Origin: Mobula hypostoma
Taxonomy: Eukaryota
Direction of reading: 5' to 3'
NCBI RefSeq assembly: GCF_963921235.1
Contig: NC_086118.1
Coordinates: 38,254,001 to 38,318,000 of the forward strand
DNA: 64,000 nt
Of this stretch, positions 1-64,000 are shown piece by piece. A program made the position numbers and the translations under genes. The notes under the pieces are model-generated. The model searched no databases, was not told the origin of the DNA, and saw only the letters and a program-made list of their open reading frames with translations. Each line of letters begins with the position of its first letter. The stretch's first letter is position 1.

Positions 1-395
1 AACATGTGCAAATACAAATGAATAAATAATCCTGAAAGTATGAGTTGTAGGGTCCTTGAAAGTAAGTCCACAGGTTGTGGAATCAGTTCAGAGTTGAGGT
101 GAGTGAAGTTATCCATGGTGGTTCAGGAGCCTAGTGAGAAGAGAGCATGATCTGGATGGTGGGGGTCCTTGGTGATGGATGCTGCTTTCTTTTGGCAGAG
201 CTCCTTGACGATGTGCATAATTACGGGGATGGCTTTTCCTGTGATGGGCTGGGTTATATCCATCGCTTTTTGAAGACCTTTCTATTCTTGGGCTTTGGTG
301 TTTCCACACCTGACCCTAATGCAACTAGTCAGGATAATCCACTGTGCACCGATAGAAGTCTGTCCAAATTATAGACGACATGCCTAAGATATTGA
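1..395 (-). mobile_element. Rex1/Babar-like LINE 3' fragment (decayed)
   Basis: Resembles the reverse complement of the Rex1-like 3' regions at 7600-8135 and 51800-52435 (aggacccccaccatccag, cctgaaccaccatgg motifs). Confidence 0.6.
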
Positions 396-588
396 CGGTG
401 GCTTCATAGTCTACAAAGCTGCTGCCACACTCCTGGGCAGTGGAATAGCAACATGTGATTTGTGAAGGAGAAGCGAATGAGTGACTATTGCAAGTGCTGA
501 TGTATAGTGGTACCCAGAGCCCCAGCGGCAGCCACGTCAGCACCGTATCCTTGGAGACCACAAGGGACGCTGAGGCACCATCTATCCC

Positions 589-892
589 TGAAATGGCTGG
601 CATGAGAGGGCACAGTTTAAAGGTGCTTGGAAGCAGGTACAGAGGAAATGTCAGGAGTAAGTTTTTTTACCCAGAGAGTGGTGAGTGCATGGAATGAGCT
701 GCCGGCGACGGTGGTGGAGGCGGATACGATAGGGTCTTTTAAGAGGCTCCTGGATAGGTACAGGAAACTTAGAAAAATAGAGGGCTATGGGTAACCCTAG
801 GTAATTTCTAAGGTAAAGACATGTGCGGCACAGCTTTGTGGGCCGAAGGGCCTGTAATGTGCTGTGGGTTTTCTATGTTTCTATGCTTCTAT
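589..892 (+). mobile_element. CR1 LINE 3' end, 5'-truncated
   Basis: Encodes the ORF2 C-terminal motif RGHSLKVLGSRYRGNVRSKFF and ends in a (TTCTATGT)n tail. Nearly identical to the minus-strand copy at 24422-24720. Confidence 0.85.
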
Positions 893-949
893 CTCTGCAT
901 TATGCTGGTCTTCCCAATGCAGTGAGAGAGGTGACACTGATTCCATCAT

Positions 950-1265
950 TGAAAGCAAGATTAGAGTTGTTTATCAAGTGTATATCGAAACATTGAAGCC
1001 CACAATGAAATGCGTAGCTTGCGTCAGATCAAATCAGTGAAGATTGTGCTGGACAGCCTGAAAATGTCGCCACGCTTCCAGGTCTGACATAACTTGCTGA
1101 CCCTGAGCTTAACCATACATCTTTGGAATGTCAGAGTTAACTGGGACATCTATAGGAAACCCACTCAGTCCTGAAGAGAACATGTAAACTTACAGACAAC
1201 GGCACGAATTGAAGCCTGACTGGTAATCCCTGGTGTACTGTCCGCTACGCTGCCCTGCTGCCATG
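950..1265 (-). mobile_element. HE1/V-SINE-like element with LINE-derived tail (decayed)
   Basis: Contains V-domain-like tctttggaatgt...gaaacccac. The tail tgtcgccacgcttcc is shared with 17665-17795 and 47260-47380. Confidence 0.5.
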
Positions 1266-1299
1266 TCACCCAAAGGCTCCAAGCTCTATACAGTCCAGG

Positions 1300-2100
1300 T
1301 TAGTGCTGGAGTTCTCTGTGCTCTTTGAAGGGCAGGTATTCCAACCTTATTTTAGGCAGACCCATCAGCTTTTACCTGTAGCTTGGCCCAAAGGCATTCT
1401 CGTAGTAAGGGGTGCATCCTCCTCACAACCTCTGTCCAGCCCCCAGCTGCCCGATCCATCCACCTCCACCCAGTCTGATGTCTTCCTGGGAGTTCTAGAT
1501 TACCCTGAACCCAAAAATCCTTGCTTCGACTCACTGCAGAAAGGTCCAGGCCCTTTGAGCTGGGAGAGTGTACCCAGAGTGAAAGAACTGGTCCAATCAT
1601 TCCAGCCTCTAAAGACTCAGCCATTAGTGACTGCACCTGGGCTAAGTTCAGCCCTCAGCTGATTCTCTTAGAAACAGATCATCTGATCATTTCTGTCATG
1701 TCTGCTAGGATACTGGGTGCTACAGTGCAAACTCAGTTATAAAAGTCTGTGTAGAGCTGCAGGTTCTCTCTCCTCCCACTGAACGGTTTGCAGGATAAAG
1801 GTCGGACTCTGGGGCTTGCCTTGTTTTGACCATGGATCCACACTTGAAATGTGAGCTCATTTCTTTACTGCACAGGCAGTTTCTGTGTTTGTTCCTTTGT
1901 CCCCTTTCCTGGTTGTTTGGAACCTAACATTGCTGAAGGCTTCTAAGATGGTGGCTCCTAACTCATCATGCTGGGACAATCTCTGCTGTGGGCCAGCTTA
2001 CTGTCAACATGTGCTGCTGTCCTGATTTCTAAAAGAGAATGCAAGATTCCCCTCACCAGAGCTGGGTTTCTGGGGTGGCTCCTAAAGACCGCATGCTAAA
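1300..2100 (-). mobile_element. Very decayed L1/Tx1-like reverse transcriptase remnant
   Basis: The minus strand near 1800-1860 reads like a frameshifted GVRQGCPLSP motif, followed by other weakly RT-like motifs. Heavily mutated. Confidence 0.3.
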
Positions 2101-3151
2101 AAAGTTCTGAAGTATTCAACTGCACTCTCCCAGTCTGAAATATGAATCCCGTCATTGGGACTCAATGGAATGTTGAGCATGAGAAGAGCTTACGTTTGAT
2201 GCCAGTGGATTCATGCCTCACCATCTCTGCTTTATCAGTGCACAATGTCTTTGCAATAATTGCCTAAATGTTTTCAGTTTTAATGAGGGGATGTAAATCA
2301 CATTGGTAGAATTGGTGAAAAGTAGGGTTATTATGAAAATTATGGAGGCTTGTTATGGCTGCTGCCATTTTGGATTAGGTGTAGTGGCATTTAAAAACAA
2401 ATCTTCCAGTAATCTGTCACAGAACAAAGATTAAAATAAGTTTATGGTTTTTAAAATAACTCAAAGGCTCTTATGCTATAGTAGAACCTCCTCAATCATG
2501 TAGTATAATGTAACTTGAGCAAAACCATTTTTACATCTGTTGTCAGTTAGGATATTTGCTCTGTTACTATTTTTCTTTGACAGTTGAGAAGGATGAATTT
2601 CTGTTAGCTCCGAGATAGGAATGAGCACAAGACAAGATCTATTCACAATTTACATTAGCCTCCCAGTAGGGGAGCAAATTTAAATTGGATTAAATTTGCA
2701 CACAGACATTTTTCTTAAAAAAATGTTCGTGCATAAGAGAAGATTTGAACTGCACAAATATCAAACTAATCAGAGCTGCCCGTATCTCCAGCGGTCTGGC
2801 AACCAATTGGAAAATATTCACCTTCACCTTCTGGTGAATTGGAATGTATTTTAAAGCTGTCATGTAACCAAATAATAGTGAGAGATAGTCCATTAGACTG
2901 CAACAAAATCATCTGATTCTTTACAGTTATTGAACCACCGCAGGTAAAGTACAAATATGCTCACCGAATACTATGCACTCACTGAATATTATATACTTAC
3001 AGCACAATCTCGTTTGCATATGGAATAAAATGCAAGTGGAAGAATTCAATAAAGATGATCCGTGATTTATTAACCACTTCCTTCCATCAGCAATGCACAG
3101 TAAGAACAGCAGTAATGGTGAATGTTTAAAGAATTGCCAAGAAAAGATTCA

Positions 3152-3189
3152 CTGTTCTGATGAAGGGTCTCAGCCTGAAACATCAACTG
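3152..3189 (+). ncRNA. Minimal type-I hammerhead ribozyme motif in a Penelope pseudo-LTR fragment (fragment extends to ~3250)
   Basis: Reads ctgtt-CTGATGA(3157-3163)-AGG gtctcag CCT-GAAA(3177-3180)-c-ATC-aactg. It has both core boxes, a 3-bp stem II, an NUH triplet and an imperfect stem I. Confidence 0.7.
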
Positions 3190-3639
3190 CTTATTCCTTT
3201 CCATAGATGCTGCCTCCCCTGCTGAGTTCCTTCAGCATTTTGCATGTGTTATGCCGTACTCAGGCCCATGTTGAACAAAGTTAGCATGATGAACGATTTT
3301 GCTGCCTGCACTGTCCCACCTTCCACAGCTAAATAATCATCATGTCAGAGTTCTGTATTCTCCTGAACAACTAAATTCTTCCTCAGGTTGATTTTGAGAG
3401 ATGCCAAGGGATAAAAGATGAGGCCTGAAAACTAATTCAAAAAATGTCATCCTGAAAATAACTTCTAGATTGCAAGAAGAAAAACACATTTGAAATAAAA
3501 CACTCACAGCAAGGGAGATTTCCAAATTACTAACTTGCCCAATTTCTGCTCTCCTTAATAGTAAAAATAGAAAGGTGGATTACTTTGAAATGGTGAAAGA
3601 GAAAGATTCAAAGGTGCCTGGGGTGTGTATGAACAGAGG

Positions 3640-4020
3640 AAGGATCTCAATCCAAAATGTTGACCGACCATTTCCTTCCGCAGGCTCTGCCTGACCGGCT
3701 GAGTTCTTCCAGCAGTTTTTGCATTGACGTAGGTACAGCAGACAATTAGGAAGGTAAACTGTATATTGGCCTCGTGCAATGCACACAAAATGTTGGCAAA
3801 TTTCAGCACGACTGGCAGCATCTATGGTGGGGAATAAACACTCAGCATTTCAAGTTGAGACCCTTCAGCAGGGCAGGACCCTTCAGTCGTCCTGATAAAG
3901 TGTCTTGGTCTGAAACATCAAATATTTATTGCCCTTTAAAAAAGCTGCTTGACTTACTGATATCCTTCAGCATTTTGTGTGCGTTGTCCAAGATTTCCAG
4001 CATCTGCAGAATCTCTTGTG
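3640..4020. mobile_element. Penelope pseudo-LTR fragments: + copy 3640-3722, - copy ~3778-3875, + copy ~3885-4020
   Basis: Each matches the pseudo-LTR motif (ctgatgaagggtct..gaaac..gatgctgcctg..ctgctgagtt..ccagcattttgtgtg) that follows the GIY-YIG ORF at 32884-33003. Confidence 0.75.
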
Positions 4021-4029
4021 AGTACGTTG

Positions 4030-4460
4030 GCCTACTGCTTATTGCAGGAGAATTTGACCATAAGAGCCAAGATATCTTGCCCCCAGTATGCAGGGCCCCA
4101 GTGAAACTGCATCTGAATGTTGTGTGCAGGGATCAAGGAAGGATATAGCTTCAAATTAAACTGTGCAGCAAAGTACAGCAGATAGATTCCAGAGATAATG
4201 AGTTTGTCATATGAGAGGAGCTTAAGTAGTCTGGCCCTGCAGAAGAATGAGAGAAGATCTCATTGAAATAGTTAAATTTCTTAAGGGGCTTAACAAAGTG
4301 ATGGTGGAGTTGATGATTCCCATGACAGGACTGTCTAGAGGGGTCACTGTTTTGAAATAAGAGGTGAAGCACTCTGACAAAAAGATAGGAAGAAATTACT
4401 TTGGGGGTGTTGATGTTTGAAATTCTCTACACAGGCTCAGCTACACAGCATTTTCAAGAA
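4030..4460 (+). mobile_element. CR1 LINE ORF2 C-terminal fragment (old)
   Basis: Decayed versions of CR1 motifs (IAGEFDHKSQDIL, gagagaagatctcattgaaa, agagggtcactgtttt). Confidence 0.6.
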
Positions 4461-4489
4461 GTGCCTGTTCCTGTCACTGATTGTACCCT

Positions 4490-5750
4490 TGGTTGTATAC
4501 CACTTTGACATCTGATTCACGGCAATGTGCAAGCCAGCATTCTAATCAATGAATCCACACCAGATCTTACCTCAGTGCAAACTGGTGTTAAGCAGATTTG
4601 TATTATTGCCCTGGTATATTCTCCAGCCTTCGAGCTCATCCCGCCTCCCAACAACTTTCCACAGGCTTGGAGCTGATCTACAGGACAGCGAGAAACCACC
4701 TGGCATACGACAAGCCTACACAAAACCAAGTTCAGCTCAGTCTCTGTAGTGATGCAAACCGCATCCAACACTTACATTTGTGCATGTTAGAGGCCAAGGC
4801 AACTCATCCACAGGCCTGAAGAGGATGGGCTTCACACAATCAATCTGCCCCCACAGTCTGACGAGACAGGGTCACATCCCATAGTTCAGGAGTCACCACC
4901 TCTCTGCAAAAGCAGGCGTAATGAACACAAGAGATTTTGCAGATACTGGAGATTTTGAGCAACACCCACAGACAGTTGAGGCATCCCAACAGATCAGGCA
5001 GCATCTACGGCGAGGAGTAAAAGTCAATGTTTTGGGCCGAGACCCTTCATCAGGACTGGAAAGGAAGTGGGAGGAGCCAGATTGGGAATGTGGGGGAGGG
5101 GAAAGAGTACAAGCAGATGATCATCTTCAGTGGGTGAATAAGGAAAAGGGTATTTGAAGATACAATTCTCAAACACGGTGCAAATCTCCTAGTTGGTTAG
5201 GGTAAGAACCACTGGCAGAAGGCACCTCAAGGCATTGAAGATATACTATGAATCCTGTCTCCAGACAGTCTTCCAAATCCATTGCCAGGGTTCATACCTA
5301 GGTCAACATTCTGAGTGTTGAGTCCCTGAGTATATACAGTTGGCTCTGCTGGGCAGGCTACGTCACCTGCGTCCCTGATACAAGATGTCTGAAACTGGCT
5401 CTCTATTCTAAGGTGTATCATGGGAAGAAATTTCCAGGTGGACAAAGGAAAAGATTCAAGAAGGTTCTCCAAGTCGCTGTCAAAATGTAGAATGTTCCCA
5501 TTGACTCTTCTGAATCCCTGGCTAATGACTGGGGGAGGTGGAGTAGAAGCTCCGGGGATGTTGATAAGAATCTAAAATCCATTGGAAACCATGGACACTC
5601 ATAATTAATGGCAAAGGAAACACACCACCTCAGAACTATCCAGTGTCGCATCCCTCAGTAAGTCATCTCCTGACCCACCTGTGGCAGAGTCTGGAGGTTC
5701 CTTATCATCCACCTCAGAGCCTGTAGAACTCAGTTGGAAGCAAGTAATCT
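4490..5750 (+). mobile_element. RTE-clade LINE fragment, interrupted by a Penelope pseudo-LTR at 4918-5150
   Basis: Translates to LIHGNVQASILINES..VQTGVKQICIIA (RT motif GVKQGC) and to PGGQRKRFKKVL..ESLANDWGRW, typical of the RTE C-terminus. Confidence 0.7.
4918..5150 (-). mobile_element. Penelope pseudo-LTR/3' UTR fragment with mutated hammerhead
   Basis: Reverse complement reads cagtc-CTGATGA-agggtctcggccc-AAAA-c-att-gact, with GAAA changed to AAAA. Confidence 0.75.
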
Positions 5751-6961
5751 CAAGAATTAAAAAGATATTCAAGAATGTTAAGGGTTAGTATAGAAAAATG
5801 CTACCGAGATAAATGATCAGCCATGATCTTCCTGTGTTTGTAAAATATGCACAAGGGGCTGAATTACCCTCTCCTCCCACTTTTTATGTTTTATGTTCGT
5901 TCTTCCTTCCTCACCCTCAGAGAAAATGTACCTGGCCTCAGCTGGGCAAAGATATTTATCTGCGAACATCACAACTCATTAGTAAAACCAGACTGCTACT
6001 GGCAGAAAGTTCTGAATCAGCACTAGTTTGTCACCCTCAGAAGGTAAATCATAAATATATTTCTCTAGCTTGCGTCACATTGTGTTTTTTTCACCTGTGT
6101 CTGATGCAAGGCTGCTTCTGTGCTGTAATGTGACAGCTTTCTGGTAGAGGCACGGACAAGAAAAATTATGCCCTGTTAAAAGAATTGGATGAATCCCAAC
6201 TTTAAGCACAACAACAACAACAGCTGTAGCACGCAGTCCTCAGCATAAATCACAGTCGCAAATCTGGGGATAGTGGTGGTGAGGGGATCAGTGCTTTCTA
6301 CAGCATGGTGGCACTGTCTAGCAGAAAGGCAAACTCAGTTATAGTATTTGAGCTCTCAGGGCAAGAGTCCATGGATTAACTTTGAAACAATACATTTCTT
6401 AGACTTAATTTGAATCACTGTACATATGTTACAATCACTGATATACCTTTTATACAATTCTTGTCCCATCTACCTCCAAACCCAGGGTACTTAGGTGTTT
6501 GGAACAGTGCTGGCCCTGAGAAATTGGAGTGAGAAACTTAGTTTAGCCTGGGATTCAATTTCATATTTCCTATATGGGCGCCAGATATATTAGCACTGGG
6601 CTACGTGGCAGCTCCTGAGTTTATTTAAGAAGTAGAAGTGAATCCATTTCCGCTCCACTGACATGTTTAAATTGCCATTTTTATGAGGTTTTATCTCAAT
6701 TTCATGAGGCACATTGAGGATACCACCAACTTTCAAGTATTTTCTTCTGACAATTCTGAGCTCAGCATGTCAATTTAAAACTCTCTTCATTGGGAAGACC
6801 GTTTTTCATGTTTTCTTGTAAATATTTGACTGGCTAGGCTGTATGTTTTTCAGAAATGGATTGTCAGAGGAAGACGAAAGTCAGGGATTTTAAAGCTGAG
6901 TTTGCAGAAAGCATCTGTGTTTCTTCATGAGTCATGTCTTGGTACTTGCTCATTGTATCTG

Positions 6962-8135
6962 CATCTTCTCGATGGCTCTTCACGCGGGCTTAGATCACCT
7001 GGACAATACAAACACCTATGTCAGGATGCTGTTCGTTGACTATATCTCAGCGTTTAACACTATCATTCCCACAGTCCTGATCAATGAGCTACAGAACCTC
7101 GGCCTCTGTACCTCCTTCTGCAGATGGATCTTCATCTTCCTAACTGGAAGACCACAATCTGCGCAGATTGGTGATAATATCTCTTCCTTGCTGATGATCA
7201 ACACTGGTACACCTCAGGGGTGTGTGCTTAGCCCACTGCTCTACTCCCTCTATACCCATGACTGTGTGGAGGTACAGCTCAAATACCATCTGTAAATTTG
7301 CTAATGATACAACCATTGCTGTTAGAATCTAGATGGGGATGGGCAGTGGGGGGGCACACAGGAGCGAGATGTGCCTGCTAGTGGAGTGGTGTTGCCGCAA
7401 CAACCTGGCACTCAACTTCAGGAAGACGAAAGAGTTGATTGTGGGCTTCAGGAAGGGTAGGACAAGGGAACACAAACCAATCCTCATAGAGGGAACAGAA
7501 GTGGAGAGAGTGAGCAATTTCAGGCTGCTGGGTGTCAAGATCTCTGAGGACCTGACCTGGTTTCAACATATTGATGCAGCTATAAAGAAGGCAAGACATT
7601 AGGAGTTTGAAGAGATTTGTTTTGTCAAAGAAAACACTTGAAGACTTCTATGAATGTATTGTGGAGAGCATTCTGACAGGCTGCATCACTGTCTGGTATG
7701 GGGGTGGGGGTGATGCTCCTGCCCAGGATTGAAAGAAGCTACAGAAAGTTGTAAAATTAGTCTGCTCCATTTTGAGTACTAGTTTCCGTAAGGACCTCCA
7801 TCATACAAGACATGCCCTCTTCGCCTTGTTGCCGTCAGGAAGTGGCTAGAGGAGCCTGAAGGCACACACTCAACAATTCAGGAACAGCTTTTTCCCTTCT
7901 GCCATCTGATTTCTAAATGGACATTGAACCCATGAGCACTACCTCACTTTATAAATAATATATATTTCTGTTTTTGCACTAATCTATTCAATATACACAT
8001 ATATACTTACTGTAGTTGATTGACTTATTCTTTTATCTCTTCTTTCTACATTATCATGTATTGACTTGACTGCTGTTGCTAAGTTAACAAGTTTCACGAC
8101 ACATGCTGGTGAAAATAAACCTGATGATTCTGATT
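6962..8135 (+). mobile_element. Rex1/Babar-like LINE, 5'-truncated (RT and 3' UTR)
   Basis: RT motifs [36 protein letters not shown] and KTKELIVGFRK. Ends aataaacctgatgattctgattct. Frameshifted. Confidence 0.85.
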
Positions 8136-8569
8136 CTGTCTCTTTTCACGTGGAGCAGTTGTCTGGCCCTTGAGTCGAGTAGTGGCAGGTAGATATTGAT
8201 CTGGATCTCCTGGCTCTGATGGTTTCATCCTTTTTGGAGCAGGCAGCTTCAGTCATACTATGCTCATAGATTTTGTGAAGATGGAGAGTTGTGCTGATCA
8301 TGGTCGTGGGGGCAATGCTGATGTCAGGGTGTTTTATAGGTTTGTCAACATGAAGCATAAGTCTCCTTCGTTAACCTTAACTGTCCTTCTCAGCTTACTA
8401 CATATATCCTGGGTTCCCCATATCCCATTCTTGGGAGCAGCTTTCCTCTTCGTGTACATTTACCAGTTCAACTTCAGGTGCAGAAGTAAGTTGGCACAAA
8501 AGAAATCATAGACTTCTAGTGCCTGTGACAATGTAAGTTGTGGTTACCAGATTGTGTTAATGGCGTACC

Positions 8570-9050
8570 TCAGGATCGAGGATGATCTGCTTCCATTCCA
8601 ATGAGGAGGCTGATGAGACCAGTGTGGGAACCACAGATTTTGCACAAGTGGGGCAGGATAGGTGGGCCACTTGTTTTTTTTCCAGCATTTAGGCTTAGCT
8701 GTTGCATTCTTCTGACATGTGGATATGAAGTTCTCTGTATCAACCCAAATATGCCTTCTTCACACTGAGGAATCAAGGGCCAAGGATTACCAAGGGTCAA
8801 TGCAGTTTTTAAGGGGGCTTTAAGCACACTCTTGATTTTTTTTCCTCTGACTCACTGGTCATGTCTTCCCTTGATAAGGCACAAAATAGAGAGTGCCTGC
8901 TTTGGTCATCTGTCGTCAGGAGTATGAATGACACGCCCTGCCCAATGGATTGCAGGTCATGAGAACTTCAGTGCTGGGAAAGGATGCTGACATCGGTTCA
9001 TTCAACCTGACAATAATATTTGAGTCTTTGGAAGTAACCAGCCTGGATGA
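8570..9050 (-). mobile_element. RTE-clade LINE 3' fragment
   Basis: C-terminal motif LKAPLK...CKICGSHTGLIS and 3' end gatcatcctcgatcctgag. Confidence 0.65.
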
Positions 9051-9634
9051 AGAATCTGTAATTTGCTTCAACAGTATGATGCAGCTAGTTCACCTGAGCC
9101 TCAGGGTAACTCTTGTATCCTAGTGAGGATCTACTGATAAATGAAAGGTGAGAAGCTTGGCACAGGGAGTTGCACTGAGGACTTTTCACTTAATTCAGAT
9201 GTTACTGGCAGTGGTGAACGAGACAGAACAAGTCTTTTGGATTCTGTTGGAGGCGCATAGCCTCTCAGGAGAAAATAACAGCTTCTGTCAGGTCAGCTGC
9301 ACCAGAACTCGTTTTGTTGTAAGCAAGTTAGATCGGGGGCTATAGTGATGGCTGACTGTTTGGACGATTTCACAAGAGACTGTAGATGCTGAAATCTGGA
9401 ATAACAAGCACTGCTGGAGGAACTTAGTGGGTTGAACAGCAGCTCTAGGAGGAAAGGGATTGTTAATGTTTCAGGTCGAAACCCTGCATCAGGACAGGAC
9501 GTGGAGCGGAGAGGAGACCATAAGACCATAAGGCATAGGAGCAGGATTAGGGCATTCAGCCTATTCAGTCTGCTTTGCCATTCTTTTAAATCTTATTTAT
9601 TACCAATCTCGCGCTCGTTCTCCTGCCTTCTCCG

Positions 9635-10964
9635 GACTGTTCGCTCGAAGCTGCACAGTTGCGTGGTTGCGCAGTAACTGAAATGCAGTGCACATAGCCT
9701 TTGCTACAGGGCAGCTGGGATTTTCTTTTATATAATTTAAATATAGTAATATTAAAATTATGTTAATATAATTTTGAGAGCTTTGTTAATATAATTGTGA
9801 AATACCTTGTAATTAATTGTGTTCATAAATATAATCCATAAATTTTCTAAATAATAAACATACAACAACCTTTATTTTGAAACATTTTAGAGCTTCAATG
9901 TATTTATATTGACAGTGTTTCAAGTTACCACACTGTTACAAATTGTAACAGTAAACACAGAATGGAAGTCTATAGCTCATTATTAATAAATCCGCTGAAC
10001 GCTGACACCACCTAGTCAAAGCACCCAATAGACAGACGAGAAAAAGTTTATGAAACATGAAAGATTTTCTTTGTTATACTGTATTTAGATTAGATTATGA
10101 GGACACGCAGTCCTCTTCTATTATCATTTAGTAATGCATGCATTAAGAAATGATACAATTTGTTCTTCCAGAATGATATCATAGAAACACAAGACAAACC
10201 AAGACTAAAAAAAACTGACAAAAACCACATAATTATAACATATAGTTACAACAGTGCAAAGCAATACCGTAATTTGATGAAGAACAGACCATGGGCACGG
10301 TAAAAAAAAGTCTCAAAGTCTCTCAAAAGTCCCATCATCTCATGCATACGGTTGAAGGGAGAAACTCTCCCTACCGTGAGCTTCGAGCGCCGCAAACTTG
10401 CCGATGCAGCATCCTGGAAGCACTCGACCACAGTCCGACTCTGAGTCCGTCCGAAAACTTCAAGCCTCCGACCAGCCCTCTAACACCGAGCACCGAGCAC
10501 CATCTCTGCCGAGCATTTTAACCCCGGCCCCGGCAACAGGCAATAGGCAAAGCCAAGGATTTGAGGCCTTCCCCTCTGGAGATTCTAGATCGCACAGTAG
10601 TAGCGGCAGCGAAGCAGGCATTTCAGAAGTTTCTCCAGATGTTCCTCCGTGCTTCTCAAGTCCATCTCCATCAAATCAGGATTGTGCACGGTACCCACTT
10701 AACAAATATGATATCAATTCGGAGTGGCTGCACGCACTGCGTTGCGCCGCCATCTTCTTTTCCCCTCCCATTGTTCATTATACTTCAATAAACAAATAAA
10801 ATCAGAAGTATGTGATATATCAATTTTAATTCTAAATATTCATAGTTTTGTATGCAGATTACAAAAAAAATCTTAAAGTGCCATGTAGTTTCAAGACGTA
10901 AAAATTTCCTGCTCAGAGCAACAGTTGGTCCACATAGCTCTAAAAGAAAATAGGGGGAGTATTG
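9635..10964. mobile_element. hAT-like MITE, interrupted by the 680-bp element
   Basis: Degenerate TIRs gactgttcgctcga / tagggggagtattg, degenerate 8-bp TSD cttctccg / ctcctccc, and an AT-rich interior. Confidence 0.5.
10086..10769 (-). mobile_element. ~680-bp non-autonomous retroelement, copy 1
   Basis: Highly similar to 25075-25762 and 60361-61039. Head AAGATGGCGGCG; tail ...gaggactgcgtgtcctcataatctaatcta. Confidence 0.9.
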
Positions 10965-11229
10965 CTCCTCCCCATAAACTTTGATGTGCTTACTAATCAA
11001 GAATCTATCAACCTTCACCTTAAATATACCCAATGCCAGAATAAGGAGAAGGGGGTTGGTGAGAAAAATTTCTGAGGTGATTGATGGACTGGGGAAGGGT
11101 GTAAGATGACAGGTAGTTGGTGCCAGGTAGGGAGAGGAGCAGGAGTGGAGTTGCAGATGGACAGGTGAATGACAGATGGAGGCAGACAAAGATAGAGAGT
11201 GAAAAAATATAGAGAGGCAGGTTAAGGAT

Positions 11230-11725
11230 CAGTGATCAGTGAGGGTTATGCTAATATTCTATGGCATGTTACCATTAAGAAGGAGGAGGCATTAGGATTT
11301 ATGAAAAGCATTAAGGTAGATAAGACTGCAGGGCATGATAAAATCAAACTAATGGAGAGATACAAGAGAGGAGCTTGCTGTATAATTTTTTTCACAGTCA
11401 AGGTCCAAAAGAACTAGAGAATGGTCAATATTGTTCCACTTCTTGAGAAGGATAATAGAGACAAATCAGGAAACTATAGGCTTGTGAGCCTTATATCAAT
11501 GAAAGGGAAGATATTTAGGGATAAGATTTACTCACATCTGGAAAAGCATGGACTTATGAGGGATAGTCACCATGACTTTGTGCGAAAGGGCTCATGGCTT
11601 ACAAACTTGACTGATTTTTTTGAGTGAGTGTCAAAGATGTTAAGGTTAGGCTGTGGATGGTCTTTACATGGACTTTGGTAAAGCTTTTGACAACATCTCT
11701 CACGGTAAGCTGATGCAGAATATTA
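11230..11725 (+). mobile_element. CR1 LINE RT fragment
   Basis: NIVPLLEKDNRDKSGNYRLVSL...HHDFVRKGSWLTNLTDFFE followed by a DFGKAFD motif. Confidence 0.8.
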
Positions 11726-11744
11726 AGGCGATTGGAGGCTTGAT

Positions 11745-11858
11745 GAAGTGTCTTGGCCCAAGAAGTCAACTGTTCATTTCCCTCCATAGATTCAGCCTGA
11801 CATGCTGAGTTCCTCCAGTGTTTTGTATGTGTTACTGCAGATTCCCAGCATCTGCACC
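11745..11858 (+). mobile_element. Penelope pseudo-LTR fragment (decayed hammerhead)
   Basis: ttgatgaagtgtcttggccc...gcctgacatgctgagttcctccag. Confidence 0.65.
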
Positions 11859-12366
11859 CTTTTTTGTCCCTACGATCCTGAGGGAAATGGTCACAGGCCA
11901 TGACTTTCCGTGTTCAATGTGGACAGTGTGAAAGAAGAAAGGGAAATAAACTGGAAAACAAAATGCAAGCCAGAGTGTGATCAGAGGCATGAAGAAAGGC
12001 TAAAAGTAAGTATTAATATTGTTGAGTTTATGGTATTTAGTACAAAACTAAATGCAACATATACCCTCAGTGACTACTTTATTAAGTGCTTAATAAAGTC
12101 CCAAACCTAATAGTGTGGCTACTGAGTGTGTGTTTGTGGTCTTCTTCTTCAGTCCATCCACTTCAAGATTTGACATGTTGTGTATTCAGAGATGCTTTTC
12201 TGCACACCACCATTGTAATGAGTAGTTATTTGAGTTACAGTCGCCTTCCTGTCAGCGTGAACCATTTTGGTCATTCTCCTCTGACTTCTTGTGTTAACAA
12301 GGAGTATTTTCCCACAGGTCTGCTACTCTCAGGATTTTTTTGGGTTTTCTTGCACCATTTTCTGTG

Positions 12367-12670
12367 TTAGCGTGTGGCCAAGTGGTTAAGGCATCGGTCT
12401 AGTGATCTGAAGGTCGCTAGTTCGAGCCTCAGCTGAGGCAGCGTGCTGTGTCCTTGAGCAAGGCACTTAACCACACATTGCTCTGTGATGACACCGGTGC
12501 CAAGCTGTATTGGCCCTCGTGCCCTTCCCTTGGACAGCATCGGTGGCGTGGAGAGGGGGAGACTTGCAGCATGGGCAACTGCCGGTGTTCCATACAACCT
12601 TTCCCAGGCCTGCGCCCTGGAAAGCTTCCAAGGCGCAAATCCGTGGTCTCACGAGACTAACGGATGCCTA
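12367..12670 (+). mobile_element. tRNA-derived CORE-type SINE with RTE-like tail, copy A
   Basis: A box TGGCCAAGTGG, B box GTTCGAGCC, CORE-like tgtgtccttgagcaaggcacttaacc, and an 8-bp TSD tttctgtg (12359-12366 / 12671-12678). Confidence 0.9.
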
Positions 12671-12911
12671 TTTCTGTGAACTATAGAGACTGTTGTGTGT
12701 AAAAATCCAAGGGGATCAGTCGTTTCTGAAATACCCAAACCACCTCATCTGGCACCAAGAATCATTCCACAGTCAAAGTCACTTAGATCACATACCTTCC
12801 CCATTCTGATGTCTGGTCTGAACAACAACTGAACCTTTTGACCATCTTTGCATGCTTTTATGCATTAAGTTGCTGCCACGGGATTGGGTTTCTAGATATT
12901 TGTATTAGAAA

Positions 12912-13548
12912 GATAGATAGATACAGTACTTTATTGATCTCAAAGGAAATTACAGTGTCAGATATACAAATATTGGAAGAGAAGTAAGAAAGAATAAAAA
13001 ATAAATTACCTCAAGCAGTTTAACAGGAGCCGGTCATCACTTCCCCGACTATAGGTTAACTCATTATAGAACCTAATGGCCAGGGGTAAGAAAGACCTCA
13101 TATAGTGCTCTTTAGAGCAGTTGTCTTAGACTATTACTAAAAGTGATCCTCTCTTCGGCCAAGTTGGCATGCAGAGGGTGAGAAACATTGTCCAGAATTG
13201 CCAGGATTTTCCATAGGGTCTTTTGTTCTACCACAGCCTCCAATCGTCCATGTTGATGCCATTGCCCCAACACACCACTGTATAGAAGATTGTACTGGCA
13301 ATAGAAGACTGGTAGAACATGTGAAGGAGAGGCCTGCATACTGCATACCTCAGTCTCCTCAGGAAGTAGAGGCAACTTTAGCCTTTTTTGTACACAGCCT
13401 CTGTGTTGGTATTCCACTCAAGTCTGTCATCCAGGTGCGCCCCCAAGAATTTATAGGCCCTCACCACATCCATATCCTCACCATCAGTAGTAACAGGCAG
13501 CAGTGCAGGCTTAGTCCTCTTAAAGTCCATCACCATCTCCTTTGTCTT
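12912..13548 (-). mobile_element. Rex1/Babar-like LINE 3' fragment
   Basis: KTKEMVMDFKR...YKFLGAHLDDRLEWNTNTEAVYKKG, with a (tatc)n tail. Confidence 0.8.
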
Positions 13549-15609
13549 AGTGATGAACGGGTGCACTTAATAAAGTGGCCACTAAGTGTAATTATCACCA
13601 TATTAGTAAATAAATATGTATAAATTATAAAATATATTTAGTATTATAGATATTTAGACATATATAATACAATGTATTTTTGGTTACACAAAGTTAAGTA
13701 ACATTTATAGTACAGAATGTAATCTTTGTTATGTTTGAAATTCGTTTGAAAAGTGATCTGTGAGAATTATTGTGGGATACAACTGTGCTGTTAAGTCAGC
13801 TTATAGCACAGAGTTTATAGTTGAGAAGTAGAGAGAGGGTAGGGTTTAAGTTTGATTGAGTGTAAAGTATGACCGGGTTTAAGTAAGTCCTTTGTAGGGA
13901 TGCTTTATTATATACTTTCTCCTGTGTAAATAGTTACTTGATAGAAGATTGCAACATCGGAACAGCGAGTTGCTGCTCTCATTGTTGCAGGAGCAGCCTC
14001 CCTCTCCCTCACTGGCAAGGGAGCCTGCCTGAGATATCGAAGTGCTGGGTTATGGACTGTAGTTGTTGATGGACTCTACATCAAAGTCTCTTTGGGCATT
14101 TTGCTATTACTTGCATGGTGGGGGGTGGTGGTTCTGCTGGTGCAACTGGGGGGGTGGGAAGGGAGGGGGGGAGTCGATGCTTTTACTGCTGCTTGTGAGT
14201 GGGAGTGGGAGGGGTGGCTTTGGGGTTCTGATGTTACTATCATTCATTCTTTGGGTTTTCTGGTTTCACGGATGTCTCTGTGAAGAGTAAGAGTTTCAGG
14301 TTGTATACTATATACGTTCTCTGATATTAAATGGAACCAGTTGAACCATTTGATATTTGCAAATAGTGCACAAGTTTCATATATATATTTTCGGGAAGTC
14401 ATCATGTGGTATGAATGTGAGTGCGCCTTTAAGAATAGTGAACAACATGTGGTATGACCTTTGATGCATTGTTGTACCAGCAATTGCTGTCAGTTGAGTG
14501 TTGACTGCCTTCAATAAAAGATGTTTTATTAGCAGTTCTGTCCTTTTCACTTGCTTGAATCAACAATATCACAAAATGGTCCATAGATACTAAAATCTGA
14601 AGTAAATTTATAGACTGTCTAAATTGGAACAGTACTCTCATATGTTCAAATAAGTAATTTTGGGAAGATTGGATCAGCTTTTAAGAAAATGGAAATGGAA
14701 TGCACAGTCTCAGCAAGTTTTTGCCTTGTGTATTCTACAGATGTGTAATGCTGTGTTGATGCATTCAAGTACCCTCAATTTATTGGCTTAGATTGGCTGC
14801 AGCCTAAAAGGAGTCACTGGCACAAAAATTATTCACGTGTGCTTTCCTGGGACGTGTCAGTTTTATTTCTTGTGGTGTCTTGTGTCTTTAAGTCTAAGGA
14901 ACACCTGTTCTAAGTGCTTAATATATGACTGGTAATTTTCTTTCCTTTCCCCCACCTTCACATATTTGATTGGACAATTAGCTTCCATTGTGTCCTTTGT
15001 CTCGTTCGGACTGCAATGGACTTCTAACTGGACTGACAGTGCCATGGTTGTTCATGTACTTTGGATGTCATTTTGGGCCTGAGATAAGCTAATAATCCAA
15101 GCTCAGAAGCACAGTTTCTGTGGACTGATTTATGCATCTATTTCCCTGGTGGTCCGAAGGGAGCACTATCTATCCAAGGCATCTGTTTTCTCTTCGCCAA
15201 GAGGCGGATTCCCGACTAGTGCATTCATTTCTCGGGTTGTCTCAAGAGGCTTTCCCTGCCAAGCATCTTGTGCAATAAATTGTATCATTCTTTTTCAAGA
15301 ATTTAGTCTTTTCATTTAAGGGGATGAGAAGTACAGAGAAAGATATTCTATTCAATTTCTGTTTCGGATCAGTTTAAACTGAAACTGAAGGAAGCTAAAT
15401 CCAAATGGATATACTGTATATTGCATAAAAGGCTTGGGGCAGCACTTGGAGTTACTTTGAGTAGAAATGGAAGCGTGCGGATTTACAATACTGCCTGGTA
15501 GCTGGCCATTTCAAAATAATAATCTTTTTATGAGGATCAAAGGCTAATTGGCACTTATTTCTGCGAACAATTTATTGAAAATGTGTAGCAAACCTGACTG
15601 AGAAATCCG

Positions 15610-17385
15610 AAGTTCAAAGTTCAAAATAAATCTACTATCAAAATTTGTATATGTGACCATATACTACTATGAGATTCATTGTCTTGTGGGCATTCACAGT
15701 AGAACCAAGGAATATAAAAGAATCAATGAAAAACTACACAGAAAGACCGACAAGCAACCAATATACGAAGGTAGACAAACTGTGCAAATACAAAAAAGTA
15801 AGCAAATAAATAATATCGAGAACACCAGTTGAAAGTGAGTCGATAAGTTGTGGACTTATTTCAGTGTTGTGGTGAGTGAAGTTATCCTCGCCGGTTCATG
15901 AGACTGATGGATGAAGGGTAATAACTGTTCCTGAACCTGGTGGTGTGGGACCTAAGGCTCCTGTACCTCCCATCCAGATGGCAGCAGTGAGAAGAGACCA
16001 TAAGACCATAAGATCATAAGATATAGGAGCAGAATTAGGTCATTTGGCCCATTGAGTCTGCTCCACCATTTTATCATGGCTGATCCAATTTTCCTCTCCG
16101 CCCTAATCTCCTGCCTTCTTCCCGTATCCTTCATAGTCATATCAATCAAGAACCTATCAACCTCTGCCTCAAACATACATAACGACTTGGCCTCCACAGC
16201 TGTCTATGGCAATGAATTCCACAGTTTTACCACACTCTAGCAAAAGAAATTCCTCCTCATCTCCATTTCAAAAGGACACCCCTCTGTTCTGAGGCTGTGT
16301 TCTCTGGCCTTAGACTCTCCCATCATAGGAAGCATTCTTTCCCCATCTACTCTATCAAGGCCTTTCACCATTAGATGGGTTTCAATGAGATCACCCCTTA
16401 TTCTTCTGAATTCCAGCAAATACAGGCCCAGAGCTATCAAGCACGCTTCATATGACAAGCCATTCAATCCTGGAATCATTTTTGTGAAGCTTCTCTAAGC
16501 ACTTGCCAGCTTCAGCACATCCTTTCTGAGAGGCCCAAAACTGCACACAATACTCCAAGTGAGGCCTCGCCAGTGCTTTATAAAGTCTCAACACTACATT
16601 CTTGCTTGTATATTCTAGTCCTCTTGAAATGAATGCTAACATCACATTTGCCTTCCTCACTACAGACTCCAACTGTAAATTAACCTTTAGGGAATCCTGC
16701 ACAAGGTCTCCCTAGTCCCTTTGCACCTTAGTTATTTGTATTTTCTCTTCATTTAGAAAATAGTCAACCCTTTTATTTCTTCTACCAAAGTGCATGACCA
16801 TACACTTCCTGACACTGCCTTCCATCTGCCATTTCTTTGCCCATTGTCTTAATGTGTCTAAGTTCTTCTGTAGCTTCTCTAATTCCTCAAAACTACCTGC
16901 CTCTCCACCTATATTCATATTGTCTGAAAACTTTGCAAGAAAGCCATCAATTCCATCATCCAAGTCACTGGCATATAAGGCAAAAAGAATCAATCCCACC
17001 ACAGACCCCTATGAAATACCACTAGTCACAGGCAGCCAGCCAGAAAAAGCTCCCTTTATTCCCACTCTTTGCCTCCTACCAATCAGCCATTGCTTTATCC
17101 ATGCTAGAATCTTTCCTGTAATACTATAAGGCTTCATAACAGCCTCATGTGTAGCACCTTGGCAACGACCTTCAGAAAATGCAAGTACACAATATCAACT
17201 GATTAGTACACAACATCAACCGATTGTTGATGAGACAGCAAGGCCTGGATGATATATTCAGAAGTCTTGGAGAGCGCTGCATTGTTGATGGTGCCATATT
17301 TTAGATGAGAAGTTATACTAAGGCTTTGTACAGGAAAGGGTATAACCAATGTAACAGCGAAGCAACTGCAGGATTGCCTCGAGTC
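15610..17385 (-). mobile_element. Rex1-like 3' fragment (15610-15995 and ~17225-17385) interrupted by CR1
   Basis: Has the gaactttgaact tail and the aggtcccacaccaccaggttcaggaacag motif shared with 52060-52100. Confidence 0.65.
15998..17215 (-). mobile_element. CR1 LINE RT and 3' end
   Basis: SDLDDGIDGFLAKFSDN (FADD-equivalent), RPHLEYCVQFW, RGDLIE, and a (tcttatgg)n tail. Confidence 0.9.
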
Positions 17386-17389
17386 AGTG

Positions 17390-17610
17390 GACTTGGCCAT
17401 GTTCATCAGAGGATCTGAACAAATACACCTCACTTGTCATGGACTTCATAAAGACAGTTGTAGACAAGTCTGTCCCCACAAGATCATTCAGGGTCTTCCC
17501 TAATCAGAAGCCCTAGATGAACCATGAGATCCACAATCTGCTGAGGGCCAGATTAGTGGCATTCATGGCTAGTGACCAAGGAAACTGCAAGAGGTCTGGT
17601 TACGATTTTA
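17390..17610 (+). mobile_element. Rex1-like ORF2 internal fragment
   Basis: DFIKTVVDKSVPTRSFRVFPNQKP*MNHEI. Confidence 0.7.
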
Positions 17611-20223
17611 ATCCATAAAATGTATGGATTAGGATTAATAAACTGTGGGAATACTACAACTTTGGTGGCAGAAGCATGGCGACACTTGCAGGCTGCCCCC
17701 AGCACATCCTCGGACTCTGTTGGTCGTTGACGCAAACAACATATTCCACTGTGCGTTTTGGTATTTCAATGTACGTGTGACAAATAGGCATAATCTTTAT
17801 AGAATGAAGGGTTTATTTTCAATTGTAACCATCACAGTTTGTTCCAAGTCGACAGTTGTTCAGAATGGCGAGTTAATGGAAGCCACCAATTTAAGAGGAG
17901 GTAACATGAATAAATCTGTTGAACAAAATGTTTGCAGCAACCTTGCCAGCAGAGTATTTGCTTGATAAAAAATGTTCCGTGTTGCCTTCTGGGAAATGCA
18001 ACACACAAATCGCAGCTGACCTTTTACGCGATTTCTCCACTTCACTGTTTCTTCCAACCCACTCGCTCACCCACTCCTTGCCGCCTGCACCCCAAAGACT
18101 GTGCTCTTGGTTTTAGATGGCTTGAATTCATTGGAATTCTCAACCCATAACAACCTGCGGACTGAAGGCAGGGTCATAATGGCAGACACCAGCCATCTGG
18201 GGTCAACACAAGAGGCAAGTCAGGATTTAAAACAAAACATTAATTTACAGTGTTGGTCAGGGAACACACTGGACTCCAAAATCATGCCTGGAATTTTTTT
18301 TTTTGTTAATGAGGAGGTCGTTAAGAACCCACTGTCTGCATAATCAATCAGAAGAAAATATAGAGTCTGTCCTGTGTCCAGAGGTTCTGTTATAATGCCA
18401 TTTCCTCTGTTTTAGTGCTCTAATTTATGGGTAAATAAATTAAAATCACATTGTAGGGTCCACATGTTTCGCTAGTTGATTGGTCTACTTTGCCCCCTGT
18501 GTCTGGGTTGGATTGCAGCTCAAGGTGGACTGGTACTGCAAAGTCACAGTTCTAATGTGTTTAAAATGTTGTTTCTGATCCAAAATGCAGCCTCCTTAAC
18601 ATTCATGATTTATGCACAGAGTTGGCGATGGTATAAACCACACCCACCATGGCTGCTGGCTCTCCTCCTCTGTCCATGCTATCTGCCATCTATATGATAC
18701 ACCACACTTCCCTATTCCGTCAGTCGCAGCTGTTGCCCATTTCCAAACGTAGAATTCATTTTATCCACAGGATTTGTGCAACGTGTCTGTATATGCCTGA
18801 TTAGAACAAAAGGTTATAGTTGTGAAGCTCCTTCCTTTCCACCCACCTGCTCCAGCTCATTGTTTATTTTCCATTATTGATAGATTTATTTTACACTAGC
18901 ACAACAATCAGTGTGATGACAAATGTGCAAATGACAATGGCATAATAATGGTAACTGTCCAACTTTACCTCCAAGGCCAAAAGCTAGTTACAGAGAGGTA
19001 AAACAAAAAATGTTCCCGTCTCCAGCAGAAACAGAGCTTGCTGCCTGAAATCCTCCTTCAGAGTTCCACGGTGATTATCTCCCAGCTTATTCACCAAGTC
19101 TGTGAGCAGGGAGTTTTCAGAAAGAGTTCTCACTGCAAGAGCTAGTATTAGTCAGAGTCCTTACCCATTCAGAGTACAACACCAAGCTGGAAAACAGACA
19201 GGAAATAAATGTCCCTGCTTTACCAGGCATCAGACTTAATATGTAATTCATCTCAGCTGAAAAATATAACACAAGATGTAAAACTAGTTTCATTTCGACA
19301 GTGATAAATAAGAAGGTGAGTGTCTCTGGTTTCTTCTCTCTATGTTTTGGCTTGAATCTGAAAGCCCTTGGGCTCATTGTTGTCAGTGGATTTTATGTTT
19401 TATGTCTTTGCAGGAAATTATGTAACTAAGGAGTGGCTGTATATAAAGCAGATAACCTTACCTCATCCCCACCTGCGTTACTGTTACTAGATGCAAAAAA
19501 AAAACACGTTCGTTGGCCATATCTTCTGCCAAACCATGTGTGGCAAGAGCAGGGCATGGCTCCCCCAATGGTCCGGAAAGTAAATGCAGCTCTGAGTAAA
19601 AATGTAATCAAATGTGAAAGTATCTGGAGTATTCAGCCTGAAACCAGCTTTTCAGAACAAAACTTCCATCCACCTTTGTTCAAACCAAGCCATTCAACAT
19701 CGTCTTCAATGCATATCCTGGCAGTTTTATATCAGCCTCTGCAATAATTCAACTTTTGACTCCTTGCTGTCACCTACTTTAGTGGCAAGTGCTACATTTT
19801 AATCACTACCTAAGTTCTTATTCCTGAATTCCCTGATGGATATGTTGCTGATTCACCTATTGTATGACCTTTGGTCTGGTTTCAATGGCTTTCTACCCAA
19901 ATAAACTATTTCATAATTTTATAAGACATTATTTCTATTTTGAAATGAACAACTATTTTGTTCTTTATAATTGTGTACTGGAAATGACATTAAACAATCT
20001 TGAAACTTGAATTCTGAATCAGGTCATCTCTCAAGTCTTTAGTAAAGAGCATGTGCCTGCCCGAATTTCCCTGATGAAATTAAGGCCTCAGCTCCAGCAT
20101 CATTGGAGTAAGTTGATCTTGCACCTTTGTCAGTGCTTCTGATGTTTTGGAATAACAGATAGAATTCCTCACAGTTCTCAAATACCCAGTACAGATTTAC
20201 TGTAACTTATCTCCTTTCCTATA

Positions 20224-20228
<5 letters not shown>

Positions 20229-20298
<70 letters not shown>
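20229..20298. repeat. (CA)n microsatellite followed by (TA)n
   Basis: About 28 perfect CA units are directly visible. Confidence 0.95.
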
Positions 20299-20479
20299 GG
20301 AAAGGAGATAAGGAGATAAGGAGATATATATGTATAGGAAAAGAGATAATGGGGTTCATTTTTAAACATATATATATTTAGAAATGAACCCCATCAGTTT
20401 TTTGATTGTTACTTCAGGTTTTTGTTTTGAGTATCGCTCAGATTCACCCAGTTAGAATCTCTGGTGTTAAATATGATAT

Positions 20480-20812
20480 TTCTAAAAGAACAAGACCTCT
20501 TGATCAAGAGGTGGTGCCTCAGGTGTGTGGAATCCATCACTAAAGACCCTCACCATCATGAAAATGCCCTCTTCTCCTTATGATCATCAGGAAGGAGGTG
20601 CAAGAGCCACAGCACCGATGCTCAAAGATTTAGGAATAGCTTCTTCCCCTCCGTCAACTGGTTTCAAAACTCATGATCACTAGCTAATTTTATACAGTTT
20701 ATCTATTTTTGTAGTTTATTGTAGATTTATGCCTTTGCACTGCACTGCTGCAACAAAGCAACACATGTCATGTCATATATCAGTGTTGATAAATTTGGTT
20801 CTGATTCTGATA
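20480..20812 (+). mobile_element. Rex1-like LINE 3' end (old)
   Basis: atccatcactaaagaccctcaccatc...gataaatttggttctgattctga tail. Confidence 0.7.
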
Positions 20813-21415
20813 CAAGGTGATTGACAGTCAGAAAGAGAACGTGGAAACTCCACACAGACAGCTCCTAATGTCAGGATTGAACCATGGGCTCCGCTTCTGA
20901 AACGTTATTATCTTGGGCCAGTGCTAAGTTCTCAGAATGGGAATGATTATGAAACTACTGAATATTTCTGACCCTGATCACTTTCCAGCAAACTTTGGAA
21001 TAAACCTTTGTATGTGTCTGTCTCTGCGGGGAGATATCTGATCTAACTTATTTGTGAAAACTTTCTAGTTGAATAGCTTATTAATCAAACTTCAGACTCA
21101 GATTTAGGCAAGATGTAGGAGAACTACTCGAAATAAAATAGATGATGCACATCTTTCGAAGAGAGGGAATCAAAACTAGTGGGAGAAAAATGATTATTAT
21201 AAAAATAATTTCATTCCCACTACTTTCTTCCTGGTACTCCTGGAATTACTCCCCTTTACCTCCATGAATTGCTATAGTCCAAGGACAAATGACAACTGAC
21301 AATTTTTAAAGGCTTGAATCTGACAAATGAGCGTTAGGACCGGTTACTGCTGAGAGCAATGCCCTATGCATTTTTGGGCATCTACAGCACTGTGCAAAAG
21401 TCTTAGGCAAATATA

Positions 21416-23048
21416 CAGTGCCTATAAAGAGTATTCACCTCCCCCTTGTAAGTTATCATATTTTATTGTTTTACAACATTGAATCACAGTGGATTTAATT
21501 TGGCTTTTTTGACATTGATCAACAGAAAAATACGCTTTCGTGTCAAGGAGAAAACTACAAAGAGATTTAAATTAATTACAAATAGAAAACACAAAATAAT
21601 TGATTGTATAAGTATTCAGCCCCCCCCCCCTTTAATAGGACACACCAAATCATCACTGGTGCAGCAAATTGGTTTTAGAAGGCACATAATTAGTTAAATG
21701 GGGATCTGTTTTTGGAGATCTGTGTGCAGTCAAGGTATTTCAATTGACTGTGGTAAAAATACATCTGTATCTGGAAGGTCCAACTGCTTTTGAGTCAGTA
21801 CCCTGTAAAAAAAACTACACCATGATGACAAAAGAATACTCCAAGCAACTCTGCAAAAAGGTTATTGAAAAGCACAAGCCAGAAGATGGATACAAGAAAA
21901 TGTCCAAGTCACTGAATATCTTTTGGAATACAGTTAAGTCAATCATCAAGAAATGTAAAGAATATGATACCGCTGTAAATCTGCCTAGAGTAGGATGTCA
22001 TCGAAAACTGAAATGATCGTGCAAGAAGGGGACTAGTGAGGGAGGCCACCAAAAGACCTATGACAACTCTGGAGAAGTTACAAGCTTCAGTGGCTGAGAT
22101 GGGAGAGACTGCACATACAACATCTGTTACCCAGGTGCTTCACCAGTCACAGCTTTATGGGGGAATGGCAAAAAGAAAGCTACTGTTGAAAAAAACTCAC
22201 ATGAAATCTTGGCTAGAGTTTGCCAAAAGGCATGTGAGAAACTCTGAAGCCAGCTGGAAGAAGGTTCTGTGGTCTGATGAACCCAAAATTGAGCTTTTTG
22301 ACCATCAGACTAAATGCTATGTTTGGCATAAGCCAAACTCTGCTCATCATGAAACACGTACCATCCCTACCGTGAAGCATGGTGGTGGCTGCATCATGCT
22401 GTGGGATGCTTCACTGTACCAGGCGCTGGAAGGCTCGTGAGGGGAGAGGGTAAAATGAATGCAGCAAAATACAGGGAAATCCTGGAGGAAAACCTGATGC
22501 AGTCTGCAAGAGAACTATGACTTGGGAGAAGATTTGTTTTTCAGCAAGACATTGACCTCAAGCATAAATCCAAAGCTATAAAGGAATGGCTTAAAAACAA
22601 CAAGGTTAATGTCCTGGAGTGTCCAAGCCAGAGTCCAGACCTCAATCCAATTGAGAATTTGTGGCTGGACTTGAAAAAATCTGTTCACTCACAACCCCCA
22701 TGCAATCTGTCAAAGCTTGAGCAGTTTTATAATGAAGAATGAGGAAAAATTGCAATGTCCAGATGTGCAAAGCTGATAGAGACCTATCCACACAGACTCA
22801 AGGCTGTAATTGCTGCCAAAGGTGCATCTACTTGAATGCTTTGAATAATTATACAATCAACTATTTTGTGTTTAATAACTGTAATACATTTAGACCAATT
22901 TGTAGAAATTTGTTTTCACTATGACATGAAAGAGTCTTTTCCGTTGATCAGTGTCAAAAATGCTGAATTAAATCCACTATGATTCAATGTTGTAAAGCAA
23001 TAAAACATGAAAACTTCCAAGGGAGGTGAATACTTTTTATAGGCACTG
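21416..23048 (+). mobile_element. Full-length Tc1-family DNA transposon (IR/DR type), inactive
   Basis: ~210-bp TIRs beginning CAGTGCCTATAAA after TA, with an inner direct repeat (agtattca.cccc) near 21610. Confidence 0.95.
21822..22835 (+). pseudogene. Tc1 transposase, frameshifted (DD34E)
   Basis: Paired-like N-terminus MMTKEYSKQL..GYKKMSKSL, then VLWSDEPKIELF, then FQQD followed 34 residues later by E in SPDLNPIE. Contains stops and frameshifts. Confidence 0.92.
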
Positions 23049-23089
23049 AATAAAGCTAAGGTGCCTAAGACTTTTGCACAGTACAGTAG

Positions 23090-23372
23090 TGTTCCCTTGG
23101 ACCACAGGATCCAAGGGAACATATTGCCAGGCCATAGGGATTTATCGACCCTAATTTGCCTCAAGACAGGAAACATCTCCTCTCTTGTAATCTGTATAGG
23201 GTCCACGACTTCACGGCTTCTTCACTTCATTTCTGTAGACTCTGTGTTCCTCTCTCGACAGATGCAAAAAATCATTTTAAGATCTCCCCCACCTCTTTTG
23301 ACTCTAAGCATAGATCACCACTCTGATCTTCCAGAGGACTAATTTTGTCCATTGCTATCCTTTTGTTCTTAC
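23090..23372 (-). mobile_element. CR1 ORF2 internal fragment
   Basis: IQITREEMFPVLRQIRVDKSLWPGNMFPWILW. Confidence 0.7.
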
Positions 23373-23374
23373 TG

Positions 23375-23861
23375 CAGTACTGTGCAAATGTATTAGGCAC
23401 ATATATTCAGTTAGGGTGCACAGTACTGTAGTAACTTTCGTAATGCTTGTACTGCTGCCACAAAAAAAATTCATGACATATGTGAGAGATGATAAACCTA
23501 ATTCTGATATGGGTCTCTATGGTGGACTGAGAGTGGGAAAGGGACAGGGAGAGAGGTATCATGGTTGGGAAAAGGGGAAGGGAGAGGGGAGGGAGCAGGA
23601 AGCACCAGAGAGACACTCGGTAATGCTCAATAAAACAATTGTTTGGAATCAAATGGTCTTGCCTGGTGTTTCAGGGCTGGGTGTGTCTGCACTCATGCCA
23701 ACCCCCACCCCTGGCACTCCTTCTCTGCCACCTGTCCCACACCCCTCCCAGGGTGCTCCTGCTAGATTTACAAGCTCACTCCACACTCCACGTTGACAAA
23801 TTCAGTACTTTGCAAATGCCTTAGGCACCCTAGCTATTGTGCCTGGAATTACACAGTATTG
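23375..23861. mobile_element. Composite MITE bounded by two palindromic mini-elements, copy 1
   Basis: End units at 23375-23428 and 23803-23861; the interior is homologous to 52971-53343. Confidence 0.8.
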
Positions 23862-24421
23862 AAGGCAACCTTCGCTGCTTTTTCCAAACTTCATTCCCTC
23901 ACGGCCTTCCATCTGCTTGCTTGGTGTCATATCCCCTGCTCTGCTTGCTGACATTGCCCGCGGCAGCATCATTGGAGCTGGTATCTCACTGGCTTGCATG
24001 CTTGGTGCTGTGCGGCCAATCCACCAGGAAGGGCTAGTATAGCAGGATTGCCAAACACAGGACTACCCCTGAATTGATCCAGTCCAATGTGGAGTTATAA
24101 CTAGCCATCTAAGCAATTTTGCAGGATACTTGAACCTTTTCCTAATGTGGGGTTGGAAAGTCGCTGTAAGCACTGGTTACTGAATTATTGTTGAAACTTC
24201 AAGATTGTGGTCTTGGACTACAATTCCTGGTACAATAACTTTTCAGTGCAGATATAGAACCACATCAAATAGGAACAGGAGGAGGTAATTCAGCCCCTTG
24301 AGCCTGTTGCAACAAATGGGATGATAATGGCCGATCCTTTATTTTAGTACAGTACCATCCACCTCTCTCCTCCCAACTCACCTGATCCATTTTGTACCCA
24401 GAAATGTATCTGTCTCCTACT

Positions 24422-25880
24422 TAGAAACATAGAAAACCTACAGCAAAATACAGGCCCTTCAGCCCACAAAGCTGTACCGAACATGTCCTTACCTTAGAAA
24501 TTACCTAGGGTTACCCATAGCCCTCTATTTTTCTAAGCTCCATGTACCTATCCAGGAGTCTCTTAAAAGACCCTATCGTATCCACCTCCACCACCATCGC
24601 CAGCAGCCCATTCCATGCATTCACTACTCTCTGCATAAAGAAACTTACCCCTGACATCTCCTCTGTACCTACTTCCAAGCACCTTAAAACTGTGCCCTCT
24701 CATGCTAGCCATTTCAGCCCTGGGAAAAGGCCTCTGACTATCCACACAATCAATGCCTCTCATCACCTTATACACCTTTATCAGGTCACCTCTCATCCTC
24801 CGTTGTTCCAAGGAAAAAAGGCCAAGTTCACTCAATCTATTCTCATAAGGCATGCTCCCCAATCCAGGCAACATCCTTGTAAATCTCCTTTGCACCCTTT
24901 CTAAAATTTCCACATCCTTCTTGTAATGAGGTGACCAGAACTGATCACAGTACTCCAAGTGGGCTCTGACCAGGGTCCTATATAGCTGCAACATTACCTC
25001 TCAGCTCTTAAACTCAATCCCATGATTGATGAAAGCCAATGCACCGTATGCTTTCTTAACCACAGAGTCAACCTAGAAGGGAGGAGAAGATGGCAGCGCG
25101 ATGCAGCGCGTGTGACCACTCCGAAATGATATCGGTATTTGTTAAGTAGGTACCGTGCACAATCCTGATTTGATGGAGACAGAAGTGAGAAGCATGGAGG
25201 AACATCTGGAGAAACTTCTGAAATGCCTGCTTTGCTGCTGCTGCTACTGTGCGATCGAGAATCTCTGGAGGGGAAGGCCCCAAATCCTCGGCTTTGCCTA
25301 CTGCCTGTTGCCGGGGCCGGGGTCGAAGCGCTCGGCAGAGATGGTGCTCGGTTCTCAGTGTCGGAGGGCTGGTCGGAGGCTCGAAGTTTTCAGATGGACT
25401 CAAGAGTCGGCTGTGGTCGGGTGCTTCCAAGGTGCTGCATCGGCAAGTTTGCAGTGCTGGAGGTTCATGGCAGGGAGAGTTTCTCCCTTCTACCGTCTGC
25501 GTGAGATGATAGGACTTTCGAGAGACTTTGAGACTTCTTTTTTACCGTGCCCGTGGTCTGTTCTTTATCAAATTATGGTATTGCTTTGCACTGTTGTAAC
25601 TATATGTTACAATTATGTGGTTTTTGTCAGTTCTTTTTTAGTCTTGGTTTGTCTTGTGTTTCTGTGATATCATACTAGAGAAACATTGTATCATTTCTTA
25701 ATGCATGCATTACTAAATGACAATAAAAGAGGACTGCATGTCCTCATAATCTAATTTTAAAAAATCTGCGCAGCAGCTTTGAGTGTCCTATGGACTTGGA
25801 CCCCAAGATCCCTCTGATCCTCCACACTGCCAAAAGTCTTACCATTAATACTATATTCTGTCATCATATTTGACCTACTA
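24422..25880 (-). mobile_element. CR1 LINE 3' part, interrupted by the 680-bp element
   Basis: MLQLYRTLVRAHLEYCDQFWSPHYKKDVEILERVQRRFTRMLPG, with a ttctatgt tail. Confidence 0.9.
25075..25762 (+). mobile_element. ~680-bp non-autonomous retroelement, copy 2
   Basis: Inserted in CR1 with an approximate TSD aacct / aatct. Head ggaggagaagatggcagcg; tail tgacaataaaagaggactgcatgtcctcataatctaat. Confidence 0.9.
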
Positions 25881-26073
25881 GTATATAATTGGATTATATA
25901 CCAATGATAATATATTCATTCTGAATTTTGTACTTTGCACCACTGTGACACCCTTGGAGAAGAGGAAGACTGGAAAAACAGAAAAGTACGAAATGTTGCT
26001 GATGAAAATAATTTTAATTTTTCCATTATGGTCACTTTTAACTGATTATGCAAATAGCTGTCATTATATGTGA

Positions 26074-26190
26074 GACACAAGAGAATGCAGATGCTGGAAT
26101 ATGGGGCAACAAACCATCTGCAGTTTGAGCAGCATCTGTGGGAGGAACGGAATTGTTGACATTTCGGGCTGAAACCCTGTATCAGGATTA
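26074..26190 (-). mobile_element. Penelope pseudo-LTR fragment
   Basis: Reverse complement reads cCTGATACagggtttcagcccGAAAtGTCaac, an altered hammerhead core. Confidence 0.65.
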
Positions 26191-26229
26191 TTGCATGTGA
26201 GTTTTGACAATGAGTCTTGATGCCTTAAG

Positions 26230-26628
26230 ATGTAGACAATTTTATTCCTTGGAGTGTAGGAGCATGAGGTATTTTACCTTATGAAGGGTATAGATAGGAT
26301 AAACGCAAGCAGGCTTTCTCCACTGAGGTTGGGTGAGACTAGAACTAGAGGTCATGATTAAGGGTGAAAGGTGAAATGTTTAAGGGGAACATGGGAGGGA
26401 TCTTCTTCACTCAGAGCGTGGTGACAGTGTGGAACGAGCTGCCAGCGTAAGTGGTGAATGCGGGTTCAATTTCAACATTTCACTGTTAAGTACATGGATA
26501 GAAGTGGTATGGAGGGCAATGGTCCAAATGCAAGGCGATTGGACTAGGCAGAATAACAGTTTGGCAAGGACTAGATGGGCCGAAGGACCTGTTTCTCTGC
26601 TGTAGTGTTATATGACTTTATGACTCTA
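26230..26628 (+). mobile_element. CR1 LINE 3' end
   Basis: actagaggtcatggattaagggtgaaagg (TRGHGLRVKG) and a (atgactct)n tail. Same subfamily as 41815-42200. Confidence 0.8.
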
Positions 26629-26925
26629 TATTACTGAAGCAGATTTTGTCCTTGCCTAACAACCCCACATACACCTGTGTCTCATTCAAGGAGAACTGAC
26701 AGCTATCTGGAAAAGTGGCTCAGTGCACTATTCCTCTCTCTACTCCAGGGAGGAGACCGACATAAAAAAAAATGCCAAGGTCAGAAAGACAAATTGTTTT
26801 GAAAAGGATTCACAGAGCAGGAAGGCTTTGCACCAGGACATTTCACTTCCTGTTAGGAGAAGTAAGTCCTTAATGTGACCATGCATCAATCAGATCAACA
26901 GGACTTCCGTTTCTTCTTAAATATT

Positions 26926-26982
26926 GTGCATGTATGTGTGTGTGTGTGTGTGTGCGCGCACAAGCACGCGCGTGTATGTGTG
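26926..26982. repeat. (TG)n/(CG)n alternating purine-pyrimidine microsatellite
   Basis: Directly visible. Confidence 0.85.
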
Positions 26983-29505
26983 TTTCTCTGAATTTCAAGA
27001 TAGTAGCTTCCTTTTCATACTGATTGCCATAAACTCTACTCTCAGCAAAGATCATATGCCACACAGAAATAGAATAGCTTCATAAGACCTGTATGCAAAC
27101 CTAGCTGAAGCTAAGCTTTGCATTAATTTAGTGCTCTATAAGTTGGAATGAGAATCTCAGTCACATACATATTCACCCAGGCCTTGTACCATTTTGCAAG
27201 TCGCCGATAAACTGCTGTAATTTTTGAAGCTGTATTCACTTTTGTTATGATATCTTTTGTAATACCGGTGAATTGAATCCTGTAAGCACTCACGAGGTTA
27301 GATCTTTAATATCAAATCTTCTTTTACCAAGATCGAAGGAGACCTAACAATATTGTTTTTTTAATGGGGGTCTGGCTACTTGTTGGACCCCTGAGGTCAG
27401 TTTATCAACAGGATTTCAATCAGTGAAGCAAATATCCAGCATGCTTCTACCTATCTGTAACTTCTCATTCACCTCCCAGAAATGCTGATGTGAAGATCTC
27501 TAATGGTATGTATCCCATTCATCCACCTTTGCAATGCCAATATATTGAATCTTAACAAGTATTAATCCATTAATATACCTTTTGGATTTAATTGCCAGAA
27601 CACTTGACCACAATAGATACCATTCACTCCCCTTTGAGATGGTGGTGGGCGGTCCTGTGACTCACGGGGTGAAAGGTTACAGCCATTATAAATCTCCATG
27701 TCTACTGGCTGAGGAAACAATCAGACAAAAATGTTTAGTTAAACCATACAAGTCTTTGATTGATCCGAACACTGCCCAGATTCTCTGCGGTGTAAAAAAT
27801 AAATCAAAGTCCACAAGAAAGAAAGGTTTGTAGAGTCCTTCTTTGTCTTCCCAGATCGTCTCTTGAAAAAGAGGAGGCTTGCTCCTGCACGAGTGCACAG
27901 GTTCTGAGGTGACTGATGAGTGTTATGTGGAATTCAAAGCCTAAATGGAGCTTGATGAGAGAAGTCACTGGGCTTATTCCACTCTTTACCCCGGCCTTCC
28001 ACATGATCTCATCTGAGAGGCTGAAAAAGGACAAAGTGATTTCCGAGATGTTTCTTTACTTCAGCATGTTACACACTCTTGAGCCAGAGGTTCCAGTGAG
28101 CCAGTGATGATTCTATATTTTCCAGGGAGGATTTGCAAGTGCTTTTCTCTTGAAAAGCATTTTCTCTGACAATAGATTATCCATCTAAGTGCCCTCAGTT
28201 CTGATCAGTTATACTTCCTGGAAGTTGTTTGCCACCTCACCTACTCGATTTGTCGCCATTTATGCCCCCCATGCCTATGTCAGGCCCCATATGTGGGACC
28301 AATCCCATGACTATTGCATAGGCTAATCCTGAGCATCTGTACTTTCAAATACCAGCTTCCAATCGTAGACTGATACAGCACTAGATGTCCATCAACTCCA
28401 TTTCCGTTATGTTTTGTAACTCCTAAACATAGAATTAATTGAAAGAAAAACACGGAGCCGGGAATAAATTTGTGTACTTTGTTTTTGCTTTAGTGAAGTG
28501 TGCAATTATGACGTAGTGGTGTAATGATGTATGTCATTCACGTACTTTTACACAGCATAATAAATTTTAATTTGTCCTATTCAGGCTTAAAGATTTAATC
28601 ACTGTGGAGGATTTCTTACTCTTGTGGGACAACATCTTTCCTGACAAGGGTGGAGTCACTCTGCTTGGCAGGTGAGACTTGTGCTGTGAAACAATCTCAG
28701 ATATTGGGGCCTCCTCTGCAGTGGTTGTAGGAACTGACTGGGACTGCAGGAATTGGTTCTGACAGCCCTGGACACCGTTCTTCTCCAACAATTTATTCTG
28801 CTCTCCTCAATTGATCGGTGTGTCATCTCCAGATGACATCAGACACAATCTTCACTGCATAGGAGAGTGGTCCAGTTCTATACCTCAATCTTTCCTGGTA
28901 CCCACTTTTGATCACCACTATAGTCCCATGTTAGGCCTGCTTGTTCAGGAGTGAAATATAGAACATGCTTGTATGAGGAGCACTCATTTTGTCTCAGCTA
29001 TTTGTCCTGCATACTCCTTCTGAGATTGGGTTTGAGGAGGTCCGAGCACGAATGCCATGGACGACCCAGGAGCAACATAGTGGGTGAGTTGTTAGTTGTG
29101 GAGTGTGCTGCCTTGGTTTATGCAAGGTGGAAAATGGCGATCTTCTAGTCAAGTGTTGGAGTAGTGTGTTCTGCTGACATTGCTTGCAGTGCATTTTTAG
29201 ACTCCGGACAAACCTGTCCACCAAGCCATTTGTAGCTGGATGGTACAGTGCAGATGTAATATGAGGTACTCCATTCAACTTCAGGAATGACTGAAGCTGT
29301 TTCACAACAAACTGTGGTCCATTGTCACTGACTAAGTGTTCTGGAATGTCAGGTCTTGAGAAGAGGCTTCTCAACACATCAGTCGTGTGCAAGGCTGTAA
29401 TGAAGGCTATTGGGAACACTCCTGGCCACTTTGTAGCCACTAATGCCAAGAAATTTGTGCCCACGAATGGTCCAGCAAAATCCACATGAAACTTCTGCCA
29501 GAACA

Positions 29506-29990
29506 ATGAATTGAATTGACTTTATTTCTTACATCCTTCACATACACGAGGAATAAAAATTTTTATGTTACGTCTCCGTCTAAATGTGCATTGTGCAATT
29601 ATAGTAATTTATAATAATTTATAACAAATAGAACGGTCAATGTAGCATAGAAATACACTCAGAGCAGTGTAAGTTAATCAGTCCGATGGCCTGGTGGAAG
29701 AAGCTGTTCCGGAACCTGTTGGTCCTGGCTTTTATGCTGTGGTACCATTTTCCAGATGGTAGCAGCTGGAATAGATTATGGTTGGGGTGACTTGGGTCCC
29801 CAATGATCCTTCGGGCCCTTTTCTTATACCAGTCTTTATAAATGTCCTGAATCATGGGAAGTTCACAACTACAGATGCGCTGGGCTGTCCGCACCACTCT
29901 CTGCAGAGTCCTGCGATTGAGGGAAGTACAGTTCCCATACCCGGCAGTGATGCAGCCAGTCAGGATGCTCTCAGTTGTGCCCCTGTAGAA
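29506..29990 (-). mobile_element. Rex1-like LINE 3' end inserted in the Gypsy integrase region
   Basis: FYRGTTESILTGCITAGYGNC...HNLFQLLPSGK...RNSFFHQAI, with an aataaagtcaattcaattca tail. Confidence 0.88.
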
Positions 29991-32079
29991 AGAGTGTTCC
30001 CAATGCAGGCCATTCCAAGGGATGGAGAGGTGCTGCTCTTGGCATCTTCTGGATGTGTTGGCTCCTGAACAATGTATGGCAAGCTGCTCAATCTCCTGAT
30101 CTATCCCAACCACCAAGCCAATTCTTTCATCTTGATCATGCCTAGATGTCCAACATGTAGCTCCTCCAATACTTCAGCTGTCAGCTTGAATGGTACAACA
30201 GTTCTTAATTTCCACATAAGGCAACCCCTATCAAGCTGGTGTTGATAAAAATGGGAGAAATGGACTTTCTGCAGCACATTCCAGCCATTTTGACTTGCCA
30301 TGTAGACTTGAGACAATGTGGGGTCTTTTCTAGTTTCCTTTTTGATCATTTCTGCTGTAATAGGGAGAATATGTCAAGAGGACATATTCTCTTTTGCAAA
30401 CTTTTTCAGGTACTTTCTTTTCCAACAATAAATGAGACAATCCTTCAGCATTTCCATGATTAATTGTCCTCTTGAATTTGATCTTATAATTGTGCCATCC
30501 AAGAAACAGAGCCCATCTCTGCGTTCGAGCTGCTGCTCTTAGTGGAACACCCTTCTGTTGGATTGAAAATGGATACTAGTGGTTGATGATCAGTAATGAG
30601 GGTTCTATCTCCCCTACAAGAACTGGTTGAAAGGCTTAACCCCCCAAATCAAACTCAAGGCCACCCTGTCTATCTGTGCGTAATTTTCCTTTGCAGTGGT
30701 AAGGCAATGGGGTGTTCACTTCCATCACTCATAACACGTGACAAGTCTGTACCTATAATCATAGGTGTAGTGTCACAGGCAACCTCAGTGGACGATGTGG
30801 ATCATAATGTGTGAGTACAATGTCTGACGTCACCACTTCCCATATCAGTTTGAAAGCCATGTCACACTGCTTTGTGCATTGCCATTTCTTCCCGATCTGT
30901 ACTAATGAGTTCAAGGGGTGTAGCCAAGTAGCCAAGTTTGACAGGAACCTATTAAAGTAATTGACAAATCCTAAAAGGGACCACAATTAGGACCTGTCCT
31001 TTGACCCTTGTGGCATCCACCACTGCATGAATTTTCTCAGCATACTTGTGAAATTCTTGGGTGTCAATGGTGTGACCGCAGTAAGTGATGCTTGGTTGAA
31101 AGAATTCCCATTTGTTGTGTCATGCTCTGAGTCCATAACCTTATAATCCTTTTAACACCATCTTATGATTTTTGAGGTGTTCCTTGTCAGCCTTAGCCAT
31201 AAAATAATGTCATCCAGGTAACACTAAGTACCTGGGCAGCCTTGCAGTATCTGATCCATAGCTTTCTGCCAGAATGCAGATGCAGATACAACTCCAAAAT
31301 TAAGCCTATAATAGTGATAAATCCCTTTGTGAGTGTTGATGGTAAGAAATACCTAGGACTTTTCTTCTATCTCCATTTGCAGCTAGGCCTCAGCTAAGTC
31401 CAATTTGGGTGAAGCGTTTCTTTCAAGAAAAGTTTGTAAAGATATCCTCCATCCTGGGCAGACAGTATTGATCTACTTTCAGTACTGGGTTGATGGTGAC
31501 CTTAAAATAACCACAGATCCTGAGAGACCCGTCCTTCATTGGAACACTGGTGTTGCCTATGGGCTCCACTCCATCTTTGAAAGAACTCCTTCAGCCCCCA
31601 TGAAATCTAGCTCACTGGCTACTTTATCATGGATGGTATAAGGGATGGGTGGGCTTCATAAAACCTGGATGTGGCATTTTCATTTAACATTATTATACCC
31701 TTGATATATTTGACTACTCCAATGCTGTCCTTGAACACCTCTGTGAAATCACCTAGAACTTTTCTTAATTTGCTGTCAGCTGACTCTATTGCAGGGAATG
31801 TGGCATGCAAATTCTGATGGACTTCCAATCAAATTGCAGTTGTCTCAGCCAATCATGAGCCCACAATGCTGGCCCTCCTGTTTTTCCACATACAAGCCCA
31901 ATGTGGCTTGTTGGTTGTTGTATTTCCTACAGGAATATACTGACATTTCTTCAGTATAAATTCTTAGTTGGATATTTGTAGGCTTCAGTATCTTTGAAAT
32001 GCTGATCAGACTCATGTGGTGAAATGACTGAACCAGCCGAGCCAGTGTCTCAATTCTTTTTTAACTTATTTGCCATTCA

Positions 32080-33003
32080 CTTCTTGTGTAAGCCATACAG
32101 GGATCGCTCCCTATGCGACTTCCTTCTCCATTCGTCCCCCCATCCCTCCCCACTGATCTCCCTCCTGGCACTTATCCTTGTAAGCGGAACAAGTGCTACA
32201 TGTGCCCTTACACTTCCTCCCTTACCACCATTCAGGGCCCCAGACAGTCCTTCCAGGTGAGGCAACACTTCACCTGTGAGTAGGCTGGGGTGATATACTG
32301 TGTCCGGTGCTCCCGATGTGGCCTTCTATATATTGGCGGGACCCGACGCAGACTGGGAGATCGCTTTGCCGAATACCTACGCTCTGTCCGCCTGAGAAAG
32401 CAGGATCTCCCAGTGGCCACACATTTTAATTCCACATCCCATTCCCATTCTGATATGTCTATCCACGGCCTCCTCTACTGTAAAGATGAAGCCACACTCA
32501 GGTTGGAGGAACAACACCTTATATTCCATCTGGGTAGCCTCCAACCTGATGGCATGAACATTGATTTCTCTAACTTCCGCTAGTGCCCCACCTTCCCCTC
32601 GTACCCCATCCATTATTTATTTATATACACACATTCTTTCTCTCTCTCTCTCTCCTTTTTCTCCCTCTGTCCCTCTCACTACACCCTTTGCCCATCCTCT
32701 GGGTTTTTCCACCCTCCTCCTTTTCTTTCTCCCTAGGCCTCCTGTCCCATGATCCCCTCATATCCCTTTTGCCAATCAACTGTCCAGCTCTTGGCTGCAT
32801 CCCACCGCCTCCTGTCTTCTCCTATCATTTCGGATCTCTCCCTCCCCCTCCTACTTTCAAATCTCTTACTAGCTCTTCCTCCAGTTAGTCCTGACGAACA
32901 TTGACTGTACCTCTTCCTAGAGATGCTGCCTGGCCTGCTGTGTTCACCAGCATTTTGTGTGTGTTGCTTGAATTTCCAGCATCTGCAGATTTCCTCGTGT
33001 TTA
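32080..33003 (+). mobile_element. Penelope-like element 3' part (Cys-rich linker, GIY-YIG endonuclease, pseudo-LTR) inserted in Gypsy
   Basis: Linker GTYPCKRNKCYMCPY (Neptune-like), then IYCVRCSRCGLLYIGGTRRRLGDRFAEY..VATHFN..EQHLI..LQPDGMN, a pyrimidine-rich UTR and a pseudo-LTR. Confidence 0.92.
32290..32583 (+). pseudogene. GIY-YIG endonuclease domain of a Penelope-like element
   Basis: IY..YIG..R..H..E..N catalytic layout. An upstream in-frame TAG at ~32281 and the missing RT indicate a 5'-truncated copy. Confidence 0.85.
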
Positions 33004-33407
33004 CTTATCTCTTGTTAGTTTTCACATTGTAAATGTCAAGGCTATCTAATCTGCTGTCACTCTCATCATTATCATATTTTTCATCAACAGCATGCTCTAA
33101 TTGAAACTTCAACTTGACTTTTTATTTTTTTCTCTTCCTATACCGTCTTTTTATTTTTGTCTGCCTGACGTGCTCTTTGTCTGTGTCCTACTTTGTTGCA
33201 TTTTCTGCAAGTTTCGCCATGAAACTCACATTGGTCTGGTGAATGTAAGCCCCTGCCACAACAGTAACACAATTTGTTTGGCCAGGCAGCTTTCTGTTTA
33301 GACGTTGCAATTTGGTTCATGTTCGCTTTCATTCCTGTCTGCAACTCAGTCGCGGTTCTGGCTGCTACTTCCATTGGTGTAGTGATTTCAACTGCTCATT
33401 TAAATGT

Positions 33408-34215
33408 GAAGTGCTTCTTGAGAAGACGGTGATGAGCTGCCTTCTTGAACCGCTGCAGTCCTTGAGGTGTAGGTACACCCACAGTGCCGTTAGGGAGGGA
33501 ATTCCATGAATTTGACCCAGCACTAATGAAGGACCAGTGATATGTTTCCAAGTCAGGATGGTAATTGACTTGGAGGGGGTATTTCCAAGTGGTGGTGTTC
33601 CCAGGTATCTGCTGTTCTCATCCTTTGAGATGATAGTGGTCCTGGATCTGGAAGGTGCTGCCTTAGGAACTTTGGTGTGTTGTTGCAGTGCATTTTGTAG
33701 ATAGTACACACTGCTGCAACTGTTCGTCAATGGTGGAGGGATTGGATGCTTGTGGAAGGGGTACCAATCAAGTGGGCTGCCTTGTTCTGGATGGTGTCCA
33801 GCTTCTTGGGTGTTGATGGAGCTGCACTCATTCAGATGAGTGGTGAGTATTCCATTACACTCCTGACCTGAGCCTTGTAGGTGGACAGGCTTTGAGGAGT
33901 CAGGAAGTGAGTTACACGCTGCAGGATTCCTAGCCTTTGACCTGCTCTGGTAGCCACAGTGTTTATATGGCTAGACCAGTTCAGTTTCCTGTCAATGGTA
34001 ACCCCCAGGATGTTGATAGTAGGGGATTCAGTGATGGTGATGCCACTGAATGTCAAGGGGCAATGGTTAGAGCCTCTCTTATTGGAGATGGTCGTTGCCT
34101 GGCACTTGTGTAGCTCGAATGTTACCTGCCACTCGTCAGCCCAAGCCCAGACATTGTCCAGGTCCTGCTACATTTGGGTATGAAGTGCTTCACTATCTGA
34201 GGAGTCATGAATGGT
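33408..34215 (-). mobile_element. CR1/L2-group LINE 3' part inserted in Gypsy gag
   Basis: ILGVTIDRKLNWSSHI...YKAQVRSVMEYSPL, with 3' ggactgcagcggttcaagaaggcagctca. Confidence 0.85.
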
Positions 34216-36374
34216 GCAGAATATTGTGCAGTCATCTCAGTTCATTTACATCTTTCTGTTCTGAGGTTCTGCCCTCTGGTCCTAGATGTAAATGAATGCT
34301 CAGTGCATCATTAAGCCAATCACTGAACTGAAAATGCTTAGAGAATTTCTTCAATACAACCTTGTAAACTGAAATTAACTTCCCTTCCTTTTGATTCCAC
34401 TTATGAAACCTAAAGCATTTTGCAATCAACAAGATTTTTGGGTTCTAGATGTTCCTGCATTACTTTCATGATACGAGCAAAGCTCATTTCAGCTGGTATG
34501 ATTGGAGCAGTCAGACTCTAAGCAAACTGTATACTCTTCCACCAATTAGACTCAACAAAACAGGCACTCATTTCTCATTGCCTACTTCATTTACTTCAAA
34601 ATGCTTTTCAATTCATTCAGTAAACAACAGCCAGTTAGCTTTAGTGCAAATAAACATGTTTATATTTCTGATGTAGCCCGCCTTTTCTGTTTTTAAAAAA
34701 TTTATTATTAGTATCAATCTGTACACAATAATTATGAATCCATAAATTTCATCTATTTTCTTCCTTTATTTTAACTTGATTGTCTTGCTGCACTTCTGAA
34801 CAACAAAAATGTGCCGAACTTCTTTTTAACTTGAACGTCTCTTACTCTCCCCTTTGTGTAGAAAGAACACTTTGCACTTCAAGGGTACATTAATACTTAT
34901 CTTGGGTTCATTTTAAAATGTTCTTGTTTCCACTGTCAAATTTTTTTTAACACCAAAACATAAAACTAGTTGAAAGAAAAACATGGAGCCAAGGATAAAC
35001 GTGTGCTTTAGTCAGGCCTGCACTTATGATGTGGTGGTGTAAAATCATCTGCCATTCATGTACTTTTACATATAACTCATAATGAATTATTTAAGCAAGC
35101 AACAATTGTTTAATCAAACAATATATTTACAATATTATTCAACTATTACTAAATATTAAATACATCACAATATCAAATACGAATTCATGCCTTTCTTAAT
35201 CCTATTTAGCAGCAGATAGGGGATATCATATGTATGTGACATTTGTTGACATACCACTTATGACATTGTGGAAATATATTTAAAACTTTGAGATTTTTAA
35301 AATTTACTATGTCTTGTAATGTAACAAAATGGAACCTGTAGAATCCCACAGTGTTTTGCTATAAGCTAAGTGTACGTGCCAGGAGGCATGTAATGTCCTG
35401 GTCATTGTTCATTTTGTATCTAAGGGGAGGTTGATATACTTGTGGCCTTGAATACTTTGGCTGCTAAGTGGAGGAGCTGACTCTCAGAACAGATATCAGC
35501 CAAAGAATAGCCTGAAAACTTGTATAAAAATTGAACGTTGTAAGCTGTAAATCAGGAGCCTCCTGCCATCCATAAGGAGTGGACGGGGCCTTCTTCTTGC
35601 AAGAAATAAACATGCTTATGAACAAAACCACTCTTTTTTTTGTGGTTCTTTGTTATAAGGCCTAACAAAAGGAAAACAACAACATCCTCACCCATCATCC
35701 TCATACAGCTTTTGACTACCAGTACCGCTATGCACTCCTTTCAACTGCAGAGCAATCTTTCCAGTTCCTTGAGAGTCTTGGTGGGCCATTCTGTGCAGGT
35801 GCACAATTCAAACACTTCACCTGGATGAAGACAGCCAGCAAAAGGAAACCATTTGCTTCCATCTGGAAGAATTCATGGTGCACCTGTTGGGAAGTATAAA
35901 CATTTACATCAGAGGTGTGGCCTGCAACACACCAAGCAGGACAACATCAGATCCACAATGTACTGATCATTCACCACCATACCTGCAACTCCTGTGTGCT
36001 ACCCTCGTTACCCTTCAATATGTGTGCTTCCAATATTCTCCGAACCTCTAGATCATGGCTCCACTTCAGGCAGTGTTGGCTCACCATCTGCTTTCCCTCC
36101 TTCTCCAGCAGGGCCTGATCTCGTCATCCACTCCACCTCAAGATGGTATGCGCATGCACGAATGGGACATCTCTGACAATCTCGTCAACTGTAGCTAGAA
36201 AGTCATCTCCAATAACTTGCAATTAGAATCTTTCCCTATTCCCATACAACTATTGCCTATTAGAAGGCAGCTAGAGTGTGTCCACAGTGACATTCTGCTT
36301 TGATGTGCAGTATCCAATAGACTAATCCAGATACAGCAAGAAAGTAGCACAGCATTATAATTATACCGTGTTAG

Positions 36375-36638
36375 AGTTGCGGTGGACATCCTCAAGAAAG
36401 AGTGAAGTTTCTGAGATACACAAACCACCCCTTCTGGCACCAACAATCATTCCATGGTCAAAGTCACTTAGATCAGATTTCTTCCCCATTCTGATGTTTG
36501 GTCTGAGCAACAACTGAACCTTCTGACCATGTCTGCATGTTTTTATGCATTGAGTTGCTGCCATATGATTGGCTGATTAGACATTTGCATTAATGAGCAG
36601 GTGTTCAGGTGTACCTAATAAAGTGGCCACTGAGTGTA
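36375..36638 (-). mobile_element. Tc1-like element left end with transposase N-terminus
   Basis: TIR (TA)cactcagtggccactttattaggtacac and MGKKSDLSDFDHGMIVGARRGGLCISET. Confidence 0.85.
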
Positions 36639-36639
36639 T

Positions 36640-37435
36640 AATCATAATCAGTTTTATTATCGTTGACAAATGTCATGAAATCTGTTGTTTTGCAGTGGCG
36701 ATACAGTACAAGATGTAAGAATAGTGATAATTTATAACAGATTGATAGATAAAAGAGGAATAGTAAGATTATGAACTTGAGATGCTGAAAATCCAAAACA
36801 AAACACACAAAATGCTGGAGGAGCTCAGCAGCATCTATAGAAGTAAATAAACAAAGTTTATTCAAGATCAACATTTCAGTCCAAGACCCTTTGTCAGGAT
36901 GGAAAAGGATAGGAGAAGACGCCAGAATAAAAAGGTGGCAAACTTGTGCTCATGGACTGTTTGATAAATCTGATGGCGGAGAGGAAGAAGCTGTTCCTAA
37001 GCTGTTGAGTCTAAGTCTTCAGGCTCCAGTACTCCTCCCTAATGGTAGTAACGAGAAAAGGGCCTGACTCAGATGATAAGGATCTTTAATGATGGATGCT
37101 GCCTTCTTGATGCACTGCCTTTTGAAGAAATCCTCGATAATGGGGAGGGTTATGCTTGTGATGGAGCTGGCTAGCCTACGAGCCTCTGCAGTCTCTCCTG
37201 ATCCTGCACATTGGAGCCCTCAGACTGAGCCATGATGCAACCAGTCCGAACACTCTCCACTGCAACAGCTTTTGGTGGCATACCAAATCTCCCAAGAACT
37301 CCTAATGGAGCTGGCGAGCTGTCTTTGTGCTTGCATTAATGTGTTGGGCCCAGGATAGATCCTCTGAGATGCTCATGCCCAGGAACTTGAAGTGGCACCA
37401 GTCGTCCTCAGTAAGGACTGGTGTATGTTCTACTG
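36640..37435 (-). mobile_element. Rex1-like 3' fragment with a nested Penelope pseudo-LTR (~36780-36940)
   Basis: Rex1 motifs gaaggcagcatccatcattaaaga and cttaggaacagcttcttccc; pseudo-LTR acacacaaaatgctggaggagctcagc. Confidence 0.7.
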
Positions 37436-37778
37436 AAGCCCAGTAACGTTGCAATGAGCCATTTAGAACTGATTCTATCCGTCTCTCATTTCAAGGAACA
37501 CATTCTGCTTTCTAATTGAGGTACTAGTATAATCACGCAAGTAACAAGGAAAGAACTGCAATTTTATTAAACATTTTGTTGGAGCTCTCAGTTCACGTCA
37601 GTGGCTAATTCAAAAATGATTTAAGTTCAGGTTTATTGTCATGGGCATACGCTACAAACCCAGTGCCATGAAAAATTAGCTGTAGGTAGCACAATACATT
37701 ATAAACAAGACAAATTATATAAACTTAAATTAACACAAACTATACATAACTTACATGACAAATTATCCATAACTTATT

Positions 37779-38085
37779 TTTTTATAGGCATCCGTTAGTC
37801 TCATGAGACCATGGATTTGCACCTTGGAAGGTTTCCAGGGCGCAGGCCTGGGCAAGGTTGTATGGAAGACCGGCAGTTGCCCATGCTGCAAGCCTCCCCT
37901 CTTCATGCCGCTGATGTTGTCCAAGGGAAGGGCATTAGGACCCATACAGCTTGGCACCAGTGTCATCGCAGAGCAATGTGTGGTTAAGTGCCTTGCTCAA
38001 GGACACAACATGCCGCCTCGGCCAAGGCTCGAACTAGCGACCTTCAGATTACCAGATGAATGCCTTAACCACTTGGCCATGCGCC
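37779..38085 (-). mobile_element. tRNA-CORE SINE with RTE-like tail, copy B
   Basis: Homologous to copy A, with an A-rich tail and 8-bp TSD aacttatt (37771-37778 / 38086-38093). Confidence 0.9.
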
Positions 38086-39849
38086 AACTTATTAACAAAA
38101 GTAAAAATACATGTAACGATTGAAGTCACATCACAGCTCTTAAAGTGTGCACCTGTATACACTTAAACATGGAATTGATGAGCAAGTAAGCAGGGGACAG
38201 ACTATCAAAGGAATTGCCTTCTCAAGGGAAGATGGCGGGTTGGAATGAACACTAGCCTTGTCAGTGATGGCGCATCCTAATAAATGAATGTAACCAACTG
38301 TGAGACAGTGCGAGTACCCTGGGACAAAAGAGGGTGACTTGTGGATATTGTGCCTGTGCAGAGAATGCCACTAATGATGTTTTTTGCCCCATCCATTCAG
38401 GCAGTCTCCGGGAAGTGATGGTATAGCTGGTGCCAGCATGTGAAGATGGTAGAATTGCAATCATCAGTGTAGGTCAGCACTGAGTCACTTCAGTCGGTCA
38501 TTTGGGGTTAATTAACCCAGATCCCAGGATTACAGGTAGATCAAGAGAGTAACTTCTTTCCCCAAAACTTCGGCATGAATTGGCATGGAGGTGCGTCTTC
38601 ATACATCTGCATCAATACATTACTGATGGCACTAAGCTATACCTAACAATGTGGACTTATGAACTTTTGGTGTAGAGATACATCCCAAGGCACTTTTCAG
38701 GGCAGTTACAAAATAAAATCTGACACCAAGCCACGAGGAAATTCTAGCCAATTGCGCAAAAAACTTGTTCATAATGAAAGGGTTTCAAACAGTTTCTTAA
38801 AAGATCAAGAGGCTGAGAGGTATAATGTAGGAATTCCAGAGATCAGGCTCTTGACTGCTGAAGGCCTGACTGCCAAAGGCTGAGAGAGTAGGATTAGAAT
38901 GGTGCTAAGGTCAGGATCTGCTGCAAAATCACTGCATTGTTTGCTCTGATTTGATTGCCGTGTTACTGCTTGCAAATGCACTCGATCGTTCAATCCTGGC
39001 ACCTGACTTCCTTCTGTATTTATCCATCTTTGTGTCACTCCCCTTCACGTTCTTCCCTCCCCCACCCCGCTCCAGCCGCCTCCTCCCCGAATCCCTCCCG
39101 CCACGAGATTCCCACCGGCGCAGCTGACGAAGTGGGCAAGAAAACTGCTCCCAGACCTCTGCCAATCCTGTTCTGCCATTAGTCACTTGTGCTGAAACAG
39201 ATCTTCCCTCTGGTTTCGCCTGCCAGCTCTGCGAGGATGATTCTCATCTCCATTCATCATGCATCAAACACCCAGAAAGAAACCAGGGAAGAGAGGGCCT
39301 GCAGCCACGAGCCACCAGCCCTGCCCCTCCCCCCCACATGCACACACATCTCAGTCTCCTGATGTTGGAGCAACTTGCAAACTAAAGCTTTCGCTCCGAA
39401 CGCTCTGGTGACAATTTGGTTAAAATTCCATGAGCAAGTTGCAAAAGAATGTAGGCCAACTTTCAAGAAAAGTTTATGACTTTGATTTAGTAAAGCAGGC
39501 CATTGTGGGACGAGTCCTTGGTGGTGTACAGATAATTTAACAATGGTCCCGGCACAATAAAACACTGCTACAAAGGGTGTGTCAAAAATAGAAAATCTAA
39601 GGCTAGGTTATGTTTTCAGCACCTGCCAGAGGGCATAGAGAGATATTAATTCAATTATATTGTTCTAGTTTGTCCCTACCTATGCTTCTTTGCTGTACTA
39701 CTCTTGGTCAAACTATTAAATGTTAAATTATATTTTTCAGCTGCTTTGCATGATTGCATTTGGCTTTGTGAATTGAAATTTAAAGTTATTTTTGTCCCTC
39801 TTAGCACACTGATAAAACACAACTATGGGGAAGTGGAGGAATGGAGAAG

Positions 39850-41195
39850 GAATCCAGGTATTTCTGAAAACGTCAAGAAAACACAGCATGGAAACAGCCC
39901 AGTCCATCACAGGCAAAGCCCTCCCCACATCTACAAGGAGCGCTGACACAAGAAAGCAACATCCATCAAGGACAACACACCATCCAGGCCATGTTCTCTT
40001 TTTGCTACTGCCATCTGGAAGGAGGAAACAGAGCCTTACGTCCCACTCCAGCAGGTTCAGAAACAGTTATTACCCTTCAAACATCAAGCTCCCGAACCAG
40101 CGCGAATAACTTTACTCAACACAACAATGAATAGATTCCATAGCTTATGGAATCACTTTCAAGGACTCTCCAACCCATGTTCTCAGTATTATTGATTTGT
40201 TATTATTATGATTATGATTGTGGTTAATTGGGCCACTAGCTAATCGGTGCACCTTCTTACTTGGGACAATTCTTAAAGAACAAAAGCTAATTGAGAAAGC
40301 CGGGATTCCCTTTTGTTTATTTGGGACACTTGGCCACTTAATTGGGACAGAAGACTTGCTGAACTGTTTCTAATTAGTGTCAGTGGCATGAATTTGTGTG
40401 GCCGTTGGGCACTATGTCATGCTTAGAACGAATAGTTTTTAAATAGTGTCAGCTGCATGTGTTTGTGTTTAAAAAGCAATGTTTTTTGTCACTGATAGTT
40501 GCCGAGCAATAAACAGTAAGATAATTCAGAACTGTATTGCTTACTACGGTTTCAAGTATTCAGGCTTGGAGATGCAAGAAATGGCTGGGAGTGAAAATGA
40601 AATGATTTAGGCACTACGAAAAATTTGAAGGTAACAACAATTATCCTGAAGGTTGCAATGAAAATAATGATTTGGAGGATGCAATTATCAGAAAAGTTGC
40701 ATGAAAGCAGTCCATTATTTGCACTAGGTGTTACTAGATTTTGTATATTTATAGTCACAAGTACACTGCAGCATACACTGGATAAATTCCTCCATCGATA
40801 ACTGTTAGCAATTAACACAGTTTTATAGTACTGTAGTAGTATTGGTAATGTTCTAATTTGAAATTATTTCATTTAAATTCATAATTTGATACTCAGTTAA
40901 AGGGTAGTTTGTCTATTTTATACCTTTTTAAATATTTTCATGAAACTTCAGCCATTTGGGGCAACCATGAAATCGGGCCAAAATGTACTGGTCTTGATGT
41001 GTTCTAATTCACTGTATTATTACTTTTTATGTTTGCACAATTTGTCTTCCTTGGCACACTGGTTGTTTGTCAATCTTTGTGTGTAGCTTTTTGAAGATTC
41101 TATTGTATTTCTTTGTTCTACTGTCAATGCCTGCAAGAAAATAAAGCTTGGTATTCATACTTTGATAATAAACTTCCTTTTAACTTCGAACTTTT
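39850..41195 (+). mobile_element. Rex1-like 3' end interrupted by a Tigger-like element
   Basis: HHPGHVLFLLLPSGRRKQSL..SRFRNSYYP, with a gaactt-type tail near 41180. Confidence 0.75.
40218..41016. mobile_element. Tigger/pogo-like non-autonomous DNA transposon
   Basis: Repeated ttaattggg(a/c)ca subterminal motifs at the left end and a right end ...ctaattcactgTA. Confidence 0.5.
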
Positions 41196-41814
41196 GAAAT
41201 TTAAAAATATTGGAAATACTAAGCAGATCAGGCAACATCTTTGGGGAAGAGTGAGAAAGACAGGCAGAAAGTTAATGTTTCGGTGTGACAGCCTTTCGTT
41301 AGCATTAGTTTGTTTTCAGTGCAGCTTTTCTTATTGATGTGTTGCAGGTTCAATCAGACGTCAGCATGGGGCAGAGCAGGAACCATCAACGCAGACAGCT
41401 TTGAATGGCACATCCTGCAACATTCTTCCAGCTACAGGAGAAGTTGCTGCTGAATGATTAGATGCCACAATTGTGGGAAGCAGAGGGGACTCTACTCCAA
41501 TGGTGCAGAGGAACCCGGACAGGTTGCTGAAGAACGGGTTTTTGCCTGTAAGAGGAACCATGGCAGTCCCACATCCAAACACTCCTGGGAGGGAGCTGTG
41601 GTGAATGTCCCTGTAATCCGTTTCCATTTCAACATGAGCCCCACTCTTTTCTCACACCCTATTATTAATTTGGTGCTTCTGAGAACTATTAAATGCTATG
41701 GGAAATTTTCCAAAATGCCCATGGTGTTTTCTATATTTTTCATTCAGAATTGTTTTTAACTTCCTATCAATGGATTGCACAAATCCCAGTGCTATGATAG
41801 CTGGCACTGTGGCA

Positions 41815-44800
41815 ATGAGAGTCATGGAGTTACAGAGAATTACAGCACAGAAACAGGCCATTCGAACCATCTGGTCCATGCCGAACCATTAATCTGCCTA
41901 GTCCCATCGACCTGCACCCGGATGATAGCCCTCCATACCCCTCCCGTCCATGTACAGTACCTAACCAACTTTTTCTTAAAATCCACCACTTGTGCTGGCA
42001 GCTAGTTCCACATTCTCACCCACCCTCTGAGTGAAGAAGCTCCCCCTCATATTCCCCTTAAACATTTTACCTTTCACCCTTAACCCATGATCTCTAGTTG
42101 TAGTTTCACCCAACCTAAGTAGAAAAAGCCTGCTTGCCTTTAGCCCATCTATACCCCACATAATTTTGTATACTTCTATCAAATCTTCTCTCGTTCTTCT
42201 GTGTGTAAGGGAAAGAAGTCCGAATCTATTCAACCTTTCCCTATAACTCAGGACCTCAGGTCCCGGCAACATCCTTGTAAATTTTCTCTGTACTCTTTCA
42301 ATCTTATTTACACTTTTTCCTGTAGGTAGGTGACCAAAACTGCACACAATACTCCAAATTAGGCCTCACCAACATCTTATAAAATTTCAATATAACATCC
42401 CATCTCCTGTACTCAATGCATTGATTTATGAAGACTAATGTGCCAAAAGCTTTCTTTTGGACCGTATTTACATGTGACGCCACTTCCGGGGAATTATGGA
42501 CCTGTATTTCCAGATCCTTTTGTTCTACAGCACTCCTCACTGCCCTACCATTCATTCAGTAAGACCTACCCTGGCTGGTCCTCCCAAAGTGCAACACTTC
42601 ACATTTGTCTGCACTAAATTCCACCTGCTATTTTTCAGCCTGTTTTCCCAGCTGGTCTAGATCCTGCTGCAAGCTTTAATAGTCTTCCTCTCTGTCCACT
42701 ACACGCCCAGTCTTGGTGTCATCTGCAAATTTGCTGATCCAGATTACATTACCGTCCAGAATATAGATATAGATAACAAGCAACAACGGACCCAGAACCG
42801 ATACCTGCAGTGCATCTCTAGTCAAGGCCTCCAGTCAGAGAGGCAACTGCTCTCTGGCTTCTCCCACAAAGCCAATGTCTAATTCAATCTACTACCTCAT
42901 CTTGAATGCCAGGCGAATGAATCTTCTTGACCAGCCTCCTATGTGGAACCTTGTCAAATACTTTGCTAAAGTCCAAGTAGACAACATCTACTGCCTTATC
43001 TTCATCAACTATCTTGGTAACATCCTCAAAAAAATATAAGATTGGTTAGAAAGGTCCCTTTCACTGGTGAATACTGAACCAAATGATTCATTAAGTACCT
43101 CCGCTACCTCCTCTGACTCCACGCATGTTTCCACTTTCACTCCTGATTGGTCCTATTCTCACACGGCTCATCCTCTTGCTCTTCACATACTTGTAGAATG
43201 TCTTGGGGTTTTCCTTAATCCTGCTTGCCAAGACTTTTTCATGGCCCCTTCTAGCTCTCCTAATTTCATTCTTGAGCTCCTTCCTGGCACCCTTGTAATT
43301 TTCTGGAGCTTTAACAGTACTTAGTTTCTTGAACCTTTCGTAAGCTTTTCTTTTCTTCTTAACTAGATTTTCTACATCCTTCATACACCATGGCTCTTTT
43401 ACCCTACCATCCTTACTCTGTCTCAATGGAACATATCTGTGCAGAATACCATGCAAAACTTCCCTGAACATTTGCCACATTTCTGCCGGGCATTTTCCTG
43501 AGAAAATATGCTCCCGATTTATGTTACCAAGTTCCTGCCTAGTAGCATCATATTTTCCCCTACCCCAATTAAATGTTTTCCCAAATGCTCTGCTCCTATC
43601 ACTCTTCAGCGCTATAGTAAAGGAGATAGAGTTGTGATCACTACCTACAAAATGCTCTCCCACTGAGAGATCTGACACCTGACCAGGTTCATTTCCCAAT
43701 ACCAGATCAAGTACAGCCTCTCCTCTAGTTGCCTTATCTACATATTGTGTCAGCAAACCTTCCTGAACACACCTAACAAACTCCACCCCATCTAAACCCC
43801 TTGCTCTAAGGAGATGCCAGTCAATATTAGTCAAGTTAAAATCACCCATACTACTACCTGTTATTATTGCACTGTTCCAGAATCTGCTTCCCTATCTGCT
43901 CTTTGATGTCTGTGTTACTACTGGGGGTGTCTATAAAAAACACCCAGTAGAGTTATTGCCCCCTCCCTGTTTCTGAATTCCACCCACAATGACTCAGTAG
44001 CCAATCCCTCCATGATTTCCTCCTTTTCTGCAGCTGTGAAACTATCGCTGATTAGCAGTGCCGCTCCCCAACTCTTTTGCCTCCCTCCCTGTCCTTTTCG
44101 AAACATCTAAAGCCTAGCACATTCAGCAGCGTTCCTGCCCCTGAGTCATCCAAGTCTGGGTAATGGCCACAACATCATAGTTCCACGTATTGATCCACAC
44201 TCTAAGTTCATCCGCCTTGCTTTTGGTGCTCCTTGCAGTAAAATAGACACATCTCAAACCACCTGGCTGAGTGCATCTTTGCTCTTTCATCTACCTATCC
44301 TTCCTCCTAAACTGCCTACAAGCTGTCACTACTTGTGCGCCAACCGTATCATCCTCGGCCTCTTTACTTCAGTTCCCACCCCCTGCAAATCTAGCTTAAA
44401 CCCTCCCCATTAGCATTCGCAAACCTCTTTCCTAGAATATGGTTCCCCTCCAGCGAAGGTGCAACCTCTCCCACTTGTACGGGTCACCCTTTCCCCAGAA
44501 AAGGTTCCAATCATCCAAGAACCTGAAACCCTGCCCCCTGCACCATCTCCTCAGCCACTCATTCATCTGCACTATCTTTCTGTTCTGCACAGGGCCTCTA
44601 ACCACCCCCCCCATGTCTTTGGTAACAACGCGTACCACAACCTCTGGCTGCTCACCCTCCCCTTCAAGAATATTCTGCAACCACTCAGAGACATCTTGGA
44701 CCCTAGCGGCCGGGAGGCAACACACTATCCTGGTGACTCTTTTGCTGCTGCAGATCTCCTATCTGTCCCCCTAACTATCGCGCCCCTATGACTATTGCTC

Positions 44801-45420
44801 CACCTGCCTTCACCCTTCCCCTCTGAGGCTCAGAGCTGACCACAGTGCTATTGGTCTGGCTGCTGCTGCCTTGTCCAGATAGGTCATCCCCCTCATCAGT
44901 ATTCCTGTCGCTGAGGGGAATGGCCACGGGGGACCCTGCACTGACTTCCTATACCTCTCTCAGTGTTCACCCATCTACTCCCTGAATTCTGCACTCTGGG
45001 GGTAACCACCTGCTCAGAAGTCATATCTATCAATTGCTCTGCCTCTCGGATGATTCTAAGTTCATCCAGCTCCAGCTCCAGCTCATTAATGTGGTCTTTC
45101 ATGAGCAGGAGTTGGCTGAACGTCCCGCAGGTATAGTCATCAGCAAGACCAACAGGTTCCATGAGTTCCCACATCCTACAGGAGGAGCATTCCACTGCCA
45201 TATCTGCCATCATTGCCCGCACTGTACAGTGGGCAACCAAGACCAAATCCTCCAACCTGTGTCTTTGGCCTCAGCTTCCTCTCATTGAAGCCTCTTGAGT
45301 CAAAGCCTGACGCTCTTACTCCCACTGCTGGCCTACACCCAGCAATGGCTGCTCCGACCATAGCCGCTCCGTTTGCTCCTTCTGTACTCTTATTTAATTC
45401 GAAGTGCTCTGCTCCCAGTG
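41815..45420 (-). mobile_element. Near-full-length CR1 LINE (5' UTR, ORF1, ORF2) with an internal RT deletion
   Basis: ORF1 zinc finger/coiled coil (CSSCRMWE..ELELELDELRIIREAE) and esterase-like domain (CCLPAARVQDV..EQPEVVV). Endonuclease MGDFNLTNIDW..LDLVL..SDHNSI. RT C-terminus RPNLEYCVQFWSP. Deletion near 43050. Confidence 0.92.
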
Positions 45421-45439
45421 CCCGCGAAGCTCTCCTTTT

Positions 45440-45705
45440 ATACTAGCTTCGTTGACCTGCAAGTAAACTCTTCAAAGTTCTCTGTTCCCAACACTGATTG
45501 GACCTCTGGAATCCTGCACTCTCAAAATTTCACTTGTGAATGCCTCCCACTTACCAAGTACACCTTTGCCAGAAGACAACCAGTCCCAATCCACACTTGC
45601 CAGATCCTTTCTGACGCTATCAAAATTGGCCTTTCTCCAACTTAGAATCTCAACCCAGGAATCATACTTATCTTTTTCTATAATTACTTTGAAACTAATG
45701 GCATT
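45440..45705 (-). mobile_element. CR1 ORF2 fragment (end of endonuclease)
   Basis: NAISFKVIIEKDK..ILSWRKANFDSVRKDLASVDW. Confidence 0.75.
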
Positions 45706-45746
45706 ATAAGACCTTAAGACAAAGGAGCAGAAGTTGGCCATTTGGC

Positions 45747-46739
45747 TCATCGAGTCTGCTCCGCCATTTTATCATGAGCTGATCCATTCTCCCATTTAGT
45801 CCCACTCCCCCACCTCTCACCATAACCTTTGATGCCCTGGCTGCTCAGATACCTATCAATCTCTGCCTTAAATACACCCAATGACTTGGCCTCCATTGCC
45901 ACCCATGGCAACAAATTCCATAGATTCACCACCCTCTGGCTAACAAAAATTCTTCGCACCTCTGTTTTGAATGGGTGCCCTTCAATCCTTAAGTCATGCC
46001 CACTCATACTAGACTCCCCCATCATGGGAAACAACTTTGCCACATCCACTCTGTCCATGCCTTTCAACATTCGAAATGTTTCTATGAGGTCCCTCCTCAT
46101 TCTTCTAAACTCCAAGGAATACAGCCCAAGAGCGGACAAACATTCCTCATATGTTAACCCCCTCATTCCTGGAATCATTCTAGTGAATCTTCTCTGTACC
46201 CTCTCCAACATCAGCACATCCTTTCTTGAATAAGGAGACCAAAATTGCCTACAGTACTCCAAGAGAGGTCTTACCAGCACCTTATAGAGCCTCAACATCA
46301 CATCCCTGCTCCTATACTCTATTCCTCTAGAAATGAATGTCAACATTGCATTTGCCTTCTTCACCACTGACTCAACCTGGAGGTTAACCTTAAGGGTATC
46401 CTGCACAAGGACTCCCAAGTCCCATTGCATCTCAGAACTTTGAATTCTTTCCCCATTTAAATAATAGTCTGCCCATTTATTTCTTCTGCCAAAGTGCATA
46501 ACCATACACTTTCCAACGTTGTATTTTATTTGCCACTTGTTTGTCCTGTCCGTCAGTCCCTCAGCCTCACGAATGACCTGGAGTTCATCCAGTTCCAGAT
46601 CCAACCCCTTAACAGGGTCTGTTAGAAGCCGCAGCTGGATGCATTTCTTGCAGGTGTAGTCGCCAGGGACACGGGAGGTCCCCCTTTCTTCCCACGTCCT
46701 ATAAGGGGAGCATTTCACTATCCTGTCTGGCAACCCCAC
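45747..46739 (-). CDS. Stop-free chimeric CR1 frame: ORF1 zinc-finger/coiled-coil N-terminus joined in frame to the ORF2 C-terminus; probably not a functional gene
   Basis: 330 codons with a GTG start. The first ~66 aa are ORF1-like (YTCKKCIQL..LELDELQVIREAE); from ~46540 it is ORF2 (KWQIKYNVGKC..RPLLEYC). The FADD motif is absent. Confidence 0.35.
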   Translation of the reverse strand: MGLPDRIVKCSPYRTWEERGTSRVPGDYTCKKCIQLRLLTDPVKGLDLELDELQVIREAEGLTDRTNKWQIKYNVGKCMVMHFGRRNKWADYYLNGERIQSSEMQWDLGVLVQDTLKVNLQVESVVKKANAMLTFISRGIEYRSRDVMLRLYKVLVRPLLEYCRQFWSPYSRKDVLMLERVQRRFTRMIPGMRGLTYEECLSALGLYSLEFRRMRRDLIETFRMLKGMDRVDVAKLFPMMGESSMSGHDLRIEGHPFKTEVRRIFVSQRVVNLWNLLPWVAMEAKSLGVFKAEIDRYLSSQGIKGYGERWGSGTKWENGSAHDKMAEQTR

Positions 46740-48238
46740 TGCCCAAAATGTGCAATAAGAAAGAAAGAAAGAATAAATAATGAAAAAAAATCTCTCTACG
46801 GGCTACACCTCAACTCCTCACTCTAACACTGGCCCACTCACACAATGGCTGCTCCGTTTGAACCTAACTTCTTTGTATTGAGCCTTGCCACATGCCTAAT
46901 TATGCAGAATTCAATGTCTCCTTGGGAACTGTGGTGTGCAATATTTGGCAACTGCCCCCACTTGCTTCTTTTAAACTCACTCTCCCTCTTCATAATCCAA
47001 TGTTTCTTCAGGAACTGTAGCATGCGGAGTATGCTGACTGAAACTCACTTTCTCCCTCCATGCCATCCATTATCTCCTCAGCAATCTGGAAGTCAAAGCT
47101 TGATTGCCAAAGCCTGGAGACTGGAGGCTGGAGGTCAGTCCTGGAGTTGGAGGACTGTCCCTGGATGTGGGTGGGTGGGAAGGAGGGAACGGGCTAGTTT
47201 TGGTGTTGTTGTTTTGTTACTTGTTGTGTTGTCTGTTGTGTGATGTTCTACCGAGCACTGGGGGCATGCTATGTTGGCGCCAGAATGTGTGGCGACACTT
47301 ATGGGCTGCACTTGACCTTAGCAAACAGCACATCCCTAAGCTGTGTTGGTTGTAAATGCAAACAGCAAATTACACTGTGAGCTAGGGCAGAGGTTGGCGG
47401 AGGGTTTACTTTAAAATGGAGCATGCTTGGCTATAGATAACCCAGTAGAAACCTCTCCGCTACTATTTCATTTGCACAATCAAGTCTGATGGCTATGGCA
47501 GGAAATGGAAGCATCCTGCTGGAAATGGAAATTTTGACTTTGACTTTTGATGATTTAACTTGGTGGATTGTTGCACTGGAACTTAGCAAAGAGCACGCTC
47601 TGATGTTTTCTATTTGCCTTGGTTGGATTGCTGCCTGATAGCACGCCTGGTTGTCAGTACGTTCTGACCACAATTCGAGCCACATTCCTATTGTGCCCAT
47701 CGAGCAGTCACTTATCTCCCCATTTATGGAATCAAATCAGTGCCTCCAAGTCAGCCTCAGCAAATCCTGCCGCTGTCAATCCACGTGCGAAGATTAGGAA
47801 AATACAACCAGGTGAAATGGGGCTTCTCTACCAAATGGGGGCTGCCTCTCATTGCTGTGGTAGATCCCAGATTCTACAGGGTGGCCTCATTTCACAGTCT
47901 TGGCTCTTGATCACTGATATTGGCATGGAAGTACATCACTTAGGACCCATGTCCTCTCTGCTCCTGCAGGAAATAGCTCAATTTTTTAATGCCATTTCCA
48001 ACCCCAGTGCCAAGGTGGCATGCAGATCTTGCTTGAGAGTGGTTTCAGTTATACACTGAAACCTGTGTTTTCTTGAGCACAACTTCAAAGCATCTCTGAT
48101 TCCTGATCCCCAGTATAACCATCATAATCTGCTGTCCTTGTGTCACCAGGACAAATGTTGCAGGTGGAGTGTGCATACTTGGAAAAATAAGAGTGTTGCA
48201 AATAAAGAGTACATACCTGGTTTATTCAGGGTTCTTCA

Positions 48239-48534
48239 CCGTTAGTCTTGTGAGACTATGGATTTGCGCCTTGGAAGGTTTCCAGCGTGCAGGCATGGGC
48301 AAGGTTGTATGGAAGACCGGCAGTTCCCCATGCTGCAAGTCTCCTCTCTCCACGCCACCGATGTTGTCCAAGGGAAGGGCATTAGGGCCAATACAGCTTG
48401 GCATGGGTGTCGTCGCAGAGCAATGTGTGGTTAAGTGCCTTGCTCAAGGACACAACACGCTGCCTCAGCTGAGGCTCGAACTAGCGACCTTCAGATCACT
48501 AGACCGACACCTTCACCACTTGGCCACGCGCCAA
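48239..48534 (-). mobile_element. tRNA-CORE SINE with RTE-like tail, copy C
   Basis: Homologous to copies A and B; 5' end ttggcgcgtggccaagtgg. Confidence 0.9.
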
Positions 48535-48669
48535 CACTGCGAGTGCGCACTTCTCAGACTGCAAGTGTGCACACGCTGAAGGAATGCATCATCATACAAT
48601 AACTTTACACTTATTTACATGAGCCACATCCATTCAAGGCGGTAAGTCTATAGCTTGGACCTGCAACTT

Positions 48670-48880
48670 TTGGGGCAATGTAGCCAGCAGCCCAGGCTCA
48701 ATTCTCTCACTATCTCTAAGGAGTGTGTACGTTCTCCCCATGACTGCATGGGTTTCCTCCCTCATTCCAGAGATATAAAGGTTAATAGACTCATTAGTCA
48801 CATGGGTGTAATTGGGTGGCATGAGATTGTTAGGCTGGAAGACCCTGTTACTGAGCTCGATCTCAAAATAAGATATTAAA
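48670..48880 (+). mobile_element. HE1/V-SINE-like element
   Basis: V-domain-like ggagtgtgtacgttctccccatgactgcatgggtttcctcc. A related copy lies at 56050-56250 (-). Confidence 0.7.
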
Positions 48881-49200
48881 AAAATTAAAAGTGTGCTTTA
48901 GACTCACCTAATCCTATCCTGGGAGTTAAAAGAACCTCCTTGGATTTTAATTTAGCGAAATGTGAGATGGCGTATGTAGTTCCCTCTGCACTGTTTAACA
49001 TCATGCACAGGGCGTGACACTGTCACTCACCAAACTTCAGGCTGCATTCTGCCAAGATCCTCCATTAGATTTGTTGTAGCAACTGTCACTGTGCCAACCT
49101 GGTCTCCGTGAGGCTCGGTGGAGTTTCAGAAGTTCCCCTGCCACCTCATGCATTCACAGTAACTGAGTTCTGATATCTCAGAAATTCTGAGGCCTCTGAG

Positions 49201-49250
49201 TGACCCTGCATGAACTTTGACCCGAGTGCCTGAGTGACCTTGCATGACCT
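49201..49250 (-). promoter_or_regulatory. Candidate nuclear-receptor response element cluster (two DR4 and one DR1)
   Basis: TGACCC-tgca-TGAACT-t-TGACCC at 49201-49223 and TGACCT-tgca-TGACCT at 49235-49250. Confidence 0.4.
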
Positions 49251-51794
49251 TTGCTGTGGGAGCCTGGCACCACCTCCAACTTTGCGTCACCAGCATCTAC
49301 ATGAGAGGCCAGTATCCTTGCCAATTCCTTCTTGGCTATTCACATCAGCAGCAAGGTCTGCACTGACTGAAATCCCTCCTCTTGTCTGAGCCCTGATTTG
49401 CTGTGCATGCAAGGGCCAAGTTGAAACTTGCGTCAATGTTCGCTCTGAGACCGAGATTCAGATGCGCCTGTTTACTTACTTCTGCTCTGAATCTCCTGCA
49501 CCAGAGCTGAGCCGTGTCCAACATTCCAGAGGTGGGAGTTTTTCCTGGGATCTCAAACTGGAGCGAACCAGAGTATCTGGTTTGCATTAATGATTCTGGT
49601 GTCAATCAGCTGTGAATTTGCAAGTGCAAATCTGCAGCTGCAATGCAGAAGGGGATTTACGCAGCTGGCTACATAATGAATAACCTTTCAACTATCCCAG
49701 ATTTATGAGGTTTAGCTTTTCATCTTCTGCTCTTTTGTATGTTGAAGAAACATGGTGGATTTGCATACTAATTATATGAAATTTGCAATCCTTTTGGGAG
49801 TTGGTGGAAGCTGAGCTAATTAAACACACCTATATAGTGGCTTTTTATTTCTCCCTTTCCCCTCAGCCCACCTCTCCCTATCCACCACCAAGGGCAACTT
49901 GGGTAGCTGGGCTTGATGCCCGAATGTTAAGTGCAGCTAAAATCCTTCCTGGTTGCCGACAGAGTCAAAATCGAAGTGGTGCAAAGGCAGTCAGTCAATT
50001 CCTAGAAGGTGACAGAAAAGGCCTCCTGAGTGCACTGTCAGAGTTTAGAGTTAAAGAGCGGAGTAAAAGTTCAGCACAGTCCAACGTGCTCTGGCACAGG
50101 AGCAGATGTGAGCGTAACTGAGTTCAAATGAGATCGCCTCCAATGAGGTTTTGTGTGGATTTCTCCCCCACCCCACCCAACGGTGTTGCGTATCTTGGGA
50201 GGAGGGCACCACGTGGTGAGTGGGTTGATGGTATTGCCACACACACCTGAAAGAACATTAGTATTCCTACCTTTCCTGGCAGCCTGAGCCCTAACCGCCC
50301 TTCCTCTGCCATGACGCTTTTCAAAGCATATTGCTCTGAGCAATTCCTGATTTTTCTCGATCCATTTCTGAAATGCCTGGGGAGGTTTTTTTTGCTGGGT
50401 GCAAGGTGCAAATCGCATATTGTCTCTTTTGGTCCTCATTCCTTGCCAGTGGTCAGTGGTGTGGGAGAGAAATGAGTGGGGATGGAGAAATTCTGAAATA
50501 TTGCAGACGGATAAAAAAATGCTGCAGGTTGCTTGCAATCTCCCTACGGAGGTCCTGCCTCTCTGCTGTTGCCTGGGGAGCAGCTGAAGGAAATGTCTTT
50601 CCAAATAAAGGCAGCCTCATGAGTGCAAACAGAGTTCATCTGATGATGCAAGCTAAAAATGTAAAGCTGAAGTTGTTTCTTGCTATCTGAATCTTGAGAT
50701 TAGCTATTTTTAATGTAGCCACTCCTGCCCATCTGTTAATTTCTTTGTGAATTTCATATAGTGTGTTTCTTTGAAATAAGTATTTAAAGTTTTGTTGCAG
50801 TACCACAGACCGCGAAGTTTCGTAAGTTTTATTGGTGAATTTGGGGGAACATTTAAGCACCAGGCTTCGAGTTAGCATCACCTCTGAGCGGTGACTCCTC
50901 CAATGAAAGGTGGTTACTTTTTGAGAAGTTAGTTTTCCTCAACCATGGACTCTGAATTACTAATAATGTGAAATTAGAACAGATTATAAACAATATTGCT
51001 GTCAAATGTGTGGATTAGCTTTTGAATTGTTCAAAACATCTTTCAAAACAACCAACATTCTTCCCCCTGAAAGCATACAAGCCTATCTAGTAGGTGTTCA
51101 TATTGGTAATTAGCCAATAGCTGGCTTGTTATTACTCATATCCCTTGGTAACATAGAGCCTGACACTAATTCCAGCTAGAGGTTTACACAGAACCCTACC
51201 ATCCTCCCTAGATCTTCCCACTCTATGTGAACTTCTTGCTGAATTAACATTACTGAGCCAGCTGGAATGATAAGGATAGAATATCATATCTCACTCACTA
51301 ACAGTTGAATTGAAACCACTCCCTCCCCAATTCCCACACAACTCCTGAAATTCAAAGGGACTAAAGCCTCCATTTAGTGTTGATGCAATAGAAGTTCTCA
51401 TCATGTTCTAGACTGGAGGCGACAATTTTTTTTATATTTCCTTCCGATTTATTTGCTTTATATATTTTCATTCAATACATCATCAGTCATTCCGACCCAA
51501 TGTAATCAAATTACAAGCCTAAATTGGCCTAAATTTGTCAGAGTTAATTTTCAGATTATAAGCAAGTGATTTATTTCAGACATTTCAGATTTAGATGTAC
51601 CTGACTTTAAAAAGGAAAGTCCGTTAATGTGCAGCCAAGCACATCAACATAGCTTGCTGTCATGCCTGCTGGTGACTGACTAGATGTGGAGGTTGTGTTG
51701 TCTGAACAATTAGGGCTGTAGACCTCAGGCCTCAGGCCTCTGTCCACCAAAGGGAACACGACAATATCCAATGTTATTTTACTATGTAGTATCT

Positions 51795-52437
51795 TAAACT
51801 TCTATTGATGTGTGGCGGAGAGTATGTTGACTGGCTGCATCACTGTCTGATCTGAAAGCACCAAAGCCCTTGAACAGAAAATCTTACAAAAGTAGTGGAT
51901 ACCGCCCAATCCACCACGGGTAAACCCGTCCCCCTCCATTGAGCACACCAACACAGAGGAGTGTTGCTGCAGGAAAGTTACCTCTATTATCAGGGAGCCC
52001 CGTCATCCAGGTCAAGCTCTCTTCTCGCTGCTGCCATCAGGGAGAAGGTACAGGAGCCTCAGGGCTCAAACCACCAGGTTCAGGAACAGTTATTACCCCT
52101 CAGCCATCAGGCTCTTGAACTAAAGGGGATAACTTCACTCCCCCCATCACTGAACTGCTCCCACAGCTTATGGACTCACTTTCAAGGACTTTTCATCTCA
52201 TGTTCTCAATACTTATTGCTTATTTATTTGTTATTTTTATTATATCTCTTTTCCCCTTTCTTTTTGCATTGGCATAGCTTGTCCTTCGCACACTGGTTGT
52301 CCGTCCTGTCCATGCAGTCTTTCATTGATTCTATTATGACTATTGGATTTATCGAGTATGCCCACAAGAAAAGTAATCTCAGAGTTGTATATAGTGACAT
52401 ATATACACTTTGAAAATACATTTACATTGAACTTTAA
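51795..52437 (+). mobile_element. Rex1-like LINE 3' end
   Basis: gagagtatgttgactggctgcatcactgtctg, ctgccatcagggagaaggtacaggagcct, and a ttgaacttt tail. Confidence 0.8.
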
Positions 52438-52889
52438 ACTGTTCAGCAGAATTTTACTATGACCTGACTTTCACAGCTCAGTTTTAAATCAAGGCTTCAT
52501 CCCAGTGACTAATTTAGTCTAGTTGTTTATTCTGTCCCGCTAGAAGTGTGCAATATAAACAACTAACAGAATTAGGATTCTGGCACCGCACACCCTTTGC
52601 TTGGATTCTTTCTGAAAACCTTTTACTTTGTCCTTACGTCCGTATACGGAGCTGCAGTGTTGCCACTGACTCTCAGCAAAATCACATCCTCCCTTGAAAA
52701 TGGAACTTTACTTTTCTAGTGCTGGTGGTAAATAACTCTGAGTAATAATCTTGCTCAATTCCTGGATTTCACATGCCGGTAAGAGGATAACTGCCTGTTC
52801 AAAGTGCCCATGGCAATATTAATTATGTTGAGGTAGCCCATTGCAGAAAGCATGCACGGCTTGCAAGATGATTTTTTAAAATGATTGTA

Positions 52890-53369
52890 CAGTACTGCAC
52901 AAAGGTCTTAGACACATATATGTATATACAGTATACATAGCTAGGGTCCTAAAACCTTTGCACAGTACTGTAGTGATTATATGCATTTCAGTGTACAGCT
53001 GCCACAAAAAACTTATGATATTTGAATGATGACAAACCTGATTCTGAAATTGGATTCTGTTGTGGACTGAGGGTGGGAAGGGAGCAGAGGAAGCATAATC
53101 ATGGTTGGGAAAAGGGGAAGGGAGAGCGGAGCGAGTGGCAAGCCCCAGAGAGACATTCAATAAACCAATTGTTTGGAATCAAATGACCTTGCCTGGTGTC
53201 TCAGGGCTGGGTGTGTCTGCACCCGTGCCAACCTCCGCCCCTGGCATTCCTCTGCAACCTATCCCACACCATTCCTGCAATACTCCACCCTCGCCATTCC
53301 CAGCAAATTTACAAACTCGTTCTCTGCTCCACAGTTACAGATATAGTTCTGTGCATAAGCTTTAGGCGC

Positions 53370-53402
<33 letters not shown>

Positions 53403-53442
53403 ATATATATATATATGTGCCCAAAACTTTTGCACCGTAGTG
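52890..53442. mobile_element. Composite MITE bounded by two palindromic mini-elements, copy 2 (contains (TATC)n(TA)n)
   Basis: End units at 52890-52970 and 53344-53442, TA flanks, interior homologous to copy 1. Confidence 0.8.
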
Positions 53443-53790
53443 TAGCTTGAAGCTGTGCCATTGCTGAAATCTTACTTTCAAAGATGGTTTAACATTAATT
53501 ATCACTCATGTCTCATCCCCATTCCGACTTTCTCGTCATCATCCTCATTCAGCCCCTCTGCTCATTGCTCATTCATTACCCATCAGCCCCTGCTGACTTT
53601 CTGCCCATTTGCCACTCATCTTTCTTTATTCATGTTCAAGATCCAGACATCACGGGCAAGGCCAGTATTTACGGCCAATCCCTTATTGCCTTTGAGAAGG
53701 GCCAGGCGAACGTCTCCTCGAATCATTGTGGTCCCACTGGTGAAGTCTTCACAGTGCTGCTGGGGAGGGAGAGCAAAGACAATGACGGAC

Positions 53791-54900
53791 TAGAATCAGA
53801 ATCCGGTTTAATGTCTCCTGCATATGTCGTGAAATTTGCTAACTTAGCAGCAGCAGTACCATGCAATGCATGATAATATAGAGAAAAATAAATAAAAATT
53901 AAAAATAAAAAAGTGAATCAATTATATTAAATAGCTAAATTACAAAATAGTGCAACAACAGAAGTAATAAAAAAACAAAAATTAAGTGAGGTAATGTTCA
54001 TGGGTGTAATGTCCATTTAGGAATCGTATGGCAGATATGTATTGCTGAGTGTGTGCCACCAGGCTTCTGTACCTCCTTACTGATGGTAACAATGAGAAGA
54101 AAGCATAAACTGGGTGATGGCGGTCCTTAATAATGGACGCCATCTTTCTGAGTAACTGATCCTTGAAGATGTCTTCGATACTATGGAGGCTAGTACCCAA
54201 AATGGAGCTGACTAATTTTACAACTTTCTGTAGCTTCTTTTAATCCTGTACAGTTTGCCCTCCCCCATACCAGATGGTGAGGCAGCCTGACAGAGTGCGC
54301 TGTACAGTACATCTGTAGAATACTTCGAGTATTTTAGGTGACAAACCAGATCTACTCAAACTCCTAATGAAGTATAGCCACCGTCTTACCTTATTTATAG
54401 CTGCATCGATATGTTGGGACCAGGTTAGATCTTAACCCCCAGAAACTTGAAATTGCTCACTCTCTTCACTTCTGATCCCTCTATAAGGGTTGGTTCGTGT
54501 TCCCTTGTCCCACCCTTCCTGAAGTCTACAATCAGCTCTTTCATCTTACTGACACTGAGTGCAAGGTTGTTGCTGCTACACCACTCAACTAATTTGTACA
54601 TCTCGCTCCTATACGCCCTCTTGTCTCCATCTGAGACTCTACCAACAATGGTTGCATCATCGGCAAATTTATAGATGGCATTTGAGCCACGCAGCCATTG
54701 GTATGGAAAGAGTAGAACGGTGGGCCAAGCACACATCCCTGAGATGAGCTAACGTCGATTGTCAGCGAGGAGGAGATATTATTACCAATCCACACAGATT
54801 GTGGTCTTCCGGTTAGGAAGTCAAGGATCCAATTGCAGAGGGAGGTATAGAGGCCTAGGTTCTGTAGTCTTCAGGACTGTGGGAATAATGGTGTTAAATG
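53791..54900 (-). mobile_element. Rex1/Babar-like LINE RT and 3' UTR
   Basis: [36 protein letters not shown], with a gattctgattct tail. Confidence 0.88.
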
Positions 54901-54904
54901 CAGA

Positions 54905-55545
54905 CCAGTGATATATTTCCAAGTTAAGACCATGGATGACTTGGAGAGATATCTGTCGTTGATAATATTCTCATGCAACCGAAGACCTTGCCCTTTTTTT
55001 GTGGTAGGGATTGTGGATTCAGGAGATGCTGTTGTGGTACTGCAGGTGAGTAACATTTTGTGTGTCAGACACACTGAGTCATGGTGTATCACTGCTGAAG
55101 GTGTTGAACATTTAGGATGGTGGACAGGATACCAATTAATTGAGGTGCTTTGTCCCGGATGCTGCGGACTGTCTTGATGTTGTTGTCAAGGCACAATTCC
55201 AGCCAAGTGAAGAGTAATCCATCACACTCTGAATGGAGGCCTTGTAGACAGTGGATAGGCCTTGGGGTGTCAGGGGTGAATTACTCACAGGGGGATACAC
55301 AACATCCCCTGACCTAATTTTTTAGCTGTGGTGCCCCGAGAATGTTGATGGTGGAGGACTTAGTATGGGAATGTCCATGAACATCAAGGAATGGGAAATT
55401 TCTTGCTGGACATGACCATTGTTTGATATATTTAAGGCATATCTGTCACTTGCCATATCAGCCCAGGCTTGAACGTTACCTGGTTCTTGCTGTTGCTTCG
55501 TTTGCTGAGGAGTTATGAATTGTGGAAGTGTGCAGGTATCAACAG
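54905..55545 (-). mobile_element. Old CR1/L2-group LINE fragment
   Basis: Decayed homolog of 33530-34200 (gccttgtag..gtgga.aggc, tccc.ga.aatgttgatggtgg). Confidence 0.6.
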
Positions 55546-56044
55546 ACATTCCACATTCACCCTACTTCCCAACCATCGTCAATTCAACCTCTCCCATTCG
55601 TCCATCACCATTAGTTTCATATCCCCCACCATTACTCCACCTCCTTCTCATAGACAGCCAGATCACCATTGTCTCCTCTACCCCCACCTCTTTCCAATTA
55701 GACCTTTGTCTGCCAATGTTTCCCTTCCTACCTCCAGAACAACACTGAGGCAATTACACCAACAATATTTTCAGTGGTGAACCACCTGCTATAGTCCAAA
55801 GTACTCTGGCACGGAACTGATATTGTTCTTGCAAGCACTGTTCTTGCGCTCACAGCCATCGCCCAGACCCAGTAGTGAATCAGTGCACCTGAACTCCTGT
55901 CCCTTTCTATAGCTTATCCAAAGGAGGTTTGCTGCATTTGTTTAAAAGAAAATGTTATATACTTGCTGGAAATGGCTGGAAATCTGTGCATTGTAAAAAT
56001 GGAGAGCACTGCCTGCCACTGCTGTTATTAATGGATGTTATTTG

Positions 56045-56250
56045 TTTACTTATTTATTGACTTAGAGATACAACTTGTTGTCGCCCATTCTGACCCAACG
56101 AGCCTGTGCACGCATGTGAGTAATTAACCTACTAACCTGTACGTCTTTGGAATGTGGGAGGAAACTAGGGCACCCAGAAGAAACCCACGTAGTCACGGGG
56201 AGAAGGTACACACAGCAGTGGAATTGAACCTGGATTGCTGATGATGTAAT
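56045..56250 (-). mobile_element. HE1/V-SINE-like element
   Basis: gtacgtctttggaatgtgggaggaaactagggcacccagaagaaacccacgtagtcacggggaga. Confidence 0.75.
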
Positions 56251-57289
56251 GTTTGTAGGGGAATTGGATGTCTGGCCAAGCTCTGACTGGTTTGACAGTG
56301 CTGACCTGTAGGGGCAAGACTTTCAGCGGGCATTGAGCATGAGTGACAGAGGAATTTTTAGATAGCCGAAAAAAACCCAAAATGGGAAGATATTATTTGA
56401 GATTGATACAAACATGAAACACCCATAACACAGCCACAGAATGCCAGACGTTAGTCATTCTCGGCTCTGGAATCCAAGACTCAGACTTTCAGGTGAAGCT
56501 CTTCCCATACAAGCCAGTCTCCAGGCACCAAAACCTTACCTCCCTCCACCCATTGACCAGTGTCAGGTACAGCACCCACCATTCTTGGCCCTGACCTCCT
56601 ATACATTGCCCTTTACTCAGGTCCTAACAGAAGCGGCATCACCATTCCCAGAAGCCCAGCGTGTGAATGGGCCTCAGACCACCACATCCCCTTCAGCCCG
56701 CTATTGCAGCAGGCTTTGGTTTGAGATATGTCCCCTATCCTTTGCACTCAAATGCTCGTGAAAGAACCCGCCTTTCAGCCAGCAATAACTTCCAGAATGT
56801 TTACCAAAGAAAGATCCATGGTACATTTGCTGCCCTCTTCAACTGACTGACAAGATTTTGTTTCCACAGCTCCTGCAGTGGTGTCTCCTAGTGCAAATTG
56901 CGCCCAGGCCATATCTGTGGGGCCAGTAAAAGCTGACAGTGAACATGATATACGTCCTTAAATCCAGCTGAGTGACAAGATGTCAGGACGAAACTAAACA
57001 CATTATCTCCCAAAATTGTCTATTGCTTGATTCAGTTTGAAGCTATCTCAACCAAACACACAACTGACCCTGAAGTTGGTCGGAGTCAAAAATCAAAATC
57101 AAATTAACTATCATACGCGCAAGTACTTTAATGCACAGGTGCAATGAAAAACAGTGCAGCAGCATCCGAGGCATATAGTATCAAGGACACAACATCCACA
57201 AGAAAATCATAAATTGGGTATATAAATTATATAAAATTATACAAGAAGAAACTCAATTAGAACAAAAATAATACAAAATCTATTTTTAA

Positions 57290-57587
57290 GTGTGGCCAAG
57301 TGGTTAAGGTGTTCGTCTAGCGATGTGAAGGTCGGTAGTTCGAGCCTTGGCTGAGGTGGCGTGTGTGTCCTTGAGCAAGACACTTAACCACACATTGCTC
57401 TGCGACGACACTGGTGCCAAGCTGTGTGGGTCCTAATGCCCTTCCCTTGGACAACATCGGTGGCATGGAGAGGGGACACTTGCAGCATGGGCAACTGCCG
57501 GTCTTCCATACAACCTTGCCCAGGCCTGCGCCCTGGAAACTTTTCAAGGCGCAAATCCATGGTCTCATGAGACTAACAGATGCCTAT
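57290..57587 (+). mobile_element. tRNA-CORE SINE with RTE-like tail, copy D, inside an old Rex1-like tail (~57085-57880, -)
   Basis: Homologous to copies A-C. Confidence 0.88.
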
Positions 57588-57965
57588 AAATTGTTAAGCA
57601 AAATAGTCATAGTGTAGCTTGTACTGAGGTAGTAATTAGGGCTCTAAGTTAAGTTATGATATGAATGGTTGAAGGGAAGTAAGTGTTCTTGAACTTTGTG
57701 GTGAAGGTTTCTGCCTGATGGTCACTGTGAGAAGATAGCATGGCTCAGATGATGGGATTTTTGCTGATGAATATTACCTCCTTGAATGCTTGCTGTAGGT
57801 ACTTTTGATAAGGCAGAGGGGTACGCCAGTGATGTATTGGATTGAGTCTATTAGTCCCTGCAGCTTCTTATGTTCTGTATCAGACTAGCATGGCCCTAAC
57901 GCAGCTATAGAGTGAACAGCTTTGCTATTCAGAGTAGGGAACTGGACCGAGGCAAGTTGTGCTCC

Positions 57966-58038
57966 TTGTGCTCATTCATCAGGTTCTAGGACATCAGATT
58001 TGTGCTCATTCATCAGGTTGTAGGACATCTAGGACATC
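57966..58038. repeat. Local tandem duplication (34-bp unit x2 plus 9-bp taggacatc)
   Basis: ttgtgctcattcatcaggtt(c/g)taggacatc is repeated. Confidence 0.85.
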
Positions 58039-58797
58039 AGGTGATGTAGAGACTCAATATACAAGGCACAGAGAAGTTGGAACCCATTTTGTGAGAGACC
58101 AGCCTGAGGTCCAACTGATATATTTAAGCATCATCTCAGTCAACGACAGCCGGAAGGCCAGTGTTTAAAAACCACTGAGACAGCGTGTCCCTTCTTCCAC
58201 TGAATTATATCTGTTGCTAAGGGTAAGATTTCAGTCAGGTTAAATCCATACCTCTTGCTTGAGATAAGGGAAGCCCTCAGGAAACTTGTCGCAATTCTGA
58301 GCAAAAGAGGCAACAAATGGCTTGGAGATTCCAGGGATTAATCCCAGGCCTCATACCTGAGCTACATTCCCAGTTCACAGTGAATTGTAATTTAGAAGTA
58401 AACAAGCATGCCTTCTGCTCTATCCCTCCCGGCTAACCAGCTGCTCACCTGTCCCATGTGTCACTAATTGTCAAGCAATTACCCTCTGGGGATGTATCCT
58501 GGTGGCGGGGTTGTGCTTTGCATTTATGAGGCCTGTGATCAAATTTTGGCATCTCCAAATAGGTTTGTAGGCAGTTTCAGTATCATTGTTGGAAGGTCGT
58601 CTTTAATTTCCAGACACACAACTGGACAGCAAAATGCTCACCATTTCCAAACAATCAAGTGTTCCTGTACTGGTGGTGGATTTCCAAAGATAATCCACCA
58701 GTCCATTCTTAAAAGGGATCAGTAAAGAAAGAAAGGTTGCAAACTGCAAACCAGGGTACTTGCACAGAAGTGTCCGGAGTTAGGTTTTGAACTGACA

Positions 58798-59332
58798 TCA
58801 TAAGACCATAAGACATTAGCACAGAATTAGACCATACAGCCCGTCAAGTCTGCTCTGCCATTCAATCATAGCTGATTTATTATCCCTCTCAACCTCATTC
58901 AACTACCTTCTTCCAGTAACCTTTGACACCCTTACTAATCAATAACCCCTCAACCTCTGCTTTAAATATACCCAATGTCTTGGCCTCCACAGCCATCAGT
59001 GGCAATAAATTCCACAGATTCTCCACCCTCTGGCTAAAGAAATTCCACCTCATCTCTGTTCTAAAGAGATGTCCTTGTATTCTGAGGCTGTACCCTTTGG
59101 TTCCAGACTCCCCCACTATAGGAAATATCCTCTCCAAGTCCACTCTATCTGGGCCTTTCAATACTCAATAGATTTCAGTGAGATTCCACTCCCCCACCCC
59201 CCATTCTTTTAAGCCTAGAGCCATGGAAGGCTCCTCAAATGTTAACTCTTTCATTCCTGGGATCATTCTCGTGAACCTCCTCCTCCTCTGGACCCACTCC
59301 AAAGTCAGAAATCCTTTCTTAAATAAGGGCTC
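58798..59332 (-). mobile_element. CR1 LINE 3' end
   Basis: KGYSLRIQGHLFRTEMRWNFFSQRVENLWN, with a tcttatg tail. Confidence 0.85.
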
Positions 59333-59499
59333 ACAGACAAGAGTGCTACCACAGCCAATATTTACTCTACTCGTATCGGAAATAAATCGTAATACACCAA
59401 AGCTTTTGAAAACTATTAGTCACCTCCTCTGCCATGCTGGCCTGGCATGTGATGTAAAAACCGTATTTCTAGGTAATTCATTGCGTCCAGGAGCTGAAC

Positions 59500-59830
59500 G
59501 TGGCACCATCTGCCAAAAGCTGAACCTCCCGGTGGCCAAACGTTTCAGTTCATTGCCGTTCTCATTCCATGGCCTCCTCTTAGGCCAAGATGAGGCCACC
59601 CTCAGAGTGGAGGAGCAACACCTTATATTCTGTCTGGGTAGTCTCCCACCCGATGGCATGAATATTGATTTTGCCTTCTGATTAAAAAATATTCCCTCCC
59701 TCTCCCCTCTGCTTCTATTCAACTCTCTGGTCTCTTACTACTTCTGGCCTATCACCTCCTCATGGATCCCCTCCTCCTTCCTTTTCTCCAATGGTCCACT
59801 CTCCTCTCCTATTGGAATCCTTCCTCCCCA
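59500..59830 (+). mobile_element. Penelope-like GIY-YIG C-terminus and 3' UTR; continues at ~61660-61905 after a CR1 insertion
   Basis: LPVAKRF..DEATLRVEEQHLIFCLGSLPPDGMNIDF, with the pseudo-LTR at ~61770-61905. Confidence 0.8.
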
Positions 59831-61660
59831 GGCCTTTGACAAGGTGCCACACATGAGGCTGCTTAACAAGCTACGAGCCCATGGCATTACAGGATTCCAG
59901 CACGGATAAAGCAGTGGCTGAATGGCAGGAGGCGAAGAGTGGGAATAAAGGGAACTTTTTCTGGTCAGCTGCCGGTGACTAGTGGTGTTCCACAGGGGTC
60001 TGTGGTGGGATTGATTCTTTTTGGCTTATATGTCAATGACTTGGATGATGGAATTGATGGCTTTGTTGCCAAGTTTGCAGACAATACAAGGATCGGTCCA
60101 GGAGTAGATAGTTTTGAGAAGTAGAAGCTACAGAAGGACTTAGACAGATTAGGAGAACGGGCAAAGAGGTGGCAGATGGAATATGGTGATGGGAAGTATA
60201 TGGTCATGCACTCTGGTAGAAGATGTGAAAGGCAAGACTATTTTCTGAATGGAGAGAAAATACAAAAATCTGAGGCACAAAGGGACTTGGGAGTCCTTGT
60301 GCAGGTTTCTTAAAGGTTAATTTGCAGGTAGAGTTGGTGGTGAGGAAGGCAAATGCAATGATTAGATTAGATTATGAGGACACGCAGTCCTCTCTTATTG
60401 TCATTTAGTAATGCATGCATTAAGAAATGATACAATGTTCCTCCAGAATGATATCACAGAAACACAAGACAAACCAATACTAAAAAAACTGACAAAAACC
60501 ACATAATTATAACATATAGTTACAACAGTGCAGAGCAATACTGTAATTTGATAAAGAACAGACCATGGGCACAGTAAAAAAAAGTCTCAAAATCTCTTGA
60601 AAGTCCCATCATCTCACGCAGACGGTAGAAGGAAGAGAAACTCTCTTCCTGCCATGAACCTCCAGCGCCGCCAATTTGCCAATGCAGCACCCTGGAAGCA
60701 CCCGACCACAGCCGACAATTGAGTACGTCCGAAAACTTCGAGCCTCCGACCAGCCCTCCAACACCGAGCACCATCTTTGCCGAGCGCTTTGACCCCGGCC
60801 CCAGCAACAGGCAATAGGCAAAGCCGAGGATTCGGGGCTTCCCCTCCGGAGATTCTCGATCGCACAGTAGCAACGGCATCGAAGCAGGCATTTCAGAAGT
60901 TTCTCCAGATGTTCCTCTGTGCTTCTCACGTCTGTCTCCATCAAATCAGGATTGTGCACGGTACCTACTTAACAAATACGATATCATTTTGGAGCAGCTG
61001 CGCGTGCTGCGTCACACTACCGTCTTCTCCTCCCCACCTCAATGTTAGCATTCATTTCAAGAGAACATGAATATAAAAGCAAGGATGTAATGTTGAGGCT
61101 TTATAAAGTACCGGTTAGGCCTCACTTGAGATATTGTGAACTGTTTTGGGCCCCTTATCTTAGAAAGGATGTGTTGACACTGGAGAGGGTGCAAAGGAAG
61201 TTCACAAAAATGATTCCAGGATTGAATGACTTGTCATATGAAGAGCATTTGATGGCTCTGGGGCTGTATTGACTGGAATTCAGAAGAATGAAGGGTAACC
61301 TTATTGAAACTTATTGAATGTTGAAAGGACTTGATAGAGTGGATGTGGAGAGCCTAGGACCAGAGGACAGAGCCTCAAAATAGAGGGGCGTCCTTTTTGA
61401 ATGGAGATGTGGAGGCTTTTCTTTAGCCAGAGAGTGGTGTATCTGTGGTATTCATTGCCACATGTGGCTATGGAGGCCAGGTCCTTATGTTTATTTAAGG
61501 CAGAAGTTGATAGATTCTTGATGGGTCAGGGCATGAAGGGATGTGGTTAGAAGGCAGGAGATTGGGGCAGAGAAGGAAAATGGATCAGCCTTGATGAAAT
61601 GGCAGAGCAGACCTGATGGGCCAAATGGCCTAATTCTGCTCCTATATTGTACAGTCTTAT
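59830..61660 (+). mobile_element. CR1 LINE RT and 3' end, interrupted by the 680-bp element
   Basis: AFDKVPH, SGVPQGSVVG, VAKFADNT, RPHLRYC. Confidence 0.9.
60361..61039 (-). mobile_element. ~680-bp non-autonomous retroelement, copy 3
   Basis: Clean insertion in CR1 with a 5-bp TSD caatg (60356-60360 / 61040-61044) and an (aatct)n tail. Confidence 0.92.
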
Positions 61661-63084
61661 CGCCTTTATCTTTCCTTTCCTCCTGGCTTCTCCTATCACC
61701 TTCTAGCTATCCTCCTTCCCCTGCCCCCCCCCCACCTTTTTATTTTGGTGTTTCCTCCCTTCCTTTCGAATCTTGAAGATGCGTCTCAGACCAAATTGTC
61801 AAATGCTTATTCATTTCCATAGATGCTGCCTGACTTGCTGAGTTCCTGTGTTTCTCTACATGTGCTGTCTTAGTTTTCCAGCATCTGCAGTATTTCTTGT
61901 GTTTAGCAGAAGAGCTCAATGTGAATCATTAGCTTTCATCTACAAATTGCATAGGTAGCTAGTAATCTACAAAAAAGATGTAGTGCCAGGAGAGAAGAGA
62001 ACTATTTTGAGAAACATTACAGCACCCTACATTGCTGTCCCATCTTACACGCCAACAGCTTACATACGCAGGGAAGGTAGTGCAAGAATTTGCAGGGAGA
62101 TGTCCGACGTTAAGTAGCTACCAGGCTGCCATGATCATTCACTCATTCATCATCTGCAGTGCTCAATGTGTCAGGCTTTGCTTTGAACTTTCAATTATTT
62201 ACAAGGTGCTCCTGTCTTCTGCCTGCAAAAGGCCAATTAATCACAAGCATGCCTGGCCTTGGAATTCTGCACAACTTCTTTGCAAGCACTAGTAAACAAG
62301 GGGCTTGGAGGACACTCGGCCAATGACTCATTCTAACATTCATACACTACAATCAATAAAAAGAGACTGGAGAGGGGAGATGAGAAGATTTACTTAATTC
62401 TGCAGGTTGTTATGATCCAGAATGCATAGATTGAAAAGGAGGGAGAAACAAATTTGGGTGTAATGTTAATAAAGGAATTGAGTATTTATTTGAAAGCAGC
62501 AGAGATTTTCATTCGTTTAGCAACTTTGATGTCACTGGGCATCCCTTGGTTCTTCAAAGGAGCAAAAGTTGATTCCAAGCCACACCAGGAAGTGACTCAA
62601 AACTTGGACAATGTTGGGAAGGAAGGTAGACGAACAGAGATTTAGGAAGGAAATACCAGAATTTATAATCTTTTGATGATCTTCAAATGTTACCACTCCA
62701 ACATTAGCAGCTATGCTCCAAGCCTTGACTACTGATGACAGAGCAATTAAACCTTGTGTATGATTAAAACGTCATAACGTAGTGTAAAGGTGTAGAGCTG
62801 AGAAGTTAATGTTGTCACCAGTTTTGTCAAACTAACTCCCTTCATATTTCTCGCACTATGTTCTCCATACAACATTGCACCAGTTCTATTAGTACAATGT
62901 ACCAAGCCCTTGTCTCTGATTCTTCCACACAGAATCAAATATACACTGCACTTTCTACCTGAATTCTCATGCGTTTATGATCCATCTCTGCCCATGTACC
63001 ATCTTCTCCCTTTGGCCTCATTTGAAGTCTCCTCCTCTCCTTGCATGCACTGATGTACTTGTTCTGACATTTCAGATCCTGGTA

Positions 63085-63930
63085 AAGTGGAGTATATGCT
63101 TTCCATGGGTTCCACCTCCTGAAGGGGGCACTCATGTCAGCCTCAGGGACTGAAATCACAGTGTCACAGGGGACTATGAGAGCTTGTGATGGTACCTGCA
63201 TGTTTTTATGGTCAAAGCGAGCATAAAAGGTTTTGAGCTCATCTTGGAGTGACGACCGGTTGTCACCCATGTTCCTAGGTTTCTCCTTGTAGGAGGTGAT
63301 AGCATTCAAGCCCTGCCACAGTGTTGAGCATCCTTCAGTGGCTCTGGTTTGGTCCAGAATCTCACACATGAGATGGCTTTCTGGAGCTTGTACCTGGAGC
63401 TCTTCTACTTATTTGGCTGTGAGACCTGAATGCCTCTGATCTGGCCTTCAACAGATTGCGGATCTCATTATTCATCCAGGGCTTCTGTTTGAGGAAGACC
63501 CTTAATGATTTTGTGGCAACATACTCGTCTACGACTATTTCAATAAAATCTGTGACAATGTAGTATTATTCATTCAGATCCTCTAATGAGTTATCGAACG
63601 TGGCCCAATCTATCGACTCAAAGCAATCCTGTAACTACTCTTCTGCCTCCCACAATCACCTTGTTGTTGTCCTTATCCCTGGAGCCCTGTTCTTTAGCCT
63701 TTGCCTGTGTGCCGGTAGGAGGACAGACAAATAATCAGAATTCCCAAAATGCAGTCTAGGCATATAGGGGCAGGCATTTCTAATCAGTGAAATGGCCAAG
63801 TATGTTGGGACCCCTGGTGCTGTGGGTGATATGTTAATGATAATTGGTCAGAGATTTCTTCAAACAAGCCTGATTGACGTCATCAACAATGATTTGAAAG
63901 GTGTCAGGGTAGGTTGCTTCTTGTTTGCTG
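63085..63930 (-). mobile_element. Rex1/Babar-like LINE ORF2 N-terminal part (endonuclease and linker), decayed
   Basis: IVDDVNQACLKKSL..TRGPNILGH, RVFLKQKPWMN, LWQGLNAITSYK..DELKTFYARFD. Confidence 0.8.
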
Positions 63931-64000
63931 CTTATGGAAAAATGAAAATGAGCAATCGTGGGTGAAAGGAACACCTCAGCAATGTAGTACACACTACTGA

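Follow-up and report, generated by a model that had tools for sequence, protein, structure and literature searches.

Composite transposons and palindromic mini-elements

Composite transposons are textbook elements in bacteria. In Tn5 and Tn10, the cargo lies between two copies of a smaller mobile element, which gives four ends in total, and the outer pair moves the whole. To our knowledge, animal composite transposons are known mainly as engineered vectors or as rare large events. A limited literature search gave no account of MITEs in batoids and none of a natural composite of the Tc1 type.

TIME-COMP comprises bacterial composites bounded by MITEs, with the cargo placed between two copies of a mobile element (PMC13367494). 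The engineered "sandwich" (SA) vector of Sleeping Beauty consists of two complete Tc1-type elements set head-to-head around the cargo and moves from the outermost ends (PMC4229213). The mini-element Made1 is composed of two 37-bp repeats and a 6-bp spacer (PMC1784062). Mini-MITEs accompany simple-repeat mariners and not the Tc1 elements of the IR/DR type, and very short substrates have been suggested to synapse poorly (PMC5224488). The Tc1/mariner elements have expanded in skates and rays, where they make up 2-3% of the genome as compared to 0.1% in sharks (PMC12361510).

The locus considered here is located in a 64-kb stretch of ray DNA, referred to below as the window (the whole stretch that was analysed). 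It carries two copies of an element that probably represents a non-autonomous family of Tc1-type DNA transposons with a composite ("sandwich") structure, in which two mini-MITE units enclose captured DNA and the whole is mobilised in trans. The cross-species data were Logan contigs of four coded species aligned at an identity of at least 80%.

Two copies of the composite element

An earlier note on this DNA described two dispersed copies sharing a common interior. Both are present, copy 1 at 23375-23861 (487 bp) and copy 2 at 52890-53442 (553 bp), and their mean identity is 79% from outer end to outer end in a pairwise alignment that included 50 bases of flank. The two copies consist of the following parts:

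23375-23428, plus strand: left hairpin unit of copy 1; outer arm 23375-23400, inner arm with an internal deletion of about 13 nt; TG outside, TA (23429-23430) inside
23431-23508, plus strand: cargo of copy 1, part 1; fragment of a LINE 3' tail ending in ...AATTCTGA, adjoining the inner TA of the left unit
23509-23800, plus strand: cargo of copy 1, part 2; anonymous non-coding DNA with a purine-rich stretch, an internal duplication zone and a pyrimidine-rich stretch
23803-23861, minus strand: right hairpin unit of copy 1; loop orientation opposite to that of the left unit; inner flank TT, outer flank AA
52890-52970, plus strand: left hairpin unit of copy 2; enlarged AT-rich loop; TA on both sides
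52973-53341, plus strand: cargo of copy 2; LINE tail at about 52973-53047, then anonymous DNA; 79% identity to copy 1
53344-53442, minus strand: right hairpin unit of copy 2; (TATC)n(TA)n microsatellite in the loop at about 53370-53416; TA on both sides

The end of the left unit of copy 1, previously placed at about 23432, is corrected here to 23428. The homology of the two copies spans the region from the left outer end CAGTACTG to the right outer end (...CAGTATTG / ...CCGTAGTG), and its limits coincide with the outer CAGT.../...ACTG ends. The comparison of the flanks, which the earlier note had put forward as a test for segmental duplication, showed them to be unrelated directly outside the outer ends, so that a segmental duplication of the two copies is ruled out. 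In both copies, the unit-interior-unit alignment continues without interruption over both unit-interior junctions.

As had been claimed, the units face opposite ways at the two ends of the element. The arm model gives an identical arrangement for both copies, with the outermost arm on the ATAT side of the loop and the innermost arm on the CCTAGC side. This shared arrangement indicates that it was inherited and not put together twice. A foldback structure of the whole element was ruled out, since the whole-element fold of copy 1 gave z = -0.75 and only the end units fold. Directly before the left end of copy 1 there is TA-CTG (23370-23374; TACTG followed at once by CAGTACTG), which resembles the TA+CTG footprint of Tc1-type excision and may be due to chance.

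Arms, loop and TA flanks of the hairpin unit

On either side of the cargo there is a complete copy of a smaller mobile element, each end of the composite being a full arm-loop-arm structure. The unit is built from two inverted 26-nt arms of the Tc1 type (consensus CAGTACTGTGCAAAAGTCTTAGGCAC, starting with CAGT) around a short asymmetric loop. Intact units in the contigs of the four species give a consensus of 26 + 15 + 26 = 67 bp, in which the 15-nt loop is AT-rich. The arm model recovers exactly 10 arms in the 64 kb, corresponding to five units (two per copy and one solo), and no others. All ten arms fit one model of terminal inverted repeats of the Tc1 type (5'-CAGT...). When up to three mismatches were allowed, the 26-mer of the arm had four matches in the window, while none were expected from shuffles.

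Hairpin folding of the units against shuffled sequences gave z = -5.9, -3.2 and -2.8. The fourth unit reached only z = -0.4 because the (TATC)n(TA)n microsatellite fills its loop. The view that the ends are palindromic mini-elements in their own right was upheld, each end being a hairpin with two CAGT-type arms around a loop. The unit loops seem to seed simple repeats, as seen from the microsatellite in the right unit of copy 2 (53370-53416) and the enlarged loop in its left unit.

A TA target-site duplication is found at the solo unit and at the outer ends of copy 2 (TA/TA in both cases), and the outer dinucleotides of copy 1 are TG/AA, each one base away from TA. The inner dinucleotides are TA/TA in copy 2 and TA/TT in copy 1. 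Of the ten unit ends, seven therefore adjoin an exact TA, which agrees with the earlier description of the units as mostly TA-flanked. The remaining three ends are one base off, which is reasonable for copies that are 21% apart. CAGT is kept in three of the four inner arms (the right unit of copy 2 has TAGT), and all four inner arms adjoin TA or a one-base variant of it. The four ends of the Tc1 type that had been proposed for each element, two per unit, are accordingly present, each at TA or a one-base variant.

Solo unit and the nested Tc1 element

The same unit had been reported to occur alone at 21385-23086. A solo unit is indeed found there; however, it is not bare, being split at its central TA by a Tc1 element of 1,633 bp:

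21385-21415, plus strand: left part of the solo unit; arm 21385-21410 and first half of the loop; TA at 21383-21384
21416-23048, plus strand: nested Tc1 pseudogene of another family; its ends start with CAGTGCCTATAAAGAGTATTCACC; it sits in the central TA of the solo unit
23049-23086, plus strand: right part of the solo unit; second half of the loop and arm 23061-23086; TA at 23087-23088

The nested Tc1 belongs to the IR/DR type and has terminal repeats of about 205 bp that are 81% alike. Its transposase frame is broken, and the pieces match the Pfam families HTH_SB, HTH_Tnp_Tc3_2 and DDE_3. In a word search with the Tc1 protein, matches were obtained only to short metagenome contigs and to proteins of bony fish or frogs. 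An extra G after 22402 is present in about 30% of the related Tc1 contig depth in all four species. This indicates that the copy in the window has a one-base deletion at 22402, where the transposase frame shifts (pieces 22012-22437 and 22353-22517).

In hundreds of contigs from the four species, the end of the nested Tc1 at 23048 is followed by TA and unrelated sequence. Many contigs of the four species also contain joints from 21415 to 23054..23062, which correspond to the unit without the Tc1, and the loose end before 23050 reads as an intact left arm plus ATAT. Since the Tc1 ends at unrelated sequence and units occur without it, the two are separate families. On the same grounds, the unit was rejected as an outer end of the nested Tc1 (a compound TIR). 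The window contains one solo unit with TA/TA flanks; intact units, be they solo or part of composites, are present in many contigs.

When the arm of the unit is compared in register with the ends of the nested Tc1, both have CAGT and the AAAAGT.TT core, and 14-15 of 26 positions agree, a value that about 4% of shuffles equal. The unit is therefore Tc1-like but of a family other than that of the nested Tc1. No autonomous Tc1 with the ends of the unit was found in the 64-kb window, where the sole Tc1 present has different ends.

Nature of the cargo

The interior of about 370 bp comprises a LINE 3' tail in its first 75-80 bases and about 290 bases of anonymous DNA. That the interior starts with a LINE tail had been noted before and is confirmed by its alignment to three other tails in the window, at 20716-20816, 36625-36720 (minus strand) and 53780-53880 (minus strand). 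The first of these closes a highly repeated LINE 3' region. The tails in the window are too short to tell the Rex1 type, proposed for this LINE in the earlier note, from CR1 or L2. In copy 2, the homology to the LINE tail reaches to about 6 bases from the inner TA of the left unit. The anonymous part varies in the relatives, which have a variable internal duplication of 30-33 nt (joints near 23588->23558). The cargo of copy 1 carries a deletion after 23759 relative to the family consensus (loose end at 23759).

The tail at 20716-20816 is followed by a short piece of another repeat at 20817-20883 (...AAACTCCACACAGACAG...GGATTGAACC), which is truncated at 20883. Most contigs related to this repeat continue with TGGGTCTCTGGAGCTGTGAGGCAGC (loose ends in species B and H).

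The interior showed no similarity to the gene of the nested Tc1, and a word search with the translated interior gave no protein relatives. Nearly all of the cargo in copy 1 is covered by an open reading frame of 126 aa (23416-23796, plus strand), which is most likely due to chance, since the word search gave no relatives of it and the frame is interrupted in copy 2. No tRNA, 7SL or 5S head was detected in the interior at E up to 1, and no RNA family scored above noise. The RNA-family search yielded solely sub-threshold matches to generic miRNA hairpins, and these were located on the units. The interior was thus ruled out as a SINE or a structured RNA, as it has no tRNA, 7SL or 5S head and its LINE tail is at the left end, which is wrong for a SINE. 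Exact-pattern scans of a metagenome collection with the arm and with a 22-mer of the interior gave no match. Judging from its sequence, the cargo is not transposase-derived and has the appearance of ordinary genomic DNA in which a LINE end was included.

Spread, copy number and age of the family

The unit-cargo junctions are found well beyond the window. In the joints 23090->23448 and 23088->23748 (opposite strand), a unit end is connected to one end of the cargo, left or right. Both are among the best-supported joints listed, with 4-12 contigs for each joint in every one of the four species. In all species, the summed depth of the cargo exceeds that of the single-copy flanks by a factor of 1-4 x 10^4, which is a rough figure and not a copy number and may be inflated by the purine-rich stretch. 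The two copies in 64 kb are of the same order of magnitude as this contig-depth estimate. The element is therefore short (487 and 553 bp), non-coding and multicopy, with a depth of roughly the order of 10^4 times single copy.

Movement of the whole as one piece from its outer ends is supported by the unrelated flanks of the two copies, by their homologous inner junctions and by the unit-interior joints in four species. The earlier proposal that the element moved as one unit thus held for the two copies, and many paralogous contigs in the four species support it as well.

Orthologous contigs running from the cargo or the right unit into the single-copy right flank were found in species B (98% identity) and species H (93%). 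Those running from the single-copy left flank into the left arm of the solo unit were found in all four species, with identities down to 88%. As these orthologous insertions are common to the species, they predate the divergence of the species and are old. The family is long dead, as seen from the 21% divergence of the copies, the decayed arms and the microsatellite in one of the loops.

The three-unit block and its neighbourhood

Three hairpin units are located within 2.5 kb, at 21385-23861. Exactly between the solo unit and copy 1 there is a further repeat:

23089-23372, minus strand: fragment of another dispersed repeat, 284 bp

The depth of this fragment is about 2,000 times single copy, and the flank depth is 12-15 (20902-21303) and 11.6 (23850-24251). 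The DNA outside the block is single copy (20902-21384 and 23862-24385). The 284-bp fragment is cut exactly at the two unit ends and has no continuation beyond them. Read on the minus strand, it presumably corresponds to the part of a LINE ORF2 that immediately precedes the reverse transcriptase domain. An Atlas search gave a weak lead to reverse transcriptase, and tblastx gave no matches between the fragment and the other LINEs of the window.

As the repeat fragment is cut at the unit ends and the DNA outside is single copy, a simple nested insertion into an old LINE fails as an explanation. The block (unit, 284 bp, unit, cargo, unit), which is flanked by TA and AA, may have moved as one from its outermost arms. 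Alternatively, it may have arisen through repair filler DNA, as proposed for Pack-TIRs (PMC8277862), or through deletions ending at the unit borders.

Farther to the right, an extremely abundant repeat starts at 24422, with a summed depth above 10^6 in all four species and with A/T-rich unrelated DNA before its start in hundreds of contigs. Other remnants of mobile elements were observed at 28997-29506 (minus strand) and 43094-43849 (minus strand), with an integrase core domain (rve) and a LINE endonuclease/reverse-transcriptase piece.

Proposed origin and alternative explanations

An origin of the element through the insertion of two units and the capture of the DNA between them is plausible. 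The building block would have been a 67-bp palindromic mini-element in the style of Made1, composed of two 26-nt terminal repeats CAGTACTGTGCAAAAGTCTTAGGCAC and a 15-nt loop. Two such units would have inserted about 370 bp apart in inverted orientation around a LINE end and anonymous DNA. A Tc1 transposase, presumably acting in trans, would then have recognised the two outermost arms and excised the whole piece of 490-550 bp. This piece would have been pasted into TA sites and amplified to roughly 10^4 copies before the compared species diverged. That such a layout is mobile is demonstrated by the engineered Sleeping Beauty sandwich, in which the inner ends had to be inactivated (PMC4229213). 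With every unit palindromic, any two units in either orientation would give usable outer ends, and the block of solo unit, 284-bp fragment and composite could be a second product of the same process. Both the mobilisation in trans and the kind of transposase are what we infer here; since mini-MITEs do not occur with Tc1 elements of the IR/DR type (PMC5224488), the abundant nested Tc1, which is of that type, is an unlikely driver.

Several points count against the composite reading. The window yielded neither an autonomous Tc1 with the ends of the unit nor a donor locus of the interior. The outer flanks of copy 1 are TG and AA and not TA. A deletion between the directly repeated arms could in principle turn a composite into a solo unit. 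Furthermore, the inner ends still look cleavable, so the element should also fall apart, and yet it was amplified. Poor synapsis of very short substrates might be the reason why a composite of 500 bp out-competed a unit of 67 bp, although this is speculative.

The solo units would acquire a different meaning if the element were an internal-deletion derivative of an unseen autonomous Tc1 with internally palindromic terminal repeats of about 67 bp. In that case no capture by two mini-elements took place, and the solo units are secondary, having arisen by arm deletion or by use of the ends of one unit. The perfect TIR symmetry of the whole element and the same unit orientation in both copies would suit such a descent, and a deletion between the arms, which are directly repeated over 26 nt at a distance of about 400 bp, could leave a solo unit. 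However, nothing in the interior resembles a Tc1 gene, and the part of it that adjoins the unit at its start is a LINE 3' tail. Moreover, each unit has TA or a one-base variant next to its inner as well as its outer end, as expected for separate insertions, and intact units are frequent in the contigs of the four species. We consider this derivation unlikely. The inner TA dinucleotides also bear on the possibility that the cargo came to lie between the units through DNA repair, by gap filling or template switching after excision or in replication, and that transposition followed only afterwards. This is also improbable, as those dinucleotides fit ordinary insertions, and gap filling within one unit would give arm-cargo-arm instead of two complete arm-loop-arm units. 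In its favour, multicopy animal Pack-TIRs are ascribed to replication fork switching with subsequent transposition (PMC8277862), and the 284-bp internal repeat fragment lying exactly between two units, with single-copy DNA outside, would fit filler DNA too.

It could finally be supposed that nothing moved as a composite at all, the interior being an independent repeat (a SINE or a LINE derivative) that was hit repeatedly at two hot-spot TA sites, or else part of a segmental duplication. The high repetition of the interior is the one observation that speaks for this; the flanks, however, are unrelated directly outside the outer ends, and both the junction positions and the unit orientations are identical in the two copies and in the paralogous contigs. 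The lack of a tRNA, 7SL or 5S head and the location of the LINE tail at the end that is wrong for a SINE also contradict it. This explanation is largely refuted and highly improbable.

A broader reading of the composite and of the block can be offered tentatively. The palindromic mini-Tc1 units might capture DNA irrespective of their orientation and might in this way have repeatedly given rise to natural "sandwich" transposons in rays, one of which reached about 10^4 copies. The block at 21385-23861 might then be a second-generation compound of three units that entered single-copy DNA in a single jump and brought the 284-bp LINE fragment with it. If true, this would be a eukaryotic counterpart of the formation of composite transposons in bacteria, caught at two successive stages.

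Significance of the element

If a natural "sandwich" of the Tc1 type reached tens of thousands of copies, this would demonstrate that paired mini-MITEs are able to mobilise host DNA of any kind in the vertebrate germ line. The element is relevant to the expansion of Tc1/mariner elements in skates and rays (PMC12361510). It also raises the mechanistic question of why a four-ended substrate with intact-looking inner ends was successful, possibly in connection with the 67-bp unit being too short for efficient synapsis (cf. PMC5224488). In practice, the element matters for the annotation of repeats, as unit, cargo and LINE tail will be separated or wrongly named by automatic libraries.

Comparison with known systems

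The ray element is a genuine and clearly defined structure, a naturally occurring Tc1-type composite, and should be seen as a structural curiosity and not as a new kind of system. At the level of the unit, it is similar to Made1 / MiHsmar1 (the 80-bp palindromic MITE of human Hsmar1), which likewise has two terminal repeats with few bases between them, a near-perfect palindrome, a TA target and thousands of copies (PMC1784062; PMC5224488). Unlike in Made1, the arms of the ray unit are Tc1-like (CAGT...AAAAGT.TT core) and not mariner-like, and pairs of the unit carry cargo.

The Pack-TIR and Pack-MULE elements resemble the ray element in being TIR transposons with foreign host sequence that became multicopy by transposition (PMC8277862). 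Pack-TIRs carry captured gene fragments between the ends of one element, whereas the ray element has non-coding cargo between two complete elements.

With the Sleeping Beauty sandwich, the ray element shares two complete Tc1-type elements flanking the cargo and the movement of the whole as one (PMC4229213). In the vector, the inner ends are mutated and uncuttable, while in the ray element the inner CAGT is kept in three of four cases and TA or a one-base variant adjoins all four. In addition, the ray units are 67 bp long and are not full IR/DR elements, and the ray composite is natural and was amplified to about 10^4 copies. The closest natural analogue is TIME-COMP (PMC13367494). Unlike Tn5, Tn10 and TIME-COMP, the ray element belongs to the eukaryotic Tc1/mariner superfamily, has a TA duplication and gene-free cargo, and forms a dispersed repeat family.
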